DNA from: Phycisphaerae bacterium
GTDB taxonomy: Bacteria > Planctomycetota > Phycisphaerae > UBA1845
Assembly: GCA_022072505.1 (NCBI GenBank)
Contig: JAJVHU010000022.1
Coordinates: 87,603-151,602, forward strand
DNA length: 64,000 nt
Direction of reading: 5' to 3'
Shown here: positions 1-64,000 of the stretch, piece after piece
Layout: each line of letters begins with the position of its first letter
Position numbering within the stretch: position 1 is the stretch's first letter
Notes under the pieces: model-generated
What the model was told of the DNA's origin: nothing
Databases searched by the model: none
Seen by the model: the letters and a program-made list of their open reading frames with translations, nothing else
Made by a program: the position numbers and the translations under genes

Positions 1-173
1 GCCGCCGCGGCCTTCGGATCGCCCAGCATCGACACCAGCTTGTAATCCACGACGTCGATCAGCGCCCGGGCGGTCATCGTCAGCACGGTCGGGACGGCCA
101 TCGCGATGACGCCGCGCAGCTCCGACCGCGCGTCGCGGGAGGAAAGCTCAGGGGTCGCCGTCGAAGTGGACAT
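1..173 (-). CDS. MATE-family efflux transporter, N-terminal fragment (runs off window)
   Basis: Manual translation from ATG at 173: MSTSTATPELSSRDARSELRGVIAMAVPTVLTMTARALIDVVDYKLVSMLGDPKAAA; resembles the MATE N-terminal pattern (LAxP..., D..MV..LG..A.AA). Partial. Confidence 0.55.
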   Translation of the reverse strand, partial: MSTSTATPELSSRDARSELRGVIAMAVPTVLTMTARALIDVVDYKLVSMLGDPKAAA

Positions 174-202
174 CGGTTCCGTGCGCTCCCGAAGATCCGG
201 CG

Positions 203-1057
203 TCAGACCGGCGTCCCGTCCGCATGTGACGCTTCCGACGGGGGAGCGGGCGCCTCGCCCACGGTGACCAGCAGCGGCATCAGCAGGTTGATCTTGCGCT
301 GGCGGACCCCGACGAACCCCGCCTGCTCGAAAAGACGGCGCACGAGCGACCACGGCGCGTGATGCACGTTCTTCTCGATCCGCTGGATGATGACGTCGAA
401 GACGAACCAGCCGACGGCGTTGTCCCGGAATCCGTCGATGAGCACGAGCCTCCCGCCGGGGGCGAGCACGCGGCGCATCTCGCCGACGACGGCGTCCTGA
501 TGCGGGTAATGATGAAACGAGTTCGAACACGTCACCACGTCGAACGACCCGTCCGCAAAAGGCAGATGCTCGCTGTCGGCGTTGACCACGTCCGCCGGGC
601 GGTCCGGGCGCACGCGCTCCGCCTTGTCGCGGGCCTTGCGGCACATGCTGGGCACGAAATCCAGCGCCGTGATCCTCGCCGGCCAGTCCGCCGAGGCGAC
701 CAGGGCCGCGAACGAACCGGTTCCGCAACCGATGTCCAGCAGGCGGAAGGGCTTCGGCTCGCCGCCGCACCACTCCGCGATCTCCCCCAACAGCGCCAGG
801 TACGCGGGACGGAACAGGAACGTATTCAGCAGGGATCGATCGTAGGTCTCCGCCCAACCGTGAAACTGGCGATCGGCCCCGGAACGAAACGCATGCGCCC
901 GGCGCCTGGCGTCGTCGGACCCCGAACCGGCGACCGAGGCGCCGTGCGCTGGAGCGGTGGCGCTGGGCGCGGCGGGGGAGATGGGCGCGGCAGTGGCGCT
1001 GGGCGCGGCGTCTTCCTGCGGCGGCGATGAGGTGGAGTTCGGATTGACCACGATCAT
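203..1057 (-). CDS. Class I SAM-dependent methyltransferase (UbiE/Methyltransf_11-like)
   Basis: Motifs LLDIGCGTGSF, ITALDFVPSM, LPFADGSFDVVTC, RVLAPGGRLVLID. Start placed at ATG 1057 behind GAAGAGG; ORF track start 1159 is probably too far upstream. Confidence 0.85.
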   Translation of the reverse strand: MIVVNPNSTSSPPQEDAAPSATAAPISPAAPSATAPAHGASVAGSGSDDARRRAHAFRSGADRQFHGWAETYDRSLLNTFLFRPAYLALLGEIAEWCGGEPKPFRLLDIGCGTGSFAALVASADWPARITALDFVPSMCRKARDKAERVRPDRPADVVNADSEHLPFADGSFDVVTCSNSFHHYPHQDAVVGEMRRVLAPGGRLVLIDGFRDNAVGWFVFDVIIQRIEKNVHHAPWSLVRRLFEQAGFVGVRQRKINLLMPLLVTVGEAPAPPSEASHADGTPV

Positions 1058-1269
1058 GACGACCTCTTCGCGCGCCCCGACGCCCCGACCTTTGAACCCT
1101 CGTCCCGTGCCTCCGGCGCCATCAGCCGCCCGGATGAAACGCCGCGGAACACGGAGCAAACCCGCGCAAGGGGCTTCAGGAACGTGAACCGACCGATGAG
1201 TCTATCCGCACGCATGCCTCTCGCCGAGGGCCTCCAGCCCAACGCGGCGAACCTCGGGGTCAGATAGCG

Positions 1270-1590
1270 CTATTCAATCTCGATCTGATAGCTGACGACC
1301 CACGGTTCCAACTGCTCCAGGCGGACCTTCCAACGGTCCTTGTATTCTTTGACCCAGTTCCGGTTTTCATCAGAATCGGGGACGTCGACGACCACGCGGA
1401 CAAGGTCATCGCGGTAGGTGACGCTACCCTGACGCCAGTGCCCTTCGACTTTTTGTGTTTCGTAGCTTGCCGCCCCAAATCGCCCCACGATTTCGAGCAC
1501 GGCTTCGGCAAGCCACTCCGCCGGAACTTCCCTCCCGTCGTTAAACCGAAGTGGAAGCAGAACCTCGAACCGCCGCCAACTGCTGTTCTT
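1270..1590 (-). pseudogene. Small TA-like hypothetical protein lacking a start codon (AAG where ATG expected)
   Basis: Coherent frame NSSWRRFEVLLPLRFNDGREVPAEWLAEAVLEIV...VSYQIEIE*; no usable start; AAG at 1590-1588. Confidence 0.55.
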
Positions 1591-1762
1591 AGGTCGCTTT
1601 TCCCTTGACCAGGAACGTGATGTTCTCCCCCGCAAGCGCTTCCAACGCCGCTTCCGGAACCAGGTGCTCCCCGGACTGGGTGACACGTCCCGAGAATCGT
1701 CCGAGGAGGAAGCCCAGCGCTCGTTTCTCCGTGTCTCGATCAGGGAATGTTATGGTGACCAT
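1541..1762 (-). pseudogene. Small partner protein of the 1270 ORF, truncated by TAA at 1591-1589
   Basis: ATG 1762 with GGAGAGG upstream; MVTITFPDRDTEKRALGFLLGRF...VKGKAT*; frame continues EQQLAAVRGSASTSV* to 1541. Confidence 0.55.
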
Positions 1763-1842
1763 TGTTCGCCTTGCCTCTCCGGACATTCTCCACACCGCGT
1801 CTCGCAAGATCGTTTCGGACGTTTCCGGCCCGACCCGCGAAG

Positions 1843-1851
1843 ATTATACCA
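1843..1851 (-). promoter_or_regulatory. Extended -10 promoter element TGGTATAAT
   Basis: Perfect TGnTATAAT on minus strand, about 80 nt upstream of ATG 1762 and just downstream of a gcdH-end copy. Confidence 0.5.
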
Positions 1852-1870
1852 CGAGCGCCATGAGATTGCC

Positions 1871-2028
1871 TCAAAACGCCCCATGCCGCGTGATCTCCCG
1901 GCCCACGATGAGCCGGTGAATCGACTCCGTCCCTTCATACGTAATGACGCTCTCCAGGTTCAGCGCGTGGGGGATGGGGCAGCATTCGATGCTGATCCCC
2001 CCGCGTCGAGCAACTCCCGCGCGTCGCG
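1871..2028 (-). repeat. Copy of the last 53 codons of gcdH (8063-8221) with a 1-nt deletion
   Basis: Direct alignment; encodes ...[39 protein letters not shown]. Confidence 0.95.
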
Positions 2029-2039
2029 TTACAGGATCA

Positions 2040-2258
2040 TCAGGAGCTTGTCGGCGTCTTAAGCAAACTCCCGGCCACGTTCTGAACCTTTCTTATCGCC
2101 TCGCGATCGTAGACTCGTTCGCCGCACACGGGGCATTCGTAGAACTCGACGCCGGAAACCGAATAGGGTTCCCCGCATCGTTCGCCTTGTACGGTTTTCT
2201 TGACTGCGCGAATGCGCGAACTTCCGCAGGTCGGGCACTCTTTGATTTTGATCCTCAT
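2040..2258 (-). CDS. YgiT/MqsA-type zinc-finger antitoxin-like protein
   Basis: CPTCG ... [10 protein letters not shown] motif pair; lies downstream of a DUF4258-like gene. Confidence 0.75.
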
Positions 2259-2267
2259 GCTGTTTTT

Positions 2268-2579
2268 TCACTCGCTACGCTTCGAGGAAATCAGAAAGTA
2301 ATATACGTCGGCCTCCGCATGTCGGACAATCTTGCCCTTGGTGTAGATGGCCATCCCCCCAAGATTGGTGCCTTCGATGACATACAGGTATTCGCGCCGG
2401 TGAGTCCGGCGGGAACTCGTTGAGCGAAGTCGTTTATGAATCGCCACGGCGTTAACGATCGCTTCCACCACGTCCAGCTCGGTCAGGCCGTCGGCATCCA
2501 TCTCAAGCCGGGCCTTCTCGCTGAAAGCGTATCTTCCGGTCAGCACGAGTCGTTTGATTGTAACAAGTGTGTCGGCCAA
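2268..2579 (-). CDS. DUF4258-like (RelE-fold-type) putative toxin
   Basis: YAFSEKARLEMDADGLTELDVVEAI pattern and pairing with YgiT-type zinc finger; probable TTG start at 2579. Confidence 0.6.
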   Translation of the reverse strand: MADTLVTIKRLVLTGRYAFSEKARLEMDADGLTELDVVEAIVNAVAIHKRLRSTSSRRTHRREYLYVIEGTNLGGMAIYTKGKIVRHAEADVYYFLISSKRSE

Positions 2580-2614
2580 AGTCGCGTCCCCGCAAGCACA
2601 CGGTGCGCCGCGCT

Positions 2615-2750
2615 TCAAAACGCCCCATGCCCGGTAATCTCCCGGCCCACGATGAGCTGGTGGATCGACTCCGTTCCCTCATACGTGATCACGCTCTCCA
2701 GGTTCAGCGCATGCCGGACCGGGCGGCATTCGATGCTGATGCCGACGGCG
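2615..2750 (-). repeat. Copy of the last about 45 codons of gcdH
   Basis: Direct alignment; encodes [44 protein letters not shown]. Confidence 0.95.
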
Positions 2751-2940
2751 CGGATTCCGTCTGTTCCGCAGCGGATCGAGCTTCCCTAAGTTTTTCCGCG
2801 AGGATGAGCGCGAGTTCCGGGCATTTCTCGATCTCGGCCTGCACCCGTCGCTGACGGTCCTCAGGGTCGGCCTTGACCCGTTCGCTCCCGAGACGATCCC
2901 TGATGGCTCGAAGCGTGGCAACATAACTCTTCTCAGTCAT
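2704..2940 (-). CDS. Small hypothetical protein whose 3' end runs into the gcdH-end copy
   Basis: ATG behind GAGGG; helical charged sequence; last 15 or so codons read the gcdH copy out of frame. Confidence 0.4.
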
Positions 2941-3013
2941 CCCTCGATCACCCCCACCGGAGTGTCAGTAGCGATCGCAAACGCTATCCATCGGCAGGAT
3001 GCGCCCGCGCAAC

Positions 3014-3214
3014 TCACTTGGTTCGCGTATTTGGCGCGGGTTCCGGGGCTTGACCGTGATCCTCCTTGGCCCGGCGCAGGGCTTCCAGGAACCGAGCACT
3101 GCCCTCCTGGAAGAATTCGATCTCCTCCTGCGGCGTCATGCCTCGTACTCGACGGCGGATTTCCTCCTGTGCCTTTCGTTTCATGTCCACGCAATCAAAC
3201 GTCTTCGTCTTCAT
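3014..3214 (-). CDS. Small antitoxin-like hypothetical protein
   Basis: MKTKTFDCVDMKRKAQEEIRRRVRGMTPQEEIEFF; start overlaps end of PIN gene. Confidence 0.65.
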   Translation of the reverse strand: MKTKTFDCVDMKRKAQEEIRRRVRGMTPQEEIEFFQEGSARFLEALRRAKEDHGQAPEPAPNTRTK

Positions 3215-3668
3215 ATTCAATGACCTCCGCAGGGGAGCGGATCTCCACCGCCCGATATCCATGAAGCTGATTGACCGCATTATACATGCGGGCCTTGTCG
3301 ATATGAACGATGTGCCGGAAGTTCCAGCTTACGATCAGGTCGGCTCCGCCGACCACTGCGGAAGCCACATGAGCGGCGTCATCCGCGGATTTGACGCCCA
3401 GGATGCCCGCTTTGAGGTACGCATCGCGCAGGGCCATCACTTCCCGTGTAAAGGCAACAAACGTCATCAAATGCAATTGTTGATCGAAAAAACCGCGAAC
3501 GTGGTCAGGCGCCCGTTCGATCTCCCGACGAAGCACGTCGGAGACCAGCAACCGGAACCGTCCGCCACCCGCCAGATTGAAGAATGATCGACTCGCCTCC
3601 GAAAACTCCTCGTCGAAGACGCCTCCATAAACGGAAGTATCGGCATAAGTCACAAGCCCCAGCTTCAC
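3195..3668 (-). CDS. PIN-domain (VapC-like) ribonuclease
   Basis: YADTSV ... E ... DDAAHVASA ... IVSWNFRH acidic PIN motifs. Confidence 0.8.
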   Translation of the reverse strand: MKLGLVTYADTSVYGGVFDEEFSEASRSFFNLAGGGRFRLLVSDVLRREIERAPDHVRGFFDQQLHLMTFVAFTREVMALRDAYLKAGILGVKSADDAAHVASAVVGGADLIVSWNFRHIVHIDKARMYNAVNQLHGYRAVEIRSPAEVIEYEDEDV

Positions 3669-3906
3669 GTCGATAGGTCTCCGAGCGTAAACCCCGAATC
3701 AGGGCCTTCCTCAAGGGGTCTTGGCACTGAAGAACAACCTCGCCATCAAGAATCCTCGCGGCGTAGCGCATGGGAGTTGGCGCCGGTCCAGCGTACTCGC
3801 CAAGTTGCGACGCCCCGATGGGCATCCTCCCGCTCGCGGCAAACACGGCCTCGCCGAGCGAGACCGCGCCACCCGACCGCAACGAGTTTGCATGGAGGCA
3901 ACCGGG

Positions 3907-4581
3907 TCACCACTCGTAGCCTTGGTCCTCCGCGATCGCATACAAAGTTATCATGCCGATGAGCAGCATGGTGACGCGGTTGTATCCCGACGCATCACCT
4001 GATTGCCGAGCCTCGTTTTGCTGTTTCGCGAGTTCACCCAGGAAAGGCATGGCCGGCAGAGCTTCTTCATATCTCTTGTTCCACTCCGCAGTCGTACCAC
4101 CTGTTTCTGCTACCACGAGAGAGGTAAATCGTTCGATGAACGAGCGCGAGTCGATCCGGCTAAAAAACTCTCGCAATTCCATTTTCGGTTTCTCCCGCAT
4201 TTGGGTTCTTGCCCAGGACGTAAACGACTCTTTGTTAAGATTCCCCTCCGCAAGCCGCCTGATCATAGGCTCGGCTTCGTCAGGCGTGGCGTCGAACGCC
4301 CAGCCGTTGTCGGCGAGGAAGGCGATCATCGCCGCCGTCGCCGCGCGCTTGTTACCGTCCACGAAAGGATGATTCATGCAGACGTGGAACGCGTACGCCG
4401 CCGCCATGGCCTGAATGTCCGGGTGGAGGTATGCGCCGGCGAATTGCTGTCTGGGCATGGCCATCGCCGACTCCAATCCCCCACGATCGCGAATGGATGG
4501 GTTACCCCCCTGATCTTCGATGGCAATGGCGTGGAGCGCCAGAATATCCTCGATGGCCAGGAAGCGCGGGCCGGCGTTCAC
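3907..4581 (-). CDS. Fic/Doc (death-on-curing) family toxin with C-terminal extension
   Basis: Fic motif HPFVDGNKRAA; N-terminal IRDRGGLESAMAMP typical of Doc. Confidence 0.85.
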   Translation of the reverse strand: MNAGPRFLAIEDILALHAIAIEDQGGNPSIRDRGGLESAMAMPRQQFAGAYLHPDIQAMAAAYAFHVCMNHPFVDGNKRAATAAMIAFLADNGWAFDATPDEAEPMIRRLAEGNLNKESFTSWARTQMREKPKMELREFFSRIDSRSFIERFTSLVVAETGGTTAEWNKRYEEALPAMPFLGELAKQQNEARQSGDASGYNRVTMLLIGMITLYAIAEDQGYEW

Positions 4582-4790
4582 TTGGCGAGCCTTCGCATCA
4601 ATTCGCCGTGCTTTCCGAACACTTCACGCACATGCCGATCCAGACGCGCGGAATCGCAACCCGGCAGGAGCCGAGCATGGAGGTATCGGATGTAGGCTGA
4701 AAGCGACAGGTTCAGTTTGGCGGCCTCAGTTTCGAGTTGACGCCGAAGCTCCGGCGTCGCCTGGAACTGGATGGTTTCCGTGGTGGACAT
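4578..4790 (-). CDS. Ribbon-helix-helix-type antitoxin
   Basis: IQFQATPELRRQLETEAAKLNLSLSAYI; 4-nt overlap with Doc gene. Confidence 0.65.
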   Translation of the reverse strand: MSTTETIQFQATPELRRQLETEAAKLNLSLSAYIRYLHARLLPGCDSARLDRHVREVFGKHGELMRRLAK

Positions 4791-4884
4791 CTCGTTTAGT
4801 CTGCCCCTAAATTATCTGAAAATCAAGCCTCGCGCCCCTCTGGCCGGAATGATCCCGCCGCGTTCCCTTCCTCGTGGGGCTGGT

Positions 4885-4950
4885 TTATTCTAGCCTCCTG
4901 ATTCCACGCACGCCACGTTCATCCATCCCGATCCCCCCAAACGCCCCTCT
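4885..4950 (-). repeat. Degenerate copy of gcdH stop region + leader + first codons of brnT
   Basis: Shares ACGCACG...CGTTCATCCA...AAACGCCCC with 8026-8075; encodes MRGIRRLE* vs MRRIRRLEW of brnT. Confidence 0.6.
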
Positions 4951-5110
4951 ACCTCGTGATCTGGCGGTCGCGACGGGCCTCATGGCGAAGAAATTTAAAA
5001 CGTCGAGGCGACGACCCGACCTACGAAGACTGAATAAACCTCAAAGTGTCGGCTCATGACTCGACCCACGAAGACTTGATCCGGACGGTTCGCAACGTTG
5101 GCTCGATCGT

Positions 5111-5884
5111 TCAAAGCCATGGCATGCGGGTCTTGTCCAAGCTTCCATCGTCTCGGATGAAATCCGCGTGGTTTATGCAAATGCTAGCTTTATGGCCATC
5201 ACCGCCAGCTTCATACACGAAGCCACAGACATTCCAATCCTGTTGCCCGCTCTTCTGATAGAATGCCATGCAACCACTCATTCCGCTTAGAGAACCGAAG
5301 TCCGCCAAATGAGGGTTCGCTTTCCGAATGCGACGTTCGAGTTGCTCGTCGACGAGCATTACCTGACGGTCTGAAACGCTGGACACGAAATCACAGATCG
5401 CGGTCAGTCGACACTCAAGTCCCCTTTTCGAGACTTCTCGGTGCAATTCCGGAAATCCGACGAGAAACACGATGTCTCCCTTGCTTGGACGAGGTGGCGG
5501 CCAGCCGCCAGGCCGATAGAAGTGCTTTCCCCCTTTCTCGATTCTCTCGATGAAATGAGTATCCGGGAATTCGAGGACCGCCAAGTCGACGCCCAATTCC
5601 CTGACGACACAAGCCGACGAAATATCGAGCGGTCGCTGCTCCGACCCACATGTCACCGCTAGAATTGCGGCTGGGTTGTTCCGCCGCTCGTGTTCAAAGG
5701 CATCGATGACGTGGGAGTTTGTAATCAGCAGCTTTTTCACGCCCGTGTGAAGAAACGAAATCGTGCCATTCCGCAGCGCGCTTTCCGCCCCTTCCTTGTT
5801 GCGAAGGATAAGGGCCATGCCAACATACGGGCTGAATAGCGATATCCCCTTCTCCATTTTGGACATAAACTGATTGTCGTCCAC
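5111..5884 (-). CDS. Stand-alone trypsin-like serine protease
   Basis: Triad motifs in order: LITNSHV (His), VDLAVL (Asp), GMSGC (Ser). Probable GTG start at 5884 behind AAGGA. Confidence 0.6.
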   Translation of the reverse strand: MDDNQFMSKMEKGISLFSPYVGMALILRNKEGAESALRNGTISFLHTGVKKLLITNSHVIDAFEHERRNNPAAILAVTCGSEQRPLDISSACVVRELGVDLAVLEFPDTHFIERIEKGGKHFYRPGGWPPPRPSKGDIVFLVGFPELHREVSKRGLECRLTAICDFVSSVSDRQVMLVDEQLERRIRKANPHLADFGSLSGMSGCMAFYQKSGQQDWNVCGFVYEAGGDGHKASICINHADFIRDDGSLDKTRMPWL

Positions 5885-5889
5885 GATTG

Positions 5890-6102
5890 TTATTCCTTGA
5901 CCATTCGTCGGTTCTCGATCGACCGAACGATGTCGTCCAAGGTCAGAGGGTCGAGCCACTGATGCCGTTCCGCCGTGTAGTCACCGCGCCCGGGGTCGAA
6001 CATCCGCAGGAACCGGATCATGCCGGCCGGGCCCAGTCGTTCGTTCAGGGCCTCCAGTCCGGCGCGACGGACTTCGGGGTCGGATAGAACTGGATGGGTC
6101 AT
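5890..6102 (-). CDS. Small antitoxin-like protein
   Basis: EVRRAGLEALNERLGPAGMIRFLRMFDPGRGDYTAERHQWL; ATGA overlap with PIN pseudogene stop. Confidence 0.7.
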   Translation of the reverse strand: MTHPVLSDPEVRRAGLEALNERLGPAGMIRFLRMFDPGRGDYTAERHQWLDPLTLDDIVRSIENRRMVKE

Positions 6103-6523
6103 AATCCAATCACCTCTGTTATCCATTGAACTGGATTCTCAACGCGAACGGACAGTTTACCTCTCATGCGCTTGGCCAACTTCAGCAGAGAATCATCCGT
6201 GGTCAGGAAAACCTCGCAGGCCGAATTCTCGGAACACGCAACATGGAGCGCGTCCATCGGCCCGAACCCATCGGCGACGAGCTTTCCGGCGCGTTTCACG
6301 ATCGAATCCGACAATGTCGCGTTTTCATCGGCCAGCGGAGTAAAGCCAAGACCTTGCTTCGTCGCTCCTCGTCCGGGTTCGCATTGATTTCCCGCAGCAC
6401 GGCGTCACTGACAATCCAGATGAGTTTCCCTTTCTGCGCGAGACGAAAGATCGACTCAACGGCATCGCTTTCCACGCGAATTCGTTCCTACGACTGATCG
6501 TCGAAGGGTCGGCTCAGGCAGCA
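6099..6523 (-). pseudogene. PIN-domain toxin pseudogene
   Basis: CCLSRPFDDQS*ERIRVE...DALHVAC...FLTTDD; no start, in-frame TAG at 6490-6488, frameshift near 6340. Confidence 0.8.
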
Positions 6524-6571
6524 CGGATCGGGCAGCATTCGATGCTGATCCCGCCGGCGCCGAGCAGGTCG
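6524..6571 (-). repeat. 48-bp internal fragment of the gcdH 3' region
   Basis: Matches about 8163-8210 with one silent change (GGC to GGG). Confidence 0.9.
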
Positions 6572-6592
6572 GGAGCTTTGGTCTGCGCGCCA

Positions 6593-7468
6593 TCAGATGC
6601 GGTCACTCCGCGGGTACACCAGGTTCATCGATCGGTTCAGGTCCGGATGCTCATCGAGAATCCGCCCGGTTACGTATTTGATCCAAGTTCCAAGAACGAA
6701 TCGCCGTTCCTTGTTCCACGAGTGCTGAATCGCAACAAGTCGAACCTGCTTCGGCGACCAGCCGCCAAGGGCAGAGGACTTCGGGTCGGCGATTCGCCAA
6801 ATCCCACAACCGCTTACACCGTGGATTCTGGGCAAGCGCACGCCAGTACCGCTTTTGATTTCAACCCCATCCTGAGTAAAGTTCAGCGCGACGTGCACGT
6901 TGGGATCGAAGATAGAATCAACTTGAAAACTCCCTTCATAAGGGGTCGAGAAATAAGCCAAGGGCTTCTCCGCGACACCGGTCGGGCAACCGGTCGTCCA
7001 TGCCCGCGGATAGCCCACGATCATGTACCAACCTTGACCGTCGTCGTTGTGACCAACCCGGTCATGACGAAGAAATGCCTTCGTGGCCTTGAGGTGCTCG
7101 ACGGTCTCGAGGTCCAACTCGATGGCGCAGATATCGCGTGCTGATCGCTTGGAAGCCTCGGTGCCACGAAACCAGCACTCGGGCCCGCACAAGGGGACTG
7201 GCAATGAGTCGAGTTCGCCCCTCGAGACGTAGAGAGGAATCTGAGCATTGATTGCGTCTGCGAAAGTACGTCCGTCGTCTCCGACGTGGGAAGCCGTTAG
7301 GATGAAGTGGCGATCAGCAATGGCGTACAGCACGCCACTGCGATCGTGTCTGACTTGATCATCCTGAACGGTCCAGATGCCAACCGTATGTCGTTCGATG
7401 CCGGGAAGGCACTCGGTTTCAATCTTCTTGATAAAAGCGGTCATTCGTGGAAATGTTTCTTGTGACAT
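6593..7468 (-). CDS. Stand-alone trypsin-like serine protease
   Basis: ILTASHV (His), RDICAIEL (Asp), GVSGCGIW (Ser); ATG 7468. Confidence 0.6.
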   Translation of the reverse strand: MSQETFPRMTAFIKKIETECLPGIERHTVGIWTVQDDQVRHDRSGVLYAIADRHFILTASHVGDDGRTFADAINAQIPLYVSRGELDSLPVPLCGPECWFRGTEASKRSARDICAIELDLETVEHLKATKAFLRHDRVGHNDDGQGWYMIVGYPRAWTTGCPTGVAEKPLAYFSTPYEGSFQVDSIFDPNVHVALNFTQDGVEIKSGTGVRLPRIHGVSGCGIWRIADPKSSALGGWSPKQVRLVAIQHSWNKERRFVLGTWIKYVTGRILDEHPDLNRSMNLVYPRSDRI

Positions 7469-7505
7469 CCTTGACTCTTCAGAACTTCGAGAATTGGACC
7501 GCAAT

Positions 7506-7757
7506 TCATCCGATCTCCGTCAACCGCTCCTTCAACCATCGCTGCACAAGCCTCTGCGGCGTCGTGCGTCGTCGCTTGGCTTCCAACAGCACGCGACGCC
7601 ACACAGCGCTGCCGAGTTCGATCACTCCGTTCTCGGGTCGCACGAACACTGTTGAGGTGTCCTCTTCCAGTTCGTCCAGGAACTCTGTCACCTCGTGCCC
7701 GTCCCAGAAAGCGGCCTCTTCGGCTTCGGATTTGAACTTTGGGATTTTGGATTTCAT
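7506..7757 (-). CDS. brnA: BrnA/CopG-family antitoxin
   Basis: IPKFKSEAEEAAFWDGH motif; ATGA overlap with brnT. Confidence 0.7.
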   Translation of the reverse strand: MKSKIPKFKSEAEEAAFWDGHEVTEFLDELEEDTSTVFVRPENGVIELGSAVWRRVLLEAKRRRTTPQRLVQRWLKERLTEIG

Positions 7758-8032
7758 CGTTGTGTACTCCGCCTTCGGTAATATCGCTTTTCCTTGTCGG
7801 TCATATTCCGGGCCGTAATGCACCGCGCTAGTCCGTGGGCTTTGAATCGCAGAACGACGACAAGATGCCGCCCGGCGTGCGTCTGTCCAAGTGCAACGTG
7901 AGATCCCTGCCGGGATCGCACGAGCATCGGGCGCGCGAAACAAACTTCCTCCACCTCCTCGGGTGAAACGCCGTGCCGGGCGATGTGCTCCTCATTATGC
8001 TCATCCCATTCAAGGCGACGTATTCTACGCAC
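7754..8032 (-). CDS. brnT: BrnT-family ribonuclease toxin
   Basis: EWDEHNEEHIARHGVSPEEVEE ... GQTHAGRHLVVV ... ITARNM. Confidence 0.85.
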   Translation of the reverse strand: MRRIRRLEWDEHNEEHIARHGVSPEEVEEVCFARPMLVRSRQGSHVALGQTHAGRHLVVVLRFKAHGLARCITARNMTDKEKRYYRRRSTQR

Positions 8033-8062
8033 GATTGGCCTCGTTCATCCAGAAGCGGGTTC

Positions 8063-9226
8063 TCAAAACGCCCCATGCCCGGTAATTTCCCGCCCCACGA
8101 TAAGCTGGTGAATCGACTCCGTGCCCTCATACGTGATCACGCTCTCCAGGTTCAGCGCGTGGCGGATCGGGCAGCATTCGATGCTGATGCCGCCGGCGCC
8201 GAGCAGGTCGCGGGCGTCGCGGGCGACGTCGAGGCCCATGCGGACGCAGTGCCACTTCGCCAGCGACACCTGCGAATGGTGCATCGTGCCGGCGTCCTTG
8301 AGTCTGCCAAGTTGCAGGCACAGGAACTGCGACGTGGTGATCTGCCGCACCATGTCCGCCAGGCGCACCTGGATGAGCTGCTTGCGGTCCAGCGTCGTCC
8401 CGAACAGCACGCGCTGCCTGGCGAACTCGAGGCACTCGCGGTAGCAGGCCATCGCCGCGCCGATGCCGCCCCACGCGATGCCGTACCGCGCCTGCGTCAG
8501 GCACCCCAGCGGCGCGCCCAGCCCCTCCGCTTTCGGCAACCGGTTTGCATCCGGCACTTTCACATTGTCGAAGAACAGCTCGCTGGTGATCGAGGCGCGC
8601 AGCGAGAACTTGTGCGGGATGTCGCGCGTGGTGTATCCCGGCATGCCCTTTTCCACGATGAATCCACGAATGCCGTCGTCCGTCGCCGCCCAGACGATCG
8701 CCAGGTCCGCCAGCGAACCGTTGGTGATCCACATCTTCGCGCCGCTGATGACCCAGTCGCCGCCCTTTTTCACCGCCCGCGTCTTCATCGTGCCGGGGTC
8801 CGATCCGCCGTCCGGCTCCGTGAGTCCGAAGCAGCCGATCTTCCGCCCCTTGGCCATCTCGGGCAGGAAGCGCTCTTTCTGCTCCGGCGATCCGTAGGCG
8901 TGGATCGGATACATGCACAACCCGGACTGCACGGAGGCGAAGCTGCGCACGCCGCTGTCGCCGCGCTCCAGCTCCTGCATGATGAGTCCGTAGGCGACGT
9001 TGTTGAGGCCCGCGCAGCCGTAATCGGTGAACGTCGGTCCGAAGAGGCCCATCTCGGCCATCTCGGGCACGAGGTCCATCGGGAAGCGCTCCTTTTCGAA
9101 GCACTCGCCGATGATCGGCAGCACGCGCTCGTCCACCCAGCGGCCGACGGTGTCACGCACCTGGCGCTCGTCGTCGGTGAGGCAGGCGTTGAAGTCGAAC
9201 AAGTCCGGTTGTTTCGTATCAGGCAC
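8063..9226 (-). CDS. gcdH: Acyl-CoA dehydrogenase, glutaryl-CoA dehydrogenase-like
   Basis: GCFGLTEPDGGSDP, GAKMWITN, C-terminal TYEGTESIH; 387 aa. Confidence 0.85.
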   Translation of the reverse strand: MPDTKQPDLFDFNACLTDDERQVRDTVGRWVDERVLPIIGECFEKERFPMDLVPEMAEMGLFGPTFTDYGCAGLNNVAYGLIMQELERGDSGVRSFASVQSGLCMYPIHAYGSPEQKERFLPEMAKGRKIGCFGLTEPDGGSDPGTMKTRAVKKGGDWVISGAKMWITNGSLADLAIVWAATDDGIRGFIVEKGMPGYTTRDIPHKFSLRASITSELFFDNVKVPDANRLPKAEGLGAPLGCLTQARYGIAWGGIGAAMACYRECLEFARQRVLFGTTLDRKQLIQVRLADMVRQITTSQFLCLQLGRLKDAGTMHHSQVSLAKWHCVRMGLDVARDARDLLGAGGISIECCPIRHALNLESVITYEGTESIHQLIVGREITGHGAF

Positions 9227-9249
9227 TTTCGTTCTCCGTATATCCGAGC

Positions 9250-9267
9250 CGCGGGATTCATCCCGCG
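9250..9267. repeat. REP-like hairpin CGCGGGAT-TC-ATCCCGCG
   Basis: Perfect 8-bp stem in the intergenic region upstream of gcdH. Confidence 0.5.
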
Positions 9268-9275
9268 CGATCTTT

Positions 9276-9442
9276 CCGAGCCGCGCCCGTCAGGAAGCGG
9301 TTACGCGCCTAAGACGCTGTTTCAAAACCGAGCCGCGCCCGTCAGGAAGCGGTTACGCGCTAAGACGCTGTTTCAAAACCGAGCCGCGCCCGTCAGGAAG
9401 CGTTCTTTTTCCCATCGGCACCGGCGGTTTTGCAACAGCGTC
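9276..9442. repeat. REP-like unit x3 nested in a MITE-like element with 15-bp terminal inverted repeats
   Basis: CCGAGCCGCGCCCGTCAGGAAGCG at 9276, 9328, 9379; GACGCTGTTTCAAAA (9364-9378) and TTTTGCAACAGCGTC (9428-9442) are 14/15 inverted. Confidence 0.75.
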
Positions 9443-9660
9443 CAAGTCCGAGCCCCGTATCGGGTACGTCCTCTCTCCGAGAGGACGATTGCGCGCGCCG
9501 CAAACCAGCGATTCCACCCGTCCTCATCGCATTGAAGAACCGCTCCTCGTCCAGGCGAGTCACGCACTTCACGTTCGCAGCGCCGACAGGGCCTCTCGGA
9601 GAGAGGCCCTACCCCGCCCGCGCCCGTCCCTCGCGTTCTCCGGCGCCGACCCCGCATCAC

Positions 9661-11901
9661 TCATCCCAAACGGTCGAGCCATGATTGTACAAGGTCGCGC
9701 TCTCGCTTCATCCCGATCCGGGCGAAGAGATCCCGCGCCTGCGTCCAGAGCGTTCGCGCCGCGTCCAGGTTCCCGCGCGTCAGTTCGATCGCCCCCAGGT
9801 TGCCGTACTGGATGGCCATGCCCTCCAGCCGGCCGAGCTTCTCCTCGATGGCCAGCGCCTCCTTAAGGTAGGTCTCCGCCGCGTCGAGGTTCCCGCGCGT
9901 CAGTTCGATCACCCCCAGGTTCCCGTACTGGTTGGCCATACCCTCCAGCCGGCCGAGCTTCTCGTCGATGGCCAGCGCCTTCTTGACCCAGGCCTCCGCC
10001 GCGTCGAGGTTCCCGCGCGTCCGCTCGATCAGCCCCAGGTTGCCGTACTGGTTGGCCATGCCCTCCAGCCGGCCGAGCGTCTCGTTGATGGCCAGCGACT
10101 TCTTGTGGTAGGCCTCCGCCGCGTCCAGGTTCCCGCGCGTCTGTTCGATCAGCCCCAGGTTGCCGTACTGGTTGGCCATGCCCTCCAGCCGGCCGAGCTT
10201 CTCCTCGATGGCCAGCGCCTCCTTAAGGTAGGTCTCCGCCGCGTCGAGGTTCCCGCGCGTCAGTTCGATCAGCCCCAGGTTGCCGTGCTGGATGGCCATG
10301 CCCTCCAGCCGGCCGAGCTTCTCGTCGATGGCCAGCGCCTTCTTGACCCAGGCCTCCGCCGCGTCGAGGTTCCCGCGCGTCCGCTCGATCAGCCCCAGGT
10401 TGCCGTAGCTGTCGGCCATCCCCTCGAGCCGGCCGAACTTCTCTTCGATAGCCAGCGACTTCTTCTGGTAGGCCTCCGCCGCGTCCAGGTTCCCGCGCGT
10501 CTTTTCGATCACCCCCAGGTTGCCGTACGCGTTGGCCATGCCCTCCAGCCGGCCGAGCTTCTCCTCGATGGCCAGCGCCTCCTTAAGGTAGGTCTCCGCC
10601 GCGTCGAGGTTCCCGCGCGTCAGTTCGATCACCCCCAGGTTCCCGTAGCTGTCGGCCATCCCCTCCAGCCGCCCGAGCTTCTCACTGATGGCCAGCGATT
10701 TCCTGAGGTACGCCTCCGCCGCGTCCAGGTTCCCGCGCGTCCCTTCGATCAGCCCCAGGTTGCCGTAGGCAACGGCACGCGCAGCGTCATCGAGCGCCAG
10801 TTGCAGCACCCGCTGATAGCTGGCTTCTGCCCCGGACAGGTCTCCTTGGAGCCTTAAAATGTGTCCGCGGCGGTTGATGGCGTCGAGGTCGTTGGGAACC
10901 ACGGAGAGGATGATGTTGAGTGAACGCTCCGCCTGGTCGATCTCCCCGACGAGATAGGCCCACTCGGCGATCTGTCGGTGCAAATCGAGGGTCTGGGCCT
11001 GCGGCTGCGCTACGAGATCCAGGAGAGCCTCCACGATGGCCTTTCCGCCGCGCTCCTTGAGGGAGTTGACCAAACCCGCCGCATCCTTGACGGCCATCAG
11101 GCCCGCCGCCAGTCGTTCCGCCGCTTCGCGCGCCGATCGCTCCTGGGCAAGCTGCTCGGAGTATTTCCTTTCAAGCTCGTCCGTAAGTCGTCGGCGCAAC
11201 TTATCCTCGCTGAGCTTCTCGCGCCGCGCATGTTCCAGCAGTTCGGCCAAGGCCGCGCCGTGCTCCCGCTGTCCGGTCTTGATATCCGCCAGTGCCGCGC
11301 CTTGCTCCCGCTGTCCGGTCTTGATATCCGCCAGGGCGGCGTTGACCTTCGCGAGTTCAGTGCGCAGGGCAGTCATACCGTCCTTCAGCTCGGCGACGGT
11401 TTCGGGCATGGCCGAGAGGCATTTCTTGAACTCATCGAAGTTGTCGGTGAGCAACTGCTCGATGTGTACGAGCAGGTTGTAGTGCGTCTCGCCCTGGTTC
11501 TGGATTGCTTTAAGAAACTCCTCGTTCGCGGCGTCGCGATGGCGCATCGCTTCGTCGAGCAGGGCGATGCGCTTGAACAAGCCCTCGCCGGTGAATTGGA
11601 GCTGAAAGCCGAGGGCCTCAAGCTCCTTCTCGGCGTGGGCGGAACGCTTGCGGAGGATGTTCAGCGCGGCTTGTTGCTTTTGATTGTCCCGCGCGTCCTT
11701 CTTCTGCCCCTTCCAGGACAGCCCGAGGAAACCGAGGATGCAGCCCCCGGCCAGCGCGATGGGGAACCCGCCGCCTGCGGCAGCGCCGGCGATTGCTCCT
11801 GTCGTGGCGATGTCCGATGCGGTCTGCCACAACCCGTTGGCGGCGAGGTTGTTGAGCAACCCCTTGACGCAGTCCAGGGAACATGCGACGGCGTGCTTCA
11901 T
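9661..11901 (-). CDS. Tetratricopeptide-repeat protein with N-terminal hydrophobic segment and coiled coil
   Basis: Nine near-identical 40-aa units GNLG.IE.TRGNLDAAE....LAI.EKLGRLEGMA. Confidence 0.9.
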   Translation of the reverse strand: MKHAVACSLDCVKGLLNNLAANGLWQTASDIATTGAIAGAAAGGGFPIALAGGCILGFLGLSWKGQKKDARDNQKQQAALNILRKRSAHAEKELEALGFQLQFTGEGLFKRIALLDEAMRHRDAANEEFLKAIQNQGETHYNLLVHIEQLLTDNFDEFKKCLSAMPETVAELKDGMTALRTELAKVNAALADIKTGQREQGAALADIKTGQREHGAALAELLEHARREKLSEDKLRRRLTDELERKYSEQLAQERSAREAAERLAAGLMAVKDAAGLVNSLKERGGKAIVEALLDLVAQPQAQTLDLHRQIAEWAYLVGEIDQAERSLNIILSVVPNDLDAINRRGHILRLQGDLSGAEASYQRVLQLALDDAARAVAYGNLGLIEGTRGNLDAAEAYLRKSLAISEKLGRLEGMADSYGNLGVIELTRGNLDAAETYLKEALAIEEKLGRLEGMANAYGNLGVIEKTRGNLDAAEAYQKKSLAIEEKFGRLEGMADSYGNLGLIERTRGNLDAAEAWVKKALAIDEKLGRLEGMAIQHGNLGLIELTRGNLDAAETYLKEALAIEEKLGRLEGMANQYGNLGLIEQTRGNLDAAEAYHKKSLAINETLGRLEGMANQYGNLGLIERTRGNLDAAEAWVKKALAIDEKLGRLEGMANQYGNLGVIELTRGNLDAAETYLKEALAIEEKLGRLEGMAIQYGNLGAIELTRGNLDAARTLWTQARDLFARIGMKRERDLVQSWLDRLG

Positions 11902-12271
11902 CCGTTTTGGCCTCGGCGGAATGAACGGACGATCCGCGTGTCATTTCGCGCCTCCGGTCGGCGCGGGGTCGTGGGTTCTGCGGGGGTATCGCGTCTCTTC
12001 TGCATGACGGGTTGAAGTTACCGCGGCTTAAACCACGCTTCAAGCGATGTGCCGCATGCGCGCCCGGTCCAATCTTGTCTATGGTGGTGGCCGGAGGAGG
12101 TGACCCGGATGAACCGCCATGCGTCCGCACGGTGCGGCGGAGCCCCCTGGTTCGCCCCGGTAGCGCGGTCTGGCGCCTCCGGCCGCGCAGGGTTCGCGCG
12201 TGCATCGGGGCGCATTATAGTCGTCGTCCGGCGATCCGGCGCGGGTTGGGCGCGGAGGCGCGGGGGCGAGC

Positions 12272-14383
12272 ATGAAGCGAGTTCAAAAGGTCTGGCGAAC
12301 GGCGCTTGCCGACCGGGTTCCGCGCCCCGCGGCGAAGTGGAGCCGGATGTTTCTTCTGGCGACGGTGGTGGGGGTGGTGTGCGGGTCGGCGTCGGCGATG
12401 CTGGAGTGGGCGCTGCACCACGGGGTCAGCGCGGCGGTGGGGCGATATGCGCACCTGGGCAGCGCGACGGCGTGGGAATTCAAATGGGGCGTGCTGCTGC
12501 TGCCGGCGCTGGGGGGGCTGATCTCGGGGCTGGCGGTGCATGGGTTCTGTCGTGATTCGCGGGGACACGGCACGGACCAACTCGTGCGTGCGTTTCACCG
12601 CGATCTCGGGAACCTTCCGCTGCGTGGACCGGTGACGAAGGCGGCGGCGAACGTCGCGGTTCTTTCCTGCGGCGGGTCGACGGGGCCTGAAGGTCCGGTG
12701 GCGGCGCTGGGCGCGGCGATCGGTTCGGCGTTCGGGCGCGTGTTTCCAACGACGGCGCATGAGCGGCGGGTGCTGCTGGTGGCGGGGTGCGCGGCGGGCG
12801 TGGGATCGATCTTCCGCTGTCCGCTGGGCGGCGCGCTTTTTGCGACGAGCGTTCTCTACCGCGAGCCGGAGTACGAGTCGGACGCGATGGTTCCGTCGGT
12901 GGTGGCGTCGGTGATGGGGTATTCGGCGTTCATCTCGTGGATGCCGATGCTGGGGCTTCCGGCGCAGCAGTACCTGCTTCCAGGGGTGCAGCAACTCGGG
13001 TTCGACTCCGCGCGGTGGCTGCTGGTTTATGCGCTTCTGGGTCCGCTTTGCGCGGCGGCGTGCATCCTGCTGAACCTGAGCCTGCGCGTCGTGGAGCGCG
13101 GCGTTGAGGCGTTGCGGCGCGTGCCATCTTGGTTTGCGCCGGCGCTGGGTGGGCTGGCGACGGGGGCGATCGCGTGCCTGTTGCCGCAGGTGATGGACGG
13201 TCGTTACGCGTTCATCCGCAATGCGCTGTCCGGCGAGCTCTTCGCGTTCGGGGCGGGCGACACTTCGGCGCGACAGATGCTCTTCATCGGGCTGGTGCTG
13301 GTGTTCAAATGCGTCGCCACCGGTTGCACGGTCGGGTCCGGGGCGTCGGGCGGGGTGCTGGGTCCGAGCGTGTTTCTGGGCGGCGTGGCGGGGATGCTGC
13401 TGGGGACGGCCTGCGAGTGCGTCTTGCCTGGCGTGTGCCCGGAAAGCGTCCGGCAGGGGCTGATCCCGGTGGGGATGGGCGGCGTCCTGGCGGCAACGAT
13501 GCGCACGCCGCTGGCGGCCGTCGTGATGGTCACCGAGATGACGGGGAGCTACGGGTTGATCGTCCCGCTGATGCTGGTGTGCGTCAGCGCGTACATGCTG
13601 GGGCGTCGGTGGGGGTTGAACCGCGAGCAGGTCGCCACGGCGGCCGAGTCCCCCGCGCATGCGGCTGACGCGATGGTCCACGTGCTCGAGTCGTGGCCGG
13701 TGTCGCGGCTGACCGAGCGCGACTGGAAGGCGGTGGCGACGCCCGCGGCGGGGTTGGAGGAGCTGGCGGCGAAGCTGACGCCGGGGACGCGCCCGGTGTT
13801 CGCGGTGCTGGAAGGGTCGCGCCTGGCGGGCGTGATCTCGATGCCCGATCTTTCGCGGATGCTGGACGAACCGGGGCTGGGGTCGATGCTCATCGCCGCG
13901 GACGTCATGACGGAGCGCGTCGTTTCGGTGTACGAGGACGACGACCTGTATCACGCCCTCGCCGTGTTTCAACGCGAGAATCACGACGTGCTGCCCGTCG
14001 TGACGCGCGACCGGTCGCGGCGCTTCGTCGGGATGCTCACGCGGCGGCGCGTCTTCGAGGCTTTGCGCGAGCACATCCTCGACATGCAGAAGCACGTCTT
14101 CCGCGAGCATGAAGGCCTCGCCGCGATGGAGCGCGAGGGGCAGATCGACCAGCTCATCACCGCCGTCGCGCCGCAACGCACCGACCACGTCCAGCGACTC
14201 CTCGTCCCGCTCGACGCGATCGGGAAATCCCTGCGCGAAGCCGACTTCCGCCGGGCGTTCGGCGCGCAGGTCGTCGCGATCGAGCAACCCGACGGATCCC
14301 TGCAATGCCCGCCGAACATCGATGCCCCGCTCAACTCCGGCCAGCGCCTTCTGGCGATCGTGGATCACGCGGGGACGGGCTGA
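12272..14383 (+). CDS. ClC-family chloride channel/antiporter with CBS pair and TrkA-C-like tail
   Basis: GSTGPEGP, GGVLGPS, EMTGSY motifs; CBS repeats; C-terminal GKSLREADFR...VVAIE. Confidence 0.9.
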   Translation: MKRVQKVWRTALADRVPRPAAKWSRMFLLATVVGVVCGSASAMLEWALHHGVSAAVGRYAHLGSATAWEFKWGVLLLPALGGLISGLAVHGFCRDSRGHGTDQLVRAFHRDLGNLPLRGPVTKAAANVAVLSCGGSTGPEGPVAALGAAIGSAFGRVFPTTAHERRVLLVAGCAAGVGSIFRCPLGGALFATSVLYREPEYESDAMVPSVVASVMGYSAFISWMPMLGLPAQQYLLPGVQQLGFDSARWLLVYALLGPLCAAACILLNLSLRVVERGVEALRRVPSWFAPALGGLATGAIACLLPQVMDGRYAFIRNALSGELFAFGAGDTSARQMLFIGLVLVFKCVATGCTVGSGASGGVLGPSVFLGGVAGMLLGTACECVLPGVCPESVRQGLIPVGMGGVLAATMRTPLAAVVMVTEMTGSYGLIVPLMLVCVSAYMLGRRWGLNREQVATAAESPAHAADAMVHVLESWPVSRLTERDWKAVATPAAGLEELAAKLTPGTRPVFAVLEGSRLAGVISMPDLSRMLDEPGLGSMLIAADVMTERVVSVYEDDDLYHALAVFQRENHDVLPVVTRDRSRRFVGMLTRRRVFEALREHILDMQKHVFREHEGLAAMEREGQIDQLITAVAPQRTDHVQRLLVPLDAIGKSLREADFRRAFGAQVVAIEQPDGSLQCPPNIDAPLNSGQRLLAIVDHAGTG

Positions 14384-14730
14384 CCGTGAAAGACGGAATT
14401 GCCGGATGCTGTCCGCGCTTCGGCACGGTGGGGATGCGGCGCAGTGCGAACCGAAGGCGCGCAATTCGGAGCGGATACGTTCGCGGCGGTGATTCAGGCG
14501 AAGCTGAGAGAGCGGTCTTCAACCTGCCTGAGGTTCAACCCGTCCAGCCTCGCAGAAACAACAACCCGCCGAACGTCACCAACGCTGGAACCGACGCCGT
14601 GAACCATCTTTCCCAGGACATGCGAAGCCTTCCTGCAAGCAAACTTCGCGAGCCGGACGCCTCCAACGTGCGGTCTGATCATACTCGATCACTTGCGTTG
14701 GCGGTACGTCCGAATACGCTCTGATCCGTC

Positions 14731-16578
14731 GTGTCCTTCGATCCCGTCCAGCTTGTGCGAGGGCTTGTTCCGATCCTGCATCGGGAGCGGGACTTCATCG
14801 TCGTGGGGAAGCCGGCGGGCGTGGACGTCGGGCAGTTGCCGGGGTTCGACGCGCCCGGACTGGCTGAGCTCCTGCCGCGGATTTATCCGGATGAAACCTT
14901 CGGGGAGCCGGTGAACCGGCTTAGTCGTTACGAATCCGGGGTATTGATTTTCTCCTCGAACGAAGGATTCCGGGAGGGCATCCGGTCTTCCTGGAACGCG
15001 GAGAAGGTCAGGCAGGATGTCGTCGTCGTGGTGCGCGGGCGGATGAAAAAACGTTCATACACGTTGAGATCGCCGGTCAGAGAGGCGGTCTTGGACGGGG
15101 CGGCGAGCGAGAGGGCAATTCCCGGCAGGAAGGGAAAAACGGAGGTTCGGCGAGCCGTCGCGTCCGGCCGGACCCGAACCGCGGGATCGAAAGTGAAGGG
15201 TTCCGCCGAGACGGCGCCATCCGGGGCGCGGATCGATGTCGAAGCGCTTCACGTCGGGGACCGGCGCTGCGTGGTCCGGTGCCGGACGGCAATGCGGTCG
15301 ATGCATGCGCTCAAGGCCGGTCTGCGGGCGGCGGGGCTTCACCCGCTGGGCGACACACGCGGAGGAACGCGGGGCTTGCGCGACCGTCCGGAACGGGCGT
15401 GCGTTCACTTGAGGCGCGTCGTTTTTGAACACCCGGGGACGCGGCGGACGGTGACGCTGATCGCCCCGGACCCGCCGGGGTTCGCGGAAGTCGCGGACGG
15501 CGTCGAACCGCTGGAGCGGGTGTTTGACAAGGCGCTCGCGCGGCGGATCGAGTGCCTCTTGGATGACACCACCGACGCGTTCCGCGTGCTGTGCGGGGAC
15601 GCGGAGGGTCTGCCGGGCGTCAACATCGACAAGTTCGCCGACGTGATGGTGATTCATCTGCTTGACGGACGGAACACGCCGAACCGCGCCACGCGCGTGG
15701 CGCTGGCCCGACTCCTGCATCGGACGTTCGGCGCGTCCGCCGTGTATCAGAAGATTGCGCCGAAGGACCGCTCGCATCTGCTGGCGGAGGAGGCGGAAGC
15801 GCTGGTGACGGATCGGCCGCTTGCGGGACGGTCGACGGACCCGATCGTTTGCGTGCGTGAGCAGGGGTTGTGCTTCGAGGCGCATCCGCTGGATCCGCTG
15901 GCGGTCGGGATATATCTCGATCACCGTCAGAACCGGGCGCGCGTGCGCGAGCTGTCGGCGGGGAAGCGCGTCCTCAATCTTTTTGCGTACACCTGCGGAT
16001 TCTCCGTCGCGGCGGCCGCGGGGGGCGCGGCGGAAGTCGTCAGCGTGGATCAATCCCGGAAGGCGCTGGCGTGGGGGAAGATCAACTTCGCCCTGAACGG
16101 GCTGATTTCGCCGCCGGAAGCGGCGGCGTCGGAGACGAACGACGGCGACGGCCCGGTCGGCGTCTCGGCGGCGTCGAAGGAAACCCCCGGCGATGATCCC
16201 TCCGCGCCGCGCGCCCGGTACGCTTTCTATCCGGACGAAGTGTTCGAGTTTCTTCGCCGCGCCGACCGGCGTGCGCGAAAGTTCGATCTGATCATTCTGG
16301 ATCCGCCGACGTTCGCCCGGATGAAGAAGCCGAAGCGGGAGTTCCACGTCGAGAAGGATCTCCCCGAGTTGATCCGCGAGTCGCTTCCGCTTCTCGATAA
16401 GGGGGGCACGCTCTTCGTATCAACGAATTACCGGGCGATGTCGGGGGCGAAACTGGTGGAGTTGATCCGGGCCGGCGCCCGGTCGCGGAAGCTGCGGATC
16501 CTGTCCGCGCCCTCTCTGCCCGCGGATTTCGCACCGGACCCGCACCATCACAAAGCCGTGCTCCTTCGGGCGGATTAA
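14731..16578 (+). CDS. Fusion of RluA-like pseudouridine-synthase domain (degenerate) and RlmI/RlmK-like SAM rRNA methyltransferase
   Basis: N-term VVGKPAG, NRLSRYESG; C-term GIYLDHRQNR, VLNLFAYTCGFS, FDLIILDPPTF. Confidence 0.75.
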   Translation: MSFDPVQLVRGLVPILHRERDFIVVGKPAGVDVGQLPGFDAPGLAELLPRIYPDETFGEPVNRLSRYESGVLIFSSNEGFREGIRSSWNAEKVRQDVVVVVRGRMKKRSYTLRSPVREAVLDGAASERAIPGRKGKTEVRRAVASGRTRTAGSKVKGSAETAPSGARIDVEALHVGDRRCVVRCRTAMRSMHALKAGLRAAGLHPLGDTRGGTRGLRDRPERACVHLRRVVFEHPGTRRTVTLIAPDPPGFAEVADGVEPLERVFDKALARRIECLLDDTTDAFRVLCGDAEGLPGVNIDKFADVMVIHLLDGRNTPNRATRVALARLLHRTFGASAVYQKIAPKDRSHLLAEEAEALVTDRPLAGRSTDPIVCVREQGLCFEAHPLDPLAVGIYLDHRQNRARVRELSAGKRVLNLFAYTCGFSVAAAAGGAAEVVSVDQSRKALAWGKINFALNGLISPPEAAASETNDGDGPVGVSAASKETPGDDPSAPRARYAFYPDEVFEFLRRADRRARKFDLIILDPPTFARMKKPKREFHVEKDLPELIRESLPLLDKGGTLFVSTNYRAMSGAKLVELIRAGARSRKLRILSAPSLPADFAPDPHHHKAVLLRAD

Positions 16579-16660
16579 GACGCCGCTGCTTCACCGAGCC
16601 GCGCCCGTCAGGAAGCGTTCTTTTTCCCGTCTGCACCGGCGGTTTCGCAACCGCGTCTAA
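16576..16660. repeat. Second copy of the REP/MITE-like element, flanked by TAA on both sides
   Basis: TAA-GACGC...CCGAGCCGCGCCCGTCAGGAAGCG...TTTCGCAACCGCGTC-TAA; aligns with 9361-9445. Confidence 0.7.
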
Positions 16661-17020
16661 GTCAAAGGACGCCCGTGTGTCGGACGTCCACCCTCCCGGG
16701 CGACCGCCCGGTCAGCAGTTCTTTCACCCGCCGCCGCCGCGCCGCAGCACCAGCCAGAGGAACACGCCCAAGACCGCCACGAGAATGACCTGACCCGCCG
16801 TATCCATCGAAGTCCTTTATATGCCGGAATCAGCGGCAAGTCGCGTGCCGGACCGCGCTGCCCGGCGAACGACGCGATTATTTTGAATTTTTCGCGGAAA
16901 TCCGGATGCCGCAACTCTCTGAGCGGTTATGATGGGTGCAAGGGGACCGCCCGGGTCGAAACCTTCGACTTGCGGCGGGTAAGACGGGTCGTTCGATCAT
17001 GCCGTGGTGGGAGGTCAATT

Positions 17021-19690
17021 ATGAGAACAGGCGTGTTGCTGGGATTCTCGGTTCTTGTCGTGGGAGCGCTGGGGGGAGCGTGGTGGATTTCGGGCGCCGG
17101 GTCGTCCGACGCACCACCGGTCTCGTCCGAACTGACCGCGGCGCCGGCGACCGCGCCCGCGAACGCGGTCGCGCCGGCGGCGGCGGCGGCGAAGAAGAAG
17201 AAGAAGGAAGGGCGCTACGAGCATCCGTGGGACGCGGCGTACACGCGGTATTACCAGCGGGTCAGCGAAGACGGGGAGATTCCGCATGACGCGTTGATGT
17301 CGGCGCATCGCCAGCGGGAGGCGCTGCTGGCGGCGCAGGGGGAGCAGGGCGTCGCCGACGCGGGCATCTCTCGCGCGCGCTGGACGTGGCTGGGACCGGG
17401 TAACATCGGCGGGCGCATCCGTCCGATCCTGATTCATCCGACGGATCACAACCTGATCTGGGTCGGAAGCTGCAGCGGCGGGATCTGGGCGTCGACGAAC
17501 GCGGGGGGGCGGTTTGAACCGGTCGATGATTTTCTGCCGAACCTCGTGGTGACGGCGATGATCTTCGATCCGTTTGACCCCTCGGTCATGTATGCGGGCA
17601 CGGGCGAGGGCGGCTTCTTCCAGAACCCGGATGGCAGTTCGAACACCGCGGCGGTGCGCGGAGCGGGCGTGTTCAAGTCCACCGACGGCGGGCGAACCTG
17701 GGTCCGGCTGGAAAGCACCTCCGGTCCGGAGTGGTATCAGGTGTGTCGTCTTGCGGGAAGCCCGACGGAGCCGGACGTTCTCCTGGCGGCGACCGGCGCG
17801 GGGATCTACCGCAGCACCGACGGCGGACAGACCTGGTCGACGCGCTCCGCCGAGCGGACGCTGGATATTCGTTTTCATCCGACGGACGGGCAGATTGCAA
17901 TCGCGGGGCGCGCCGACGGGATCGCGCAGTATTCCAGCGACGGGGGGCAGACGTGGTCGAACGCGACGGGGATTTCGGGTACGCGCGTCGAACTGGCGTT
18001 CGCGCCGAGCAATCCGACGACGATCTACGCTTCGGTGAGCCGCAGCGGCAATCTCTTCTGTTATCGCTCGACGGACGGAGGGCGGACGTACGCGCAGCGC
18101 GGCGGCGGGTTCAGCACGCTGGCGCTGTATGACGACGCGATCTGGGTCCACCCGACGAACGCGAACTTCGTGGTCGTCGGCGGACTGGAGCTGCACCGCA
18201 GCACCAACGGCGGATCGAACTTCACGCGGATCAGCAGTTGGCCCCTGGCGCCCCGGTCGCCGCACGCCGACACGCACGCGATCGTGCAGCACCCGGCGTT
18301 CGACGGCACGACCAACAAGACGGTGTACATCGGCAACGACGGCGGGCTTTACCGCACGGACGACATCACGACGGCGACGGAGGACACCGGCTGGTTCGTG
18401 ATGAACAACAATCTCGGCGTGACGCAGTTCTACGGCGCCGCCGCCGGACCGCTTTCCGAAACGGTGGTCGGCGGAACCCAGGACAACGGCACGCTGCGCT
18501 ACCGGGGCGACCCGCAGAACTGGGACCGCATCTTCGGGGGGGACGGGACGTACGCCGCGGCGGACCCCACCGACGGCCGGGTCTTTTACGGCGGGTCGCA
18601 GCGGCTGAATCTCTTCCGCACCGACAACGGCGGGGATTCGACGCGCAGCATCGTCAACGGCGACAACTCGATCAGCGACCGAGGATCGAGCCGCTGCAAC
18701 TTCATCCCGCAGTTCGCGCTCGATCCGAACGATCCGAACCGGATGCTGGCGGCGGCGCGGTCGCTGTGGCGCACGAACAACGTCAAGGCGAGCACGGTGG
18801 ACTGGTTCTCGATCAAGCCTCCGGCGCAGGGCTGCTCGGCGGACCCGCGCGAGGAGCCGGATCACGAGCACGAGCACGGCGAGCAGGAGCCCCGCGGCGA
18901 TCATTTCACGAGCAATAACCCGTGCAACATCTCCACGTTCGCGGTGGCGCCCGGCAATTCAGACATCGTCTGGGTCGCGCACAACCGCGGCGACGTGTAC
19001 ATGACCACCAACGGAACGTCGGGCAGTCCGACGTGGATCCGGGTGGACGAGAACGGCCCGCTGCCGGTGCGCTGGATCAACAGCATCGCGATCTCTCCAC
19101 TGGATTCGAACCGTGTGTACGTCTCGTTGATGGGCTACGAGCCGGACAACGTCTGGCGCACGACGGACGCCGGGCAGACCTGGGAGCCGGTTGTCGGCAC
19201 GGGCGAGCGGGCGCTGCCGGCGGCGCCGGTGAGCTGGATTCTGCATCATCGCACCAAGGCGGGCTGGCTTTACGCGGGGACCGACGTGGGCATTTTCGCC
19301 AGCGAGGACGACGGCGCGACGTGGTCCACCACGAACGACGGACCGGCCGCCGTGACGCTGGACCAGCTTTTCTGGAAGGACGATTGCACCCTGGTCGCCG
19401 TCACGCACGGGCGAGGCATCTACCGGGCGGACGTGTGCGGATTGTGCGAGTCCGTCTCCCGCGTCAAGGCGAAGTGCAAACTCGCCCGGTCCAAATTGAA
19501 GGCCACGTCGATCACATCCTTGCCCGACGGGACGACGGTGTCTTTCATTCTGGACGCCGACCGCGAACTTGCCGCCACGGTGAATGCCCAGGGCAAGGCG
19601 AAGGCGGTGTTCAAGGAGGTGTCCGCGGGCAATCACGAAGTGTGCATGAAGGAATGCGCGACGCGCTGCGCGAGCACGGTCTGCGAGTGA
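17021..19690 (+). CDS. Secreted BNR/Asp-box-repeat beta-propeller protein (VPS10/glycosyl-hydrolase-like)
   Basis: Signal/anchor; repeated STDGG.TW Asp boxes; GPGNIGGRIR; ATG 17021 behind GGAGG. Confidence 0.8.
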   Translation: MRTGVLLGFSVLVVGALGGAWWISGAGSSDAPPVSSELTAAPATAPANAVAPAAAAAKKKKKEGRYEHPWDAAYTRYYQRVSEDGEIPHDALMSAHRQREALLAAQGEQGVADAGISRARWTWLGPGNIGGRIRPILIHPTDHNLIWVGSCSGGIWASTNAGGRFEPVDDFLPNLVVTAMIFDPFDPSVMYAGTGEGGFFQNPDGSSNTAAVRGAGVFKSTDGGRTWVRLESTSGPEWYQVCRLAGSPTEPDVLLAATGAGIYRSTDGGQTWSTRSAERTLDIRFHPTDGQIAIAGRADGIAQYSSDGGQTWSNATGISGTRVELAFAPSNPTTIYASVSRSGNLFCYRSTDGGRTYAQRGGGFSTLALYDDAIWVHPTNANFVVVGGLELHRSTNGGSNFTRISSWPLAPRSPHADTHAIVQHPAFDGTTNKTVYIGNDGGLYRTDDITTATEDTGWFVMNNNLGVTQFYGAAAGPLSETVVGGTQDNGTLRYRGDPQNWDRIFGGDGTYAAADPTDGRVFYGGSQRLNLFRTDNGGDSTRSIVNGDNSISDRGSSRCNFIPQFALDPNDPNRMLAAARSLWRTNNVKASTVDWFSIKPPAQGCSADPREEPDHEHEHGEQEPRGDHFTSNNPCNISTFAVAPGNSDIVWVAHNRGDVYMTTNGTSGSPTWIRVDENGPLPVRWINSIAISPLDSNRVYVSLMGYEPDNVWRTTDAGQTWEPVVGTGERALPAAPVSWILHHRTKAGWLYAGTDVGIFASEDDGATWSTTNDGPAAVTLDQLFWKDDCTLVAVTHGRGIYRADVCGLCESVSRVKAKCKLARSKLKATSITSLPDGTTVSFILDADRELAATVNAQGKAKAVFKEVSAGNHEVCMKECATRCASTVCE

Positions 19691-19895
19691 CGCGAGGAGC
19701 AGGTCCGCGCCCGCGTGACGCCCGGGAGGCGTCCGCGGGCGGGATCGAGCGATGACGGGAAGCCGGCGCAGAAAGGCGCGGTTTTCCCAGCAGGTTGCGG
19801 CGTCTGACCTGGGACACCCCGATCCTGTCGGGCAGACGGGACGCCCGGCGTTCGGACTGGTCGGGCTCAGCAAGGAGTTATTTATTCGTAAAGCA

Positions 19896-19923
19896 TTGAA
19901 AATTAGTATCTTAGATGTAGATT
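19896..19923 (+). promoter_or_regulatory. Sigma70-type promoter of nuo operon (TTGAAA-N16-TAGATT)
   Basis: Sits in the only markedly AT-rich patch upstream of nuoA. Confidence 0.45.
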
Positions 19924-19939
19924 GTGAAATTTTTCCCGA
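19922..19939 (+). promoter_or_regulatory. Rex-like operator TTGTGAA-ATTT-TTCCCGA
   Basis: 12/14 match to Rex consensus TTGTGAA-N4-TTCACAA; overlaps predicted -10. Confidence 0.4.
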
Positions 19940-20039
19940 TTTCACCCGATAACAGGTATACAGTGTGCGGGCCCAGTGTTAGGATCGGGCAGGTTATCTC
20001 GGGTCGGGATGTTGCGGGAACCGGCGGATAAAGCAAGTC

Positions 20040-20447
20040 ATGCTTGAATCGTATCAGATCCTCGCAATTTGCATTCTCGGTGTCGTGGCTGCGGCGGGCG
20101 GGGCGTTGATCGTCGCCCACGTGATCGGTCCCGGACGGCGGGGGAAGGTCAAGGATCAGCCCTACGAATCGGGCATGCCGGTCGTGCATGACATCGCACG
20201 GCGGTTCAACATCCGCTTCTACATCATCGCGATGCTCTTCCTGCTGTTCGATGTGGAAATCGTGTTCATCTGGCCTTGGGCGGAGGCGTTCTACCAGAGT
20301 TGCACGAACGGGACGGGGTCGATCATCGTGGACGACGGGACGGTGGCGACGAAGGGGTTTCTGCTTTTCGGGATGGGGATGTTTTTCCTGATCCTGCTGC
20401 TGGGTCTGGTGTACGAGTGGAAGAAGGGGGCGTTTGAATGGGACTAG
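20040..20447 (+). CDS. nuoA: NADH-quinone oxidoreductase subunit A
   Basis: [30 protein letters not shown]. Confidence 0.97.
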
Positions 20448-21037
20448 CGACTTCGGAATCGGCGTTCACGCGCGGAACGGAGTATTCGCTTTCGCGCCTC
20501 GACACCTTCACCGACCTCTTCAAGAAGTACGGGATCAACTGGGCGCGGAAGTATTCGCTGTGGCCGATGCCCTTCGGGACGGCCTGCTGCGGGATTGAGC
20601 TGATGGCGGTGGGGGCGTCGCGCTACGACATCGGGCGCTTCGGCGCGGAGGCGATGCGGTTCACGCCGCGGCAGTGCGACCTGCTGATCGTCGCCGGTCG
20701 CGTGGCGATCAAGATGCTGCCCGTGCTTCAGCGGATTTACAAGCAGATGTCGGAGCCGAAGTGGGTCATCAGCATGGGCGCCTGCGCGAGCACCGGGGGC
20801 GTGTTCGACACGTATGCCGTGGTGCAGGGCATTGATCAGTTTCTGCCGGTGGACGTGTACATTCCCGGCTGCCCGCCGAGGCCGGAGACGATCCTCGAAG
20901 GCTTGATGGCGATCCAGCGGATCGTGGAGAACGACGGGGTGAAGAGCAGCGCCGAGCGCGGACGCGGGCTGGGGATGGTCGTGGACGCGCCGGTGCAGGT
21001 GGCGGTTCCGCTGAACGTGGAGAAGTCGGTGAATTGA
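20438..21037 (+). CDS. nuoB: NADH-quinone oxidoreductase subunit B
   Basis: [28 protein letters not shown]. Confidence 0.97.
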
Positions 21038-21080
21038 GGGCGCTATGGTGACGATCCCGGACAAATCGAGGGAGCCGCTC

Positions 21081-21494
21081 ATGGGTGAGATCAGGGTGAA
21101 GGTGAGGCTTACGAACGCGGTGGACGAGGCGCTTGCCCGACGCGGGCGAATCCCAGCCGCCGAGGTTCGCGTCTATGAAGCGGACGCTATGGTTGACACG
21201 GGCGCGGTTCGTTCAGTGATTCCAACTCACGTTCTTCAACGACTTGGAATTGAGACACGCGGGGAGCGCGTAGCCGAATATGCCGACGGTCGGTGCGATA
21301 CGGTCGGCGTTTCCGAACCCATCATTTTTGAGCTTCAAGGGCGGGATACGCTTGAGGAGGCGCTGGTGCTCGGAGATGAGGTGCTCATCGGTCAGACGGT
21401 CCTTGAGAAGCTCGATCTTCTCGCGGATTGCTCGGGTCGGCGTCTTGTCCCCAACCCCGCGCACCCGGATCAACCCGTGACCAAGGTCAAGTGA
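21081..21494 (+). CDS. Clan AA (retropepsin-like) aspartyl protease
   Basis: AMVDTGA motif and LIGQTVLE flap motif. Confidence 0.8.
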   Translation: MGEIRVKVRLTNAVDEALARRGRIPAAEVRVYEADAMVDTGAVRSVIPTHVLQRLGIETRGERVAEYADGRCDTVGVSEPIIFELQGRDTLEEALVLGDEVLIGQTVLEKLDLLADCSGRRLVPNPAHPDQPVTKVK

Positions 21495-22051
21495 TGGTCC
21501 GAGGGGAAGGCGCGGTGAACGCGAAATCCGAACAAGTCGTGGCGACGTTGACGGAGCGGTTTCCGGACATTGCTTTCGCGCCCTTTGCGTTGGCGGCGAC
21601 CCGGCGTCCGGAAGACGAGCAGACGTGCGTGCGCGTTCCGGCGGATCGGTTGCTGGAGGTGATGAGGTTTTTGTACGACGACCCGCGCTGCCGGTTCGAG
21701 CAGTTGTGCGACCTGACGTGCGTGGATTACCTGAACTTTCCGAAGGCGCGGGATCGGTATGGCGTGACGTACTCGCTGTTGTCGCTGTCTCTGGAGCAGC
21801 GGATCTGGGCGAAGTGCTTCGTGAACGACCCGAGTCCGGAGGCGCCGAGCGTGACGGGCATCTGGCGCGGGGCGGAGTGGATGGAGCGCGAAGTGTACGA
21901 CCTTTTCGGCGTGCGGTTTGCCGGACATCCAGACTTGCGGCGGATCATGACGTGGGAAGGGTTCACGGCGCACCCGCTTCGGAAGGACTATCCCCTGCGC
22001 GGACGCGGCGAGCGGGAGCGCTTCGAGGTTGTGACGACGGAGAGCGCGTGA
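21494..22051 (+). CDS. nuoC: NADH-quinone oxidoreductase subunit C
   Basis: WMEREVYDLFGVRF.GHPDLRRI, HPLRKDYP; start ATG 21494 or GTG 21515. Confidence 0.95.
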   Translation: MVRGEGAVNAKSEQVVATLTERFPDIAFAPFALAATRRPEDEQTCVRVPADRLLEVMRFLYDDPRCRFEQLCDLTCVDYLNFPKARDRYGVTYSLLSLSLEQRIWAKCFVNDPSPEAPSVTGIWRGAEWMEREVYDLFGVRFAGHPDLRRIMTWEGFTAHPLRKDYPLRGRGERERFEVVTTESA

Positions 22052-22056
22052 GGAGA

Positions 22057-22161
22057 GGCAACAGGGAATAGGCGACAGGGAATAGGCAATAGGCAATAGG
22101 CAATAGGCAACAGGCAACAGGCAACAGGCAACAGGCAACAGGCAACAGGCAACAGGGAACA
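22057..22161 (+). repeat. Heptamer tandem repeat GG(C/G)AA(C/T)A x15
   Basis: Counted 15 consecutive 7-nt units. Confidence 0.95.
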
Positions 22162-22261
22162 GGGAAAAAACCTTGGCAGAAGTCTGCGTGCTGTTTCTTG
22201 ACGGTGTGCATTGCAGGAGTCACGGGGCGAAAGCGAACTTCGGGCCGGTGGGAGGGTAGAC

Positions 22262-22732
22262 ATGAATCTGTTCGACAATCCACAGAAGACCGGCGAGATC
22301 GTGCGTGAACTCACGGTCTCATACTGGATGGAGATGGAGACGATCCAGAATTACCTGGCGAACTCGGAGAACCTGGACGGCGTGCGGGCCGAGGAGATCA
22401 AGAAGGCGCTCGCCGCGGACATCGCCGCCGAGCTTGGCCACGCGACGCAGCTCGCCAAGCGCATCCGCGTCCTCGGCGGGCGCGTGCCGGGAAGCATGGA
22501 GTTCGTGGCGTCGCAGAAGTCGCTTCAGCCGCCGAAGGACTCGACCGACGTGGTCAGCGTCATCAAGGGCGTCATCGACGCGGAGGACGGCGCGATCCAC
22601 CAGTACCGCAAGATCATCCGCCTGTGCGACGGGTACGACTACGCGACTCAGGACTTGTGCATCACGCTGATGGAGAACGAGGAGTCGCACCGGCGGGAGT
22701 TCGTGGGGTTTTTGAGGGAGTATGAGAAGTAG
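22262..22732 (+). CDS. Ferritin-like (bacterioferritin/rubrerythrin-type) four-helix protein
   Basis: E..ELGHA ... AEDGAI..Y ... EESH di-iron pattern. Confidence 0.85.
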   Translation: MNLFDNPQKTGEIVRELTVSYWMEMETIQNYLANSENLDGVRAEEIKKALAADIAAELGHATQLAKRIRVLGGRVPGSMEFVASQKSLQPPKDSTDVVSVIKGVIDAEDGAIHQYRKIIRLCDGYDYATQDLCITLMENEESHRREFVGFLREYEK

Positions 22733-22777
22733 GGTCATCTTGCTTCAGAAGGCGCGTTTACTACGGGGTTGGAAACC

Positions 22778-23023
22778 ATGCGGAGCTTAAGGAAGGAGAA
22801 AGTAGTCGCTACCAGAAAACGACGACGCGAGGTCGCGGAGGAGATGGAGGCTTTGCGATCGGCGCAACGCAACCAGCGCTTCGCGGCAGCGTGGCGCATG
22901 TCTGAGTTGACGCACTACATTCAAACCGGGCAGTGCGCAATGCCGCGCCTGGATCGGAGCGTCGCATCTTTGTGGAAACGTACGCCACGGGGGCGGCGGC
23001 TTATCCGGCGGATCTCCTTATGA
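22778..23023 (+). CDS. Small basic hypothetical protein
   Basis: Open frame; stop overlaps (ATGA) the ATG of the nuoD 5' copy. Confidence 0.45.
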   Translation: MRSLRKEKVVATRKRRREVAEEMEALRSAQRNQRFAAAWRMSELTHYIQTGQCAMPRLDRSVASLWKRTPRGRRLIRRISL

Positions 23024-23142
23024 CCACTGCCACCACCATCCCGCCCGAACCGTCTACATTCGCCCCGGAGGAACCCGGCGGCGATTTGTGGACGCCGCAC
23101 TTGGGCCCGTGGTGCCCGGCGACGCATACCGCCCCGCCCCGG
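23020..23142 (+). repeat. Abandoned copy of the first about 40 codons of nuoD
   Basis: MTTATTIPPEPSTFAPEEPGGDLWTPHLGP vs MTTATYNPPEPSTFAPEEPGGDLWTLNFGP at 23573. Confidence 0.95.
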
Positions 23143-23229
23143 GTGCATGGTCGCGGCGTGGAGAGTGTCATTCCGCGTCGCGGGAATAGCGTAACACAGT
23201 TGGTTCAGGCGTATCGGAGTTGAGTCGCG

Positions 23230-23427
23230 ATGATCGCGTACAAGACCATTGCCACACTCTCGAAAGACCATTCCGTCACGCTCGAAGCGTTGCCGTTCTC
23301 GGCGGGTGAACAGGTGGAGGTCATTCTTCTTGCGAGAACACCCGGCAACGGCGAGCCGACCTTCCCGCTGCGTGGTCGGCCTGTGAAATATGTGAACCCG
23401 ACAGACCCTGTCGGGGAAAAGGATTGA
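23230..23427 (+). CDS. Small antitoxin-like protein, possibly C-terminally truncated
   Basis: VTLEALPFSAGEQVEVILL...PLRGRPVKY..PTDPV pattern. Confidence 0.6.
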   Translation: MIAYKTIATLSKDHSVTLEALPFSAGEQVEVILLARTPGNGEPTFPLRGRPVKYVNPTDPVGEKD

Positions 23428-23441
23428 GGACGGGTTGTCCG

Positions 23442-23552
23442 CGTGATCCGGTGGACCAGCTCATTGCGGCGACGGCGCGAATCCACGGATGTGAGCTTGC
23501 AACAGTGGATAACCGGATCATTCGCAGCGGCGTGGTACAAACGCTGAGGTGA
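23442..23552 (+). pseudogene. C-terminal remnant of VapC/PilT PIN toxin
   Basis: RDPVDQLIAATARIHGCELATVDNRI; N-terminal two-thirds absent. Confidence 0.75.
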
Positions 23553-23572
23553 AGAACGAGACGGCATAAATC

Positions 23573-24832
23573 ATGACCACCGCAACCTACAATCCACCTG
23601 AACCGTCCACGTTCGCTCCGGAAGAACCCGGCGGCGATTTGTGGACGCTGAACTTCGGGCCGCAGCATCCGGCGACGCATACCACCCTGCGCCTCGTGCT
23701 GGAGCTTGACGGCGAACGCGTGCTGCGCGCCACGCCGCACATCGGGTATCTGCACAGCGGGTTCGAGAAGCTCGGGGAGCACCTGAACTACAATCAGTAT
23801 GTGGTCGTCACGGACCGCATGAACTACGTCTCGCCGATGGCCAACAATCTCGCGTGGCATCACGCGTGCGAAAGACTTTTCGACATCGAGATCACGCCGC
23901 GGTGCAAGGTGATCCGAACGATCTGCGCGGAGCTGGCGCGGATTCAGGACCATCTGCTCTGCGTCGGCGCTGCGGCGCTCGACCTCGGCGCGCTGACGGC
24001 GTTTCTGTACGGCTTCAACGAGCGCGAGATGATCTACGACCTGTTCGAGGAGATCTGCGGGGCGCGGTTCACGGTCAGCTACACGCGCGTCGGCGGGCTT
24101 ATGCAGGACATTCCGGCGGAGTGGCCCGCGCATGTGAAGGCGTTCTGCAAACATTTGCCGACAGCGATCGCCGATCTGGAATCGCTGCTGAACCGCAATC
24201 GCATTTTCATCGAGCGCACGAAGGGCGTGGGCGTGATCGGGCGCGAGGACGCGATCAACTGGGGTCTGACGGGTCCGCTCGCGCGTTCCGCCGGCGTGCG
24301 CCGCGACCTTCGCAAGGATGAGCCGTACCTGTGCTACGCGGCCGACTGGGACGGCAAGGGTTCGTCGGGCGTGGAGTTCAAGGTGCCGATCGCGACGGGC
24401 GGCGACGTGCTCGCGCGATACCTGGTGCGCCTGGAGGAGATCAAGCAGTCGCTGTCCATCCTTGCGCAACTGGTGGACAACATTCCGCCGGGTCCGATCA
24501 ATGTGCTGCCCGACGACAAGAAGGCGCTGCCGGACAAGCGCGAAGTGTACTTCAGCATCGAGGGCCTGATCCACCACTTCGAGACGATCATGACCAACCG
24601 GGGCTTCACGCCGCCTGTGGGCGAGGCATACGGTTGCCAGGAAACCGCCAACGGCGAACTGGGTTTCTACCTGGTCAGCGACGGCGGCAACTGCGCGTAT
24701 CGCGCGAGATGCCGCCCGCCGAGCTTCATCAATTACCAGTGCTTTCCGAAGCTCGTGGAAGGGCACCAGATCAGCGACGTGGTGGCGATCCTCGGGTCGC
24801 TGAATATCATCGCGGCGGAGTTGGACCGGTGA
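23573..24832 (+). CDS. nuoD: NADH-quinone oxidoreductase subunit D
   Basis: NFGPQHPATH, GYLHSGFEK, DRMNY, C-terminal ELDR. Confidence 0.97.
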   Translation: MTTATYNPPEPSTFAPEEPGGDLWTLNFGPQHPATHTTLRLVLELDGERVLRATPHIGYLHSGFEKLGEHLNYNQYVVVTDRMNYVSPMANNLAWHHACERLFDIEITPRCKVIRTICAELARIQDHLLCVGAAALDLGALTAFLYGFNEREMIYDLFEEICGARFTVSYTRVGGLMQDIPAEWPAHVKAFCKHLPTAIADLESLLNRNRIFIERTKGVGVIGREDAINWGLTGPLARSAGVRRDLRKDEPYLCYAADWDGKGSSGVEFKVPIATGGDVLARYLVRLEEIKQSLSILAQLVDNIPPGPINVLPDDKKALPDKREVYFSIEGLIHHFETIMTNRGFTPPVGEAYGCQETANGELGFYLVSDGGNCAYRARCRPPSFINYQCFPKLVEGHQISDVVAILGSLNIIAAELDR

Positions 24833-24844
24833 GGACTATCCCGG

Positions 24845-25444
24845 ATGGTACAGCACGCACCGAATATTGAATGGCATTTTCGAGCCGTGGAACGTATCGA
24901 GCGACTACTCAAGACGGTAACTTCCGCTCTCGACGCGGCCGGGATTGAGTATGCGGTCATCGGCGGCAACGCCGTAGCGACCTGGGTCGCCTCCCGCGAC
25001 GAGGGGGCTGTCCGCGCCACCAAGGACGTGGATATTCTGCTTCGCAAGAGTGATATCCAACGCGTGGCGGATACGCTCGCTCCGCTTGGGTTCATCAGCG
25101 CGGACGTGATGGGCATCCCCGTATTCATGGAGGCGTCGCACCCGCTTCCGAGCCAGGGCGTGCACGTGATCGTCGCCGGCGAGAAAGTCCGGCAGACGTC
25201 TTGTCATGTTGCCCCGGATGTTCGCTCCGTGACCCGATCCGCCAGCGGACACCTGGTCCTGGACCTCCTGCCGCTTGTGATGATGAAACTGGATGCATTT
25301 CGATTGCGGGACCAGACGCATCTGGTGGATATGCTCTCGGTCGGCTTGCTGGACGCGAGTTGGAAGGACAAACTGCCCGAAGACCTGCGGCCACGGTTCG
25401 AGCAGGTACTGGAAGCCTATGAGCGGGAAGAGCGCCGCGGATGA
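24845..25444 (+). CDS. Nucleotidyltransferase-fold protein (AbiEii/AbiGii-like)
   Basis: YAVIGGNAV ... RATKDVDILL ... MKLDAFRLRDQTHL. Confidence 0.7.
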   Translation: MVQHAPNIEWHFRAVERIERLLKTVTSALDAAGIEYAVIGGNAVATWVASRDEGAVRATKDVDILLRKSDIQRVADTLAPLGFISADVMGIPVFMEASHPLPSQGVHVIVAGEKVRQTSCHVAPDVRSVTRSASGHLVLDLLPLVMMKLDAFRLRDQTHLVDMLSVGLLDASWKDKLPEDLRPRFEQVLEAYEREERRG

Positions 25445-25501
25445 GCGGAATCGCATCGGGTCGCCAGACCGTCAAACAAAGCGTCGCTAGAGGACGTCTC
25501 G

Positions 25502-26050
25502 ATGGACGCCTTTGAGAATCTTGTGGCAACCTTGGTCCATGCCGACGGTTACTGGGTGAGGACCTCGTTCGCGGTTGAGCTTACAAAAGATGAGAAGCGT
25601 GCGGTCGACAACCCAACCATGCCCCGACCGGAGATCGACGTGCTTGCCTACAAGCCGGCGCTAAACGAGGTTCTCGTAATAGAGTGCAAATCGTACCTGG
25701 ATTCCACGGGCGTGACGCATCGGAACTTTACAGAGACGAGTAAACATCGTTACAAGTTGTTTCACAATCCGGTCCTTTGGCGCGTTGTCGGAAGGGCGAT
25801 CATCAGACAACTGGAAAAATCAGGCGCAATCCTAAGCGGCGCACGGGCGACGCTTTGTCTGGCGACGGGAAGAATACGAAATAATTCAGACCGCGAGTTG
25901 CTTCACGCCGTGTTCAGCAAGCGCGGTTGGAGGCTGTTTGACGACAGGTGGATATCCGAGCGGACGCAGGGCATGGCGAAGTCGGCGTATGTCAACGACG
26001 CGGCGATCATCGCCCTAAAGATGGCCGATCGCTTCCGCGGCGCCTCCTAG
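25502..26050 (+). CDS. PD-(D/E)XK nuclease-like protein
   Basis: EIDVLAY ... VIECKSY motif. Confidence 0.6.
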   Translation: MDAFENLVATLVHADGYWVRTSFAVELTKDEKRAVDNPTMPRPEIDVLAYKPALNEVLVIECKSYLDSTGVTHRNFTETSKHRYKLFHNPVLWRVVGRAIIRQLEKSGAILSGARATLCLATGRIRNNSDRELLHAVFSKRGWRLFDDRWISERTQGMAKSAYVNDAAIIALKMADRFRGAS

Positions 26051-26107
26051 AGAATGGCGCGCCGTGGCGGTGTGCGGCTCCTGAAAAGACTAAGTTGATG
26101 AGGACTT

Positions 26108-26770
26108 ATGGCCTGGATACCCCTCGATCGTAACAAACCCGCGTTCCCAAAGGACGCGCCGCCGATCCTCACCGAAGCAGTGCGCGAAAAGATACGCTTC
26201 TTCTTTTCGCGTTACGCGACGAGGCGCGCGGTGCTGCTGCCCGCGCTGCATGTCGTGCAAGACGCGCTGGGGCACGTCTCGATGCAGGCGATGACGGAAA
26301 TCGCCGAGCTGCTCGAGATTCACCCGTCGGAGGTGATGGACACGGTTTCGTTCTACACGCACTTCTGGACGCATCCGAAGGGTAAGAAAGTGATCGTCGC
26401 GTGCCGGAGCATTTCGTGCGAAGCGCTCGGCGGTCAGAAGGTGATCGACGCGGTCAAGCAGCACCTGCACGTTCGCGAGCACGGCACGACGGCGGACGGG
26501 ACGTACAGCTTCATGACCGAGGAGTGCCTGGCCGGATGCGACCACGCCCCGTGCCTGCTGATCGGCGAGCGGATGCACAAGCAGGTCAAGCCGGAGGACG
26601 TGCCGAAGCTGCTGGCGGACGCGGGGAACGACCGGATCGCGGCGCCGCGCAGCGACTTGTTCGACGCGCCGGCGGCGAAGGGCGGCGCGTCGAACGGACG
26701 TCCCGGAGGGGGTTCCAGCGCGGAGACGGTCGGCGCGACCAGCGACATCCGCGAAATGCGTGAGGCGTAG
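26108..26770 (+). CDS. nuoE: NADH-quinone oxidoreductase subunit E
   Basis: VSFYTHF, CRSISC, ECLAGCDHAP 2Fe-2S ligands. Confidence 0.95.
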   Translation: MAWIPLDRNKPAFPKDAPPILTEAVREKIRFFFSRYATRRAVLLPALHVVQDALGHVSMQAMTEIAELLEIHPSEVMDTVSFYTHFWTHPKGKKVIVACRSISCEALGGQKVIDAVKQHLHVREHGTTADGTYSFMTEECLAGCDHAPCLLIGERMHKQVKPEDVPKLLADAGNDRIAAPRSDLFDAPAAKGGASNGRPGGGSSAETVGATSDIREMREA

Positions 26771-26993
26771 GAATCGCACGACGCGATGGATCCGGCGGCA
26801 GGCGAGCACGAGTCTTTCAACGCGCCGGAGCCCGGCAAGCCGTCGCGCGGGGCAAAGGTCGCGCGGACGTCTGAAGCGCACGGTTCCGGCGGTGCGGCGC
26901 CGCAGGAGCAGGGGGCATCGGGTCCGCCGATCGCGGGCGCAGGCGGATCAATCTGGGCGTGCGATTACTCCCTGTCGGACGTGAAGACGTGGC

Positions 26994-28265
26994 TTGTGCG
27001 GCGGCCGAAAGCTGCTCGGGCTGGCTGCGGTTTACGTCGTTTATTTTTTTCTTCTGGACGCTCCGCTTTGGCGCGGGCCGGGTCCGTACAACGATCACAC
27101 GTCCCCGCGTTACGGGCAGACATGCCCGGCGACCTTTTTCGGCAACCGGGTCATCGTCTACGAAGACAATCTGAACATCGGTGAGGCCGTCGGGTGGTGG
27201 CGGGGGACGTTCGAGTTGCCGTTCCGGCGGTTGGACACGGCGCTGTTCGAGGGGCGGATTCTCAACGCTTATCCGCCGATGATGACGCTGATCGCGGCGG
27301 CGGTGATCCCTTTCTGCGCGGAGGGCGTGCCGCAGGTGCTGCTGGCGGCGCTGCTGGGTCTGCCGCTGCCGGGGCTGGCGTACTGGCTGATGCTGAAGCG
27401 GACGCGGCGGGTGTGGATGGCCGTTGTACTGGCGATTGCGCTGGTGTGTGGGACGTCGGTGTTTCCGGTTCTGCGTTGGGCGTTGCGGTCGTCGCAGGTG
27501 TATCACGTGAATCATGTGTTGGCGGTCGCGGGACAGCTCGTGATGCTGGCGGAGTTTTTCGGGCGACGACGGGTGGGCGTGATGGGGCTGGGGTTGATGC
27601 TGGCGGCGTGGTCGCGTCAGTTGACGGCGTTCTACGCGATCCCGCTGATCTGGGCGGCGTGGCGCGGAAGCGAGGATTCGGTCGGGACGATGGCGCGCGG
27701 GTCGTCGCGGGGCGCGCGGATGGCGCAGGCGGCGGCGGTGTGCGCGGTGGTGGCGGGCGTGCCGGCGGTGCTGAATACGTTGAAATTTCACCGGCCTTGG
27801 GACTTCGGATATCGGCACCTCTACGAGGGGATCGAGTCGGAGCAGGCCCGGTGCGCGAAGATCGGGATCTTCTCGCCCGCGTTCATCGCGCGGAACGCGT
27901 ATGTGCTGAACCTCGGGCTTCCGAAGCTGAAGCGCGAGTACTACGGTTGGAGGCTGGTGACGAACTTTCAGGGCACGGGCATCTGGTGGACATCTCCGTT
28001 GCTGCTGTATCTGCTGCCGGCGTTCCGAAAGATCGTGATGGACGCGGCGTCGCGCGTCTGGCTTGCGGCCGCCGCGCTGGTCGTGCTCGGCATCCTCATG
28101 TATCATACGACGGGGAAGTTTCATCAGGGGCATCACCGGTTTTCGACGGATTTCATCCCGGTGTTGTTCGCGTTGCTGGCGCCGCGATGGAATGCGGCGA
28201 GGCGTCCGTGGCTGGTGTGCGTGTTCGCGCTTTGCGGGATCGGCTGGTTCGTGAGTCTCCCGTAA
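26994..28265 (+). CDS. Polytopic membrane protein, GT-C glycosyltransferase-like; true start uncertain
   Basis: About ten hydrophobic segments; SRQL, HRFSTDF motifs. Confidence 0.5.
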   Translation: MCGGRKLLGLAAVYVVYFFLLDAPLWRGPGPYNDHTSPRYGQTCPATFFGNRVIVYEDNLNIGEAVGWWRGTFELPFRRLDTALFEGRILNAYPPMMTLIAAAVIPFCAEGVPQVLLAALLGLPLPGLAYWLMLKRTRRVWMAVVLAIALVCGTSVFPVLRWALRSSQVYHVNHVLAVAGQLVMLAEFFGRRRVGVMGLGLMLAAWSRQLTAFYAIPLIWAAWRGSEDSVGTMARGSSRGARMAQAAAVCAVVAGVPAVLNTLKFHRPWDFGYRHLYEGIESEQARCAKIGIFSPAFIARNAYVLNLGLPKLKREYYGWRLVTNFQGTGIWWTSPLLLYLLPAFRKIVMDAASRVWLAAAALVVLGILMYHTTGKFHQGHHRFSTDFIPVLFALLAPRWNAARRPWLVCVFALCGIGWFVSLP

Positions 28266-28299
28266 GCGAAAAGGAAAGACGAGGATCCGGGGAGTCGGC

Positions 28300-29607
28300 A
28301 TGGCGAATTACGAACCCATCCTGCTGCGCAATCGCGGCGTCGAGGGCTCGCGCACGCTCGGCGTGTACGAGTTGCGCGGCGGGTATCAGGCGGTGCGCAA
28401 GGCGCTGAAGATGACGCCGGAGGAGGTCGTCGAGGAGGTCAAGAAGGCGAACCTTCGCGGGCGCGGCGGGGCGGGGTTCCCCGCGGGGATGAAGTGGAGC
28501 TTTCTGCCCAAGGACCGCAAGACGACGTACCTGTGCGTGAACGGCGACGAGAGCGAACCGCCGACGTTTTCCAACCGCGTGCTGATGGAGCACGATCCGC
28601 ACCAACTCATCGAGGGCGTCATCATTGCCGCCTACGCCGTGCAGGCGCAGGTGGCGTACATCTACCTCCGCGTCGAGTTTCACGAGCCGTTTCACGTTCT
28701 CCAGCGCGCCGTGGATGAGGCGTATGCGAAAGGCTATCTCGGCAGGAAAGTTTTCGGCAGCGATTTCAACGTCGAGGTGTATCTGCACCGCGGGGCGGGC
28801 GCCTACGTGTGCGGCGAGGAGACCGGGCTGATCGAGTCGCTCGAGGGCAAGCGCGGCTGGCCTCGCATCAAGCCGCCGTTTCCCGCGATCGAGGGCCTGT
28901 TCCGCAAGCCGACCATCGTCAACAACGTCGAGACGCTGTGCAACGTTCCGCACATCATCGAGCGCGGGGCGGCGTGGTTCACGTCCGTCGGTCCGTCGCA
29001 CAGCACGGGTCCGAAGCTCTTCTGCATCAGCGGACCGGTGAACAAACCCGGCTGCTACGAGTGGTCGATGGACCTTTCGGTGCAGGAGTTGATCGAGGAT
29101 CCGCGCTTTGGCGGCGGGATGCGCGACGGAAAGAAGGTCAAGTGCGTGCTGCCCGGCGGGATCTCGATGGGGGCGCTCTGTGCGTCCGAACTGCACATGA
29201 AGATGGACTTCGAGGATCCGCGGAAGTTCGGGCTGCTCGGTCTGGGCACAGCCGCGGCGGTCGTGCTGGACGAGAGCATCGACATCCGCATCGTTCTGCG
29301 GAACCTCGCGCGGTTCTACGCGATGGAGTCGTGCGGGCAGTGTACGCAGTGCCGCGAGGGGACAAGCTGGATGCACAAGATCGCCGACCGCATCGCCCGT
29401 GGCGCGGGACGGTTGGAGGATCTGGATCTGATCCTTCAGACCGCGCGCAACATGGGCATGATGCCGGGGTTGTCGATCTGCGGATTGCCCGATGGGGCGA
29501 CGTATCCGATCGAGACGGTGGTGAAGAAGTTCAGGGGGGAGTTGGAGGAGCGGATCAGGGCGCAGCCCCGCGAGGAAGTCGGGCAGACGCTCGCGGTGGT
29601 GAACTGA
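28300..29607 (+). CDS. nuoF: NADH-quinone oxidoreductase subunit F
   Basis: LRGRGGAGFP, GDESEP, GAGAYVCGEET, ESCGQCTQCREG. Confidence 0.97.
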   Translation: MANYEPILLRNRGVEGSRTLGVYELRGGYQAVRKALKMTPEEVVEEVKKANLRGRGGAGFPAGMKWSFLPKDRKTTYLCVNGDESEPPTFSNRVLMEHDPHQLIEGVIIAAYAVQAQVAYIYLRVEFHEPFHVLQRAVDEAYAKGYLGRKVFGSDFNVEVYLHRGAGAYVCGEETGLIESLEGKRGWPRIKPPFPAIEGLFRKPTIVNNVETLCNVPHIIERGAAWFTSVGPSHSTGPKLFCISGPVNKPGCYEWSMDLSVQELIEDPRFGGGMRDGKKVKCVLPGGISMGALCASELHMKMDFEDPRKFGLLGLGTAAAVVLDESIDIRIVLRNLARFYAMESCGQCTQCREGTSWMHKIADRIARGAGRLEDLDLILQTARNMGMMPGLSICGLPDGATYPIETVVKKFRGELEERIRAQPREEVGQTLAVVN

Positions 29608-29618
29608 GGACAAACTCG

Positions 29619-29843
29619 ATGACGGTGATCAACGGACATTTTGACGGAAGGAATGTCGTTTTGGATGAACCCGTGCCGCCCGGGATTCCGCCGCTGACGC
29701 CTGTAAAGGTCATGTTCGAGCCGGTTGGCGGCGCGCAGAACATCGTTGCGGAACTTGCGGAACTGGCTGTTTCCACTGATGAACTGCCCGAGGACTACTC
29801 CGAGCAACATGAACATTATGTGAAAGGGACTCCCCGTCGATGA
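29619..29843 (+). CDS. Antitoxin (paralogue of 31339)
   Basis: INGHFDG..VVLDEP ... LPEDYSEQHEHY; ATGA overlap with VapC. Confidence 0.75.
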   Translation: MTVINGHFDGRNVVLDEPVPPGIPPLTPVKVMFEPVGGAQNIVAELAELAVSTDELPEDYSEQHEHYVKGTPRR

Positions 29844-30256
29844 GGACGGCTTTTGTCGACACCTCGTTTCTTATTGCCTGTGTGCTGGTGAAGGATGTCT
29901 GGCACGCCCGCGCCATCGCCTGGCAACGGCGGACGGTGGGGCGGCTGGTGACGACAGAGTACGTATTGATGGAATTTGTGGACGCGCTATCGCAGCCGCC
30001 TGTTCGTCGCTCCGCTCTCGCTGCCGTCGGGCTTCTTCGACGCCAGCCGGCTGTGGGGGTTCTTACGGCCTCGACCGCGCTGATGGACGAAGGACTTGCT
30101 CTCTATGCGCAATCCGCGGACAAGGCGTGGAGTCTGACGGATTGCATTTCGTTTTCCGTGATGCGTCGAGAGGGTCTAAGCGACGCGCTGACGAGCGACC
30201 GGCATTTTGAGCAAGCCGGGTTTCGAGCCTTGCTGCGTATTGACGCGCCGGCATGA
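29840..30256 (+). CDS. vapC: VapC/PIN toxin
   Basis: FVDTS, E, SLTDCISF, ALTSDRHFEQAGF. Confidence 0.9.
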   Translation: MRTAFVDTSFLIACVLVKDVWHARAIAWQRRTVGRLVTTEYVLMEFVDALSQPPVRRSALAAVGLLRRQPAVGVLTASTALMDEGLALYAQSADKAWSLTDCISFSVMRREGLSDALTSDRHFEQAGFRALLRIDAPA

Positions 30257-30440
30257 TCCGGCGATTCGCACGCGCGGCAGAGGCTGGCTGGAGGATCTGG
30301 CGCTGAATCTTCAGACCGCGCGCAACATGGGCATGATGCCGGGGTTGTCGATCTGCGGGCTGCCCGATGGAGCGACGTATCCGATCGAGACGGTGGTGAA
30401 GAAGTTCAGGGGGGAGTTGGAGGAGCGGATTCGGGCGCAG
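30257..30440 (+). repeat. nuoF 3'-end copy A
   Basis: 30309-30440 aligns gap-free to 29434-29565 (44 codons). Confidence 0.97.
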
Positions 30441-30486
30441 GCGCCGGAGGGGGCAGGGATGGCGCTGGCGGGGGGGGGCTTAATGC

Positions 30487-30945
30487 ATGCACTGCTTTGA
30501 GCATTCAGGCGAGTCCGCGATCGGTGTATGCATGGTGTGCGGTCGCGGATTATGTCGGAAGTGCGCGGTTGAGACGGGCAGTCTGTTGGCGTGTCGGCAA
30601 AAATGCGAGATCATCGCCACGAGAATCAGCGACCTGCGGGAGTTCCAGAGCAACCAGCCGCTGCTCCAGGAGCGCTTGATCTCGCATGCGCGCAGGACGC
30701 GGATGGCGTCCGGCGTGTTCATGACGGCCGTCGGCGTCCTGCTCGTGATTCTGGGATTGAAGTTCGGGCAATGGGCCTTTGCGGGTCCGGGGGCCGGAAT
30801 CATGCTGGTCTACGGTGCTGTGACGTTGATCATGGAGTATCGAAGAAACAGCAAGACCTCCAACTTCCGCCTGTGCCGGCGCTGCGGTTACAACCTCACG
30901 GGGACTTCGAGCGATCGGTGTCCAGAGTGCGGAGCGAAGACGTAG
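30487..30945 (+). CDS. Two-TM membrane protein with N-terminal B-box-like and C-terminal zinc-ribbon motifs
   Basis: CFEH...CMVCGRGLCRKC; CRRCGYNL...CPECG. Confidence 0.65.
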   Translation: MHCFEHSGESAIGVCMVCGRGLCRKCAVETGSLLACRQKCEIIATRISDLREFQSNQPLLQERLISHARRTRMASGVFMTAVGVLLVILGLKFGQWAFAGPGAGIMLVYGAVTLIMEYRRNSKTSNFRLCRRCGYNLTGTSSDRCPECGAKT

Positions 30946-30980
30946 CATGATGGGGGCCATCGAGGTGTCCGTGAATGGAT

Positions 30981-31052
30981 GCGCCGACCGCGGATCGCCG
31001 TTTCGAGCAGGCATGCTTGCGAGCCTTGCTGCGTATTGACGTGCCGGCATGA
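30981..31052 (+). pseudogene. 3' remnant of a third VapC
   Basis: APTADRRFEQACLRALLRIDVPA*; last part near-identical to 30224-30256. Confidence 0.75.
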
Positions 31053-31278
31053 TCCGGCGATTCGCACGCGCGGCAGAGGCTGGCTGGAGGATCTGGCGCT
31101 GAATCTTCAGACCGCGCGGAACATGGGCATGATGCCGAGGTTGTCGATCTGCGGACTGCCCGATGGGGCGACGTATCCGATCGAGACGGTGGTGAAGAAG
31201 TTTCGCGGCGAGTTGGAGGAGCGGATCAGGGCGCAGCCCCGCGAGGAAGTCGGGCAGACGCTCGCGGTGGTGAACTGA
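31053..31278 (+). repeat. nuoF 3'-end copy B including stop codon
   Basis: 31105-31278 aligns gap-free to 29434-29607 (58 codons). Confidence 0.97.
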
Positions 31279-31338
31279 GCAGGAAATGCGGGAGAGCGGA
31301 TGGCGAAGGTCGTGTCTGAGGTCAGCCAGGAGGGCAAA

Positions 31339-31560
31339 ATGGAAGTCTTGAACGGTCATTATGACGGCAAACAAGTAGTGATTGATGAGCCGGTTCCGGG
31401 GGATATCCTGCCGGACACACCTGTCAAAATCGTTTTCGAACGTCGTACGAACGAGACCGCATTGGACCGGCTCGCACGCCTTGCAGGACCAGGCCACGGA
31501 TTGCCTCGCGACTACGCCGAGCAACATGAGCATTACATCAAAGGAACGCCGCGAAAGTGA
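31339..31560 (+). CDS. Antitoxin (paralogue of 29619)
   Basis: LNGHYDG..VVIDEP ... LPRDYAEQHEHY. Confidence 0.75.
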   Translation: MEVLNGHYDGKQVVIDEPVPGDILPDTPVKIVFERRTNETALDRLARLAGPGHGLPRDYAEQHEHYIKGTPRK

Positions 31561-31979
31561 ACGCGACCTTCCTCGACACCTCTTACCTGCTCGCGATCGT
31601 CAACCAGGAGGATGAGTTGCATGCGCGCGCGCTTGCCTGGAAGAACCGCATTCGGGGCCGATTGTTGACGACGGACTTCGTTCTCCTGGAGTTCGTGGAC
31701 GCGCTCTGTAGACCGGCGCTTCGTCATCGCGCGATGGATGTGGTCGTGGTGCTGAGGGCGGACGCTGACATCACGATTCTCCCCTTGTCGACGACTTTGA
31801 TGGACGAAGGCCTGTCCCTCTTTGGCGCCCATCACGACAAGCATTGGAGCTTAACGGATTGCATTTCATTCCACGTGATGAAGCGCGAGCAGATCACGGA
31901 GGCGCTGACCGCGGATCGTCATTTCGAGCAGGCCGGCTTTCGGGCCCTGCTCCGCAGCGATCCGCCGTCCGGTTCTTAG
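31557..31979 (+). CDS. vapC: VapC/PIN toxin
   Basis: FLDTS, SLTDCISF, ALTADRHFEQAGF. Confidence 0.9.
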   Translation: MNATFLDTSYLLAIVNQEDELHARALAWKNRIRGRLLTTDFVLLEFVDALCRPALRHRAMDVVVVLRADADITILPLSTTLMDEGLSLFGAHHDKHWSLTDCISFHVMKREQITEALTADRHFEQAGFRALLRSDPPSGS

Positions 31980-31989
31980 TTCTATTCAA

Positions 31990-32967
31990 ATGGAACAACG
32001 CCATGTCGCCGCTACCGCCGCGCTGTACACGCAACTGCCCTATCCCGGCGACGGGGTGGTGCGGACGACGTCGGCGCGGATTCTGCTGAAGGGGTTGCGT
32101 CAACATGCGCCCGCGCTCTTGGAGCGGCGACCTTTGTGGATCGCGGATGTCGGGTGCGGGACGGGCGAAGCCACCGCGGGCATTGCAAAGATGCTGCCGG
32201 GCGCGCGGGTCGTGGGCATCGACGTGAACCGCGCGAGTCTGGATCTGGCGCGGGCGCTCGCCGCTCGATCGAGGCTCAACCTCACTTATGTCGAGGCCAA
32301 CGCGGCGTCGCCGTTGCGCGAGGCGCTCCAACGATCCGGAGCTTGGCCGCCGGAGGGAAAGTTTGACCTCGTGACGTCGATGGGCGTTCTGCATCACCTG
32401 AGCGACCCCGCGACAGGGTTCGCCCATGTGCGGGATATCCTCCGCGAGGACGGCCTGTTTCAGGTCTACGTGTACTCGAAGCTCGGGCGACGCGAGGTGC
32501 TCGCGGTGCGGGATCTGCTGGATCATGCCGATCCCGGGGCGACGTTTGCGGAACGCGCGCGGATGGTCAGCGCGCTGCGCCTCTCGTCGAAGCACACGCT
32601 GCTCGATGGGCTGCGGACGTTGCGGAAGCGGCTTCGGTTCGGTCCGCCGCTGCGGATCGGGGAGATCGTGAAGGTCGCGCTGCGGCGCAACCGGGTGACC
32701 CACGCTTCGGACACGTTCTCCAACCCGTGTGAACATTCCTTCCTGTTCGAGGAATTGTTCACGATTTTCGCGCGGACCGGTTGGGCGTTCGCGGGTCTGG
32801 CGAAGAGGGGCGGGCTGCCCACCTCACCGGAGGAGCACACGCGCGATCCGCGGGCGCTGGAGATGCTGAAGGCCATGCCGCAAGCCGCGCTCTTCGATCT
32901 ACTCGCCTTCGCGCATCGCGTCGCCGGGTGGACGTTTTTCCTTCGCCCGACAAAGATCGTCGCGTAA
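31990..32967 (+). CDS. Class I SAM-dependent methyltransferase
   Basis: IADVGCGTGE, FDLVTSMGVLHH. Confidence 0.8.
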   Translation: MEQRHVAATAALYTQLPYPGDGVVRTTSARILLKGLRQHAPALLERRPLWIADVGCGTGEATAGIAKMLPGARVVGIDVNRASLDLARALAARSRLNLTYVEANAASPLREALQRSGAWPPEGKFDLVTSMGVLHHLSDPATGFAHVRDILREDGLFQVYVYSKLGRREVLAVRDLLDHADPGATFAERARMVSALRLSSKHTLLDGLRTLRKRLRFGPPLRIGEIVKVALRRNRVTHASDTFSNPCEHSFLFEELFTIFARTGWAFAGLAKRGGLPTSPEEHTRDPRALEMLKAMPQAALFDLLAFAHRVAGWTFFLRPTKIVA

Positions 32968-32971
32968 CGCC

Positions 32972-34714
32972 ATGAACGACGGAAAGGTCATCCTGGGCAT
33001 TCACGACGGGCACAACGCCTCCGTCTGCGTGCTTGTCGGCGGGAAGGTCGCGTACCTCGTGCAGGAGGAGCGCGTCCGCTACGAGAAGAATTACTGGGGA
33101 TTCCCCACCGAGGCCGTCAAACACGCGCTGGCGACGGTCGGGCTTTCCGCGAAGGACATCGACCGCGTCGCGTTCTCGACGATCTCCGGCGTCCCGCGTC
33201 GGCGCGACCTCAAGGCGACGCTGTACGCCTTCGAGCGACTGCTGAAGCCTTCCGGGTTGGCGCGGATGGCGCTGATCCGCCTCATCGGCAAGCTGCCCTA
33301 TGCGCGGCTGAAGAACAACATGCGGATGCGTCGCGCGCTGCTCGCGGAGTGCGGAATCTCCGGCGGCGACGTGAAAGCCTACGGGCACCACGCCTGCCAC
33401 GCCGCCGCGGCGTATTATGCGATGCGCACGGATGCGGAGAGCGATCACCTCGTGCTGACGCTCGACGGCGCGGGGGAGCGTCATTGTGCGACGGTCAGCG
33501 TGGCGTCGAAGGGTTCGCTCAATCGCATCGCGGCGACGACGATCCCGCACAGCCTCGGTACGATCTACGCGTTCGTCACCTTCCTGATGGGCTTCATCCC
33601 TTACGACCACGAATACAAGCTGATGGGGATGGCGCCGTATTACGACGCCCGTCGCGCGGAGGAAGCCGCCCGGATTTTCCATCGCTACGTGGGCTTGCGC
33701 CCCGACGGGCTGGGGTTCGCGAAAAAGACTTTGCTTCCGATGCACATGCAGGGGCCGAGCCTGATGCGGGCGATGCGGCTTGAGCGGTTCGACGCGATCT
33801 GCGCCGGGCTTCAGAAGTTCACCGAAGACCTGATGGCGCAGTGGACGCAGAACTGCGCCCGGCACGCGCGGCTGGGGAAGGTCGTCTGCGGCGGCGGCGT
33901 GTTCATGAACGTGAAGGCCAACAAGCGGCTGATGGAGCTGCCGGAAGTTTCGCATCTCGGGGTGCTTCCTTCGTGCGGGGATGAATCGCTCTCCTACGGC
34001 GCAGCCGCCCTGGCGCACGCGGAAATGGCGGACGCGGATGAGATCGAACCGTGGGGAGCGATCTATTTCGGGCCGGAGGTCGATGACGCCGCGGCGCGGA
34101 AATTGCTGGAGGAGAAGGGTTGCGCGTTCAGCCGTCCCGAGGACATCGAGTTGGAGATCGCCCGGCTGGTTCATGCGGGTCATCCCGTGGCGAGGTGCCG
34201 GGGGCGGATGGAGTTCGGGGCGCGGGCGCTGGGGAACCGGTCGATCCTGGCCGACCCGAGCAAGCTGGACAGCGTTCGCGTCATCAACCAGATGGTGAAG
34301 AAGCGCGACTTCTGGATGCCGTTTGCGCCGATCATGCTGCGTGAGCGGTCGGAGGAGTACATCCGGAATCCGAAGGCGCTGCCCAGCCCGCACATGATGC
34401 TGACGTTCGACAGCCGGGAGACGTTCCCGGAGTTCCTGGCGGCGGTGCATAACGCGGACCTGACGGCGCGGGCCCAGCTTCTGGAGGAACGACACAACCC
34501 GGACCTGCACCGCTGTCTGAAGCACTTCGAGCGGCTCAGCGGGCGGGGGGTGATGCTGAACACGTCGTTCAACCTGCACGGATATCCGATTTGCCTGGGT
34601 CCGAACGAGGCGCTGCACGTTTTCGAGAACTCGGGGCTGGAGCATCTGGCGCTGGGGCCGTTCATGGTGAGGAAGGTGAGCTCGAATGCGCACGAACGAC
34701 GGCTTGGCCTGTGA
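32972..34714 (+). CDS. Carbamoyltransferase, NodU/CmcH family
   Basis: ILGIHDGHNAS, HHACHA, MEFGARALGNRSIL, LNTSFNLHG.PI. Confidence 0.9.
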   Translation: MNDGKVILGIHDGHNASVCVLVGGKVAYLVQEERVRYEKNYWGFPTEAVKHALATVGLSAKDIDRVAFSTISGVPRRRDLKATLYAFERLLKPSGLARMALIRLIGKLPYARLKNNMRMRRALLAECGISGGDVKAYGHHACHAAAAYYAMRTDAESDHLVLTLDGAGERHCATVSVASKGSLNRIAATTIPHSLGTIYAFVTFLMGFIPYDHEYKLMGMAPYYDARRAEEAARIFHRYVGLRPDGLGFAKKTLLPMHMQGPSLMRAMRLERFDAICAGLQKFTEDLMAQWTQNCARHARLGKVVCGGGVFMNVKANKRLMELPEVSHLGVLPSCGDESLSYGAAALAHAEMADADEIEPWGAIYFGPEVDDAAARKLLEEKGCAFSRPEDIELEIARLVHAGHPVARCRGRMEFGARALGNRSILADPSKLDSVRVINQMVKKRDFWMPFAPIMLRERSEEYIRNPKALPSPHMMLTFDSRETFPEFLAAVHNADLTARAQLLEERHNPDLHRCLKHFERLSGRGVMLNTSFNLHGYPICLGPNEALHVFENSGLEHLALGPFMVRKVSSNAHERRLGL

Positions 34715-34959
34715 ATCAGAGCGATCCCCATCGGGGTCCATGGCCCGCCCTGAACCTGGCCAAGACAGGGGCGCAGGGGCACGCGCTCGAGACGAGGGGG
34801 GTTCCCGGACCCCGCTTTATCGACTAGGATGCAGGGCGAGTAAGGAGGTTGCGTGGGGCCCGAGGTGGCGTGCGATTGGAGGCTGCGATGAGGTAGGTTC
34901 TGAGTCGAGGAACGAGCACACGACCAGGGAATCGACATGTTCTACGCAGGAATCTTGTT

Positions 34960-35379
34960 ATGGGGCTTACTCGACTCAAACTGAAGATCAAGAAGGACGC
35001 GCAAGCGCGGGCAGAGAGGGAATTGCAGTTCCTGATTGACTCCGGCGCGATCCACACCGTTGTTCCTCGTGATGTTCTTCGTTCTCTCGGGATCAAGCCC
35101 TTTAAGAAAGCGTCCTTCACGCTGGCGAACGGCGGTGAAATCGAGCGCGAGATAGGGACGGCGCATTTCATCTACCAGGATCATGAAGGCGGCGCACCTG
35201 TGGTTTTTGGTGAGAAATCGGATACAGCGTTGTTAGGAGCGACGACCCTCGAAGCGATGGGCTTAGCCCTTAATCCCTTGAAGCGAGAGTTGTACCCGCT
35301 TCAGATGACTTTGATGGCTGACGCGTCGCTGTGGCTTCCCGGTCCGGCGGGGTCGCCGACGATCCGTCGGCGGCATTGA
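34960..35379 (+). CDS. Clan AA (retropepsin-like) aspartyl protease
   Basis: FLIDSGA and LLGATTLE motifs. Confidence 0.8.
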   Translation: MGLTRLKLKIKKDAQARAERELQFLIDSGAIHTVVPRDVLRSLGIKPFKKASFTLANGGEIEREIGTAHFIYQDHEGGAPVVFGEKSDTALLGATTLEAMGLALNPLKRELYPLQMTLMADASLWLPGPAGSPTIRRRH

Positions 35380-35431
35380 TCGCTGAGATTCGGCGGGTCC
35401 AGCACGGTCGGGGAGCTTGGGAGTGCGGCTC

Positions 35432-35668
35432 ATGCAGGCGATTCTGTCTGTTTCGGAATCGGATGTCATTGTGTATTGCCGGGGGTGTGGCGCGCTTGCC
35501 GGGAAACCCAGCCAGTGCCCCGTGTACAGCAGATACGAGTATTCATTTGTCGGATCGAGGGTGCCGGTGGTGTGCAGGGGCTGCGGCGCCGTGCCGGGCG
35601 TTCCCAGCCAATGTCCGGTCTACAGCAAATACCAACATTCGTTTTCTCCAGTTCCCGTAACAGATTGA
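35432..35668 (+). CDS. Small Cys-rich protein with an internal tandem duplication
   Basis: Two copies of CRGCGA..G.PSQCPVYS.Y..SF; start uncertain (35417 or 35432). Confidence 0.5.
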   Translation: MQAILSVSESDVIVYCRGCGALAGKPSQCPVYSRYEYSFVGSRVPVVCRGCGAVPGVPSQCPVYSKYQHSFSPVPVTD

Positions 35669-35673
35669 TCGAC

Positions 35674-37308
35674 ATGCCGAAAATCATCATCGACACTAAG
35701 GAAATCCAGTCCCGCGACGGCATCCCCGTGCTTCAGGCGGCGCTCGAAGCCGGGTGGGATGTGCCGCACTATTGTTATCATCCGGGCCTTTCCATCGTGG
35801 CGTCGTGTCGTCTGTGCCTGATGGAGATGAAGATGCCCAACCCCAAGACCGGCGAGCTTTCCTGGGCGCCGAAGCTGGTGCCGAGTTGTCAGACGCCGGT
35901 GAAGGAGGGGATGGAGGTTCGCTTCGACTCGCCGGCGGTGAAGGACAACCAGAAGGACTGCATGGAGTATTTCCTGCTGAATCACCCGCTGGACTGTCCC
36001 GTCTGCGACCAGGCCGGCGAGTGTTATTTGCAGGATTACTCGTACAAGTTCGGGCACGCCGAGTCGCGGATGATCGATCCGAAGCTGAAAAACCCGAAGA
36101 AGGACATCGGCCCGAAGACGCTGCTTTACCAGGACCGTTGCGTCATGTGTACGCGCTGCGTGCGCTTCACGCACGAGGTGTCCGGGACGCACGAGCTTTG
36201 CGTCATCAATCGCGGGTCGCGCGCGGAGATCGACGTCTTCCCCGGTTTTCCGCTGGACAATCCGCTGCAGGGCAACGTCGTCGATGTCTGCCCCGTCGGA
36301 TCGCTGCTCGACAAGGATTTCCTCTTCAAGCGCCGCGTCTGGGAGCTGAGAAGCGCGGACTCGATCTGTCCGGGATGCGCGGCGGGGTGCGCGATCCGCA
36401 TCGACCACGCGGACGAGACGGTGTACCGCCTCAAGCCGCGCTTCAACCCGGAGGTCAACGACTGGTGGATGTGCGACGAGGGGCGGTTCGGGTGGAAGTA
36501 CGTCCACGATCCGAAGCGGATCACGTCGCCGATCGTGCGCCGCGGGATGGACACCCTGACGCCGGAGTGGAGCGAACTTCCGCGGATGGTGCGTTTCCGC
36601 TTCGAGGAGCACATGCAGGAGGAGGGCGGCAGGGGTCGGCGCATCGGGGCGGTGCTGTCGCCGTTCATGTCCTGCGAGGAGGCGTGGCTGCTGGCGAAGT
36701 TCATCCGCGAGGCGGACCCGCAGGCGGTGCTGGCGGTGGGGCCGACGCCTTATGAGGGGGAGGATCAGAAGTTCCCGGCGGGCGTGAACGGCGATGCGTC
36801 GAAGGTGAAGTTCACGATTCTGAAGGAGAAGGCGCCGAACCGGCGGGGCGTGGAGATGGTTCTGGCTGCGTCGGGAGGCGAGGCGGTCGATTTCGCGGCG
36901 TTTACGGCACGGGCCTTGAAGGGAGAGTTCAGCGCGGCGTGGATCGTGGGGGGCTATCCGAAGCCCTGGATCGAGGGCGACGCGGCGAAACTGGCGGCGC
37001 ATTTCCGGCTGCTCGTGGTCGCGGATATATTCCCGAATCCGCTGATGGACGGCGCGGCGATCGTGCTGCCCGCGTGTAGCTGGACGGAGCGGGAAGGGTC
37101 GTTCGTGAACGCGGACGGTCTGGTGCAGCCGTTTTCGCGGGCGATCCAGCCGCCGGAAGGCGCGCGGCGGGACGAACAGTTCTTGTTCGAGCTTGCGGGG
37201 TACGTGGGGCTGGCGAGCGGCGAGCGGATTCGGGAGTTGATGGCGGAGAAGATTCCGGCATTTGCGAGCGTGTACGTGCCGCCGGCGGTTCCGGAGCATG
37301 CGCATTAG
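35674..37308 (+). CDS. nuoG: NADH-quinone oxidoreductase subunit G (compact)
   Basis: CYHPGL...CRLC, HPLDCPVCDQAGEC, RCVMCTRCVRF, CPGCAAGC...C. Confidence 0.95.
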   Translation: MPKIIIDTKEIQSRDGIPVLQAALEAGWDVPHYCYHPGLSIVASCRLCLMEMKMPNPKTGELSWAPKLVPSCQTPVKEGMEVRFDSPAVKDNQKDCMEYFLLNHPLDCPVCDQAGECYLQDYSYKFGHAESRMIDPKLKNPKKDIGPKTLLYQDRCVMCTRCVRFTHEVSGTHELCVINRGSRAEIDVFPGFPLDNPLQGNVVDVCPVGSLLDKDFLFKRRVWELRSADSICPGCAAGCAIRIDHADETVYRLKPRFNPEVNDWWMCDEGRFGWKYVHDPKRITSPIVRRGMDTLTPEWSELPRMVRFRFEEHMQEEGGRGRRIGAVLSPFMSCEEAWLLAKFIREADPQAVLAVGPTPYEGEDQKFPAGVNGDASKVKFTILKEKAPNRRGVEMVLAASGGEAVDFAAFTARALKGEFSAAWIVGGYPKPWIEGDAAKLAAHFRLLVVADIFPNPLMDGAAIVLPACSWTEREGSFVNADGLVQPFSRAIQPPEGARRDEQFLFELAGYVGLASGERIRELMAEKIPAFASVYVPPAVPEHAH

Positions 37309-37316
37309 GGGATGTC

Positions 37317-37964
37317 ATGATGCAGCGAGACCCAGATTGGAAGTCTTCCCGCAGCGCTGGCGTCCGCACGCCGCCCGCGCCGCCGTCGACCTTCGAGGAG
37401 TTTTTCGAGTGGCTTGATGAGGAAACGCGCGCCGAGTGGGTCGAAGGAGAAGTCGTCCTTATGAGCCCCAGCAACTGGCCGCACCAGGATCTGACCTTGT
37501 GGCTGGCGGCGCTTATGCGCTTTTTCGTGGATCGTCACCGCCTTGGAAAAGTGGTTTCCGCGCCTTTTCAGATCAAGCTTCCCGGGCCACAAGGGTCGTC
37601 GCGCGAGCCGGACATCCTGTTTATCGCTCAGGAGAATCCGGGAGAGCTTCGTCGCACGTTGTTCCTCGGCGCGCCCGATCTGGCGGTTGAAGTCGTCAGT
37701 CCGGACAGCGTTGAGCGGGATCACGTTGAGAAATTCAACGAATACGAACGAGCGGGTGTGCGTGAATACTGGGTGATCGACCCGGACGAGCGACGGGCGG
37801 ACTTCTTCGTGTTGAACGACGAGGGGCACTACCTGGCGGTTTCGACTGTCAGCGGGTGGTTTACAAGCGTCGTTTTCCCCGGCTTCAGTCTGAACGTAGA
37901 GTGGTTTTTTTGCGATCCTTTGCCGGCCGTGCCCGAGGTTCTCAAAGCGATGGGTTTGATCTGA
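37317..37964 (+). CDS. Uma2-family endonuclease
   Basis: EWVEGEVVLMSP, EPDILF, APDLAVEVVSP, GVREYWVIDP. Confidence 0.9.
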   Translation: MMQRDPDWKSSRSAGVRTPPAPPSTFEEFFEWLDEETRAEWVEGEVVLMSPSNWPHQDLTLWLAALMRFFVDRHRLGKVVSAPFQIKLPGPQGSSREPDILFIAQENPGELRRTLFLGAPDLAVEVVSPDSVERDHVEKFNEYERAGVREYWVIDPDERRADFFVLNDEGHYLAVSTVSGWFTSVVFPGFSLNVEWFFCDPLPAVPEVLKAMGLI

Positions 37965-37981
37965 AGCGGTAATGACGACCC

Positions 37982-39232
37982 GTGGCGGATTTTCTCACCA
38001 GTCAATTCGGGTTCAGTCTCGTCCTGGCGGTGGTCGTCTTCGCGGCGATCCAGGGCGCGGTGGCGTATTGCATTTACTACGAGCGGAAGATCGCGGCGTG
38101 GACGCAGGACCGGTACGGTCCGAACCGCGCGGGTCCGCTGGGGCTGCTGCAGCCGATCGCGGACGGGCTGAAGTTCGTTTTCAAAGAGGACTACATTCCG
38201 GGGCACGTGGACAAGGTTTTGTTCGTGCTGGCGCCCGGGATCATGTTCGTGGTGTGCGGGATCGGGTTTCTGATCCTGCCGTGGGGCGGGCGGCTGGATG
38301 CCTCGACGATCCCCTGGCTGGGGTCGCACCTTCAGCCGGGCGAGCGGATGCTGGACGTGCAGGTCGTCAGCCTGAACGTGGGGCTGCTGTACCTTCTGGC
38401 GGTGATGTCGATGTCGGTCTACGGGGTGGTGCTGGGGGGCTGGTCGAGCAACAACAAGTACTCGTTCTACGGGGCGATGCGGGCGTGCGCGCAGATGCTG
38501 GCGTACGAGATTCCGATGGGTCTGACGATCCTGGTCGTGGTGCTGACGATGGGGACGCTGCGGCTGGAGGAGATCGTCGCGGATCAGGCGGCGAGCGGGG
38601 TGTGGAACGTAGCGCGGCATCCGCTGGCGGCGCTGATTCTTTTCATCACGGCGCTGGCGGAGGCGAACCGGGCGCCGTTCGACCTGGCGGAAGCGGAGCA
38701 GGAGCTGGTGGGGGGGTATCACACGGAGTACGGGGCGCTGAAGTTCGGGCTGTTTTTCCTGGGCGAATACGCGTCGATGATCACGACGAGCGCGCTGGTG
38801 GTGGTGCTGTTCCTCGGGGGGTGGCACGTCTGGTTCGTTCCGGCGCTGACGATGGAGGCGACGTCGTGGTGGGCGGTGCTGGCGAAGATGGCGGTGATCG
38901 CGGTGAAGGTCGCCGTGCTGATCTTCGTGTACATGTGGATCCGGTGGTCGCTGCCGCGGTTCCGGTTTGACCAACTGATGCGGCTGGCGTGGAAGAGCCT
39001 GGTTCCGATGTCACTGGGGTTGTTCGCGGCGTCGGCGGGGCTGCTGTATTTCGGGTTGCACCGATCGATTCCGGCGTGCCTTGCGGTGAACGGCGTCGTG
39101 TTGGCGGGGGCGGTGGCGGTGGCGTCGCGGGGACGAACGCCGATCACGGGGCGGCAGGCGAACCTGCGGCGTAGAGAGGCTGCGACGGATTCCGTCGGCA
39201 TCGGCGATGGCGCGAGGTTCGCGGAATCCTAA
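37982..39232 (+). CDS. nuoH: NADH-quinone oxidoreductase subunit H
   Basis: ERKIAAWTQDRYGPNR, QPIADGLK, RAPFDLAEAEQEL. Confidence 0.97.
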   Translation: MADFLTSQFGFSLVLAVVVFAAIQGAVAYCIYYERKIAAWTQDRYGPNRAGPLGLLQPIADGLKFVFKEDYIPGHVDKVLFVLAPGIMFVVCGIGFLILPWGGRLDASTIPWLGSHLQPGERMLDVQVVSLNVGLLYLLAVMSMSVYGVVLGGWSSNNKYSFYGAMRACAQMLAYEIPMGLTILVVVLTMGTLRLEEIVADQAASGVWNVARHPLAALILFITALAEANRAPFDLAEAEQELVGGYHTEYGALKFGLFFLGEYASMITTSALVVVLFLGGWHVWFVPALTMEATSWWAVLAKMAVIAVKVAVLIFVYMWIRWSLPRFRFDQLMRLAWKSLVPMSLGLFAASAGLLYFGLHRSIPACLAVNGVVLAGAVAVASRGRTPITGRQANLRRREAATDSVGIGDGARFAES

Positions 39233-39256
39233 GCGCCGGGATGATCGAGTGAGACG

Positions 39257-39847
39257 ATGTCATTCACCGCGTACGTGGAAGCCATGAATCGCGTCCAGGA
39301 ACGGTTGATGTCCGTCACGGCGGCGTTGAACCGCGCCGGAGTTCGGTATGCGGTGGTGGGGGGCAACGCCGTGGCGAGCTGGATCGCCCGTTACAACCCG
39401 TCGGCGACGCGCACGACGAAGGACGTGGACATCCTCGTCCGCAAGGATGACGAGCCCGCGGTATCCGCCGTGATGGAGCGCATCGGTTATCTTCGTGAAG
39501 ACTTGCGCGGTTGGGTCATCTTTCTTGACCCGGCTGAACCGGATCGTCGTGCGGGCGTTCGCTTGATCTGGGCGGATCAGAAGGTTCGGCCGTCGAGCGT
39601 CGCGGCGGCGCCGTCGGTTGACGAGGCCGTTCCGGGTCCGGAGGGTTTCTGGGTGCTGGATCTGCCCGCGCTGGTGAGGATGAAGCTGACGGCGTTTCGA
39701 GACCTGGACCGGGTTCACCTGACGGACATGCTCCGCGAAGGTTTGATCGCTGAGTCGGTTCGGGATTCGCTTGAGCCCGAATTGCGGAATCGCCTTGACG
39801 ACGTGGAGCGCAGGGCACGGGAGACTGAACTTCCGGGATGGGATTGA
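39257..39847 (+). CDS. Nucleotidyltransferase-fold protein (paralogue of 24845)
   Basis: YAVVGGNAV ... RTTKDVDILV ... MKLTAFRDLDRVHL. Confidence 0.7.
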   Translation: MSFTAYVEAMNRVQERLMSVTAALNRAGVRYAVVGGNAVASWIARYNPSATRTTKDVDILVRKDDEPAVSAVMERIGYLREDLRGWVIFLDPAEPDRRAGVRLIWADQKVRPSSVAAAPSVDEAVPGPEGFWVLDLPALVRMKLTAFRDLDRVHLTDMLREGLIAESVRDSLEPELRNRLDDVERRARETELPGWD

Positions 39848-39861
39848 GGGGCGGTTGAACG

Positions 39862-40545
39862 ATGTTGCGTGACGAGGACATCATCAAGATCGAAGCGCCG
39901 GTTCTGTCGGCGGGGGAGCGGTTGTTTCTTCCGGCGATTCTCGGGGGCATGAAGACGACGCTGCGGCACATGTTCGCGCTGAAGCAGCGGCGGACGGTGC
40001 AGTATCCCGAGGAAAAGCGCAAGCTGCGCGTCGAGAATTACCGGGGGGTCCATCGGCTGAACCGGGATCACGACGGGCGGGTGGCGTGCGTGGCGTGCTA
40101 CATGTGCTCGACGGCGTGTCCGGCGCACTGCATTCACATCGAGGCGGGGGAGTCGCCGTGGTCTGACCGGGAGAAGTACCCGGTCAAGTTCGACATCGAC
40201 GAGTTGCGGTGCATCTACTGCGGCATGTGCGAGGAGGCATGTCCGGTGGACGCGATCGAGCTGACGCCGGATTACTCGCTGGTGGGGCGGACGCGCGACG
40301 AGATGATCCTCGGCAAGGAGGAGCTGCTGGCGGTGTTCGACGCGACCCGGCAGATCAAGCCACGGAAGGATCCGCCCATCACGGGGTATCCGAATTCAGG
40401 GCGCGCGAGCGTGGGTCGCGTCGAAACGGTCATGTCCGGAACCGCGGAAGCGGCGCAGGACCACGCGGTGCGGGACGGGAACACGGCGGCGGGCGGGGCG
40501 GGTGATGCGCACAGCGGCGGCGCGGGCGGTGACGGACACGCATGA
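39862..40545 (+). CDS. nuoI: NADH-quinone oxidoreductase subunit I
   Basis: [12 protein letters not shown] and [12 protein letters not shown]. Confidence 0.97.
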
Positions 40546-41378
40546 CTCCCGCGGCGCTTTACACGTTGTATGCGGCGTTCGTGCTGGGGGGCGCGGGCTT
40601 GTATTTTCTTCTGCCGAACCCGGACCGGGGCAAGCCGCTCGCCGGGGCGGCGCTGGGCGCGCTCGGGCTGGCGGCGCTGATCGTCGCGTGGGCGCTGGTC
40701 GGCGACGCGGGAACCGGCGCGGCGTTCTACGCGCTGGGGGGGGTGGCGGTGCTTTGCACGGTCCGGGTGATCACGCACCCGAAGCCGGTGTACTCGGCCT
40801 TGTATTTCGTAGTGACGGTGCTGGCGGTGGCGGCGTTGTGCGTGCTTCAGGGTGCGGAGTTTCTGGCGGCGGCGCTGGTCATCATCTACGCGGGGGCGAT
40901 CCTGGTGACGTACGTTTTCGTCATCATGCTGGCGCAGCAGTCGGGACCGTCGTCGGCGGACCGGCGATCGCGCGAGCCGTTCCTGTCGGTTTGCGCGGGG
41001 TTCGTGACGATGGCGGTGATCACGGTGCATGCGTCGAAGGCGCTGGAGTCGAACGCCGCCGCCGCGGGGCGGGGTCGCGCGGAGGCGAGGTTGGCGTCCG
41101 CGGTTACGGAGGCCGGCGCGCCGGCGGGGATCGCGGAGGATGGAGCAACGCTGTCGGACGACGGGGCGAAGCGGTCCGCGGCGACGCCGGGGAACGCGAT
41201 GGCGCTGGGCGGCGCGGTGATGACGCGGTACATGGCGGCGTTGCAACTGTCGGGGCTGCTGCTGCTGATCGCGATGGTCGGGGCGGTGGCGATGTCGCGG
41301 AAGCGCGTGCCGCAGGAAGGCGCGGTCGCGCCGAGGGCGCCGCTGGGGCAGGCGGGGCGCGAAGTGCCTCCGTATTGA
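40542..41378 (+). CDS. nuoJ: NADH-quinone oxidoreductase subunit J
   Basis: [30 protein letters not shown]. Confidence 0.93.
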
Positions 41379-41420
41379 CGGGCGGGTGGGGGCGGGCGCG
41401 GTTTTGTCGAAAGAGCCACG

Positions 41421-41723
41421 ATGCCGGGAACGACGGAGTACGTGATCCTAGGGGCCTGCCTCTTCGCGCTGGGGATGGCGGGGTTTTTCGCGCGGCGGAA
41501 CCTCATCGTGATGTTCCTCTGCACGGAGATCATGTTTCAGGGCGTGGTGCTGACGGTGGTGGGGTTCTCGAAGTTGTGGGCGAATCTCGACGGGCAGGCG
41601 TACGCGCTGTTCCTGCTGGTGATCGCGGCGGTGGAGGCGGGACTGGCGCTGGGGCTTGTCGTGTTGCTTTACCGTCGCCGGGGGACACTGGACGCGGAAG
41701 CGTGGTCGGTGATGAGAGGATAA
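41421..41723 (+). CDS. nuoK: NADH-quinone oxidoreductase subunit K
   Basis: RRNLIVMFLCTE, IAAVEAGLAL. Confidence 0.95.
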   Translation: MPGTTEYVILGACLFALGMAGFFARRNLIVMFLCTEIMFQGVVLTVVGFSKLWANLDGQAYALFLLVIAAVEAGLALGLVVLLYRRRGTLDAEAWSVMRG

Positions 41724-41830
41724 TTGCGAGGGGCGAACAACGAATGCGCGTGCTTCGGCTGCGGAGAGGCTGTTTCGGGGGTGGGGAGCGCTTCCTTGCT
41801 GCTTCAAACTGTCGGAGGAGAGCGAGAGAA

Positions 41831-42170
41831 GAGCGCTTCCTGACGGGCGCGGCTCGGTTGTGCGGAAGCGCGTGAAGGAAGAGCGCTTCCTGACGGGCGC
41901 GGCTCGGTTGTGCGGAAGCGCGTGAAGGAAGAGCGCTTCCTGACGGGCGCGGCTCGGTTGTGCGGAAGCGCGTGAAGGAAGAACGCTTCCTGACGGGCGC
42001 GGCTCGGTTGTGCGGAAGCGCGTGAAGGAAGAACGCTTCCTGACGGGCGCGGCTCGGTTGTGCGGAAGCGCGTGAAGGAAGAGCGCTTCCTGACGGGCGC
42101 GGCTCGGTTGTGCGGAAGCGCGTGAAGGAAGAGCGCTTCCTGACGGGCGCGGCTCGGTTGTGCGGCAGCG
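41831..42170. repeat. Tandem array of a 50-bp REP-containing unit (6 full + 1 partial)
   Basis: GA(G/A)CGCTTCCTGACGGGCGCGGCTCGGTTGTGCGGAAGCGCGTGAAGGAA; reverse complement of the 9276/16594 core. Confidence 0.97.
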
Positions 42171-42191
42171 TCTTATCAACGACCGTCATAT

Positions 42192-44387
42192 ATGGACCTG
42201 GGTTTACTGAAGATTCTGGGGATCGTCATTCTGCTGGCGCCGCTGGGCGCGGCTGCGGTTTGCGGCGCGCTGGGACCGCGGCGGCTGCGGGATCGAACGC
42301 ACTGGGTGAGCATCCTGGGGGTGGGGTCGGCGGCGGTTGCGGCGCTGGTTCTGCTTCTGCACGTGGCAAGCCACGGGAGCGGAGAGGCTTCGACACACGG
42401 GGGGACGCATGCCGCGGTCGGGGCGACGATTCCGGTGTACGACTGGATTCCGACCGGCGTTGCAGGGGGACGTGCGGCAGGGGCGGTGGATGAGGACGGG
42501 CAGGTCGGAGACCTGTCCTACCAGGACAAGCAGGTCGGAGACCTGCTCCACCAGGACGGGCAGGTCGGAGACCGGTCCTACCAGGACAAGCAGGTCGGAG
42601 ACCTGCTCCACCAGGACAGGCAGGTCGGAGACCTGCCCTACCGATGGTTTCGCGTCGAGTTTCTGGTGGATCCGCTGACGGCGATCATGCTGGCGACGGT
42701 GACGTGCATTGCGCTGCTGATCGTCATCTACTCCCGGGATTACATGCGACATCACGATCACGCGGAGCGCGGGTACGAGCGGTTTTTCGCGTATCTGGCG
42801 CTTTTTGTGTTTTCGATGTGCGCGCTGGTGCTGGGGGGGAACTTCCTGCTGCTGTATCTGGGGTGGGAGGCGGTGGGCCTGTGCAGCTACCTGCTGATCG
42901 GATTCTACTACGGCAAGCCCTCGGCGGCGGCGGCGGCGAAGAAGGCGTTCCTGGTCAACCGGGTGGGGGACTTCGGGTTCGGGCTGGGGATCCTGCTGAT
43001 CTACCTGACGTTCGGCACGCTCAGCTACGCCGACGTGTTCGACATGATCGCGCGGAACGTGGACGCGACGGGGGCGGCGCTGGAGACGTCGAAGCTGACG
43101 ACGATCGCGCTGCTGCTGTTCTGCGGGGCGGCGGGGAAGAGCGCGCAGATTCCGCTGTATGTCTGGCTGCCGGACGCGATGGAGGGTCCGTCGCCGGTGT
43201 CGGCGCTGATTCACGCGGCGACGATGGTGACGGCCGGCGTGTACATGATCGCGCGGTGCGGGGCGATCTTCGTGCATTCTGAAACGGCGATGCTGGCGGT
43301 GGCGGTGGTCGGGGCCTGCACCGCGCTGTTTGCGGCGACGATCGCGCTGGTTCAGACGGACATGAAGCGGATTCTGGCGTACTCGACGATCAGCCAGCTC
43401 GGCTACATGTTCCTTGCGCTGGGGGTGTACGCGGCGGATTCGGCGGTGTTTCACTTGTTTACGCACGCGTTCTTCAAGGCGCTGCTGTTTCTGGGCGCGG
43501 GCAGCGTGATGCACGCGATGGGGGGCGTGATCGACGTGCGGCAGTTCGGCGGTCTGCGCCGGGTGCTGCCGAAGACGTGCGTGCTGGTGGTGATCGGGTC
43601 GCTGGCGCTGGCGGGGTTCCCGATGTTGTCGGGGTTTTTCAGCAAGGACGAGATTCTGCATCACGCGCTGCACGTGCATCCGGTCCTGGGGGCGATGGGG
43701 CTGGCGACGGCGGTGCTGACGGCGTTTTACACGTTCCGGATGGTGTTTCTGGCGTTCGCCGGTCCGCCGCGCGTGCCGGAAGGCGTGCATCCGCATGAGT
43801 CCGGGGGGTGGATGATCGGGCCGATGAGCGTGCTGGCGGTCGGGGCGGTGCTGGTCGGATACCTCGGCGTCGGGTTCACGGGGAAGCCGTTTCACACGTT
43901 TCTTGAGCCGGTCATCGCCAACACGTTCCTCGCGGCCGGACCGAACGCCGCGGGAGCGCATGCGGCGGGCGGCGAGGCGGTCGGTCATGCGGCATCCGGG
44001 GGGTTTCTGGCGGAATACGGGCTGATGATTCTGTCGGGGGGGCTTTCGGTGCTGGCGATCCTGGCGGCGTACGTGGTGTACGCGAAAGCGCCGTGGATGG
44101 CGGCGACGGCGCGGGCGACGTTTCCGCGGGCGCATGACGTGTTGTGGAACAAGTATCGCGTGGATGAAGCGTATGACCGGATGATCGTGCAGCCGCTGCG
44201 GTCGCTGGGGCGGGTTTGCTTTTACCTGGATGAGTACCTGGTTGACGGGATCATCTGGGTCATCTCGTTCGTTCCGCAGGCGCTGGGGTACGGGGCGCGG
44301 GGGGTGCAGCGCGGGGCGCTTCAGGGATACGGGCTGGCGATGGGGGTAGGGCTGGCGATCGTGGTGACGGTGGTGTTGACGTGGTAG
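42192..44387 (+). CDS. nuoL: NADH-quinone oxidoreductase subunit L with in-frame repeat insertion
   Basis: WEAVGLCSYLLIGF, GKSAQIPL..WLPDAMEGP, RILAYSTISQLG. Confidence 0.97.
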   Translation: MDLGLLKILGIVILLAPLGAAAVCGALGPRRLRDRTHWVSILGVGSAAVAALVLLLHVASHGSGEASTHGGTHAAVGATIPVYDWIPTGVAGGRAAGAVDEDGQVGDLSYQDKQVGDLLHQDGQVGDRSYQDKQVGDLLHQDRQVGDLPYRWFRVEFLVDPLTAIMLATVTCIALLIVIYSRDYMRHHDHAERGYERFFAYLALFVFSMCALVLGGNFLLLYLGWEAVGLCSYLLIGFYYGKPSAAAAAKKAFLVNRVGDFGFGLGILLIYLTFGTLSYADVFDMIARNVDATGAALETSKLTTIALLLFCGAAGKSAQIPLYVWLPDAMEGPSPVSALIHAATMVTAGVYMIARCGAIFVHSETAMLAVAVVGACTALFAATIALVQTDMKRILAYSTISQLGYMFLALGVYAADSAVFHLFTHAFFKALLFLGAGSVMHAMGGVIDVRQFGGLRRVLPKTCVLVVIGSLALAGFPMLSGFFSKDEILHHALHVHPVLGAMGLATAVLTAFYTFRMVFLAFAGPPRVPEGVHPHESGGWMIGPMSVLAVGAVLVGYLGVGFTGKPFHTFLEPVIANTFLAAGPNAAGAHAAGGEAVGHAASGGFLAEYGLMILSGGLSVLAILAAYVVYAKAPWMAATARATFPRAHDVLWNKYRVDEAYDRMIVQPLRSLGRVCFYLDEYLVDGIIWVISFVPQALGYGARGVQRGALQGYGLAMGVGLAIVVTVVLTW
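42495..42644 (+). repeat. Five 30-bp palindromic units inside nuoL
   Basis: Each has CAGGTC-GGA-GACCTG (one GACCGG); encodes (D.QVGD...Q) x5. Confidence 0.97.
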
Positions 44388-44389
44388 GG

Positions 44390-44424
44390 GAATGACGAAT
44401 TGCGAATGTTGAATAACGAATTGT
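44390..44424 (+). repeat. GAAT-nnn heptamer repeat x5 between nuoL and nuoM
   Basis: GAATGAC GAATTGC GAATGTT GAATAAC GAATTGT. Confidence 0.75.
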
Positions 44425-44516
44425 GAGGGTGACGCGAGACCAACGTCGAGTGAAGGGGGTGACGTTTTGCGGCGGATGCCGGTTGTCCGTGGGTCGCGGC
44501 TAACTCAGAGCGCTGA

Positions 44517-46400
44517 ATGATGTCGAGTTGGATTCTTACGTTGGTGATTTTTGCGCCGCTGGCGGGAGTGGGGGCGCTGGCGCTGATGCGCGGGGAGAAC
44601 AAGCGGGCGATCGAGCGCGTGGCGCTCGGGGCGTCGCTTGCGGCGCTGGTGCTGGCGGCGGTGGCAGCGGCGCTTTTCTTTCAGGACGCGCCGAAGGGCG
44701 GATTCGGTCTGAAGGCGACGTACGCTTGGTTGGAGGGCGGAGCAGGGGGGGGAGCGCTGCCTGACGGTGGCGGGTCGGTCGGCGGCGTCGATGTGGCGTA
44801 CCGGGTCGGGGTGGACGGGATCAGCATCTGGCTGCTGCTGCTGACGGCGTTTCTGACGCCGCTGGCGATTGCGTCGAGTTTTTCGGCGATTCAGGAGCGG
44901 GTTCGGGAGTACTACATCCTGATGCTGCTGCTGGAGACGGCGATGCTCGGGGTGTTCTGCGCGCTGGATCTGCTGCTGTTCTACATCTTCTTCGAGTTCA
45001 CGCTGGTTCCTCTTTTCTTCCTGATCGGGATCTGGGGCGGGAGCGAGCGGCGACGGGCGTCGGTGAAGTTCTTCTTGTACACGCTGGCGGGGAGCATGAT
45101 CACGTTCGCCGGCGTGTTGTACACGGCGTACTACGCCTACCGGAGCGGGGCCGGGGCGTTCACGCTGAACCTTGAGGAGCTGATGCGGTTGTCGCGCGAG
45201 GGGGCGTTCCCGGCCGGGGTGCAGGGGTGGATTTTTCTGTCGTTTGCGGCGGGGTTTGCGATCAAGGTTCCGCTGTTTCCGCTGCACACGTGGCTGCCGC
45301 TGGCGCACACGGAGGCGCCGACGGCGGGCAGCGTCATTCTGGCGGGCGTGCTGCTGAAGCTGGGGACTTACGGATTCTGCCGGCTGAGCCTGCCGCTGCT
45401 GCCGGAGGCGTCGCGTGCGTTCGCCCCGGCGCTGGCGGTTCTGGCGATCGTCGGGATCATTTACACGGCGCTGGCGGCGTGGGTTCAGACGGACGTGAAG
45501 AAGCTGGTGGCGTACTCGTCGGTGTCGCACCTGGGCTTCTGCATGCTGGGGCTGTTCAGCATGAAGCTGGCGGGGATGAACGGCGCGGTGATGTACATGA
45601 TCAATCACGGGCTGTCGACGGGGGCGTTGTTCCTCGTGATCGGCTGTCTTTATGAGCGATATCACACGCGCGAGTTCGCGAAGCTGGGGGGACTGGCGCG
45701 GCGGATGCCGGTGATGGCGTTCTTCCTGATGGTGTTCACGTTGAGCAGCATCGGGCTGCCGGGGCTGAACGGCTTCATCGGGGAATTCCTGGTGCTGCTG
45801 GGGACGGCGACGTCCGGATCCACGCTGGACGGGCTGGCGCCGGGTCCGCTGGGGTTCTCGTATGCGGCGGTGGCGGCGACGGGGATCATCCTCGGGGCGG
45901 TGTACATGTTGTACATGTGCGGGCGGGTGTTGTTTGGTCCGCTGGTGGAGCCGGTTGGGGGGGGGCACGGCGGGGATGTCGAGCACGGCGGAAGCGTGGA
46001 TCACGGCGGACATGACGGCGAGGATCATCGCGGGGGGGATCTGACGCGACGGGAGGTGGCGATTCTGGCGCCGATCGCGGCGCTGTGTCTGTTGCTGGGC
46101 GTGTATCCGAAACCGATGCTGGCGTCGATCCAGGCTGCGGCGGAGGCGAACATTTTTTCGGTTGACGATCAGAAACATGCGGAAGGGGAAGCGGCGCCGA
46201 GGGGACGGCGAGCCGCGCAAGCGAATGCTGAATTCGGAATGCCGAATGCTGAATTGACTTACCGCCGTGTTGAAGATTCGCGAGAGCCTGTTGTGTTCCT
46301 GACGCCGCATTTCGCGCGTCTGCTGTCGTTGTCTGACTGCGGCGGAGACCCGCGGGTCGGAAAAGCCGCGTCGCCCGCCTCGACGGGAGGCGCTCAATGA
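44517..46400 (+). CDS. nuoM: NADH-quinone oxidoreductase subunit M with long C-terminal tail
   Basis: FFEFTLVP, IKVPLFPLHTWLP.AH.EAP, KKLVAYSSVSH. Confidence 0.97.
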   Translation: MMSSWILTLVIFAPLAGVGALALMRGENKRAIERVALGASLAALVLAAVAAALFFQDAPKGGFGLKATYAWLEGGAGGGALPDGGGSVGGVDVAYRVGVDGISIWLLLLTAFLTPLAIASSFSAIQERVREYYILMLLLETAMLGVFCALDLLLFYIFFEFTLVPLFFLIGIWGGSERRRASVKFFLYTLAGSMITFAGVLYTAYYAYRSGAGAFTLNLEELMRLSREGAFPAGVQGWIFLSFAAGFAIKVPLFPLHTWLPLAHTEAPTAGSVILAGVLLKLGTYGFCRLSLPLLPEASRAFAPALAVLAIVGIIYTALAAWVQTDVKKLVAYSSVSHLGFCMLGLFSMKLAGMNGAVMYMINHGLSTGALFLVIGCLYERYHTREFAKLGGLARRMPVMAFFLMVFTLSSIGLPGLNGFIGEFLVLLGTATSGSTLDGLAPGPLGFSYAAVAATGIILGAVYMLYMCGRVLFGPLVEPVGGGHGGDVEHGGSVDHGGHDGEDHRGGDLTRREVAILAPIAALCLLLGVYPKPMLASIQAAAEANIFSVDDQKHAEGEAAPRGRRAAQANAEFGMPNAELTYRRVEDSREPVVFLTPHFARLLSLSDCGGDPRVGKAASPASTGGAQ

Positions 46401-47947
46401 CGTTCGCGGCGCTGGGGCACATCCTGCCGGAACTGATTCTCCTGGTCGGGGCATGCGTGCTGCTGATGCTGGGCGTGACGCGCGTGGGGCGGATCCCGGG
46501 AGCGTCGGCCGGGGCGACTTGCGGCGTGTGTGCGGCGGCGCTGGCGGCGACGCTGTGGGCGGGCATCCCGGACGGGATGGCGGAACTTCCCGGGTTGTCG
46601 CTGTCGCCGATGACGTTTTACGTGCGCTGGCTGACGCTGCTGGTGGGGCTTTTGCTGATCCTGCTGAACTGGCGTCAGGCGGATCCCGCGGAGCAGGGGG
46701 AGTACCTGTCGCTGCTGTTGTTCACGATGCTGGGGGTGCTGCTGACGGCGTCGGCGTCGGACATGGTGGTGTTGTTTTTTGCGATCGAGCTGGTGAGCGT
46801 TCCGACGTACGTGCTGGTGGCGCTGAGCCGTCGGGACGCGCGAGCGTCCGAGGCGGCGGTGAAGTACTTTTTCCTTGGGGCGCTGTCGGCGGCGCTGCTC
46901 GCTTACGGACTGGGCTTCCTTTACGGGGCGGTCGGGACGACGTCGCTGGGGGCGATGGCGCGGGCGATCGGGTCGGGCGCGGAGATCGGCGGGCTGGCGT
47001 TGATCGGGCTGCTGCTGGTGTTCGGGGGGTTGTCGTTCAAGATCGCCGCGGTTCCGTTTCATGCGTATGCGGCGGACGTTTATGAGGGGGCGGCGGCGCC
47101 GGTGACGGCGCTGCTGGGATTCATACCGAAGTTCGCGGGGTTCGTGGCGTTGATCCGCGTGCTGGACGTGTTCGGGTGGGCGATGTCGCCGGGCGTGTTC
47201 TGGCTGATCTGGGGGACGGCGGCGCTGACGATGACGGCGGGGAACGTTCTGGGGCTGCTGCAGCGGAACGTGAAGCGGATGCTGGCGTACTCGAGCATTG
47301 CGCACAGCGGATACATGCTGGTGGCGCTGCTGGTGGGTCCGCGGCTGGGCGACGGACCGATGAGCAACGGCGTGACGGCGCTGCTCTTTTACATGGCGGT
47401 ATACGGCGTGATGAACCTCGGGGCGTTCGCGGCGCTGTCTTCGTTCCGTCGGGGCGAAGACGAGGTTGAGCTGGTGGAGGACTTGTCGGGTCTGGGGCGG
47501 TCGCAGCCGGGCGCGGCGCTGGCGCTGAGCGTGTGTCTTTTCAGCCTGATGGGTTTTCCGCCGACGGCGGGTTTTCTCGGGAAGGTGTACCTCTTCAGCG
47601 GGGCGTTCTCGGTGGGGGAGGATCACGCTTATGCAGGGGCGCTGACGGTTCTGGCGGTGATCGGGGTGCTGAATTCCGCGGTGGCGGCGGCGTATTACCT
47701 GCGGGTGGCGGCGGTGTGCTGGGTCAGCTCGGAGCGCGAGCGGCTGACGCCGGCGTCGGGCATGTCGGGTCGGCTGGGGCTGACGATTGCGGCGGTGGCG
47801 ATGATCGCGTTGTTTGTTTCGCCGGGCGCGCTGCTGAGCAAAGCGCACGTCGCCTCCGAGTCGCCGGGAGCGTCCCTGGAACGAAGCGCGACGGGCCGTG
47901 CGGCAGTGGACGGAGGCGACCTTCTTCGCGTGGCGGATGAACGCTGA
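46397..47947 (+). CDS. nuoN: NADH-quinone oxidoreductase subunit N
   Basis: EAAVKYF, FKIAAVPFH.Y.AD.YEG, KRMLAYSSIAH. Confidence 0.97.
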   Translation: MTFAALGHILPELILLVGACVLLMLGVTRVGRIPGASAGATCGVCAAALAATLWAGIPDGMAELPGLSLSPMTFYVRWLTLLVGLLLILLNWRQADPAEQGEYLSLLLFTMLGVLLTASASDMVVLFFAIELVSVPTYVLVALSRRDARASEAAVKYFFLGALSAALLAYGLGFLYGAVGTTSLGAMARAIGSGAEIGGLALIGLLLVFGGLSFKIAAVPFHAYAADVYEGAAAPVTALLGFIPKFAGFVALIRVLDVFGWAMSPGVFWLIWGTAALTMTAGNVLGLLQRNVKRMLAYSSIAHSGYMLVALLVGPRLGDGPMSNGVTALLFYMAVYGVMNLGAFAALSSFRRGEDEVELVEDLSGLGRSQPGAALALSVCLFSLMGFPPTAGFLGKVYLFSGAFSVGEDHAYAGALTVLAVIGVLNSAVAAAYYLRVAAVCWVSSERERLTPASGMSGRLGLTIAAVAMIALFVSPGALLSKAHVASESPGASLERSATGRAAVDGGDLLRVADER

Positions 47948-48635
47948 TTCCGCAACGGTGATGCGCCTGACGCGCGAGCAGGTCCGGCGGGTGGACCGGC
48001 TGGCGATCGTGAAGTACCAGATGAGCGGGCTGGTGCTGATGGAGAACGCCGGTCGCGGGGCGGCGGAGGTGATCCGTCGGGAATGCGCGGAGGCGCGGTC
48101 GGCGACGATCCTCTGCGGGGTGGGCAACAACGGCGGCGACGGGCTGGTGATCGCGCGGCACCTGCACAACGCGGGGTGGGCGGTTCGCCTGCTGGTGGCG
48201 GGTGAACCGTCCGGCATGACGCCGGATACGGCCTCGAATTTCCGCATCACGACGGAGATGGGCCTGCCTTGCCTGGCGTCAACGGACTGGCAGGAGTGTT
48301 TCACGTATCTTCAGGCCGGGCGCGGGGGCGAGGTGCTCGTTGATGCGATTCTGGGCACGGGATTCACGGGGCACGTGCGGTCGCCGCTGGATCGGTTGAT
48401 TCAGACGCTGGTGATGGTGCGTCCTCGGACGGTGGCGGCGATCGACGTGCCGTCGGGCCTGGACGTGGATACGGGTTTCCGGTCGAACGCGACGGTGAAG
48501 GCGGACCTCACGGTGACGTTCGTGTCGGAGAAGGTCGGGTTCGTCACCGGTGAAGCGCCGCTTTTTCTCGGGCGCGTATTCGTCGTGGATATCGGCGCGC
48601 CGAAAGAGCTGGTTGCGGAGGTGCTGGCGGGATGA
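47937..48635 (+). CDS. nnrE: NAD(P)H-hydrate epimerase (YjeF N-terminal)
   Basis: LMENAG, GVGNNGGDG, VDAILGTG, IDVPSG. Confidence 0.9.
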   Translation: MNADSATVMRLTREQVRRVDRLAIVKYQMSGLVLMENAGRGAAEVIRRECAEARSATILCGVGNNGGDGLVIARHLHNAGWAVRLLVAGEPSGMTPDTASNFRITTEMGLPCLASTDWQECFTYLQAGRGGEVLVDAILGTGFTGHVRSPLDRLIQTLVMVRPRTVAAIDVPSGLDVDTGFRSNATVKADLTVTFVSEKVGFVTGEAPLFLGRVFVVDIGAPKELVAEVLAG

Positions 48636-48665
48636 GCCCCGGGCGCGCGGTCCTCCGGGGCAGGG

Positions 48666-49406
48666 TCAGGCGAGGACGGGTTCCGCGGTCAGATACGGTT
48701 CGAGGTCGCGGGCGGGCGCGGATTTGAAGACCGGTCGGGCCGGAACGCCGACGACGGTGGTCATCGGGTCGACGTCGCGGATGACGACGGCTCCGGCGCC
48801 GATGACGGCTTCACAGCCGACGCGGAGGTTCTGAATGACGGTGGCGCCGATGCCGACGAAGGCGCCGGACTCGATGATGACGCGGCCGGCGATGCGGGCG
48901 CCGGGGCAGACGTGGGTTGCGGTTCCGATCATCGACTCGTGATCGACGATGCACCCGGTGTTGAGGATCGTCGAGTCTCCGATCTGGACGTGGCAGCACA
49001 CGTGAACCCCGGCGGCGATGACGACGTTGCGTCCGAGAGAGGCGTTGCGGGCGACGTTGGCGGAGGGGTGGACGGCGTTGAGGAGCGTGAACCCCGTCGC
49101 TTCGAGGCGTGAGGCGAAGTCGCGGCGGACGCCGTTGTTTCCGATGGCGACGACGGCGTGGCGGATCCCGCTTCGGTCGCGGATCGCCGGCAGGTCGTCG
49201 GGACCGCCGAGCACGGGCTTGCCGTCGATGCGGGTTCCTCGGAGCTGGGGGTTGGAGTCGACGAAGCCGATGACGTTGCAGGTCCGGGTGTTCTCAAGGA
49301 TGTCAAGGACGACGCGGCCGTGTCCGCCCGCGCCGACGATGACGCAGGAGGGGCGTCGGGAGTTTGCGGCGGCGGACTGAAGCGCGTTGTCCATCATCCG
49401 AGTCAT
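48666..49406 (-). CDS. NeuD/PglD-family sugar acetyltransferase
   Basis: GAGGHGRVV, VAIGNN, hexapeptide repeats, VVGVPAR. Confidence 0.88.
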   Translation of the reverse strand: MTRMMDNALQSAAANSRRPSCVIVGAGGHGRVVLDILENTRTCNVIGFVDSNPQLRGTRIDGKPVLGGPDDLPAIRDRSGIRHAVVAIGNNGVRRDFASRLEATGFTLLNAVHPSANVARNASLGRNVVIAAGVHVCCHVQIGDSTILNTGCIVDHESMIGTATHVCPGARIAGRVIIESGAFVGIGATVIQNLRVGCEAVIGAGAVVIRDVDPMTTVVGVPARPVFKSAPARDLEPYLTAEPVLA

Positions 49407-49538
49407 CCGAGTCGAGGTCGGCGTTCGCGGAGGCGTCGCGGCGAGCCGGCAACCCGATCAGGGGCATATCGGATACAATCCCGGACAGGCTGAACGTTCC
49501 GGCGGAAACGACATGATTTCGAGTCGAACGAGCGGATC

Positions 49539-50399
49539 ATGAGCGGCGTGAAGCAGGATCAGCAGGGGGGGGCCGCGCCGAATCTGCCGGAGAGTTCCGC
49601 TGCGGCGGGGAAGAGCACGGACGGTCGGTCGAGGGCGTTCTTTTCCGCGCCGCTGGTGATCACCCTGGTGCTGCTGGGGGGCGGCGCGCTGGTGCAGGGG
49701 CCTCTCGAACGTTGGCTGAAGGTCGTGACGCACAAGGAGGCGGTTCCGCTGCGTGCGGCGCTGGGTTCATTGAACCGCGACGCGCTGGGCCCGTACCGTT
49801 TCGTCCGGGCGGAGTTCCTGACGCCGGAGTACGTTGAGGCGCTGGGGACGGATCAGTACCTGATCTGGACGCTGGAGGACGCGCGGGAGGCGCCCGACAG
49901 TCCGCGGCGTCAGGCCCACCTTTTCGTCACGTATTACACGGGCGGGCCGGAGTTGGTCGTGCATCGGCCTGACGAGTGCTTCCGGGCAAGCGGTTACACG
50001 CTGACGGAGTTCCGTCGGGATGAACGCATTCGGATCGACCCCTTCGGCGGCGGGGGCGGCGTCGACGAGGTTCCGTTCCGGGTCGTGACGTTTCGGAAGA
50101 CGGGGCTGTTTCAGCAGGCGGAGTTGTCGGTCGCATATACGCTGTATTGCAACGGGCGTTTCACGGTGAGTCCGACGGAGGTCCGGATGTGGACGACGTC
50201 TCCGGCGACGCGATCCGCGTATTTCAGCAAGGTGGAAGTGTGTTTCCTTCCGCCGCCGGGGGGGTCGGGCCCGGGGCGTCCGGCGACGGCCGACGAGACG
50301 CTGCGCGGAACGGGGGAATTGATGCGTTACGTTCTTCCGCTTTTAATGAACGACATCTGGCCGAACGTTGCGGCGTCCGGCGCGGTTCCGTCTCCGTAA
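49539..50399 (+). CDS. EpsI-like exosortase-associated protein
   Basis: N-terminal TM; VHRPDECFRASGY motif. Confidence 0.65.
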   Translation: MSGVKQDQQGGAAPNLPESSAAAGKSTDGRSRAFFSAPLVITLVLLGGGALVQGPLERWLKVVTHKEAVPLRAALGSLNRDALGPYRFVRAEFLTPEYVEALGTDQYLIWTLEDAREAPDSPRRQAHLFVTYYTGGPELVVHRPDECFRASGYTLTEFRRDERIRIDPFGGGGGVDEVPFRVVTFRKTGLFQQAELSVAYTLYCNGRFTVSPTEVRMWTTSPATRSAYFSKVEVCFLPPPGGSGPGRPATADETLRGTGELMRYVLPLLMNDIWPNVAASGAVPSP

Positions 50400-50480
50400 G
50401 GGCGCGGCGCCCGAGCGCGCCCCGTCGGCGTGAAGCCGCCGATCCAGGGCGCGATGCCGAAGGCCGGCGGCAGTGAATAC

Positions 50481-53400
50481 ATGGCGCGCAGAATCAATAA
50501 ACCGCTGATCGGGGGTTTGACGGTGCTTTCGGCGCTGGCGGCGATCGCCGCGGCGACGGCGATGATCGTTCGTCTGAGACCCGAGGATCCCCGGCCTTTC
50601 ATTGAGTTGGCGGAACGTCACGCGGAACGGGGGGACTACCGCCGCGCGGCCGGCATGTACGGGCGCGCGGCGTTGATCAACCGGGACGCGAAGAACCTGG
50701 CGCTGGCGGGTCAGATGTGGGTGCTGGACGGGAACCTCGAGATGGCCCGCGCCACGTGGGAGGCGGGCAAGACGCTGGATCCGGCGTCGCCCGGGCCGCG
50801 CGAAGCAAGCCTGCGGTTCCTGCTGGATTTCTGCGACGTGACGAGGGCGCTGTCGGGGTGGCAGGCGGTGGATCGGGAGGCGAGAGAGCTGCTGGCGCTG
50901 TCGCCGGCGCACGCGGGAGCGCTTCATGCCTCGGCGCTGGCGGCGCGGGAGCTGCCGACGCGAGCCGGGTCGGCGGAAGAGATCCTCGAGGGACTGCGTC
51001 GAGCGGCCGAACTGGACCCGACGAACGTGCGCTTCACGCTGGACTACGCGGGAGAGCTTGAACGTCGCGGGCACGGGGTTCAGGCGGAAACCGTGCTTCG
51101 GGAGGCATGCGCGCGGATCGGCGAGCCTGCGTTCGATGTTGTGAAACTGTGGTGCGGGCTGGGGATGCTGCTGGGGCGTGCGGATCGGCTGGAGGAGGCG
51201 AAGGAAGCGTTTGAGCAGGCGCTATCGCACAGCGGCGCCGAGTCGAAGGCTCGATCGTGGGCGCTTCTTCATCAGGCGCGATATGAGTTAAGCGCCGCCG
51301 CGCGGGGGCGCCTCGACGAGGGCGCGGAATCCTCGAAGGCCAGAGACGCGGAGTCGGCGGCGCTGAGCGCGCTTGAGGAAGCGGTCCGCCTCGACCCGGA
51401 GGATTATGACGCGTTCATTGAGTTGGGGAGGTTGTACCTGAGGCTGGGGCGGTTTGAGGATGCGCTGCGCCTCGCGGAGCCTCGGCTGGCGCCGGGCGGA
51501 ACCCCGACGGGACTGGCGCGATATCGAGCGCGGGCCCGGGTTTACGAGTCCGCGCTTCTTGCGGCGGAGGCGTGCATCCGCGGGGGGACGCAGCCGGACC
51601 TTTCCGCGGCGGTCCGCGACGGCTGGATCACACGGGCGCTGGGATTCGTGGACCGTGCGCAGGTGGAGTGGGAGGACGGTCCGCGGGGACACCTGCTGGA
51701 AGGGGAGATCCGTCTGCTTCAGGGCCGGGTGCGCGACGCGCTGTCGAGCCTTGCAAAGGCGGACGTCCGTTTTGCGCAGACGGGACGGGTGGACTGGAAG
51801 GTGAAGACGCTGCTCGCGCGGCTGCACCTGGAAGTGAACGAGCCCGGAACGGCGCTTCAGGTGCTCAGCGCGGTGCGGGATCAGGCGCGGAAGGAGAATC
51901 CGTCGGATCCGGTGTTCTGGACGTTGTATGCGGAAGCGCTGGTCCGGAATCAACGTGCGGAGGAAGGCCTGGAGGTTGCGGAATCGGTGCTCAAGGGGAC
52001 ACCGGATCATGAACCGGCGATGCGCGTGAAGCTGGCCGCGCTGACGATGTTGAACCGGGCGCCGGAGGCGGAGCCTCTTGCGCGGGAGCTGGATGAGTCG
52101 GGTGCGACGGCGGCGCTGCTGCGGGCTCGATCGTTGATAGGCGAGGAGCAACATGCGGCGGCGTACGATGTGTTGGCGGCGTATCTTGACGGCGATCCCG
52201 GTCGGATCGTGATCTTGCGGGAAGCGGTGTTTCTGGCGGCGCGGGCAGGGCGCGAAGACGACGTCCGCCGGCGGGTGGCGTCCGCGGCTGCGGCGAAGGC
52301 GGAGGAGACGGAGCTTCGCCGGCTGTCGATCATCCTCGATCCGTTGCTGACGGATGCACAGCGGTCGGAGGCGATGCTGAAGCTGATTGAGGAGGATCCG
52401 GACCCGCTGTCTCGTGCGCTGCGGAAAGTGAGCTTTCATGCGGCGCGTCAGGAGGATGAGCGGGTGCTGGCTTCGGTGAAGGACGCCTCCGAGGCGCTTC
52501 TGGCGCGAGGGCCGGATCTGGCGGAGGCGGATCGGCGGACGATCCTTGAGGTTCTGAAGCGGCGCGAGATGTACGCCGCCGCGCGGCTGAAGGACTGGGC
52601 GAGGGCTGAGGGCGCCGTGGAGGCGGCGGCGCGGGAGAGTCTTGATGACGCGGGAGGCGCGATCTTCAAGGGGGAGTTGCGGATCCTGAAGGAGGACTTC
52701 GCCGCAGCGGCGAGCGTGCTTCAGGAGGCGATCGCCCGTCACCCGAACCACGCCTACGCGCTGACGCTGCTGGGAGCAAGTTGCTTTGAGTCAGGTCGTC
52801 TGGCGGAGGCGAAGGCTTTTTTCCAGCGAGCGGTGGAAGCGAGCCCCAGGTATGCGCCGGCGCAGCGCGGTCTGGCGCTGGCGGCGGACCGGCTTGACGA
52901 CCGGGGGGTCTACGAAAAAGCGTTGGATGCGTGCGCTCAACTGATTCCGGGCGATCCGTGGGTGGCGGAACAACTGTTGCTGCGGGCGGAATCGCGCGAG
53001 CCTCAGCAGGCGCTGGAGCGGCGGCTGAAGATCCGCGAAGCGGATCCCGGGAACGTGCGCAACCTGCTTCAGCTTGCCCGCCTTTGTCAGCGTTTGCAGC
53101 GCATTGACGAGGCGGACCGGTACTTCGAGGAAGCGCTGGGCATCGCCCCGGGCGATCAGGAGGTGGTCTTCAAGACCGCGGATCATCGCCTTCAGACGGG
53201 TCGTGCCGACGAGGGAGAGCGCGTCATCCGTGCGTTCGTTGATGCTCAGGAATCCGCCGCCGACCGGGCGAATGCGAGGCTGACGCTCTCGGCGTTTTAT
53301 CTGCGCGCGGGGCGCCTGGCGGACGTGGAGCGGGTGATGCTCGAGGCGTCGAGGCTGGCGGAGACCTTCGAGGTCTGCCTGAGTCTCGGTGATTTTTACT

Positions 53401-55031
53401 ACCAGCAGCGGACGTCGCCGGACGAGGCGGCGGCGTGGTTTGAGAAGGCGCAACGGATCGCGAAGGAGGGGAACAACGCGCGGTGGATCGAGGCGCTGGT
53501 GCGGCGGCTGACGTGCGCGCTGGACACTTCCGTGCATGACCTCAGCGGGGCGGAGTCGCTGCTGGAAGAGGCTCGGGCGGCGTACCCGGACCTTCCGGAG
53601 TGGTTGTACTGGTCGGCGACGATCGCGGGTCTTAAGGGTCGGCCGGACGAGGCGGTGTCGCTTCTGAACCAGTACCTTCAGGCTCGTCCGGATGACGCGG
53701 CGGGTCTTTATGCGCGGGCTCAGCACCAGATGATGCAGGGGCAGTGGTCGGCGGCGATCGCCGACCTGGAGCAGATCAAGGTCCGGAACCCGTCTGCGCT
53801 GGATCTGCGTCCGCGGATCCAACTGGCGTTCGCGCATGAGAGCGCGGGGCGTTCGGAGTCGGCGGTTCGGGAGCTGGAGGCGCTGGTGTCCGAGTTTCCG
53901 AACTCGTCCGAGGCGGCGCGGGAGCTGATGTTCGCGTATCTTCGGGGGAACCGGGTCGCCGACGCCCTGAGGATCGCGACGCAACAGGTGAACCGCGCTC
54001 AGGATGCGCGGGCGGTCCCGTGGCTGCGCTATCGCGCGGAGCTGCACCGGCGGTCGCGGGACGAGTCGGCGGCGCTGGCGGACGAACTGCGGGTGTCGCA
54101 ATTGCAGGGGCACCGGCCGGAGGACGTTTCGCGCGTGCTCGCCACGTATCTGCGGCTGCGGCGCGCGGCGGACGCGGTGAGCTTCTTCGAGACGGCGGCG
54201 TCCGACCGTCCGATGACGAGTCCGGTTCTGGTGCTTTATGCGCAAGCGCTGGATGCGGCGGGGCGGCGCGATGACGGACATCGCATTTTCGCGCAGGCGC
54301 TGACGCAGGCGCTGGAGGAGTCGTTTGCTTCGGCGATGCGCGTCATGCGCGCAGCCGCGCAAGCCTACGCTTCGGACGATCGCCGCAGCGCGTTCTTTGC
54401 GGCGCTGGCGGAGTCGAGCGCGTCGGCGACGGTTCGCGCGTTGTTTGAGTGCGCCTTGACGGAGGGGTCGGGAGACTGGCAGGGGGCGGTCAGGAGGCTG
54501 GCGGAGCTGATTTCGACGACGGAGGGCGCGGCGCAGCGGGCGACTCTGCGGCGGATTCTCGCAATGACGCATCATGCGCATGACGATGCGGCGGGGGCGA
54601 TTCCGGTTTACGAGACGATCGTGGCCGAGGATCCGCGCGACGTGGTGTCGCTCAACAATCTGGCGAACCTGCTGGCGGCGGACGACGCGAGGCTGGCTCG
54701 TGCAGAAGAGGTTGCGAGACAGGCGGTTTCGGCGGCGTCGGGCGGGGAATTTCGCGCGGATGCGCAGGACACGCTGGGGTGGATTCTCTCCCGCCGGGGG
54801 CGTTACCCCGAGGCGATCGCCGCGCTGAATCTGGCGCTGCGGTTGAAGCCCGACGACGCGACGTTCCGGTTTCACCTCGGGGAGACTTACCGCCGCGCGG
54901 GTCAGTTCGAGCTTGCCGTGGCGATGCTGAATGCGTCGGCGAAGGATGCGGAACGCTCCGGGGACGCGGACGTCGCGGGTCACGCGAGAGCGTCCGCCGC
55001 CCGGGCTGCGGAACGAGACGCCGCTCCCTGA
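50481..55031 (+). CDS. Large membrane-anchored TPR protein (PrsT-like)
   Basis: About 1500 aa of TPR-like helices; SLNNLA..L, DTLGWIL...G, FHLGE at C-terminus. Confidence 0.8.
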   Translation: MARRINKPLIGGLTVLSALAAIAAATAMIVRLRPEDPRPFIELAERHAERGDYRRAAGMYGRAALINRDAKNLALAGQMWVLDGNLEMARATWEAGKTLDPASPGPREASLRFLLDFCDVTRALSGWQAVDREARELLALSPAHAGALHASALAARELPTRAGSAEEILEGLRRAAELDPTNVRFTLDYAGELERRGHGVQAETVLREACARIGEPAFDVVKLWCGLGMLLGRADRLEEAKEAFEQALSHSGAESKARSWALLHQARYELSAAARGRLDEGAESSKARDAESAALSALEEAVRLDPEDYDAFIELGRLYLRLGRFEDALRLAEPRLAPGGTPTGLARYRARARVYESALLAAEACIRGGTQPDLSAAVRDGWITRALGFVDRAQVEWEDGPRGHLLEGEIRLLQGRVRDALSSLAKADVRFAQTGRVDWKVKTLLARLHLEVNEPGTALQVLSAVRDQARKENPSDPVFWTLYAEALVRNQRAEEGLEVAESVLKGTPDHEPAMRVKLAALTMLNRAPEAEPLARELDESGATAALLRARSLIGEEQHAAAYDVLAAYLDGDPGRIVILREAVFLAARAGREDDVRRRVASAAAAKAEETELRRLSIILDPLLTDAQRSEAMLKLIEEDPDPLSRALRKVSFHAARQEDERVLASVKDASEALLARGPDLAEADRRTILEVLKRREMYAAARLKDWARAEGAVEAAARESLDDAGGAIFKGELRILKEDFAAAASVLQEAIARHPNHAYALTLLGASCFESGRLAEAKAFFQRAVEASPRYAPAQRGLALAADRLDDRGVYEKALDACAQLIPGDPWVAEQLLLRAESREPQQALERRLKIREADPGNVRNLLQLARLCQRLQRIDEADRYFEEALGIAPGDQEVVFKTADHRLQTGRADEGERVIRAFVDAQESAADRANARLTLSAFYLRAGRLADVERVMLEASRLAETFEVCLSLGDFYYQQRTSPDEAAAWFEKAQRIAKEGNNARWIEALVRRLTCALDTSVHDLSGAESLLEEARAAYPDLPEWLYWSATIAGLKGRPDEAVSLLNQYLQARPDDAAGLYARAQHQMMQGQWSAAIADLEQIKVRNPSALDLRPRIQLAFAHESAGRSESAVRELEALVSEFPNSSEAARELMFAYLRGNRVADALRIATQQVNRAQDARAVPWLRYRAELHRRSRDESAALADELRVSQLQGHRPEDVSRVLATYLRLRRAADAVSFFETAASDRPMTSPVLVLYAQALDAAGRRDDGHRIFAQALTQALEESFASAMRVMRAAAQAYASDDRRSAFFAALAESSASATVRALFECALTEGSGDWQGAVRRLAELISTTEGAAQRATLRRILAMTHHAHDDAAGAIPVYETIVAEDPRDVVSLNNLANLLAADDARLARAEEVARQAVSAASGGEFRADAQDTLGWILSRRGRYPEAIAALNLALRLKPDDATFRFHLGETYRRAGQFELAVAMLNASAKDAERSGDADVAGHARASAARAAERDAAP

Positions 55032-55037
55032 CGGACC

Positions 55038-56231
55038 TCAGCGCGGTTCGTAACGTCGGCCGAGCGTCACGGTCAGCGTCAGCGGGGCGCCGCTGCGGAT
55101 CACGTCCAGCGTCATGTTCTCGCCCGGCGTCCTCGCGGCGATCAACGCGATCAGGTGGCGGGCGTCACGAACGACGGTTCCGTCAACCCGCTCGACGAGA
55201 TCCAGTTTCTGCAATCCGCCGGAGTGCGCCGCGCTGCCTTCGACGACGCCGGCGATCAACACGCCGACGGAAGCCCCGGTGCGGCCGGACTGCGAGGCTT
55301 CGCGGGAGCGAAGGCGGTCGACCGGCTGAACCCCCAGGAACGCCGGACCTCCCGTGACCAGATCGTCGAGCATCGCGCGGACGCGGTTCGACGGGATTGC
55401 GAAGCCCACCCCCTGGTATACGCCGTCGGTCGTTGCGATCGCGGTGTTCACGCCGACGACCTCGCCGCGCATGTTGACCAGCGGTCCGCCGCTGTTGCCG
55501 GGATTGACGACGGCGTCCGTTTGAATGAGCCCCTCGTAGACCCCGGGTCCGATCGTCACGCTGCGCTCGCGGGCGGAACTGATGATGCCCTTGCTGAAGG
55601 TTCCGACCAGTCCGAAGGGGCTGCCCACCGAGAAGACCTCCTCGCCGACGCCCAGCCGGGAGCTGTCAGCCAGCGTGAGGGCGTGAAGCGGGCGATCCTC
55701 CACCTCGAGGACGGCGAGGTCGCTGGATTCGTCCATCCCCAGGACCGCGGCGCTCGCCTGTCGCCCGTCGGCGAAATGCACGGAAAGACCCGATGCGCCC
55801 GCGACGACGTGCGCGTTCGTCAGGATCAACCCCCGCTCCCCGTCGAACACGAAACCGCTTCCGAGTCCGTGTGCCGGACGGCTGGGTGCTCCTCCGCGCA
55901 GCGTCGGCGCTGAAGAAGGGAGGGAGTCCTCGGCGGGATTCCCGGGACGGCGCCCGGACCCGCGATCCGATCGCTCTGCTCCCGCGGCGGGACGGTCCGA
56001 GACGATGCTGACCACCGCCGGAGCGACAAGTTCCGCCACCCGCCGACCGTCCAGGTAGCGGCGTTCAAGCTCGTCGGCCGAAGGCAGCTCCTCGCGCACC
56101 GCCTGAAGCCGTCCGCGTTCGATCTGGTGCGCGAGGCGGTTCGGCAGATTGCTCTTCACCAGCGCAATCAGGCAGGTCAAGGTGACGACAAAGGCGAGGA
56201 TCAACTGTTTGAGGTTCGAGATCACGCGCAT
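55038..56231 (-). CDS. HtrA/DegS-family serine protease with one PDZ domain
   Basis: ILTNAHVV, SDLAVL, QTDAVVNPGNSGGPL: full triad. Confidence 0.9.
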   Translation of the reverse strand: MRVISNLKQLILAFVVTLTCLIALVKSNLPNRLAHQIERGRLQAVREELPSADELERRYLDGRRVAELVAPAVVSIVSDRPAAGAERSDRGSGRRPGNPAEDSLPSSAPTLRGGAPSRPAHGLGSGFVFDGERGLILTNAHVVAGASGLSVHFADGRQASAAVLGMDESSDLAVLEVEDRPLHALTLADSSRLGVGEEVFSVGSPFGLVGTFSKGIISSARERSVTIGPGVYEGLIQTDAVVNPGNSGGPLVNMRGEVVGVNTAIATTDGVYQGVGFAIPSNRVRAMLDDLVTGGPAFLGVQPVDRLRSREASQSGRTGASVGVLIAGVVEGSAAHSGGLQKLDLVERVDGTVVRDARHLIALIAARTPGENMTLDVIRSGAPLTLTVTLGRRYEPR

Positions 56232-56427
56232 GCCTCCGGCTGGGCACGACCCGTCAACGCCGGTATTATACGATCGGCGGGCGACGGAGTTCAATCATCC
56301 GGCGCCGCTGACGGAATCCGACGATCCGGTCCGGCGCCGGGCTGCGTCCCGACGGGCGTTGGCGGTCCGGACGGCGGCCCTCCGCCTGCGGACGTCCTCG
56401 ACCCACGGAACACCCGGAACATGCGAC

Positions 56428-56721
56428 ATGACGTTTGACGACTTTCAGGCCCTGATCGAGACGATGTATAGTCACAAGGATCGGGCCCGCGGCACGCCGA
56501 TCACGTTCATGTGGCTTTGCGAGGAGTTCGGAGAGTTGGCGACGGCGTTGCGCGAGGGATCGCACGAGGAAAAGTGCGGCGAATTCGCGGACGTGCTCGC
56601 GTGGCTGGCGACGGTGGCGAACATCAACAACGTCAACCTCGACGAAGCGCTGCGGAAGAAATACGGGAGCGGGTGCCCAGGTTGCGGGAAGTGGGTTTGC
56701 ACGTGTCAAAGCAAGCAGTGA
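56428..56721 (+). CDS. MazG-like nucleotide pyrophosphohydrolase
   Basis: EEFGEL ... EFADV; C-terminal CPGC..C.C. Confidence 0.85.
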   Translation: MTFDDFQALIETMYSHKDRARGTPITFMWLCEEFGELATALREGSHEEKCGEFADVLAWLATVANINNVNLDEALRKKYGSGCPGCGKWVCTCQSKQ

Positions 56722-57974
56722 ACATCCGGTGTCAGCCGGTTGCCGCGTTCCGACAAGGCGGGTCGGCGGTCGGTTTCATTCTTCTGAGGCGGTCCGGAAA
56801 CCTGAAGGCGCTGGCGCTCGGGTTGGGCGTCATCGTTGCTGCACCGGCGTTTTCCGCGGCGACGGCCTGGGCTGAGGACGCGACGAAGACCTCTGCGTCG
56901 ACGGAGGACATCAACAAAGCGAGCGGCGTCGTCATTCAGGCGGCGGTGCAGGCGCTGGCGCCCGGGCTGGTGCGGATCGAGACGGTGGGCGGAGCCCAGC
57001 CGCGGGAGGGGGTTGACGAGCAAGACCCGGAGACGGAGGCGCCGCGTCCGCGAGCCGTCCCCTTCCGCGACACCCCGGGTTCGTCGTTCAGGTTGGCTGA
57101 CGGTCCGACGACGGGGGTGATCTGGTCCGCGGACGGGTTGATCGTGACCAGCAGCTTCAATTTCGTGCGCGATCCGCTGGTCATTTCGGTCGTGCTGCCC
57201 GACGGTCGGCGCGTCGCGGCGGATCTGGTGGCGCGGGACCAGGTTCACAAGGTCGCCCTGCTTAAGGTGGACGCTTCGGGGCTTCACGTTCCGCGCTGGG
57301 CGCCGACGGCGGAGGTTCGCGTCGGGCAGACAGCTTTAGCGCTGGGGCTGGGGTTCGGATCGCGCGACCCGGCGGTCAGCGCCGGCGTCGTCAGCGCGCT
57401 GGGGCGCATGAGCGGGACGTGTGTTCAGACCGACGCCTTGCTCAGCCCGGTCAATTACGGAGGACCGCTGGCGGATCTTCAAGGGCGCATCATCGGCTTG
57501 TGCGTTCCGATGGCGCAGCGGCCGGGCGAACTTGCCGGAATTGAAATGTATGATTCCGGCGTCGGTTTCGCCCTGACGGCGGAGCGCGTTCGGGCGATCG
57601 TTGCGGGACTGGAGACCGGGCGGAACGTCTACCGGGGCTGGCTCGGGATTCAGGTGGATGCGAGACGGCCTGATGCGGTCATTCTCGATCGCATTGCCGA
57701 TCCGTCGCCGATGCGCGACGCCGGCGCGCAGCGCGGCGACCGGATCATCGAAGTCGGCGGTCGAAAGATAAGACATTACGGGCACTTTGTTCAGGCGTTG
57801 GCGCTCGCGCCCGCCGGGATGAGCGTTCCGTTGCGGATCGTTCGCGGCGAGGAGACGCTCGAACTGACCGTCACGCTCGTCCGTGCGGAGGAACTCGGTC
57901 CGCTTCCGGAGGATCCGCAGGAGCCTTTTGATCCGGCCGATCCGCACGGTCAACCGTCGCCGGAACAACCTTGA
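56718..57974 (+). CDS. HtrA-family pseudoprotease with PDZ domain
   Basis: HtrA framework (QTDA..SPVNYGGPL, GWLGIQ) with triad substitutions. Confidence 0.75.
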   Translation: MNIRCQPVAAFRQGGSAVGFILLRRSGNLKALALGLGVIVAAPAFSAATAWAEDATKTSASTEDINKASGVVIQAAVQALAPGLVRIETVGGAQPREGVDEQDPETEAPRPRAVPFRDTPGSSFRLADGPTTGVIWSADGLIVTSSFNFVRDPLVISVVLPDGRRVAADLVARDQVHKVALLKVDASGLHVPRWAPTAEVRVGQTALALGLGFGSRDPAVSAGVVSALGRMSGTCVQTDALLSPVNYGGPLADLQGRIIGLCVPMAQRPGELAGIEMYDSGVGFALTAERVRAIVAGLETGRNVYRGWLGIQVDARRPDAVILDRIADPSPMRDAGAQRGDRIIEVGGRKIRHYGHFVQALALAPAGMSVPLRIVRGEETLELTVTLVRAEELGPLPEDPQEPFDPADPHGQPSPEQP

Positions 57975-58028
57975 CGGATCGCCGCGGGTGTCGCCGGCGG
58001 CGGGCTTCGGGCTTGCGTGCGTTGACGT

Positions 58029-59336
58029 CTACCTTCCTCCGAGCGCGTCGGCGGACCTCGGTTGATCCAGTTCGACGCGGATCATCCAGTCTCCCGCGTC
58101 GAGCGGCGATCCCGGTTTTCCGGGGACGGCGGTCTGCGAGTTGCCCCGGGTCGAGGCGTCGAACGAGACGTAGACCCCCCTCGTTCCGGTCGGGCGGAAG
58201 TTGAAACAGACGTGGAACGCGGGAGGAACAGCGGTCGGCGTCACCTCGATCTTCACCCACCGGGCGTCGCCGCGATCAAACGTCGAATACGGTTTCTCCC
58301 ACGTCGCGATCGGCCGCATCTGCTCGTCGCAGAGCGAGACCTCGAACGTCTCGTCCGGCGCCTGCGGGCTGCCGTAGCGGGAGCCGAAAAGCAGCACGTT
58401 TCGCAGATACCACGACCCGCCGCCGGGCGCGGTGAAGCGGCGGGCGTGCCCTCCGCCGGCGATGGATTTCTTGCCGTCAGCCTTGCCGTCATCGCCGGCG
58501 ACGGTCAGAGGCCGCCCGGTCAGCGAAGCGGGATCGGCGGTTCGCGCGGCGACATCGCTTGCAGGGCGGCGCTCGACGAAGAGGCGCGCGGCGTTCGTCC
58601 ACCACGCTTCAAATCCGGCGGCATTGCCCGGAAACGCCCGAGCGCCCGACGCAGACAGATCCGGCGCGGGGTCGGCCAGGTCCACGCGCGCGGTGTTCCA
58701 CGCCGCGAACAACGCGGGAAACCCCTTCATGCCGACGACGGACTCCGCGTCGCGCCAAAGTTCTGCGCCGCGCGTCACGTCATCCGCATCGCCGGACGCA
58801 AGTTGCGCGTCGAGGCGAGCGGTCCCGTCCTTGCGATAATCATAAGGGTCGCACCACAGCTTCTCTCCCTTCAGCGCGTACACCCGGTCCACGACGGCGG
58901 ATCCGGCGAAATGCGCCCAGCCCTCCGCCGCCGCGGTCGTCATCCAGTCTCGTTTCTTCAGCACCCGGTACATAGCGACGTGACCGAGTTCGTGACACAA
59001 GCCGTAAACGTGGTACACGCCCGAAACTTCAGGGCGATTCAATTTCGAGGCGTCCGGGAGCGTCAGGTACACGCGATCATTCCCGTCGGTGTAAAGCCGC
59101 GAGGATGCCTGACGGTCGATCGCCGCGTCCACGTGAACCGTGCCGGGCATGTCGAAGCCGAACTCGTCACGGTAAACCGTCCACGCGGCCGACAGCGTGT
59201 CGGCGATCGCCTGAGCTTGCGACGAACTGAGTCCGCGGTATTCGACGCGGACGTGGGGCGCGACGGCGGTTGATGATGACTGCGCGGGTGCGAAGACCAG
59301 CAACCCGACGATGACCCCGACCCCGCTGATGATCAT
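58029..59336 (-). CDS. Secreted gluzincin-like metallopeptidase with C-terminal beta domain
   Basis: Signal peptide; HELGH and downstream AEGWAHF. Confidence 0.55.
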   Translation of the reverse strand: MIISGVGVIVGLLVFAPAQSSSTAVAPHVRVEYRGLSSSQAQAIADTLSAAWTVYRDEFGFDMPGTVHVDAAIDRQASSRLYTDGNDRVYLTLPDASKLNRPEVSGVYHVYGLCHELGHVAMYRVLKKRDWMTTAAAEGWAHFAGSAVVDRVYALKGEKLWCDPYDYRKDGTARLDAQLASGDADDVTRGAELWRDAESVVGMKGFPALFAAWNTARVDLADPAPDLSASGARAFPGNAAGFEAWWTNAARLFVERRPASDVAARTADPASLTGRPLTVAGDDGKADGKKSIAGGGHARRFTAPGGGSWYLRNVLLFGSRYGSPQAPDETFEVSLCDEQMRPIATWEKPYSTFDRGDARWVKIEVTPTAVPPAFHVCFNFRPTGTRGVYVSFDASTRGNSQTAVPGKPGSPLDAGDWMIRVELDQPRSADALGGR

Positions 59337-59456
59337 TGACGACTCCTCCTGAACCGAACAACGGACCGCGCGCCGGCGCGGTTTGCGCCTCCGTCCGAAT
59401 TCGACGCACGGAAGGGCGGACGGTTCCCGCCCGACAGGGATCCTGCCGTCCTTTGT

Positions 59457-60470
59457 TCATCCCTTCCGCCGCGCGTCGCCCGCCGCGTCACCCGACGGCA
59501 CAAATTCCGCCGGACCGAACGATCGCAGGATCGTGCGCTCGCCGTGACGCGCCGCGAGGATCGCGGACAAACCCGCCACGCGCCGGCAACAGGCCTCTAC
59601 CTCGGGGGGGGGAAGAATCATGAACGCCGTCGAGAAGGCGTCGGACATCGCGGCGGAAGGCGCCACCGCCCAGGCGCCCGCCGTTTCCGCCGGCGCGGGC
59701 AAGCCGGTGCGCGGATCGAGAATGTGCTCCCCGTGCAGCGCCCGTCCCGATCCGCTCAGCGACTCCTGCCGCAAACGCACCCGCCCGAGCGTGCGACTGT
59801 GATCGAGGGGATCGCGGATCGGCGCGGGCCAGCCGGCGCCGGGAGGCGCGTCCGGATCGGGAGCTTCACCGAAGGCGAAAACCGAGCTTTGTCCCGCGTG
59901 AACCAGGCCTCGGGGAAGGCGCCACTGCCCGAGGATTTCAACCGCCTGATCGACGGCGTAACCCTTCCCCACCGCGCCGAGATCCACGACGACGCCCGCG
60001 GAGCGGACGTGGACCTGCCGACGCGCGGGATCCAGCTCAATCAGCGGCATGCCCACCGCAGCCGGGAGGTTCGGTCCGTGATCTCCGGCGTCCGGTGCAT
60101 CACCTTGCCTGCCGGCGGCGGGAGGCGAAGCAGCGGGAGGTGACGCGCCGGAGCGCGGCAGAAATCCGCCGACCGTCACGTCGAACGCGCCGCCCGTCTC
60201 GCGCCAGACCGCCTCAGCCAGTTGGAGACACTCGAAGGCGTCGATGCCCACCTGAAGCGTGTCGCCGGGGCGCAGAGCGTTGACGCGGGCGATGTCGCTG
60301 TCCGGGATGAACCGGCTTAACTCGTGTTCGAGACGGTCGATCTCCGCGAAAGCGGCGTCCGCGGCGGCCTCCGCGTACGTCCGCGATCCGGCCGCGAGGA
60401 CGACTTCAAACGTGGTCGCCATCGCGTCGTGCGCAAAGCGGTGCAATGTCGGCGTCATGTCCGTCGGCAT
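59457..60470 (-). CDS. apbE: FAD:protein FMN transferase
   Basis: AMATTF, SDIARVN, FDVTVG, DLGAVGKGYAVD, HILDPRTG, DAFSTAF. Confidence 0.88.
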   Translation of the reverse strand: MPTDMTPTLHRFAHDAMATTFEVVLAAGSRTYAEAAADAAFAEIDRLEHELSRFIPDSDIARVNALRPGDTLQVGIDAFECLQLAEAVWRETGGAFDVTVGGFLPRSGASPPAASPPAAGRQGDAPDAGDHGPNLPAAVGMPLIELDPARRQVHVRSAGVVVDLGAVGKGYAVDQAVEILGQWRLPRGLVHAGQSSVFAFGEAPDPDAPPGAGWPAPIRDPLDHSRTLGRVRLRQESLSGSGRALHGEHILDPRTGLPAPAETAGAWAVAPSAAMSDAFSTAFMILPPPEVEACCRRVAGLSAILAARHGERTILRSFGPAEFVPSGDAAGDARRKG

Positions 60471-60752
60471 ACAGGTCGCCCTCACCGGTCCGGGCGCCCG
60501 CATTGTAAGTGACGGGGCGCGATCCGTCGCCGCTCTGCAAGGGCGAGCGCCCTGGGCAAGCGCCGGGCGCCGATCGCGGACGGCGGATCGTTGCGCGGCA
60601 AAACAGCGTTTACGTCCGGCGCGATCCCGGGTCCGGGTGGGTCGGCGCCTTCGCTCGCCGGGAACAGGAGGTTGCCGCGAAAACGTCCGCCGCCGCCGGA
60701 ATCCTCCAGCGCCGACGGACGCCCTTGCAGCCTCTCGCGCGGACCCGCCGAA

Positions 60753-61361
60753 TCAGTCGCTCGCCCGGACGTTGTCGATGTAGAGCACGTCGCCGCCCAG
60801 CGAAAACTGCGTGATCGCGCTGCCCGGCGCCGCCTTGATCGTCACCGCGCATCCGTTGTCGTTGACGCTGAAGCCGAAGGGGCTGCCGTTGATCGCGCCG
60901 AACGTCGGTTGCACGAAACAGTTGCCGTTAATGACGAGTTGCACGTTCCCGGCCACCGGTTTGTACCGGAACTTGATGCGGCGCACCGGTCCGCCGATCT
61001 GCGCAACGTAGTCGCTGATGTCGAAGTCCAGCAGCACCTGGTCGATGATCATCCGCTTGTTGTTCGGCTGAGGGCCGTTCGTGCAGGGCTGAAACGACTG
61101 CGAGACCACCGTGGTCGCGCCGGCGGCGTTCGGATTGCAACTGTTCCCCACCGTCAGATTCACCGGATACACGTCCACGTCGACCGTGATGCTGTTGAAG
61201 GACTGGCTGGGCAGATAACCGCTGAAGAAGGCGAGATCGTTGAACGTAACCGTGTGCGACGCCGCCATCGCCGCCCCCGTCGCCACCACCGTCGTCGCCG
61301 CCGCGATCACTCCGGTCCGCCGCACGCGACCCTGAAACCCCGAACGAATTCCCTGATGCAC
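60753..61361 (-). CDS. Secreted hypothetical beta-rich protein
   Basis: GTG behind AGGAAGGAG; signal-like N-terminus; ends LYIDNV. Confidence 0.6.
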   Translation of the reverse strand: MHQGIRSGFQGRVRRTGVIAAATTVVATGAAMAASHTVTFNDLAFFSGYLPSQSFNSITVDVDVYPVNLTVGNSCNPNAAGATTVVSQSFQPCTNGPQPNNKRMIIDQVLLDFDISDYVAQIGGPVRRIKFRYKPVAGNVQLVINGNCFVQPTFGAINGSPFGFSVNDNGCAVTIKAAPGSAITQFSLGGDVLYIDNVRASD

Positions 61362-61720
61362 GATCGTTGCTCCTTCCTGACCTGCTCCCGGCCCCGCGGG
61401 CACGCGCCGCCGGACCTCCCGGTCTTTCCGGGCGTCGGGCAAACGCCGACCCCCGGCATCATGAATCCGTGACGAAACTCCGAGTTCTTACACCAAGGCC
61501 GCTTTTTCGCGAGCGGCCCCGAATTCGGATGGAGGCAGGGGGCAGGGCAACCGCATTCCAGGATTTCGGGCTTCCGAGCGAACGTCGGTTGTCCAAGGGA
61601 TCGGCCTCCGCATGCCGGAATCGCGGATCGCCTGATCCGCGGTATCCGTCAGGACCGGCTCAAGCTCAAAAGTTAGAATGCGGTTGCCCTGCGACCCGTG
61701 GCCCCCGACTCGACCGTTCC

Positions 61721-61749
61721 TTGACACCCCGTCCGCCCCCGCTTATCGT
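61721..61749 (+). promoter_or_regulatory. tRNA promoter TTGACA-N17-TATCGT
   Basis: Consensus -35, exact 17-nt spacer, 12 nt upstream of tRNA. Confidence 0.7.
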
Positions 61750-61761
61750 GCCTTCAAGTGC

Positions 61762-61834
61762 TGCGGGGTGGAGCAGTTGGCAGCTCGCGAGGCTCATAAC
61801 CTCGAGGTCGGTGGTTCGAGTCCACCCCCCGCTA
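61762..61834 (+). tRNA. tRNA-Met(CAT), initiator type; CCA not encoded
   Basis: Cloverleaf folds by hand; 1:72 mismatch (T:T); anticodon loop CTCATAA; TTCGAGT T-loop. Confidence 0.95.
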
Positions 61835-62336
61835 GTGAACGAAACCGCTCGAAATCCCGTGACCCGCGGGTTAACGAATGACGCCGTCCGAGAGACCCGG
61901 CGGCGTTTCGCGTTCTATCGCAAGTTGCCGCAAGGGTTTAGCGACAGGCCGGCGCCACGCGGCGTCTCTCCCGCGGTCGCCGCGCGCTCACGGGTGGGCG
62001 CTCGCTACCAGCCTCCGGGGTTCCCGCGGGCGAAAGTCTCTGAGTCTCTCGACGTTGCCGACCCGCGGGTTAACGCGGTCCATAACCGGGCGGGCGAGAG
62101 ACTGTCGCGCGCCACATAACCCGGCCCGACTCATCGAACAGAATCGCCTCGGGTTATGTCGCGCGCGAATAACCCGGCGCGCAGCATCGAAAAATCGACC
62201 GGCGGGTTAACTCGCCTGAGCCGTTCGTCGATTACTGCCGACCACCGAGCGACGGCCATCACCGGTCAGGGAAACGCCGAACGGTGCATCGCCGACATAC
62301 TTGCAACAGGAGGGGCTGCCGTAACAATGGAGGCGA

Positions 62337-63620
62337 ATGTCCATGCTTCCCGCCAAAGGCTACCGGACCGTTGCGATCGATACTCAGATACCGTGGCCCT
62401 CCACTGAGCGTGTGATCAACTTTCGTGGGCGTGAAGTCCACCTGCTCCCCGGGTCGGACACCCTCTCGCGCATGATTCGGGTCGAGACTTCCACCGATTT
62501 CACCCAACCGGACGCCGACAGATTGATCTTCGAGTTCCTCAGCGCGCTCGCGTGGGCGGAGCAAGCCGAAGCGGTGACGACCTTCGGGAATTGGTGTACG
62601 GCTCCGCTCAACCTAGGCAAGGGGCCAATGGGCATGATCGGCGATGGGCACTTTGACTATCTACCCGATCCACCCGACCCAAAGGCGAAGTTGGCGCTGG
62701 CGCTCTACCGCGAGGGGTTATCCGTAAACCTGACACCTTACCAGTTTCTTGGGTTCTTCAAGATCATCAACATCATCTGCGACAAGGGGAAGGACCAGAA
62801 GCAGTGGATCAGGAACAACCTCCAGTACGTCACGGACAAAGACGCTCTCGCTCGGATCGCCGCCATTCAACGCAACGAGCCGGATGTGGCGGACTATCTC
62901 TACATCTCGGGTCGATGCGCGGTGGCCCATGCGTTCGATCAAGCCAACGTCGTCAACCCCGATGATCCCGCGGACCTTATCCGGTTGTCCGAAGACTTGC
63001 CGGTGATCCGTGAGCTCGCACGAGTGGCAATCGAGCGAAAGTTCGGTATCAAGTCCGAGCGAGACTTTCATCGTGAACACCTCTATGAACTGGAGGGGTT
63101 TCGCGCGCTGTTTGGCGTTGCGCTTATAGGGCGCATCAAGGCGGGCGAAGAGGTGCCGCCCGGCGACGTGCCGATTCCGAGCGTGCTTTCGCTTCGCTTG
63201 CGCGACCGAAGCCGCATCGAACTGTTCGAGTCGATGAGCGCCGCCACTGCGTGGGTACGCAAGGGGTGCGTTTGCGTTCGCCTGGAATCGAAGTGTCGGC
63301 GCATCGAGGTGCTCGTGGGGCTCAACTTCGCGGGTGAGAGTCTCGTCTGCGAGCCGCTCACGGACGTTCAATATCACGACGACGGTACGCCAGAGGCGGC
63401 GAAGATGATGCTCCAGTGGGCGCAGATTCATCGGTGGTGGTTCGGGAGCAACGGAACCATCGAACTGTGGGACACTGCAACAGGCACACTTCTCGCGAGG
63501 GCGCAGCCCTACATGCCGCCGGTCAACTCTCGCTTTCCGCACGATGAGTTCGACAAGATGGAGTCCGAACTCCGGGCGCGGGCCGGCAGTCCCGATCCGC
63601 CGAAAGACGCTCACGGCTAA
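62337..63620 (+). CDS. MauJ/ApeA-like HEPN-domain protein
   Basis: LALALYREG...FLGFFKII helix and R-X4-H motif RCAVAH. Confidence 0.6.
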   Translation: MSMLPAKGYRTVAIDTQIPWPSTERVINFRGREVHLLPGSDTLSRMIRVETSTDFTQPDADRLIFEFLSALAWAEQAEAVTTFGNWCTAPLNLGKGPMGMIGDGHFDYLPDPPDPKAKLALALYREGLSVNLTPYQFLGFFKIINIICDKGKDQKQWIRNNLQYVTDKDALARIAAIQRNEPDVADYLYISGRCAVAHAFDQANVVNPDDPADLIRLSEDLPVIRELARVAIERKFGIKSERDFHREHLYELEGFRALFGVALIGRIKAGEEVPPGDVPIPSVLSLRLRDRSRIELFESMSAATAWVRKGCVCVRLESKCRRIEVLVGLNFAGESLVCEPLTDVQYHDDGTPEAAKMMLQWAQIHRWWFGSNGTIELWDTATGTLLARAQPYMPPVNSRFPHDEFDKMESELRARAGSPDPPKDAHG

Positions 63621-63722
63621 ACGCGTTGGCGGACAGTCTCCGGACGAACGGCGTACATAACGGGCAGACGGCCGCGACCCGCGCGTTATGCGTGACGCAC
63701 GGGCCGGCTCAGGAGTCTGCTC

Positions 63723-63956
63723 ATGTCCGCACGCTCGGATGCGCCGGTCGATCCCGCCGAACGGCGACGACAGGTCGCATCGATCCTCGCACGGGGCGTC
63801 GTTCGCTGGCGCCGGCGCGTGAAAGCGACCGGAATCAGCGATGCTCAAGAATCTCCACCCGCCGCCGAAAATCGCCTTGAGCTTCCCCGCGAAACGAGGC
63901 TCAGTGTGTCCCGTACCCGCAGGTTACGGCCGCGGGATGATGGAGACAACGCATGA
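63723..63956 (+). CDS. Small hypothetical protein
   Basis: ERRRQVASILARGVVRW; ATGA overlap with next gene. Confidence 0.55.
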   Translation: MSARSDAPVDPAERRRQVASILARGVVRWRRRVKATGISDAQESPPAAENRLELPRETRLSVSRTRRLRPRDDGDNA

Positions 63957-64000
63957 GCCTCAACATAGCAAAAGAGGTGGCCAAGCTCGAGCGCATGACG
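63953..64000 (+). CDS. DUF2924-like protein, N-terminal 16 codons only
   Basis: MSLNIAKEVAKLERMT resembles DUF2924 N-termini; truncated by window edge. Confidence 0.45.
   Translation, partial: MSLNIAKEVAKLERMT

Follow-up and report, generated by a model that had tools for sequence, protein, structure and literature searches.

The palindrome array inside the nuoL gene of this Phycisphaerae genome very probably consists of five GTAG-type REP elements, which were amplified in this lineage from one ancestral unit and which NuoL carries as a tolerated passenger. The preliminary description of the window (the whole stretch of 64,000 nucleotides that was analyzed) had reported a palindrome array in frame in nuoL that adds 50 residues without a stop, and this was borne out, since the array is codon-aligned within the ORF, stop-free, and encodes residues 102–151 of the protein (Table 1).

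The host ORF was assigned to the NuoL/ND5 antiporter-like subunits on the basis of both Pfam domains (Proton_antipo_N at residues 154–199, E 4e-13; Proton_antipo_M at residues 217–510, E 1.5e-79), its similarity to solved chains in the PDB (3rko_L, E 1e-101; 4he8_L, E 2e-114; and others) and its place after nuoK in the nuo operon, with nuoK-like and nuoM-like ORFs on either side. In the AF2 model, strands 78–88 and 151–159 pair as a hairpin between TM2 (ending at about residue 62) and TM3 (residues 161–184). By alignment to E. coli NuoL, the insert site corresponds to the turn of WTWMSVGDFNIGF. The placement first proposed for the insert, at the tip of the periplasmic β-hairpin between TM2 and TM3, was therefore right according to both the model and the alignment. 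Within the insert the model contains no structure, and the pLDDT is below 50 for residues 90–150 and 34–41 across the insert. The array can be read through because the unit is 10 codons long and stop-free in the frame used, and it would be translated as a disordered, acidic loop of 50 residues (net charge about −5) at the hairpin tip. Such a loop may be tolerated in that it would project from the tip and leave both strands intact. The unit with the GGA loop is stop-free in all six frames, which is unremarkable in a 24-mer of 66% G+C and carries no weight.

In the window, Tandem Repeats Finder gave a period of 30 bp with 5.0 copies at 42493–42642 (score 226) and, for the same span, an alternative period of 60 bp with 2.5 copies (95% matches, score 279). 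The 19-mer GGCAGGTCGGAGACCTGCC matched the + strand five times with at most two mismatches, at the first positions of the five hairpins listed in Table 1, and a sixth time on the − strand at 42619 with three mismatches. The chance expectation was 0.04, and six matches were reached in 0 of 100 shuffles. When translated, units 1–5 read DGQVGDLSYQ, DKQVGDLLHQ, DGQVGDRSYQ, DKQVGDLLHQ and DRQVGDLPYR. The units follow the order A-B-A′-B-C, as had been recognized at the outset (A-B-A-B-C): units 2 and 4 are identical, and one base separates unit 1 from unit 3. Units A and B are separated by 5 differences in 30 positions and by their tags (GTAG and GTGG), and the linkers within the array are uniform (AGGACR, 6 nt). 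The hairpin GCAGGTC-GGA-GACCTGC had been ascribed to all five units; it is perfect in units 2, 4 and 5, but units 1 and 3 are decaying, with one and two mismatches in the stem, respectively. The B unit carries a compensatory stem change, in which the outer pair G-C became A-T. Hairpin 5 is probably the founder copy of the array, because it abuts the conserved CGATGGTTTCGC flank that is common to the relatives. As RNA, the whole array has a predicted fold of −88.6 kcal/mol (z −6.25), and no known RNA family matched the region 41300–42900 at E up to 1. Tryptic peptides predicted to be unique to the array include QVGDLLHQDGQVGDR and SYQDK.

Table 1. Features of the nuoL gene and its REP array (positions in the window).
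Feature	Position	Strand	Basis or remarks
nuoL, complex I antiporter-like subunit L, 731 aa (host gene)	42192..44387	+	ORF; Pfam PF00662 and PF00361; PDB relatives
First strand of the TM2-TM3 beta-hairpin, residues 78-88, ..TIPVYDWIPTG	42423..42455	+	AF2 model, DSSP E78-88; aligns to E. coli NuoL PLWTWMSVG
Complete insert specific to the genus (hairpin tip), residues 90-151, 62 aa	42459..42644	+	Orthologue comparison; low pLDDT
Array of five head-to-tail 30-bp REP units, residues 102-151	42495..42644	+	Each unit 24 nt (G)GCAGGTC-GGA-GACCTGC-CCYACC plus 6-nt AGGACR
REP hairpin 1	42499..42517	-	One stem mismatch; GGTAG tag on - strand, 42517-42523
REP hairpin 2	42529..42547	-	Perfect 8-bp stem, outer pair A-T not G-C; tag GTGG
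REP hairpin 3	42559..42577	-	Two stem mismatches, decaying; tag GTAG
REP hairpin 4	42589..42607	-	Same sequence as hairpin 2
REP hairpin 5	42619..42637	-	Perfect copy of the 19-mer flanking the leuS RAYT; tag GTAG
Second strand, residues 151-159, RWFRVEFLV, followed by TM3	42642..42668	+	AF2 model, E151-159, H161-184

Read on the − strand, each unit consists of GGT(A/G)G followed by the two arms of an 8-bp stem around a TCC loop. The GT(A/G)G tag is seen on the coding strand as the tails CTACC and CCACC, which are GGTAG and GGTGG on the opposite strand. A tail with at most one mismatch from CCCACC was found after 67 TC-NNN-GA hairpins, compared with 7–23 for permuted tails. Predicted DNA folds of the perfect units ranged from −8.0 to −8.8 kcal/mol (z about −3.4 to −4), and that of the RAYT-flanking copy was −10.2. 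Judged by sequence, the short GC-rich palindrome, the unpaired GTRG tag, the dispersed copies and the flanked cognate RAYT identify the units as GTAG-type REP elements, the non-autonomous hairpins of a RAYT (HUH Y1 transposase) system. A CRISPR-like array was ruled out, as spacers are absent, the period is 30 bp and the array lies within a reading frame.

The palindrome is dispersed over the genome: about 12 loci on 11 contigs together hold 22 copies with a perfect stem, sibling stems not included, whereas scrambled-stem controls gave 0–1 perfect copies. Only perfect stems and array members were counted; matches with two stem mismatches were mostly noise (150/191 matches, close to some scrambled controls). 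By REP standards, 22 copies make a small family. The intergenic copies that had been anticipated were found at C35, C14 and C15, in addition to the two copies that flank the RAYT. According to our own gene calls, however, 15–17 of the 22 copies are not extragenic but lie inside coding frames, with Pfam domains on both sides; this does not exclude REP membership, because the published GTAG REP survey accepts intragenic members (PMC3733652). Units of the nuoL REP occur in frame within the Pfam domains of a 3-hydroxyacyl-CoA dehydrogenase, aconitase (acnA), an aldehyde dehydrogenase, metG, glnS and a PD40/amidohydrolase protein. The unit is read in at least five of the six frames, in both orientations (QVGDLP, GRSETCPT, AGQRPAPP, GGAGLRPA and VGQVSDLP), and so many reading frames across genes exclude a repeat at the protein level. 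The identical 24-nt unit is also present in Acidobacteriota, Verrucomicrobiota and Planctomycetota; at these cross-phylum loci about 14 of about 124 copies are clearly in frame in genes, a rough figure from a crude coding test that is not comparable with the gene calls of this genome.

The cognate transposase of these REPs was located inside leuS. At C11, the 19-mer lies in inverted orientation at 46520 (− strand) and 47220 (+ strand), on either side of a 146-position match to NCBIfam NF047646 (REP-associated tyrosine transposase; E 8e-22, 77.7 bits, just below the 80-bit cut-off). The HUH (HVHWIV) and Tyr (YYVLRNPV) motifs are present, and the RAYT, which is apparently intact, is in frame within the 1326-aa leuS frame. 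Its flanking copies mark it as the partner of the nuoL REPs. That it may mobilize them is suggested, indirectly, by filled versus empty sites among close relatives, at metG and nuoL. The metG site holds three REPs in this genome, is empty in the genomes G002, G004, G011 and G019, and is occupied by an unrelated hairpin in G001 and G003.

Comparison of NuoL among relatives showed an insert only within the genus. In about 25 NuoL proteins of other genera, a turn of 5–8 residues occupies the insert point, and all five genomes of the genus have the hairpin tip lengthened by an insert of 19 to 62 residues: five REP units in the present genome (G000), one intact REP in G002, one decayed REP in G004, a decayed REP in G003 and a sibling REP, GCAGCTC-AAA-GAGCTGC, in G001. 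An ancient conserved protein repeat with no extragenic copies, the outcome named beforehand as speaking against a mobile palindrome, was not what was found; an ancient protein repeat is ruled out, as NuoL of other genera lacks the insert and other loci use REP DNA in different frames and orientations. The inserts share 36–50% identity compared with 95–97% in the remaining NuoL, which means that the insert evolves about 10 times faster.

Because of this faster evolution, the insert appears to be tolerated rather than domesticated, a passenger and not a functional module. The word "domesticated", which had been applied to the array, is not supported, given the fast evolution of the insert, its decay in the closest relative and no sign of function. 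A domesticated peptide would be under purifying selection across lineages, and this expectation is contradicted by the identity gap, by the decay of the REP in G004 and G003 and by insert lengths that vary so widely within one genus; moreover, the model shows the insert unstructured, and unrelated enzymes read REP DNA in other frames. It is thus highly improbable that the acidic loop, or the RNA or DNA hairpins themselves, act as a functional extension of complex I, whether through contact with a periplasmic partner, tuning of the β-hairpin (betaH) connecting element or translational pausing that aids membrane insertion, even though the insert lies within betaH, a mechanistically important periplasmic link between the antiporter-like subunits (PMC7419157). 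Of the sense frames, only the one in use yields an acidic peptide and not an Arg-rich one, as would suit a periplasmic loop, and the possible RNA fold of the array and the compensatory stem change in unit B could also be taken as signs of function. So could the retention of some insert in every genome of the genus, but retention is expected anyway when only precise in-frame deletions are viable.

As a tolerated passenger, the array probably arose in a few steps. A REP would have entered the codons of the periplasmic TM2-TM3 hairpin tip in the ancestor of the Phycisphaerae genus, and this single unit, with a 6-nt flank, would have been reiterated head to tail in this lineage alone, giving first a diverged pair of units (A and B), whose duplication as a 60-bp block then produced the longer array. 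The nuoL REP forms head-to-tail arrays at other loci of the genome (6 × 33 bp at C22 and 4 × 26 bp at C35), and a comparable array with a 33-bp period was found in the Bryobacteraceae MAG L092. These other arrays have their own periods, 26 bp where intergenic and 27, 30 or 33 bp in frames, and together with the uniform linkers in nuoL this points to local reiteration, in agreement with the published account of how REP clusters are built (PMC3733652). The likeliest route would be slippage during replication, or unequal recombination among copies that form hairpins, possibly with involvement of the RAYT. Separate insertions of two REP variants could also have been the source of A and B, because 5 differences in 30 positions are many for a recent duplication. 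There are hints of some hairpin maintenance (by selection, conversion or fresh insertion), as opposed to pure neutral slippage, because the stem change in B is compensatory and the most intact unit matches the RAYT-flanking REP in sequence.

Construction of the array by repeated RAYT-mediated insertion, with GT(A/G)G serving as the target for the next REP and the array as an actively growing colony, is considered unlikely. The five-unit genome does have a RAYT flanked by the identical 19-mer, and its two closest relatives with one unit are without such a RAYT (no match in G002 and one weak match in G004), but this correlation comes from five genomes, two of which are incomplete. Insertion from different master copies would also fit the distance between A and B and their GTAG and GTGG tags, and loops are recolonized by different hairpin families, as at the metG site. 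In the array, however, the linkers are equal in length and nearly equal in sequence, and the identity of units 2 and 4, together with the near identity of units 1 and 3 (one base), is the signature of a 60-bp segmental duplication. To our knowledge, no RAYT has been demonstrated to build head-to-tail arrays.

The five-copy count rests on one assembly. In a collection of 15 billion proteins, the 731-aa form with five copies was present on one contig of one assembly only, and the five other NuoL members of the 90% cluster, found on 47 contigs, are all 691 aa long with one unit. The source genome is a MAG of 70 contigs, and a search of JGI metagenome contigs for the junction between units gave no match. 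These observations would fit an assembly artefact, in which a true sequence of one or two units was extended by an assembler that looped through the short repeat or chained strain variants. This explanation nevertheless has little probability, as tandem repeats are typically collapsed and seldom expanded by assemblers, and as similar arrays of the nuoL REP occur at C22, at C35 and in L092. The three unit types and the junction CYACC-AGGAC are found in no single-unit allele; at least two copies must be real, because the junction of ACC with AGGAC and the three unit variants could not be produced from a single-copy allele.

Intragenic GTAG-tagged REPs and their head-to-tail clusters have been described before (Di Nocera, De Gregorio and Rocco 2013, BMC Genomics 14:522; PMC3733652), and 24 families of GTAG REPs have been published (PMC3733652). 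In that survey REPs were mostly intergenic, and intragenic in-frame units were commonest in Opitutus terrae, in which most GTAG-20 units carry a GTGG tag; clusters were singletons tandemly reiterated with flanking DNA, some of them encoding 43–82 residues, and the supplement includes a REP in an NADH:ubiquinone oxidoreductase subunit of O. terrae and, in the NuoL homologue MrpD of R. conorii, a dimer (PMC3733652). The novelty implied in the preliminary description is therefore smaller than assumed, and the nuoL array is clearly a further case of a phenomenon on record since 2013 and does not represent a new type of element. The nuoL units and the published REPs share the short GC-rich hairpin, the unpaired GT(A/G)G tag, REP-flanked RAYT genes and in-frame units in known genes, and both O. 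terrae and the present genome belong to the PVC group. They differ in the host, here an uncultured member of the Phycisphaerae (Planctomycetota), in the site at the tip of the NuoL betaH hairpin, in the presence of five head-to-tail units in one essential membrane subunit and in the prevalence of intragenic over intergenic copies.

Palindromic elements of Rickettsia (RPE) were reportedly described by Ogata et al. in 2000, and RPE-1 is about 100–150 bp long. The analogy with Rickettsia drawn earlier was apt, as both cases concern palindromic selfish DNA that lies in frame in coding genes, essential ones included, and is tolerated at surface positions. The likeness is one of behaviour only and the nuoL units do not belong to an RPE family: they are 24 nt long and GT(A/G)G-tagged, come from another lineage and have a cognate RAYT, and RPE-4 and RPE-6 are placed in the CGTC superfamily (PMC3733652). 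With REPtron and REPIN-RAYT systems, the present system shares a RAYT with HUH and Tyr motifs between inverted REPs and dispersed hairpin copies. Unlike REPINs, which occur between genes as inverted doublets, the nuoL array has five direct units in a coding frame, and the RAYT lies in frame inside leuS, whereas that of a REPtron is a free-standing gene. These systems were reportedly described by Nunvar (2010), Bertels and Rainey (2011) and Ton-Hoang (2012); the structure of E. coli TnpA-REP is 4ER8.

A broader reading, offered tentatively and with more doubt than confidence, is that this REP/RAYT lineage has left intergenic DNA and taken permissive loops of essential genes as its niche, and that the nuoL array is actively amplifying and not a fossil. 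The transposase would itself persist in frame in leuS and most hairpins in nuoL, glnS, metG, acnA and others, while all other hairpin families of the genome would have stayed intergenic. Purifying selection on the host gene would then protect the element from deletion, with precise in-frame loss as the only viable kind, and the loops would act as landing pads that are recolonized by different hairpin families. If this shift is real, the presence of the 24-nt unit in Acidobacteriota, Verrucomicrobiota and Planctomycetota would mark horizontal spread. The family-specific intragenic bias, if confirmed with proper gene calls and more genomes, would bear on the persistence of selfish elements in compact genomes.

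With the nuoL array, the Phycisphaerae are added to the lineages that have REPs inside genes, and these hairpins are tied to a leuS-embedded RAYT. The example also serves as a warning for annotation, in that low-complexity stretches in housekeeping proteins of the PVC group can be mobile DNA and not protein repeats. Within one genus, the inserts of 19–62 residues offer a natural experiment on the load of foreign disordered sequence that a conserved proton-pumping subunit may bear.

The 731-aa nuoL ORF matched two solved chains (3rko_L, E 1e-101; 4he8_L, E 2e-114) and the Pfam domains Proton_antipo_N (residues 154-199) and Proton_antipo_M (residues 217-510), and it is identified from its sequence as NuoL. 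At 42493-42642 of the window a tandem repeat was called, with a period of either 30 bp (5.0 copies) or 60 bp (2.5 copies, 95% matches). It is codon-aligned within the ORF, and residues 102-151 read DGQVGDLSYQ DKQVGDLLHQ DGQVGDRSYQ DKQVGDLLHQ DRQVGDLPYR. The tandem-repeat call, the codon alignment and the Pfam domains agree with the preliminary description of five 30-bp units in frame. The hairpin that it gave to every unit was found with a perfect 8-bp stem in units 2, 4 and 5, and with one mismatch in unit 1 and two in unit 3. Units 2 and 4 are identical, units 1 and 3 are one base apart, and the A and B types differ at 5 of 30 positions. The 19-mer GGCAGGTCGGAGACCTGCC gave five matches on the plus strand (≤2 mismatches) and one more on the minus strand (3 mismatches), with 0.04 matches expected by chance. 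As RNA, the whole array was computed to fold into a possible long quasi-palindrome (-88.6 kcal/mol, z -6.25), by which, speculatively, ribosomes might be slowed.

The complementary strand of each unit reads GGT(A/G)G, GCAGGTC, a TCC loop, then GACCTGC. This combination of a short hairpin and an unpaired GTAG/GTGG tag is how GTAG-type REPs are built. In the genome of the window (G000; 4.67 Mb, 70 contigs, 65.7% G+C; the window is C7:87603-151602), 22 perfect-stem copies of this REP were found, at about a dozen loci. The segment between two inverted copies on contig C11 matched NCBIfam NF047646 (REP-associated tyrosine transposase, RAYT) over positions 4-145 of 146 (E 8e-22; 77.7 bits, with a cut-off of 80 bits). 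Both the HUH motif (HVHWIV) and the Tyr motif (YYVLRNPV) are present in this RAYT, which also has a weak match to E. coli TnpA-REP 4ER8 and lies in frame inside a leuS frame of 1326 aa. Given that inverted perfect-stem copies bracket a RAYT of the same genome, the nuoL units are assigned by sequence to a resident REPtron (a RAYT flanked by REPs), whose RAYT is apparently intact. Four RAYT matches were counted in G000; of its congeners, G001 has seven, G003 six and G004 a single weak one, and G002 lacks them. This is consistent with greater REP activity where RAYTs are present, in a tiny sample of five genomes.

Features of nuoL and of the nuoL-type REP in G000, and the nuoL site in the five genomes of the genus
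Feature	Location	Strand	Remark
nuoL ORF	window 42192-44387	+	731 aa; array codon-aligned within
RAYT-flanking REP copy	C11:46520	-	inverted relative to C11:47220 copy
RAYT-flanking REP copy	C11:47220	+	inverted relative to C11:46520 copy
In-frame REP host	C2		3-hydroxyacyl-CoA dehydrogenase
In-frame REP host	C8		aconitase (acnA)
In-frame REP host	C11		leuS
In-frame REP host	C12		PD40/amidohydrolase protein
In-frame REP host	C13		aldehyde dehydrogenase
In-frame REP host	C31		metG
In-frame REP host	C47		glnS
Non-coding REP copy	C14		upstream of pilin-like gene
Non-coding REP copy	C15		
Non-coding REP copies	C35		4 x 26 bp
nuoL site	G000		five units
nuoL site	G001		sibling REP (GGGGCAGCTCAAAGAGCTGCCTCACC), preceded by decayed GCAGGTC-like remnant
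nuoL site	G002		one intact REP (GGGCAGGTCAGAGACCTGCGTCACC)
nuoL site	G003		decayed sequence
nuoL site	G004		one decayed REP

The long frames that host the REP have a coding signature (GC3 0.77-0.89) and Pfam domains on either side of it. In the other hosts it would be translated as QVGDLP, GRSETCPT, AGQRPAPP, GGAGLRPA or VGQVSDLP; as one REP is read in several frames and in both orientations, the repeated thing is the DNA and not the peptide. Intergenic copies of the palindrome, anticipated in the preliminary description, were found as non-coding copies on three contigs. The array periods are 27, 30 and 33 bp within frames as against 26 bp in intergenic DNA. At C22:43745-43930, six head-to-tail 33-bp units (QAGQRPAPPVN x 6) occupy an open frame 5' of a GT4 glycosyltransferase domain, where they may be either an N-terminal extension or a 5' leader. 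In the glnS loop (C47:8820-9025), six hairpins in both orientations, with at least three different stems (GCTGGTC, GCAGCTC-like and GCAGGTC), make up a composite cluster of ~70 residues that separates the catalytic domain of GlnRS from its anticodon-binding domain. A second kind of in-frame low-complexity repeat was seen in leuS (QQATGNRQQAAGSGQQ...; C11:45321-49298) and glnS (GERQQATGNRQQEGH; C47:7537-9813), and suggests another coding-compatible repeat family.

According to one crude heuristic gene call applied to all families, by which 72% of the genome is coding, 15-17 of the 22 nuoL-type copies lie within coding frames. Fifteen other hairpin families, with 7-62 copies apiece, were tested in this way: 14 were 88-100% intergenic, and the smallest (7 copies) was intergenic in 5. 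At least 15 other perfect-hairpin families were seen, almost all intergenic (e.g. CGCGGGCTGAAGCCCGCG x 62 and GCCTCCC-GGA-GGGAGGC x 39); several of them probably belong to longer composite repeats. Within the nuo operon, a 50-bp unit (window 41828-42170, 6.9 copies at 98% identity) fills most of the 468-bp nuoK-nuoL gap and recurs on the other strand at 9276-9402. The core motif of this unit, CGCTTCCTGACGGGCGCGGCTCGG, searched with up to 3 mismatches, has 427 occurrences at 317 genome loci, about 90% of them intergenic; it is the main dispersed repeat of the genome and is unrelated to the nuoL REP.

Among species-representative genomes, the exact 24-nt unit GGCAGGTC-NNN-GACCTGCCCCACC was found in more than 114 stretches, from Bryobacterales (Acidobacteriota), Phycisphaerales (Planctomycetota), Opitutae (Verrucomicrobiota), KSB1 and others (loci L041-L154), and by a rough test these copies are mostly non-coding. 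One Bryobacteraceae MAG (L092, 4484-4672) has a head-to-tail array with the 33-bp period of the C22 array.

The NuoL insert was present at exactly the same point in all five genomes of the genus. It is not an ancient conserved protein repeat: about 25 NuoL proteins belonging to other genera in the same family and order have a short turn of 5-8 residues between the two beta-strands (e.g. YDWILHGTGSAFRVE). The 731-aa form occurs on one contig only, so that the five-unit copy number comes from a single assembly; the five other members of its 90%-identity protein cluster, on 47 contigs, all have 691 aa and one unit. No unit-to-unit junction of the array was found in metagenome contigs. Unit 5 adjoins the flank common to relatives. 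On these sequences, the simplest history would be the entry of a single REP into nuoL in the ancestor of the genus, local reiteration of that REP together with 6 nt of flank, and a very recent duplication of the 60-bp A-B pair. This agrees with published REP clusters, which were described as single copies repeated in tandem along with their flanking DNA (PMC3733652).

An AlphaFold2 model (mean pLDDT 77, pTM 0.79) was built on 29 aligned orthologues. In it, strands 78-88 and 151-159 follow a helix that ends at residue 62 and precede helix 161-184, and residues 90-150 have a pLDDT of 34-41. The turn of an insert-free orthologue aligned onto PLWTWMSVGDFNIGFNLVLDGLS of E. coli NuoL; together these bear out the placement, proposed beforehand, at the tip of the TM2-TM3 beta-hairpin. 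The E. coli membrane-arm structure of Efremov and Sazanov, from 2011, reportedly has this hairpin between TM2 and TM3. The 50 array residues include 10 Asp, 2 Lys and 3 Arg, and the remaining two sense frames encode peptides rich in Arg or Cys; from the positive-inside rule, the acidic loop would be suited to export. Beta-hairpin elements link the antiporter-like subunits to one another at the periplasmic face (PMC7419157).

The word "domesticated", used in the preliminary description, is not upheld. The insert is 36-50% identical among close variants compared with 95-97% for the rest of NuoL, two genomes of the five have a decayed hairpin, and the model assigns no structure to the insert, all of which argues against domestication. 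No pointer to a function was found in the close variants, the five genomes or the model.

GTAG-tagged REPs have been described in eight phyla, including Planctomycetes, and GTGG-tagged ones in Opitutus terrae, in which, above all, REPs are intragenic (Di Nocera et al. 2013, PMC3733652). The same study reported clusters coding for 43-82 residues, tRNA synthetases as hosts, an O. terrae NADH:ubiquinone oxidoreductase subunit with a REP, and a REP dimer in R. conorii MrpD. The nuoL case resembles these in its tag and in being intragenic and clustered, and is thus already known in kind; its particular features are its host lineage, its position within NuoL (the betaH hairpin), an array of five head-to-tail units and the bias of its REP family towards genes.

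At metG, the insert is absent in G002, G004 and two other genomes compared (G011, G019), and G000 has three REPs with GCAG(G/C)TC stems (MetRS site homologous to C31:2060-2140). G001 (L155) and G003 (L158) carry an unrelated CCCCTC-GGGAGGGG-type hairpin (also CCCCTCCCCTCGGGAGGGGG-type) there; different hairpin families have colonised this one MetRS loop independently. At acnA, 24 residues are missing in outgroups. These filled and empty sites at metG and acnA point to permissive loops that have been colonised repeatedly.
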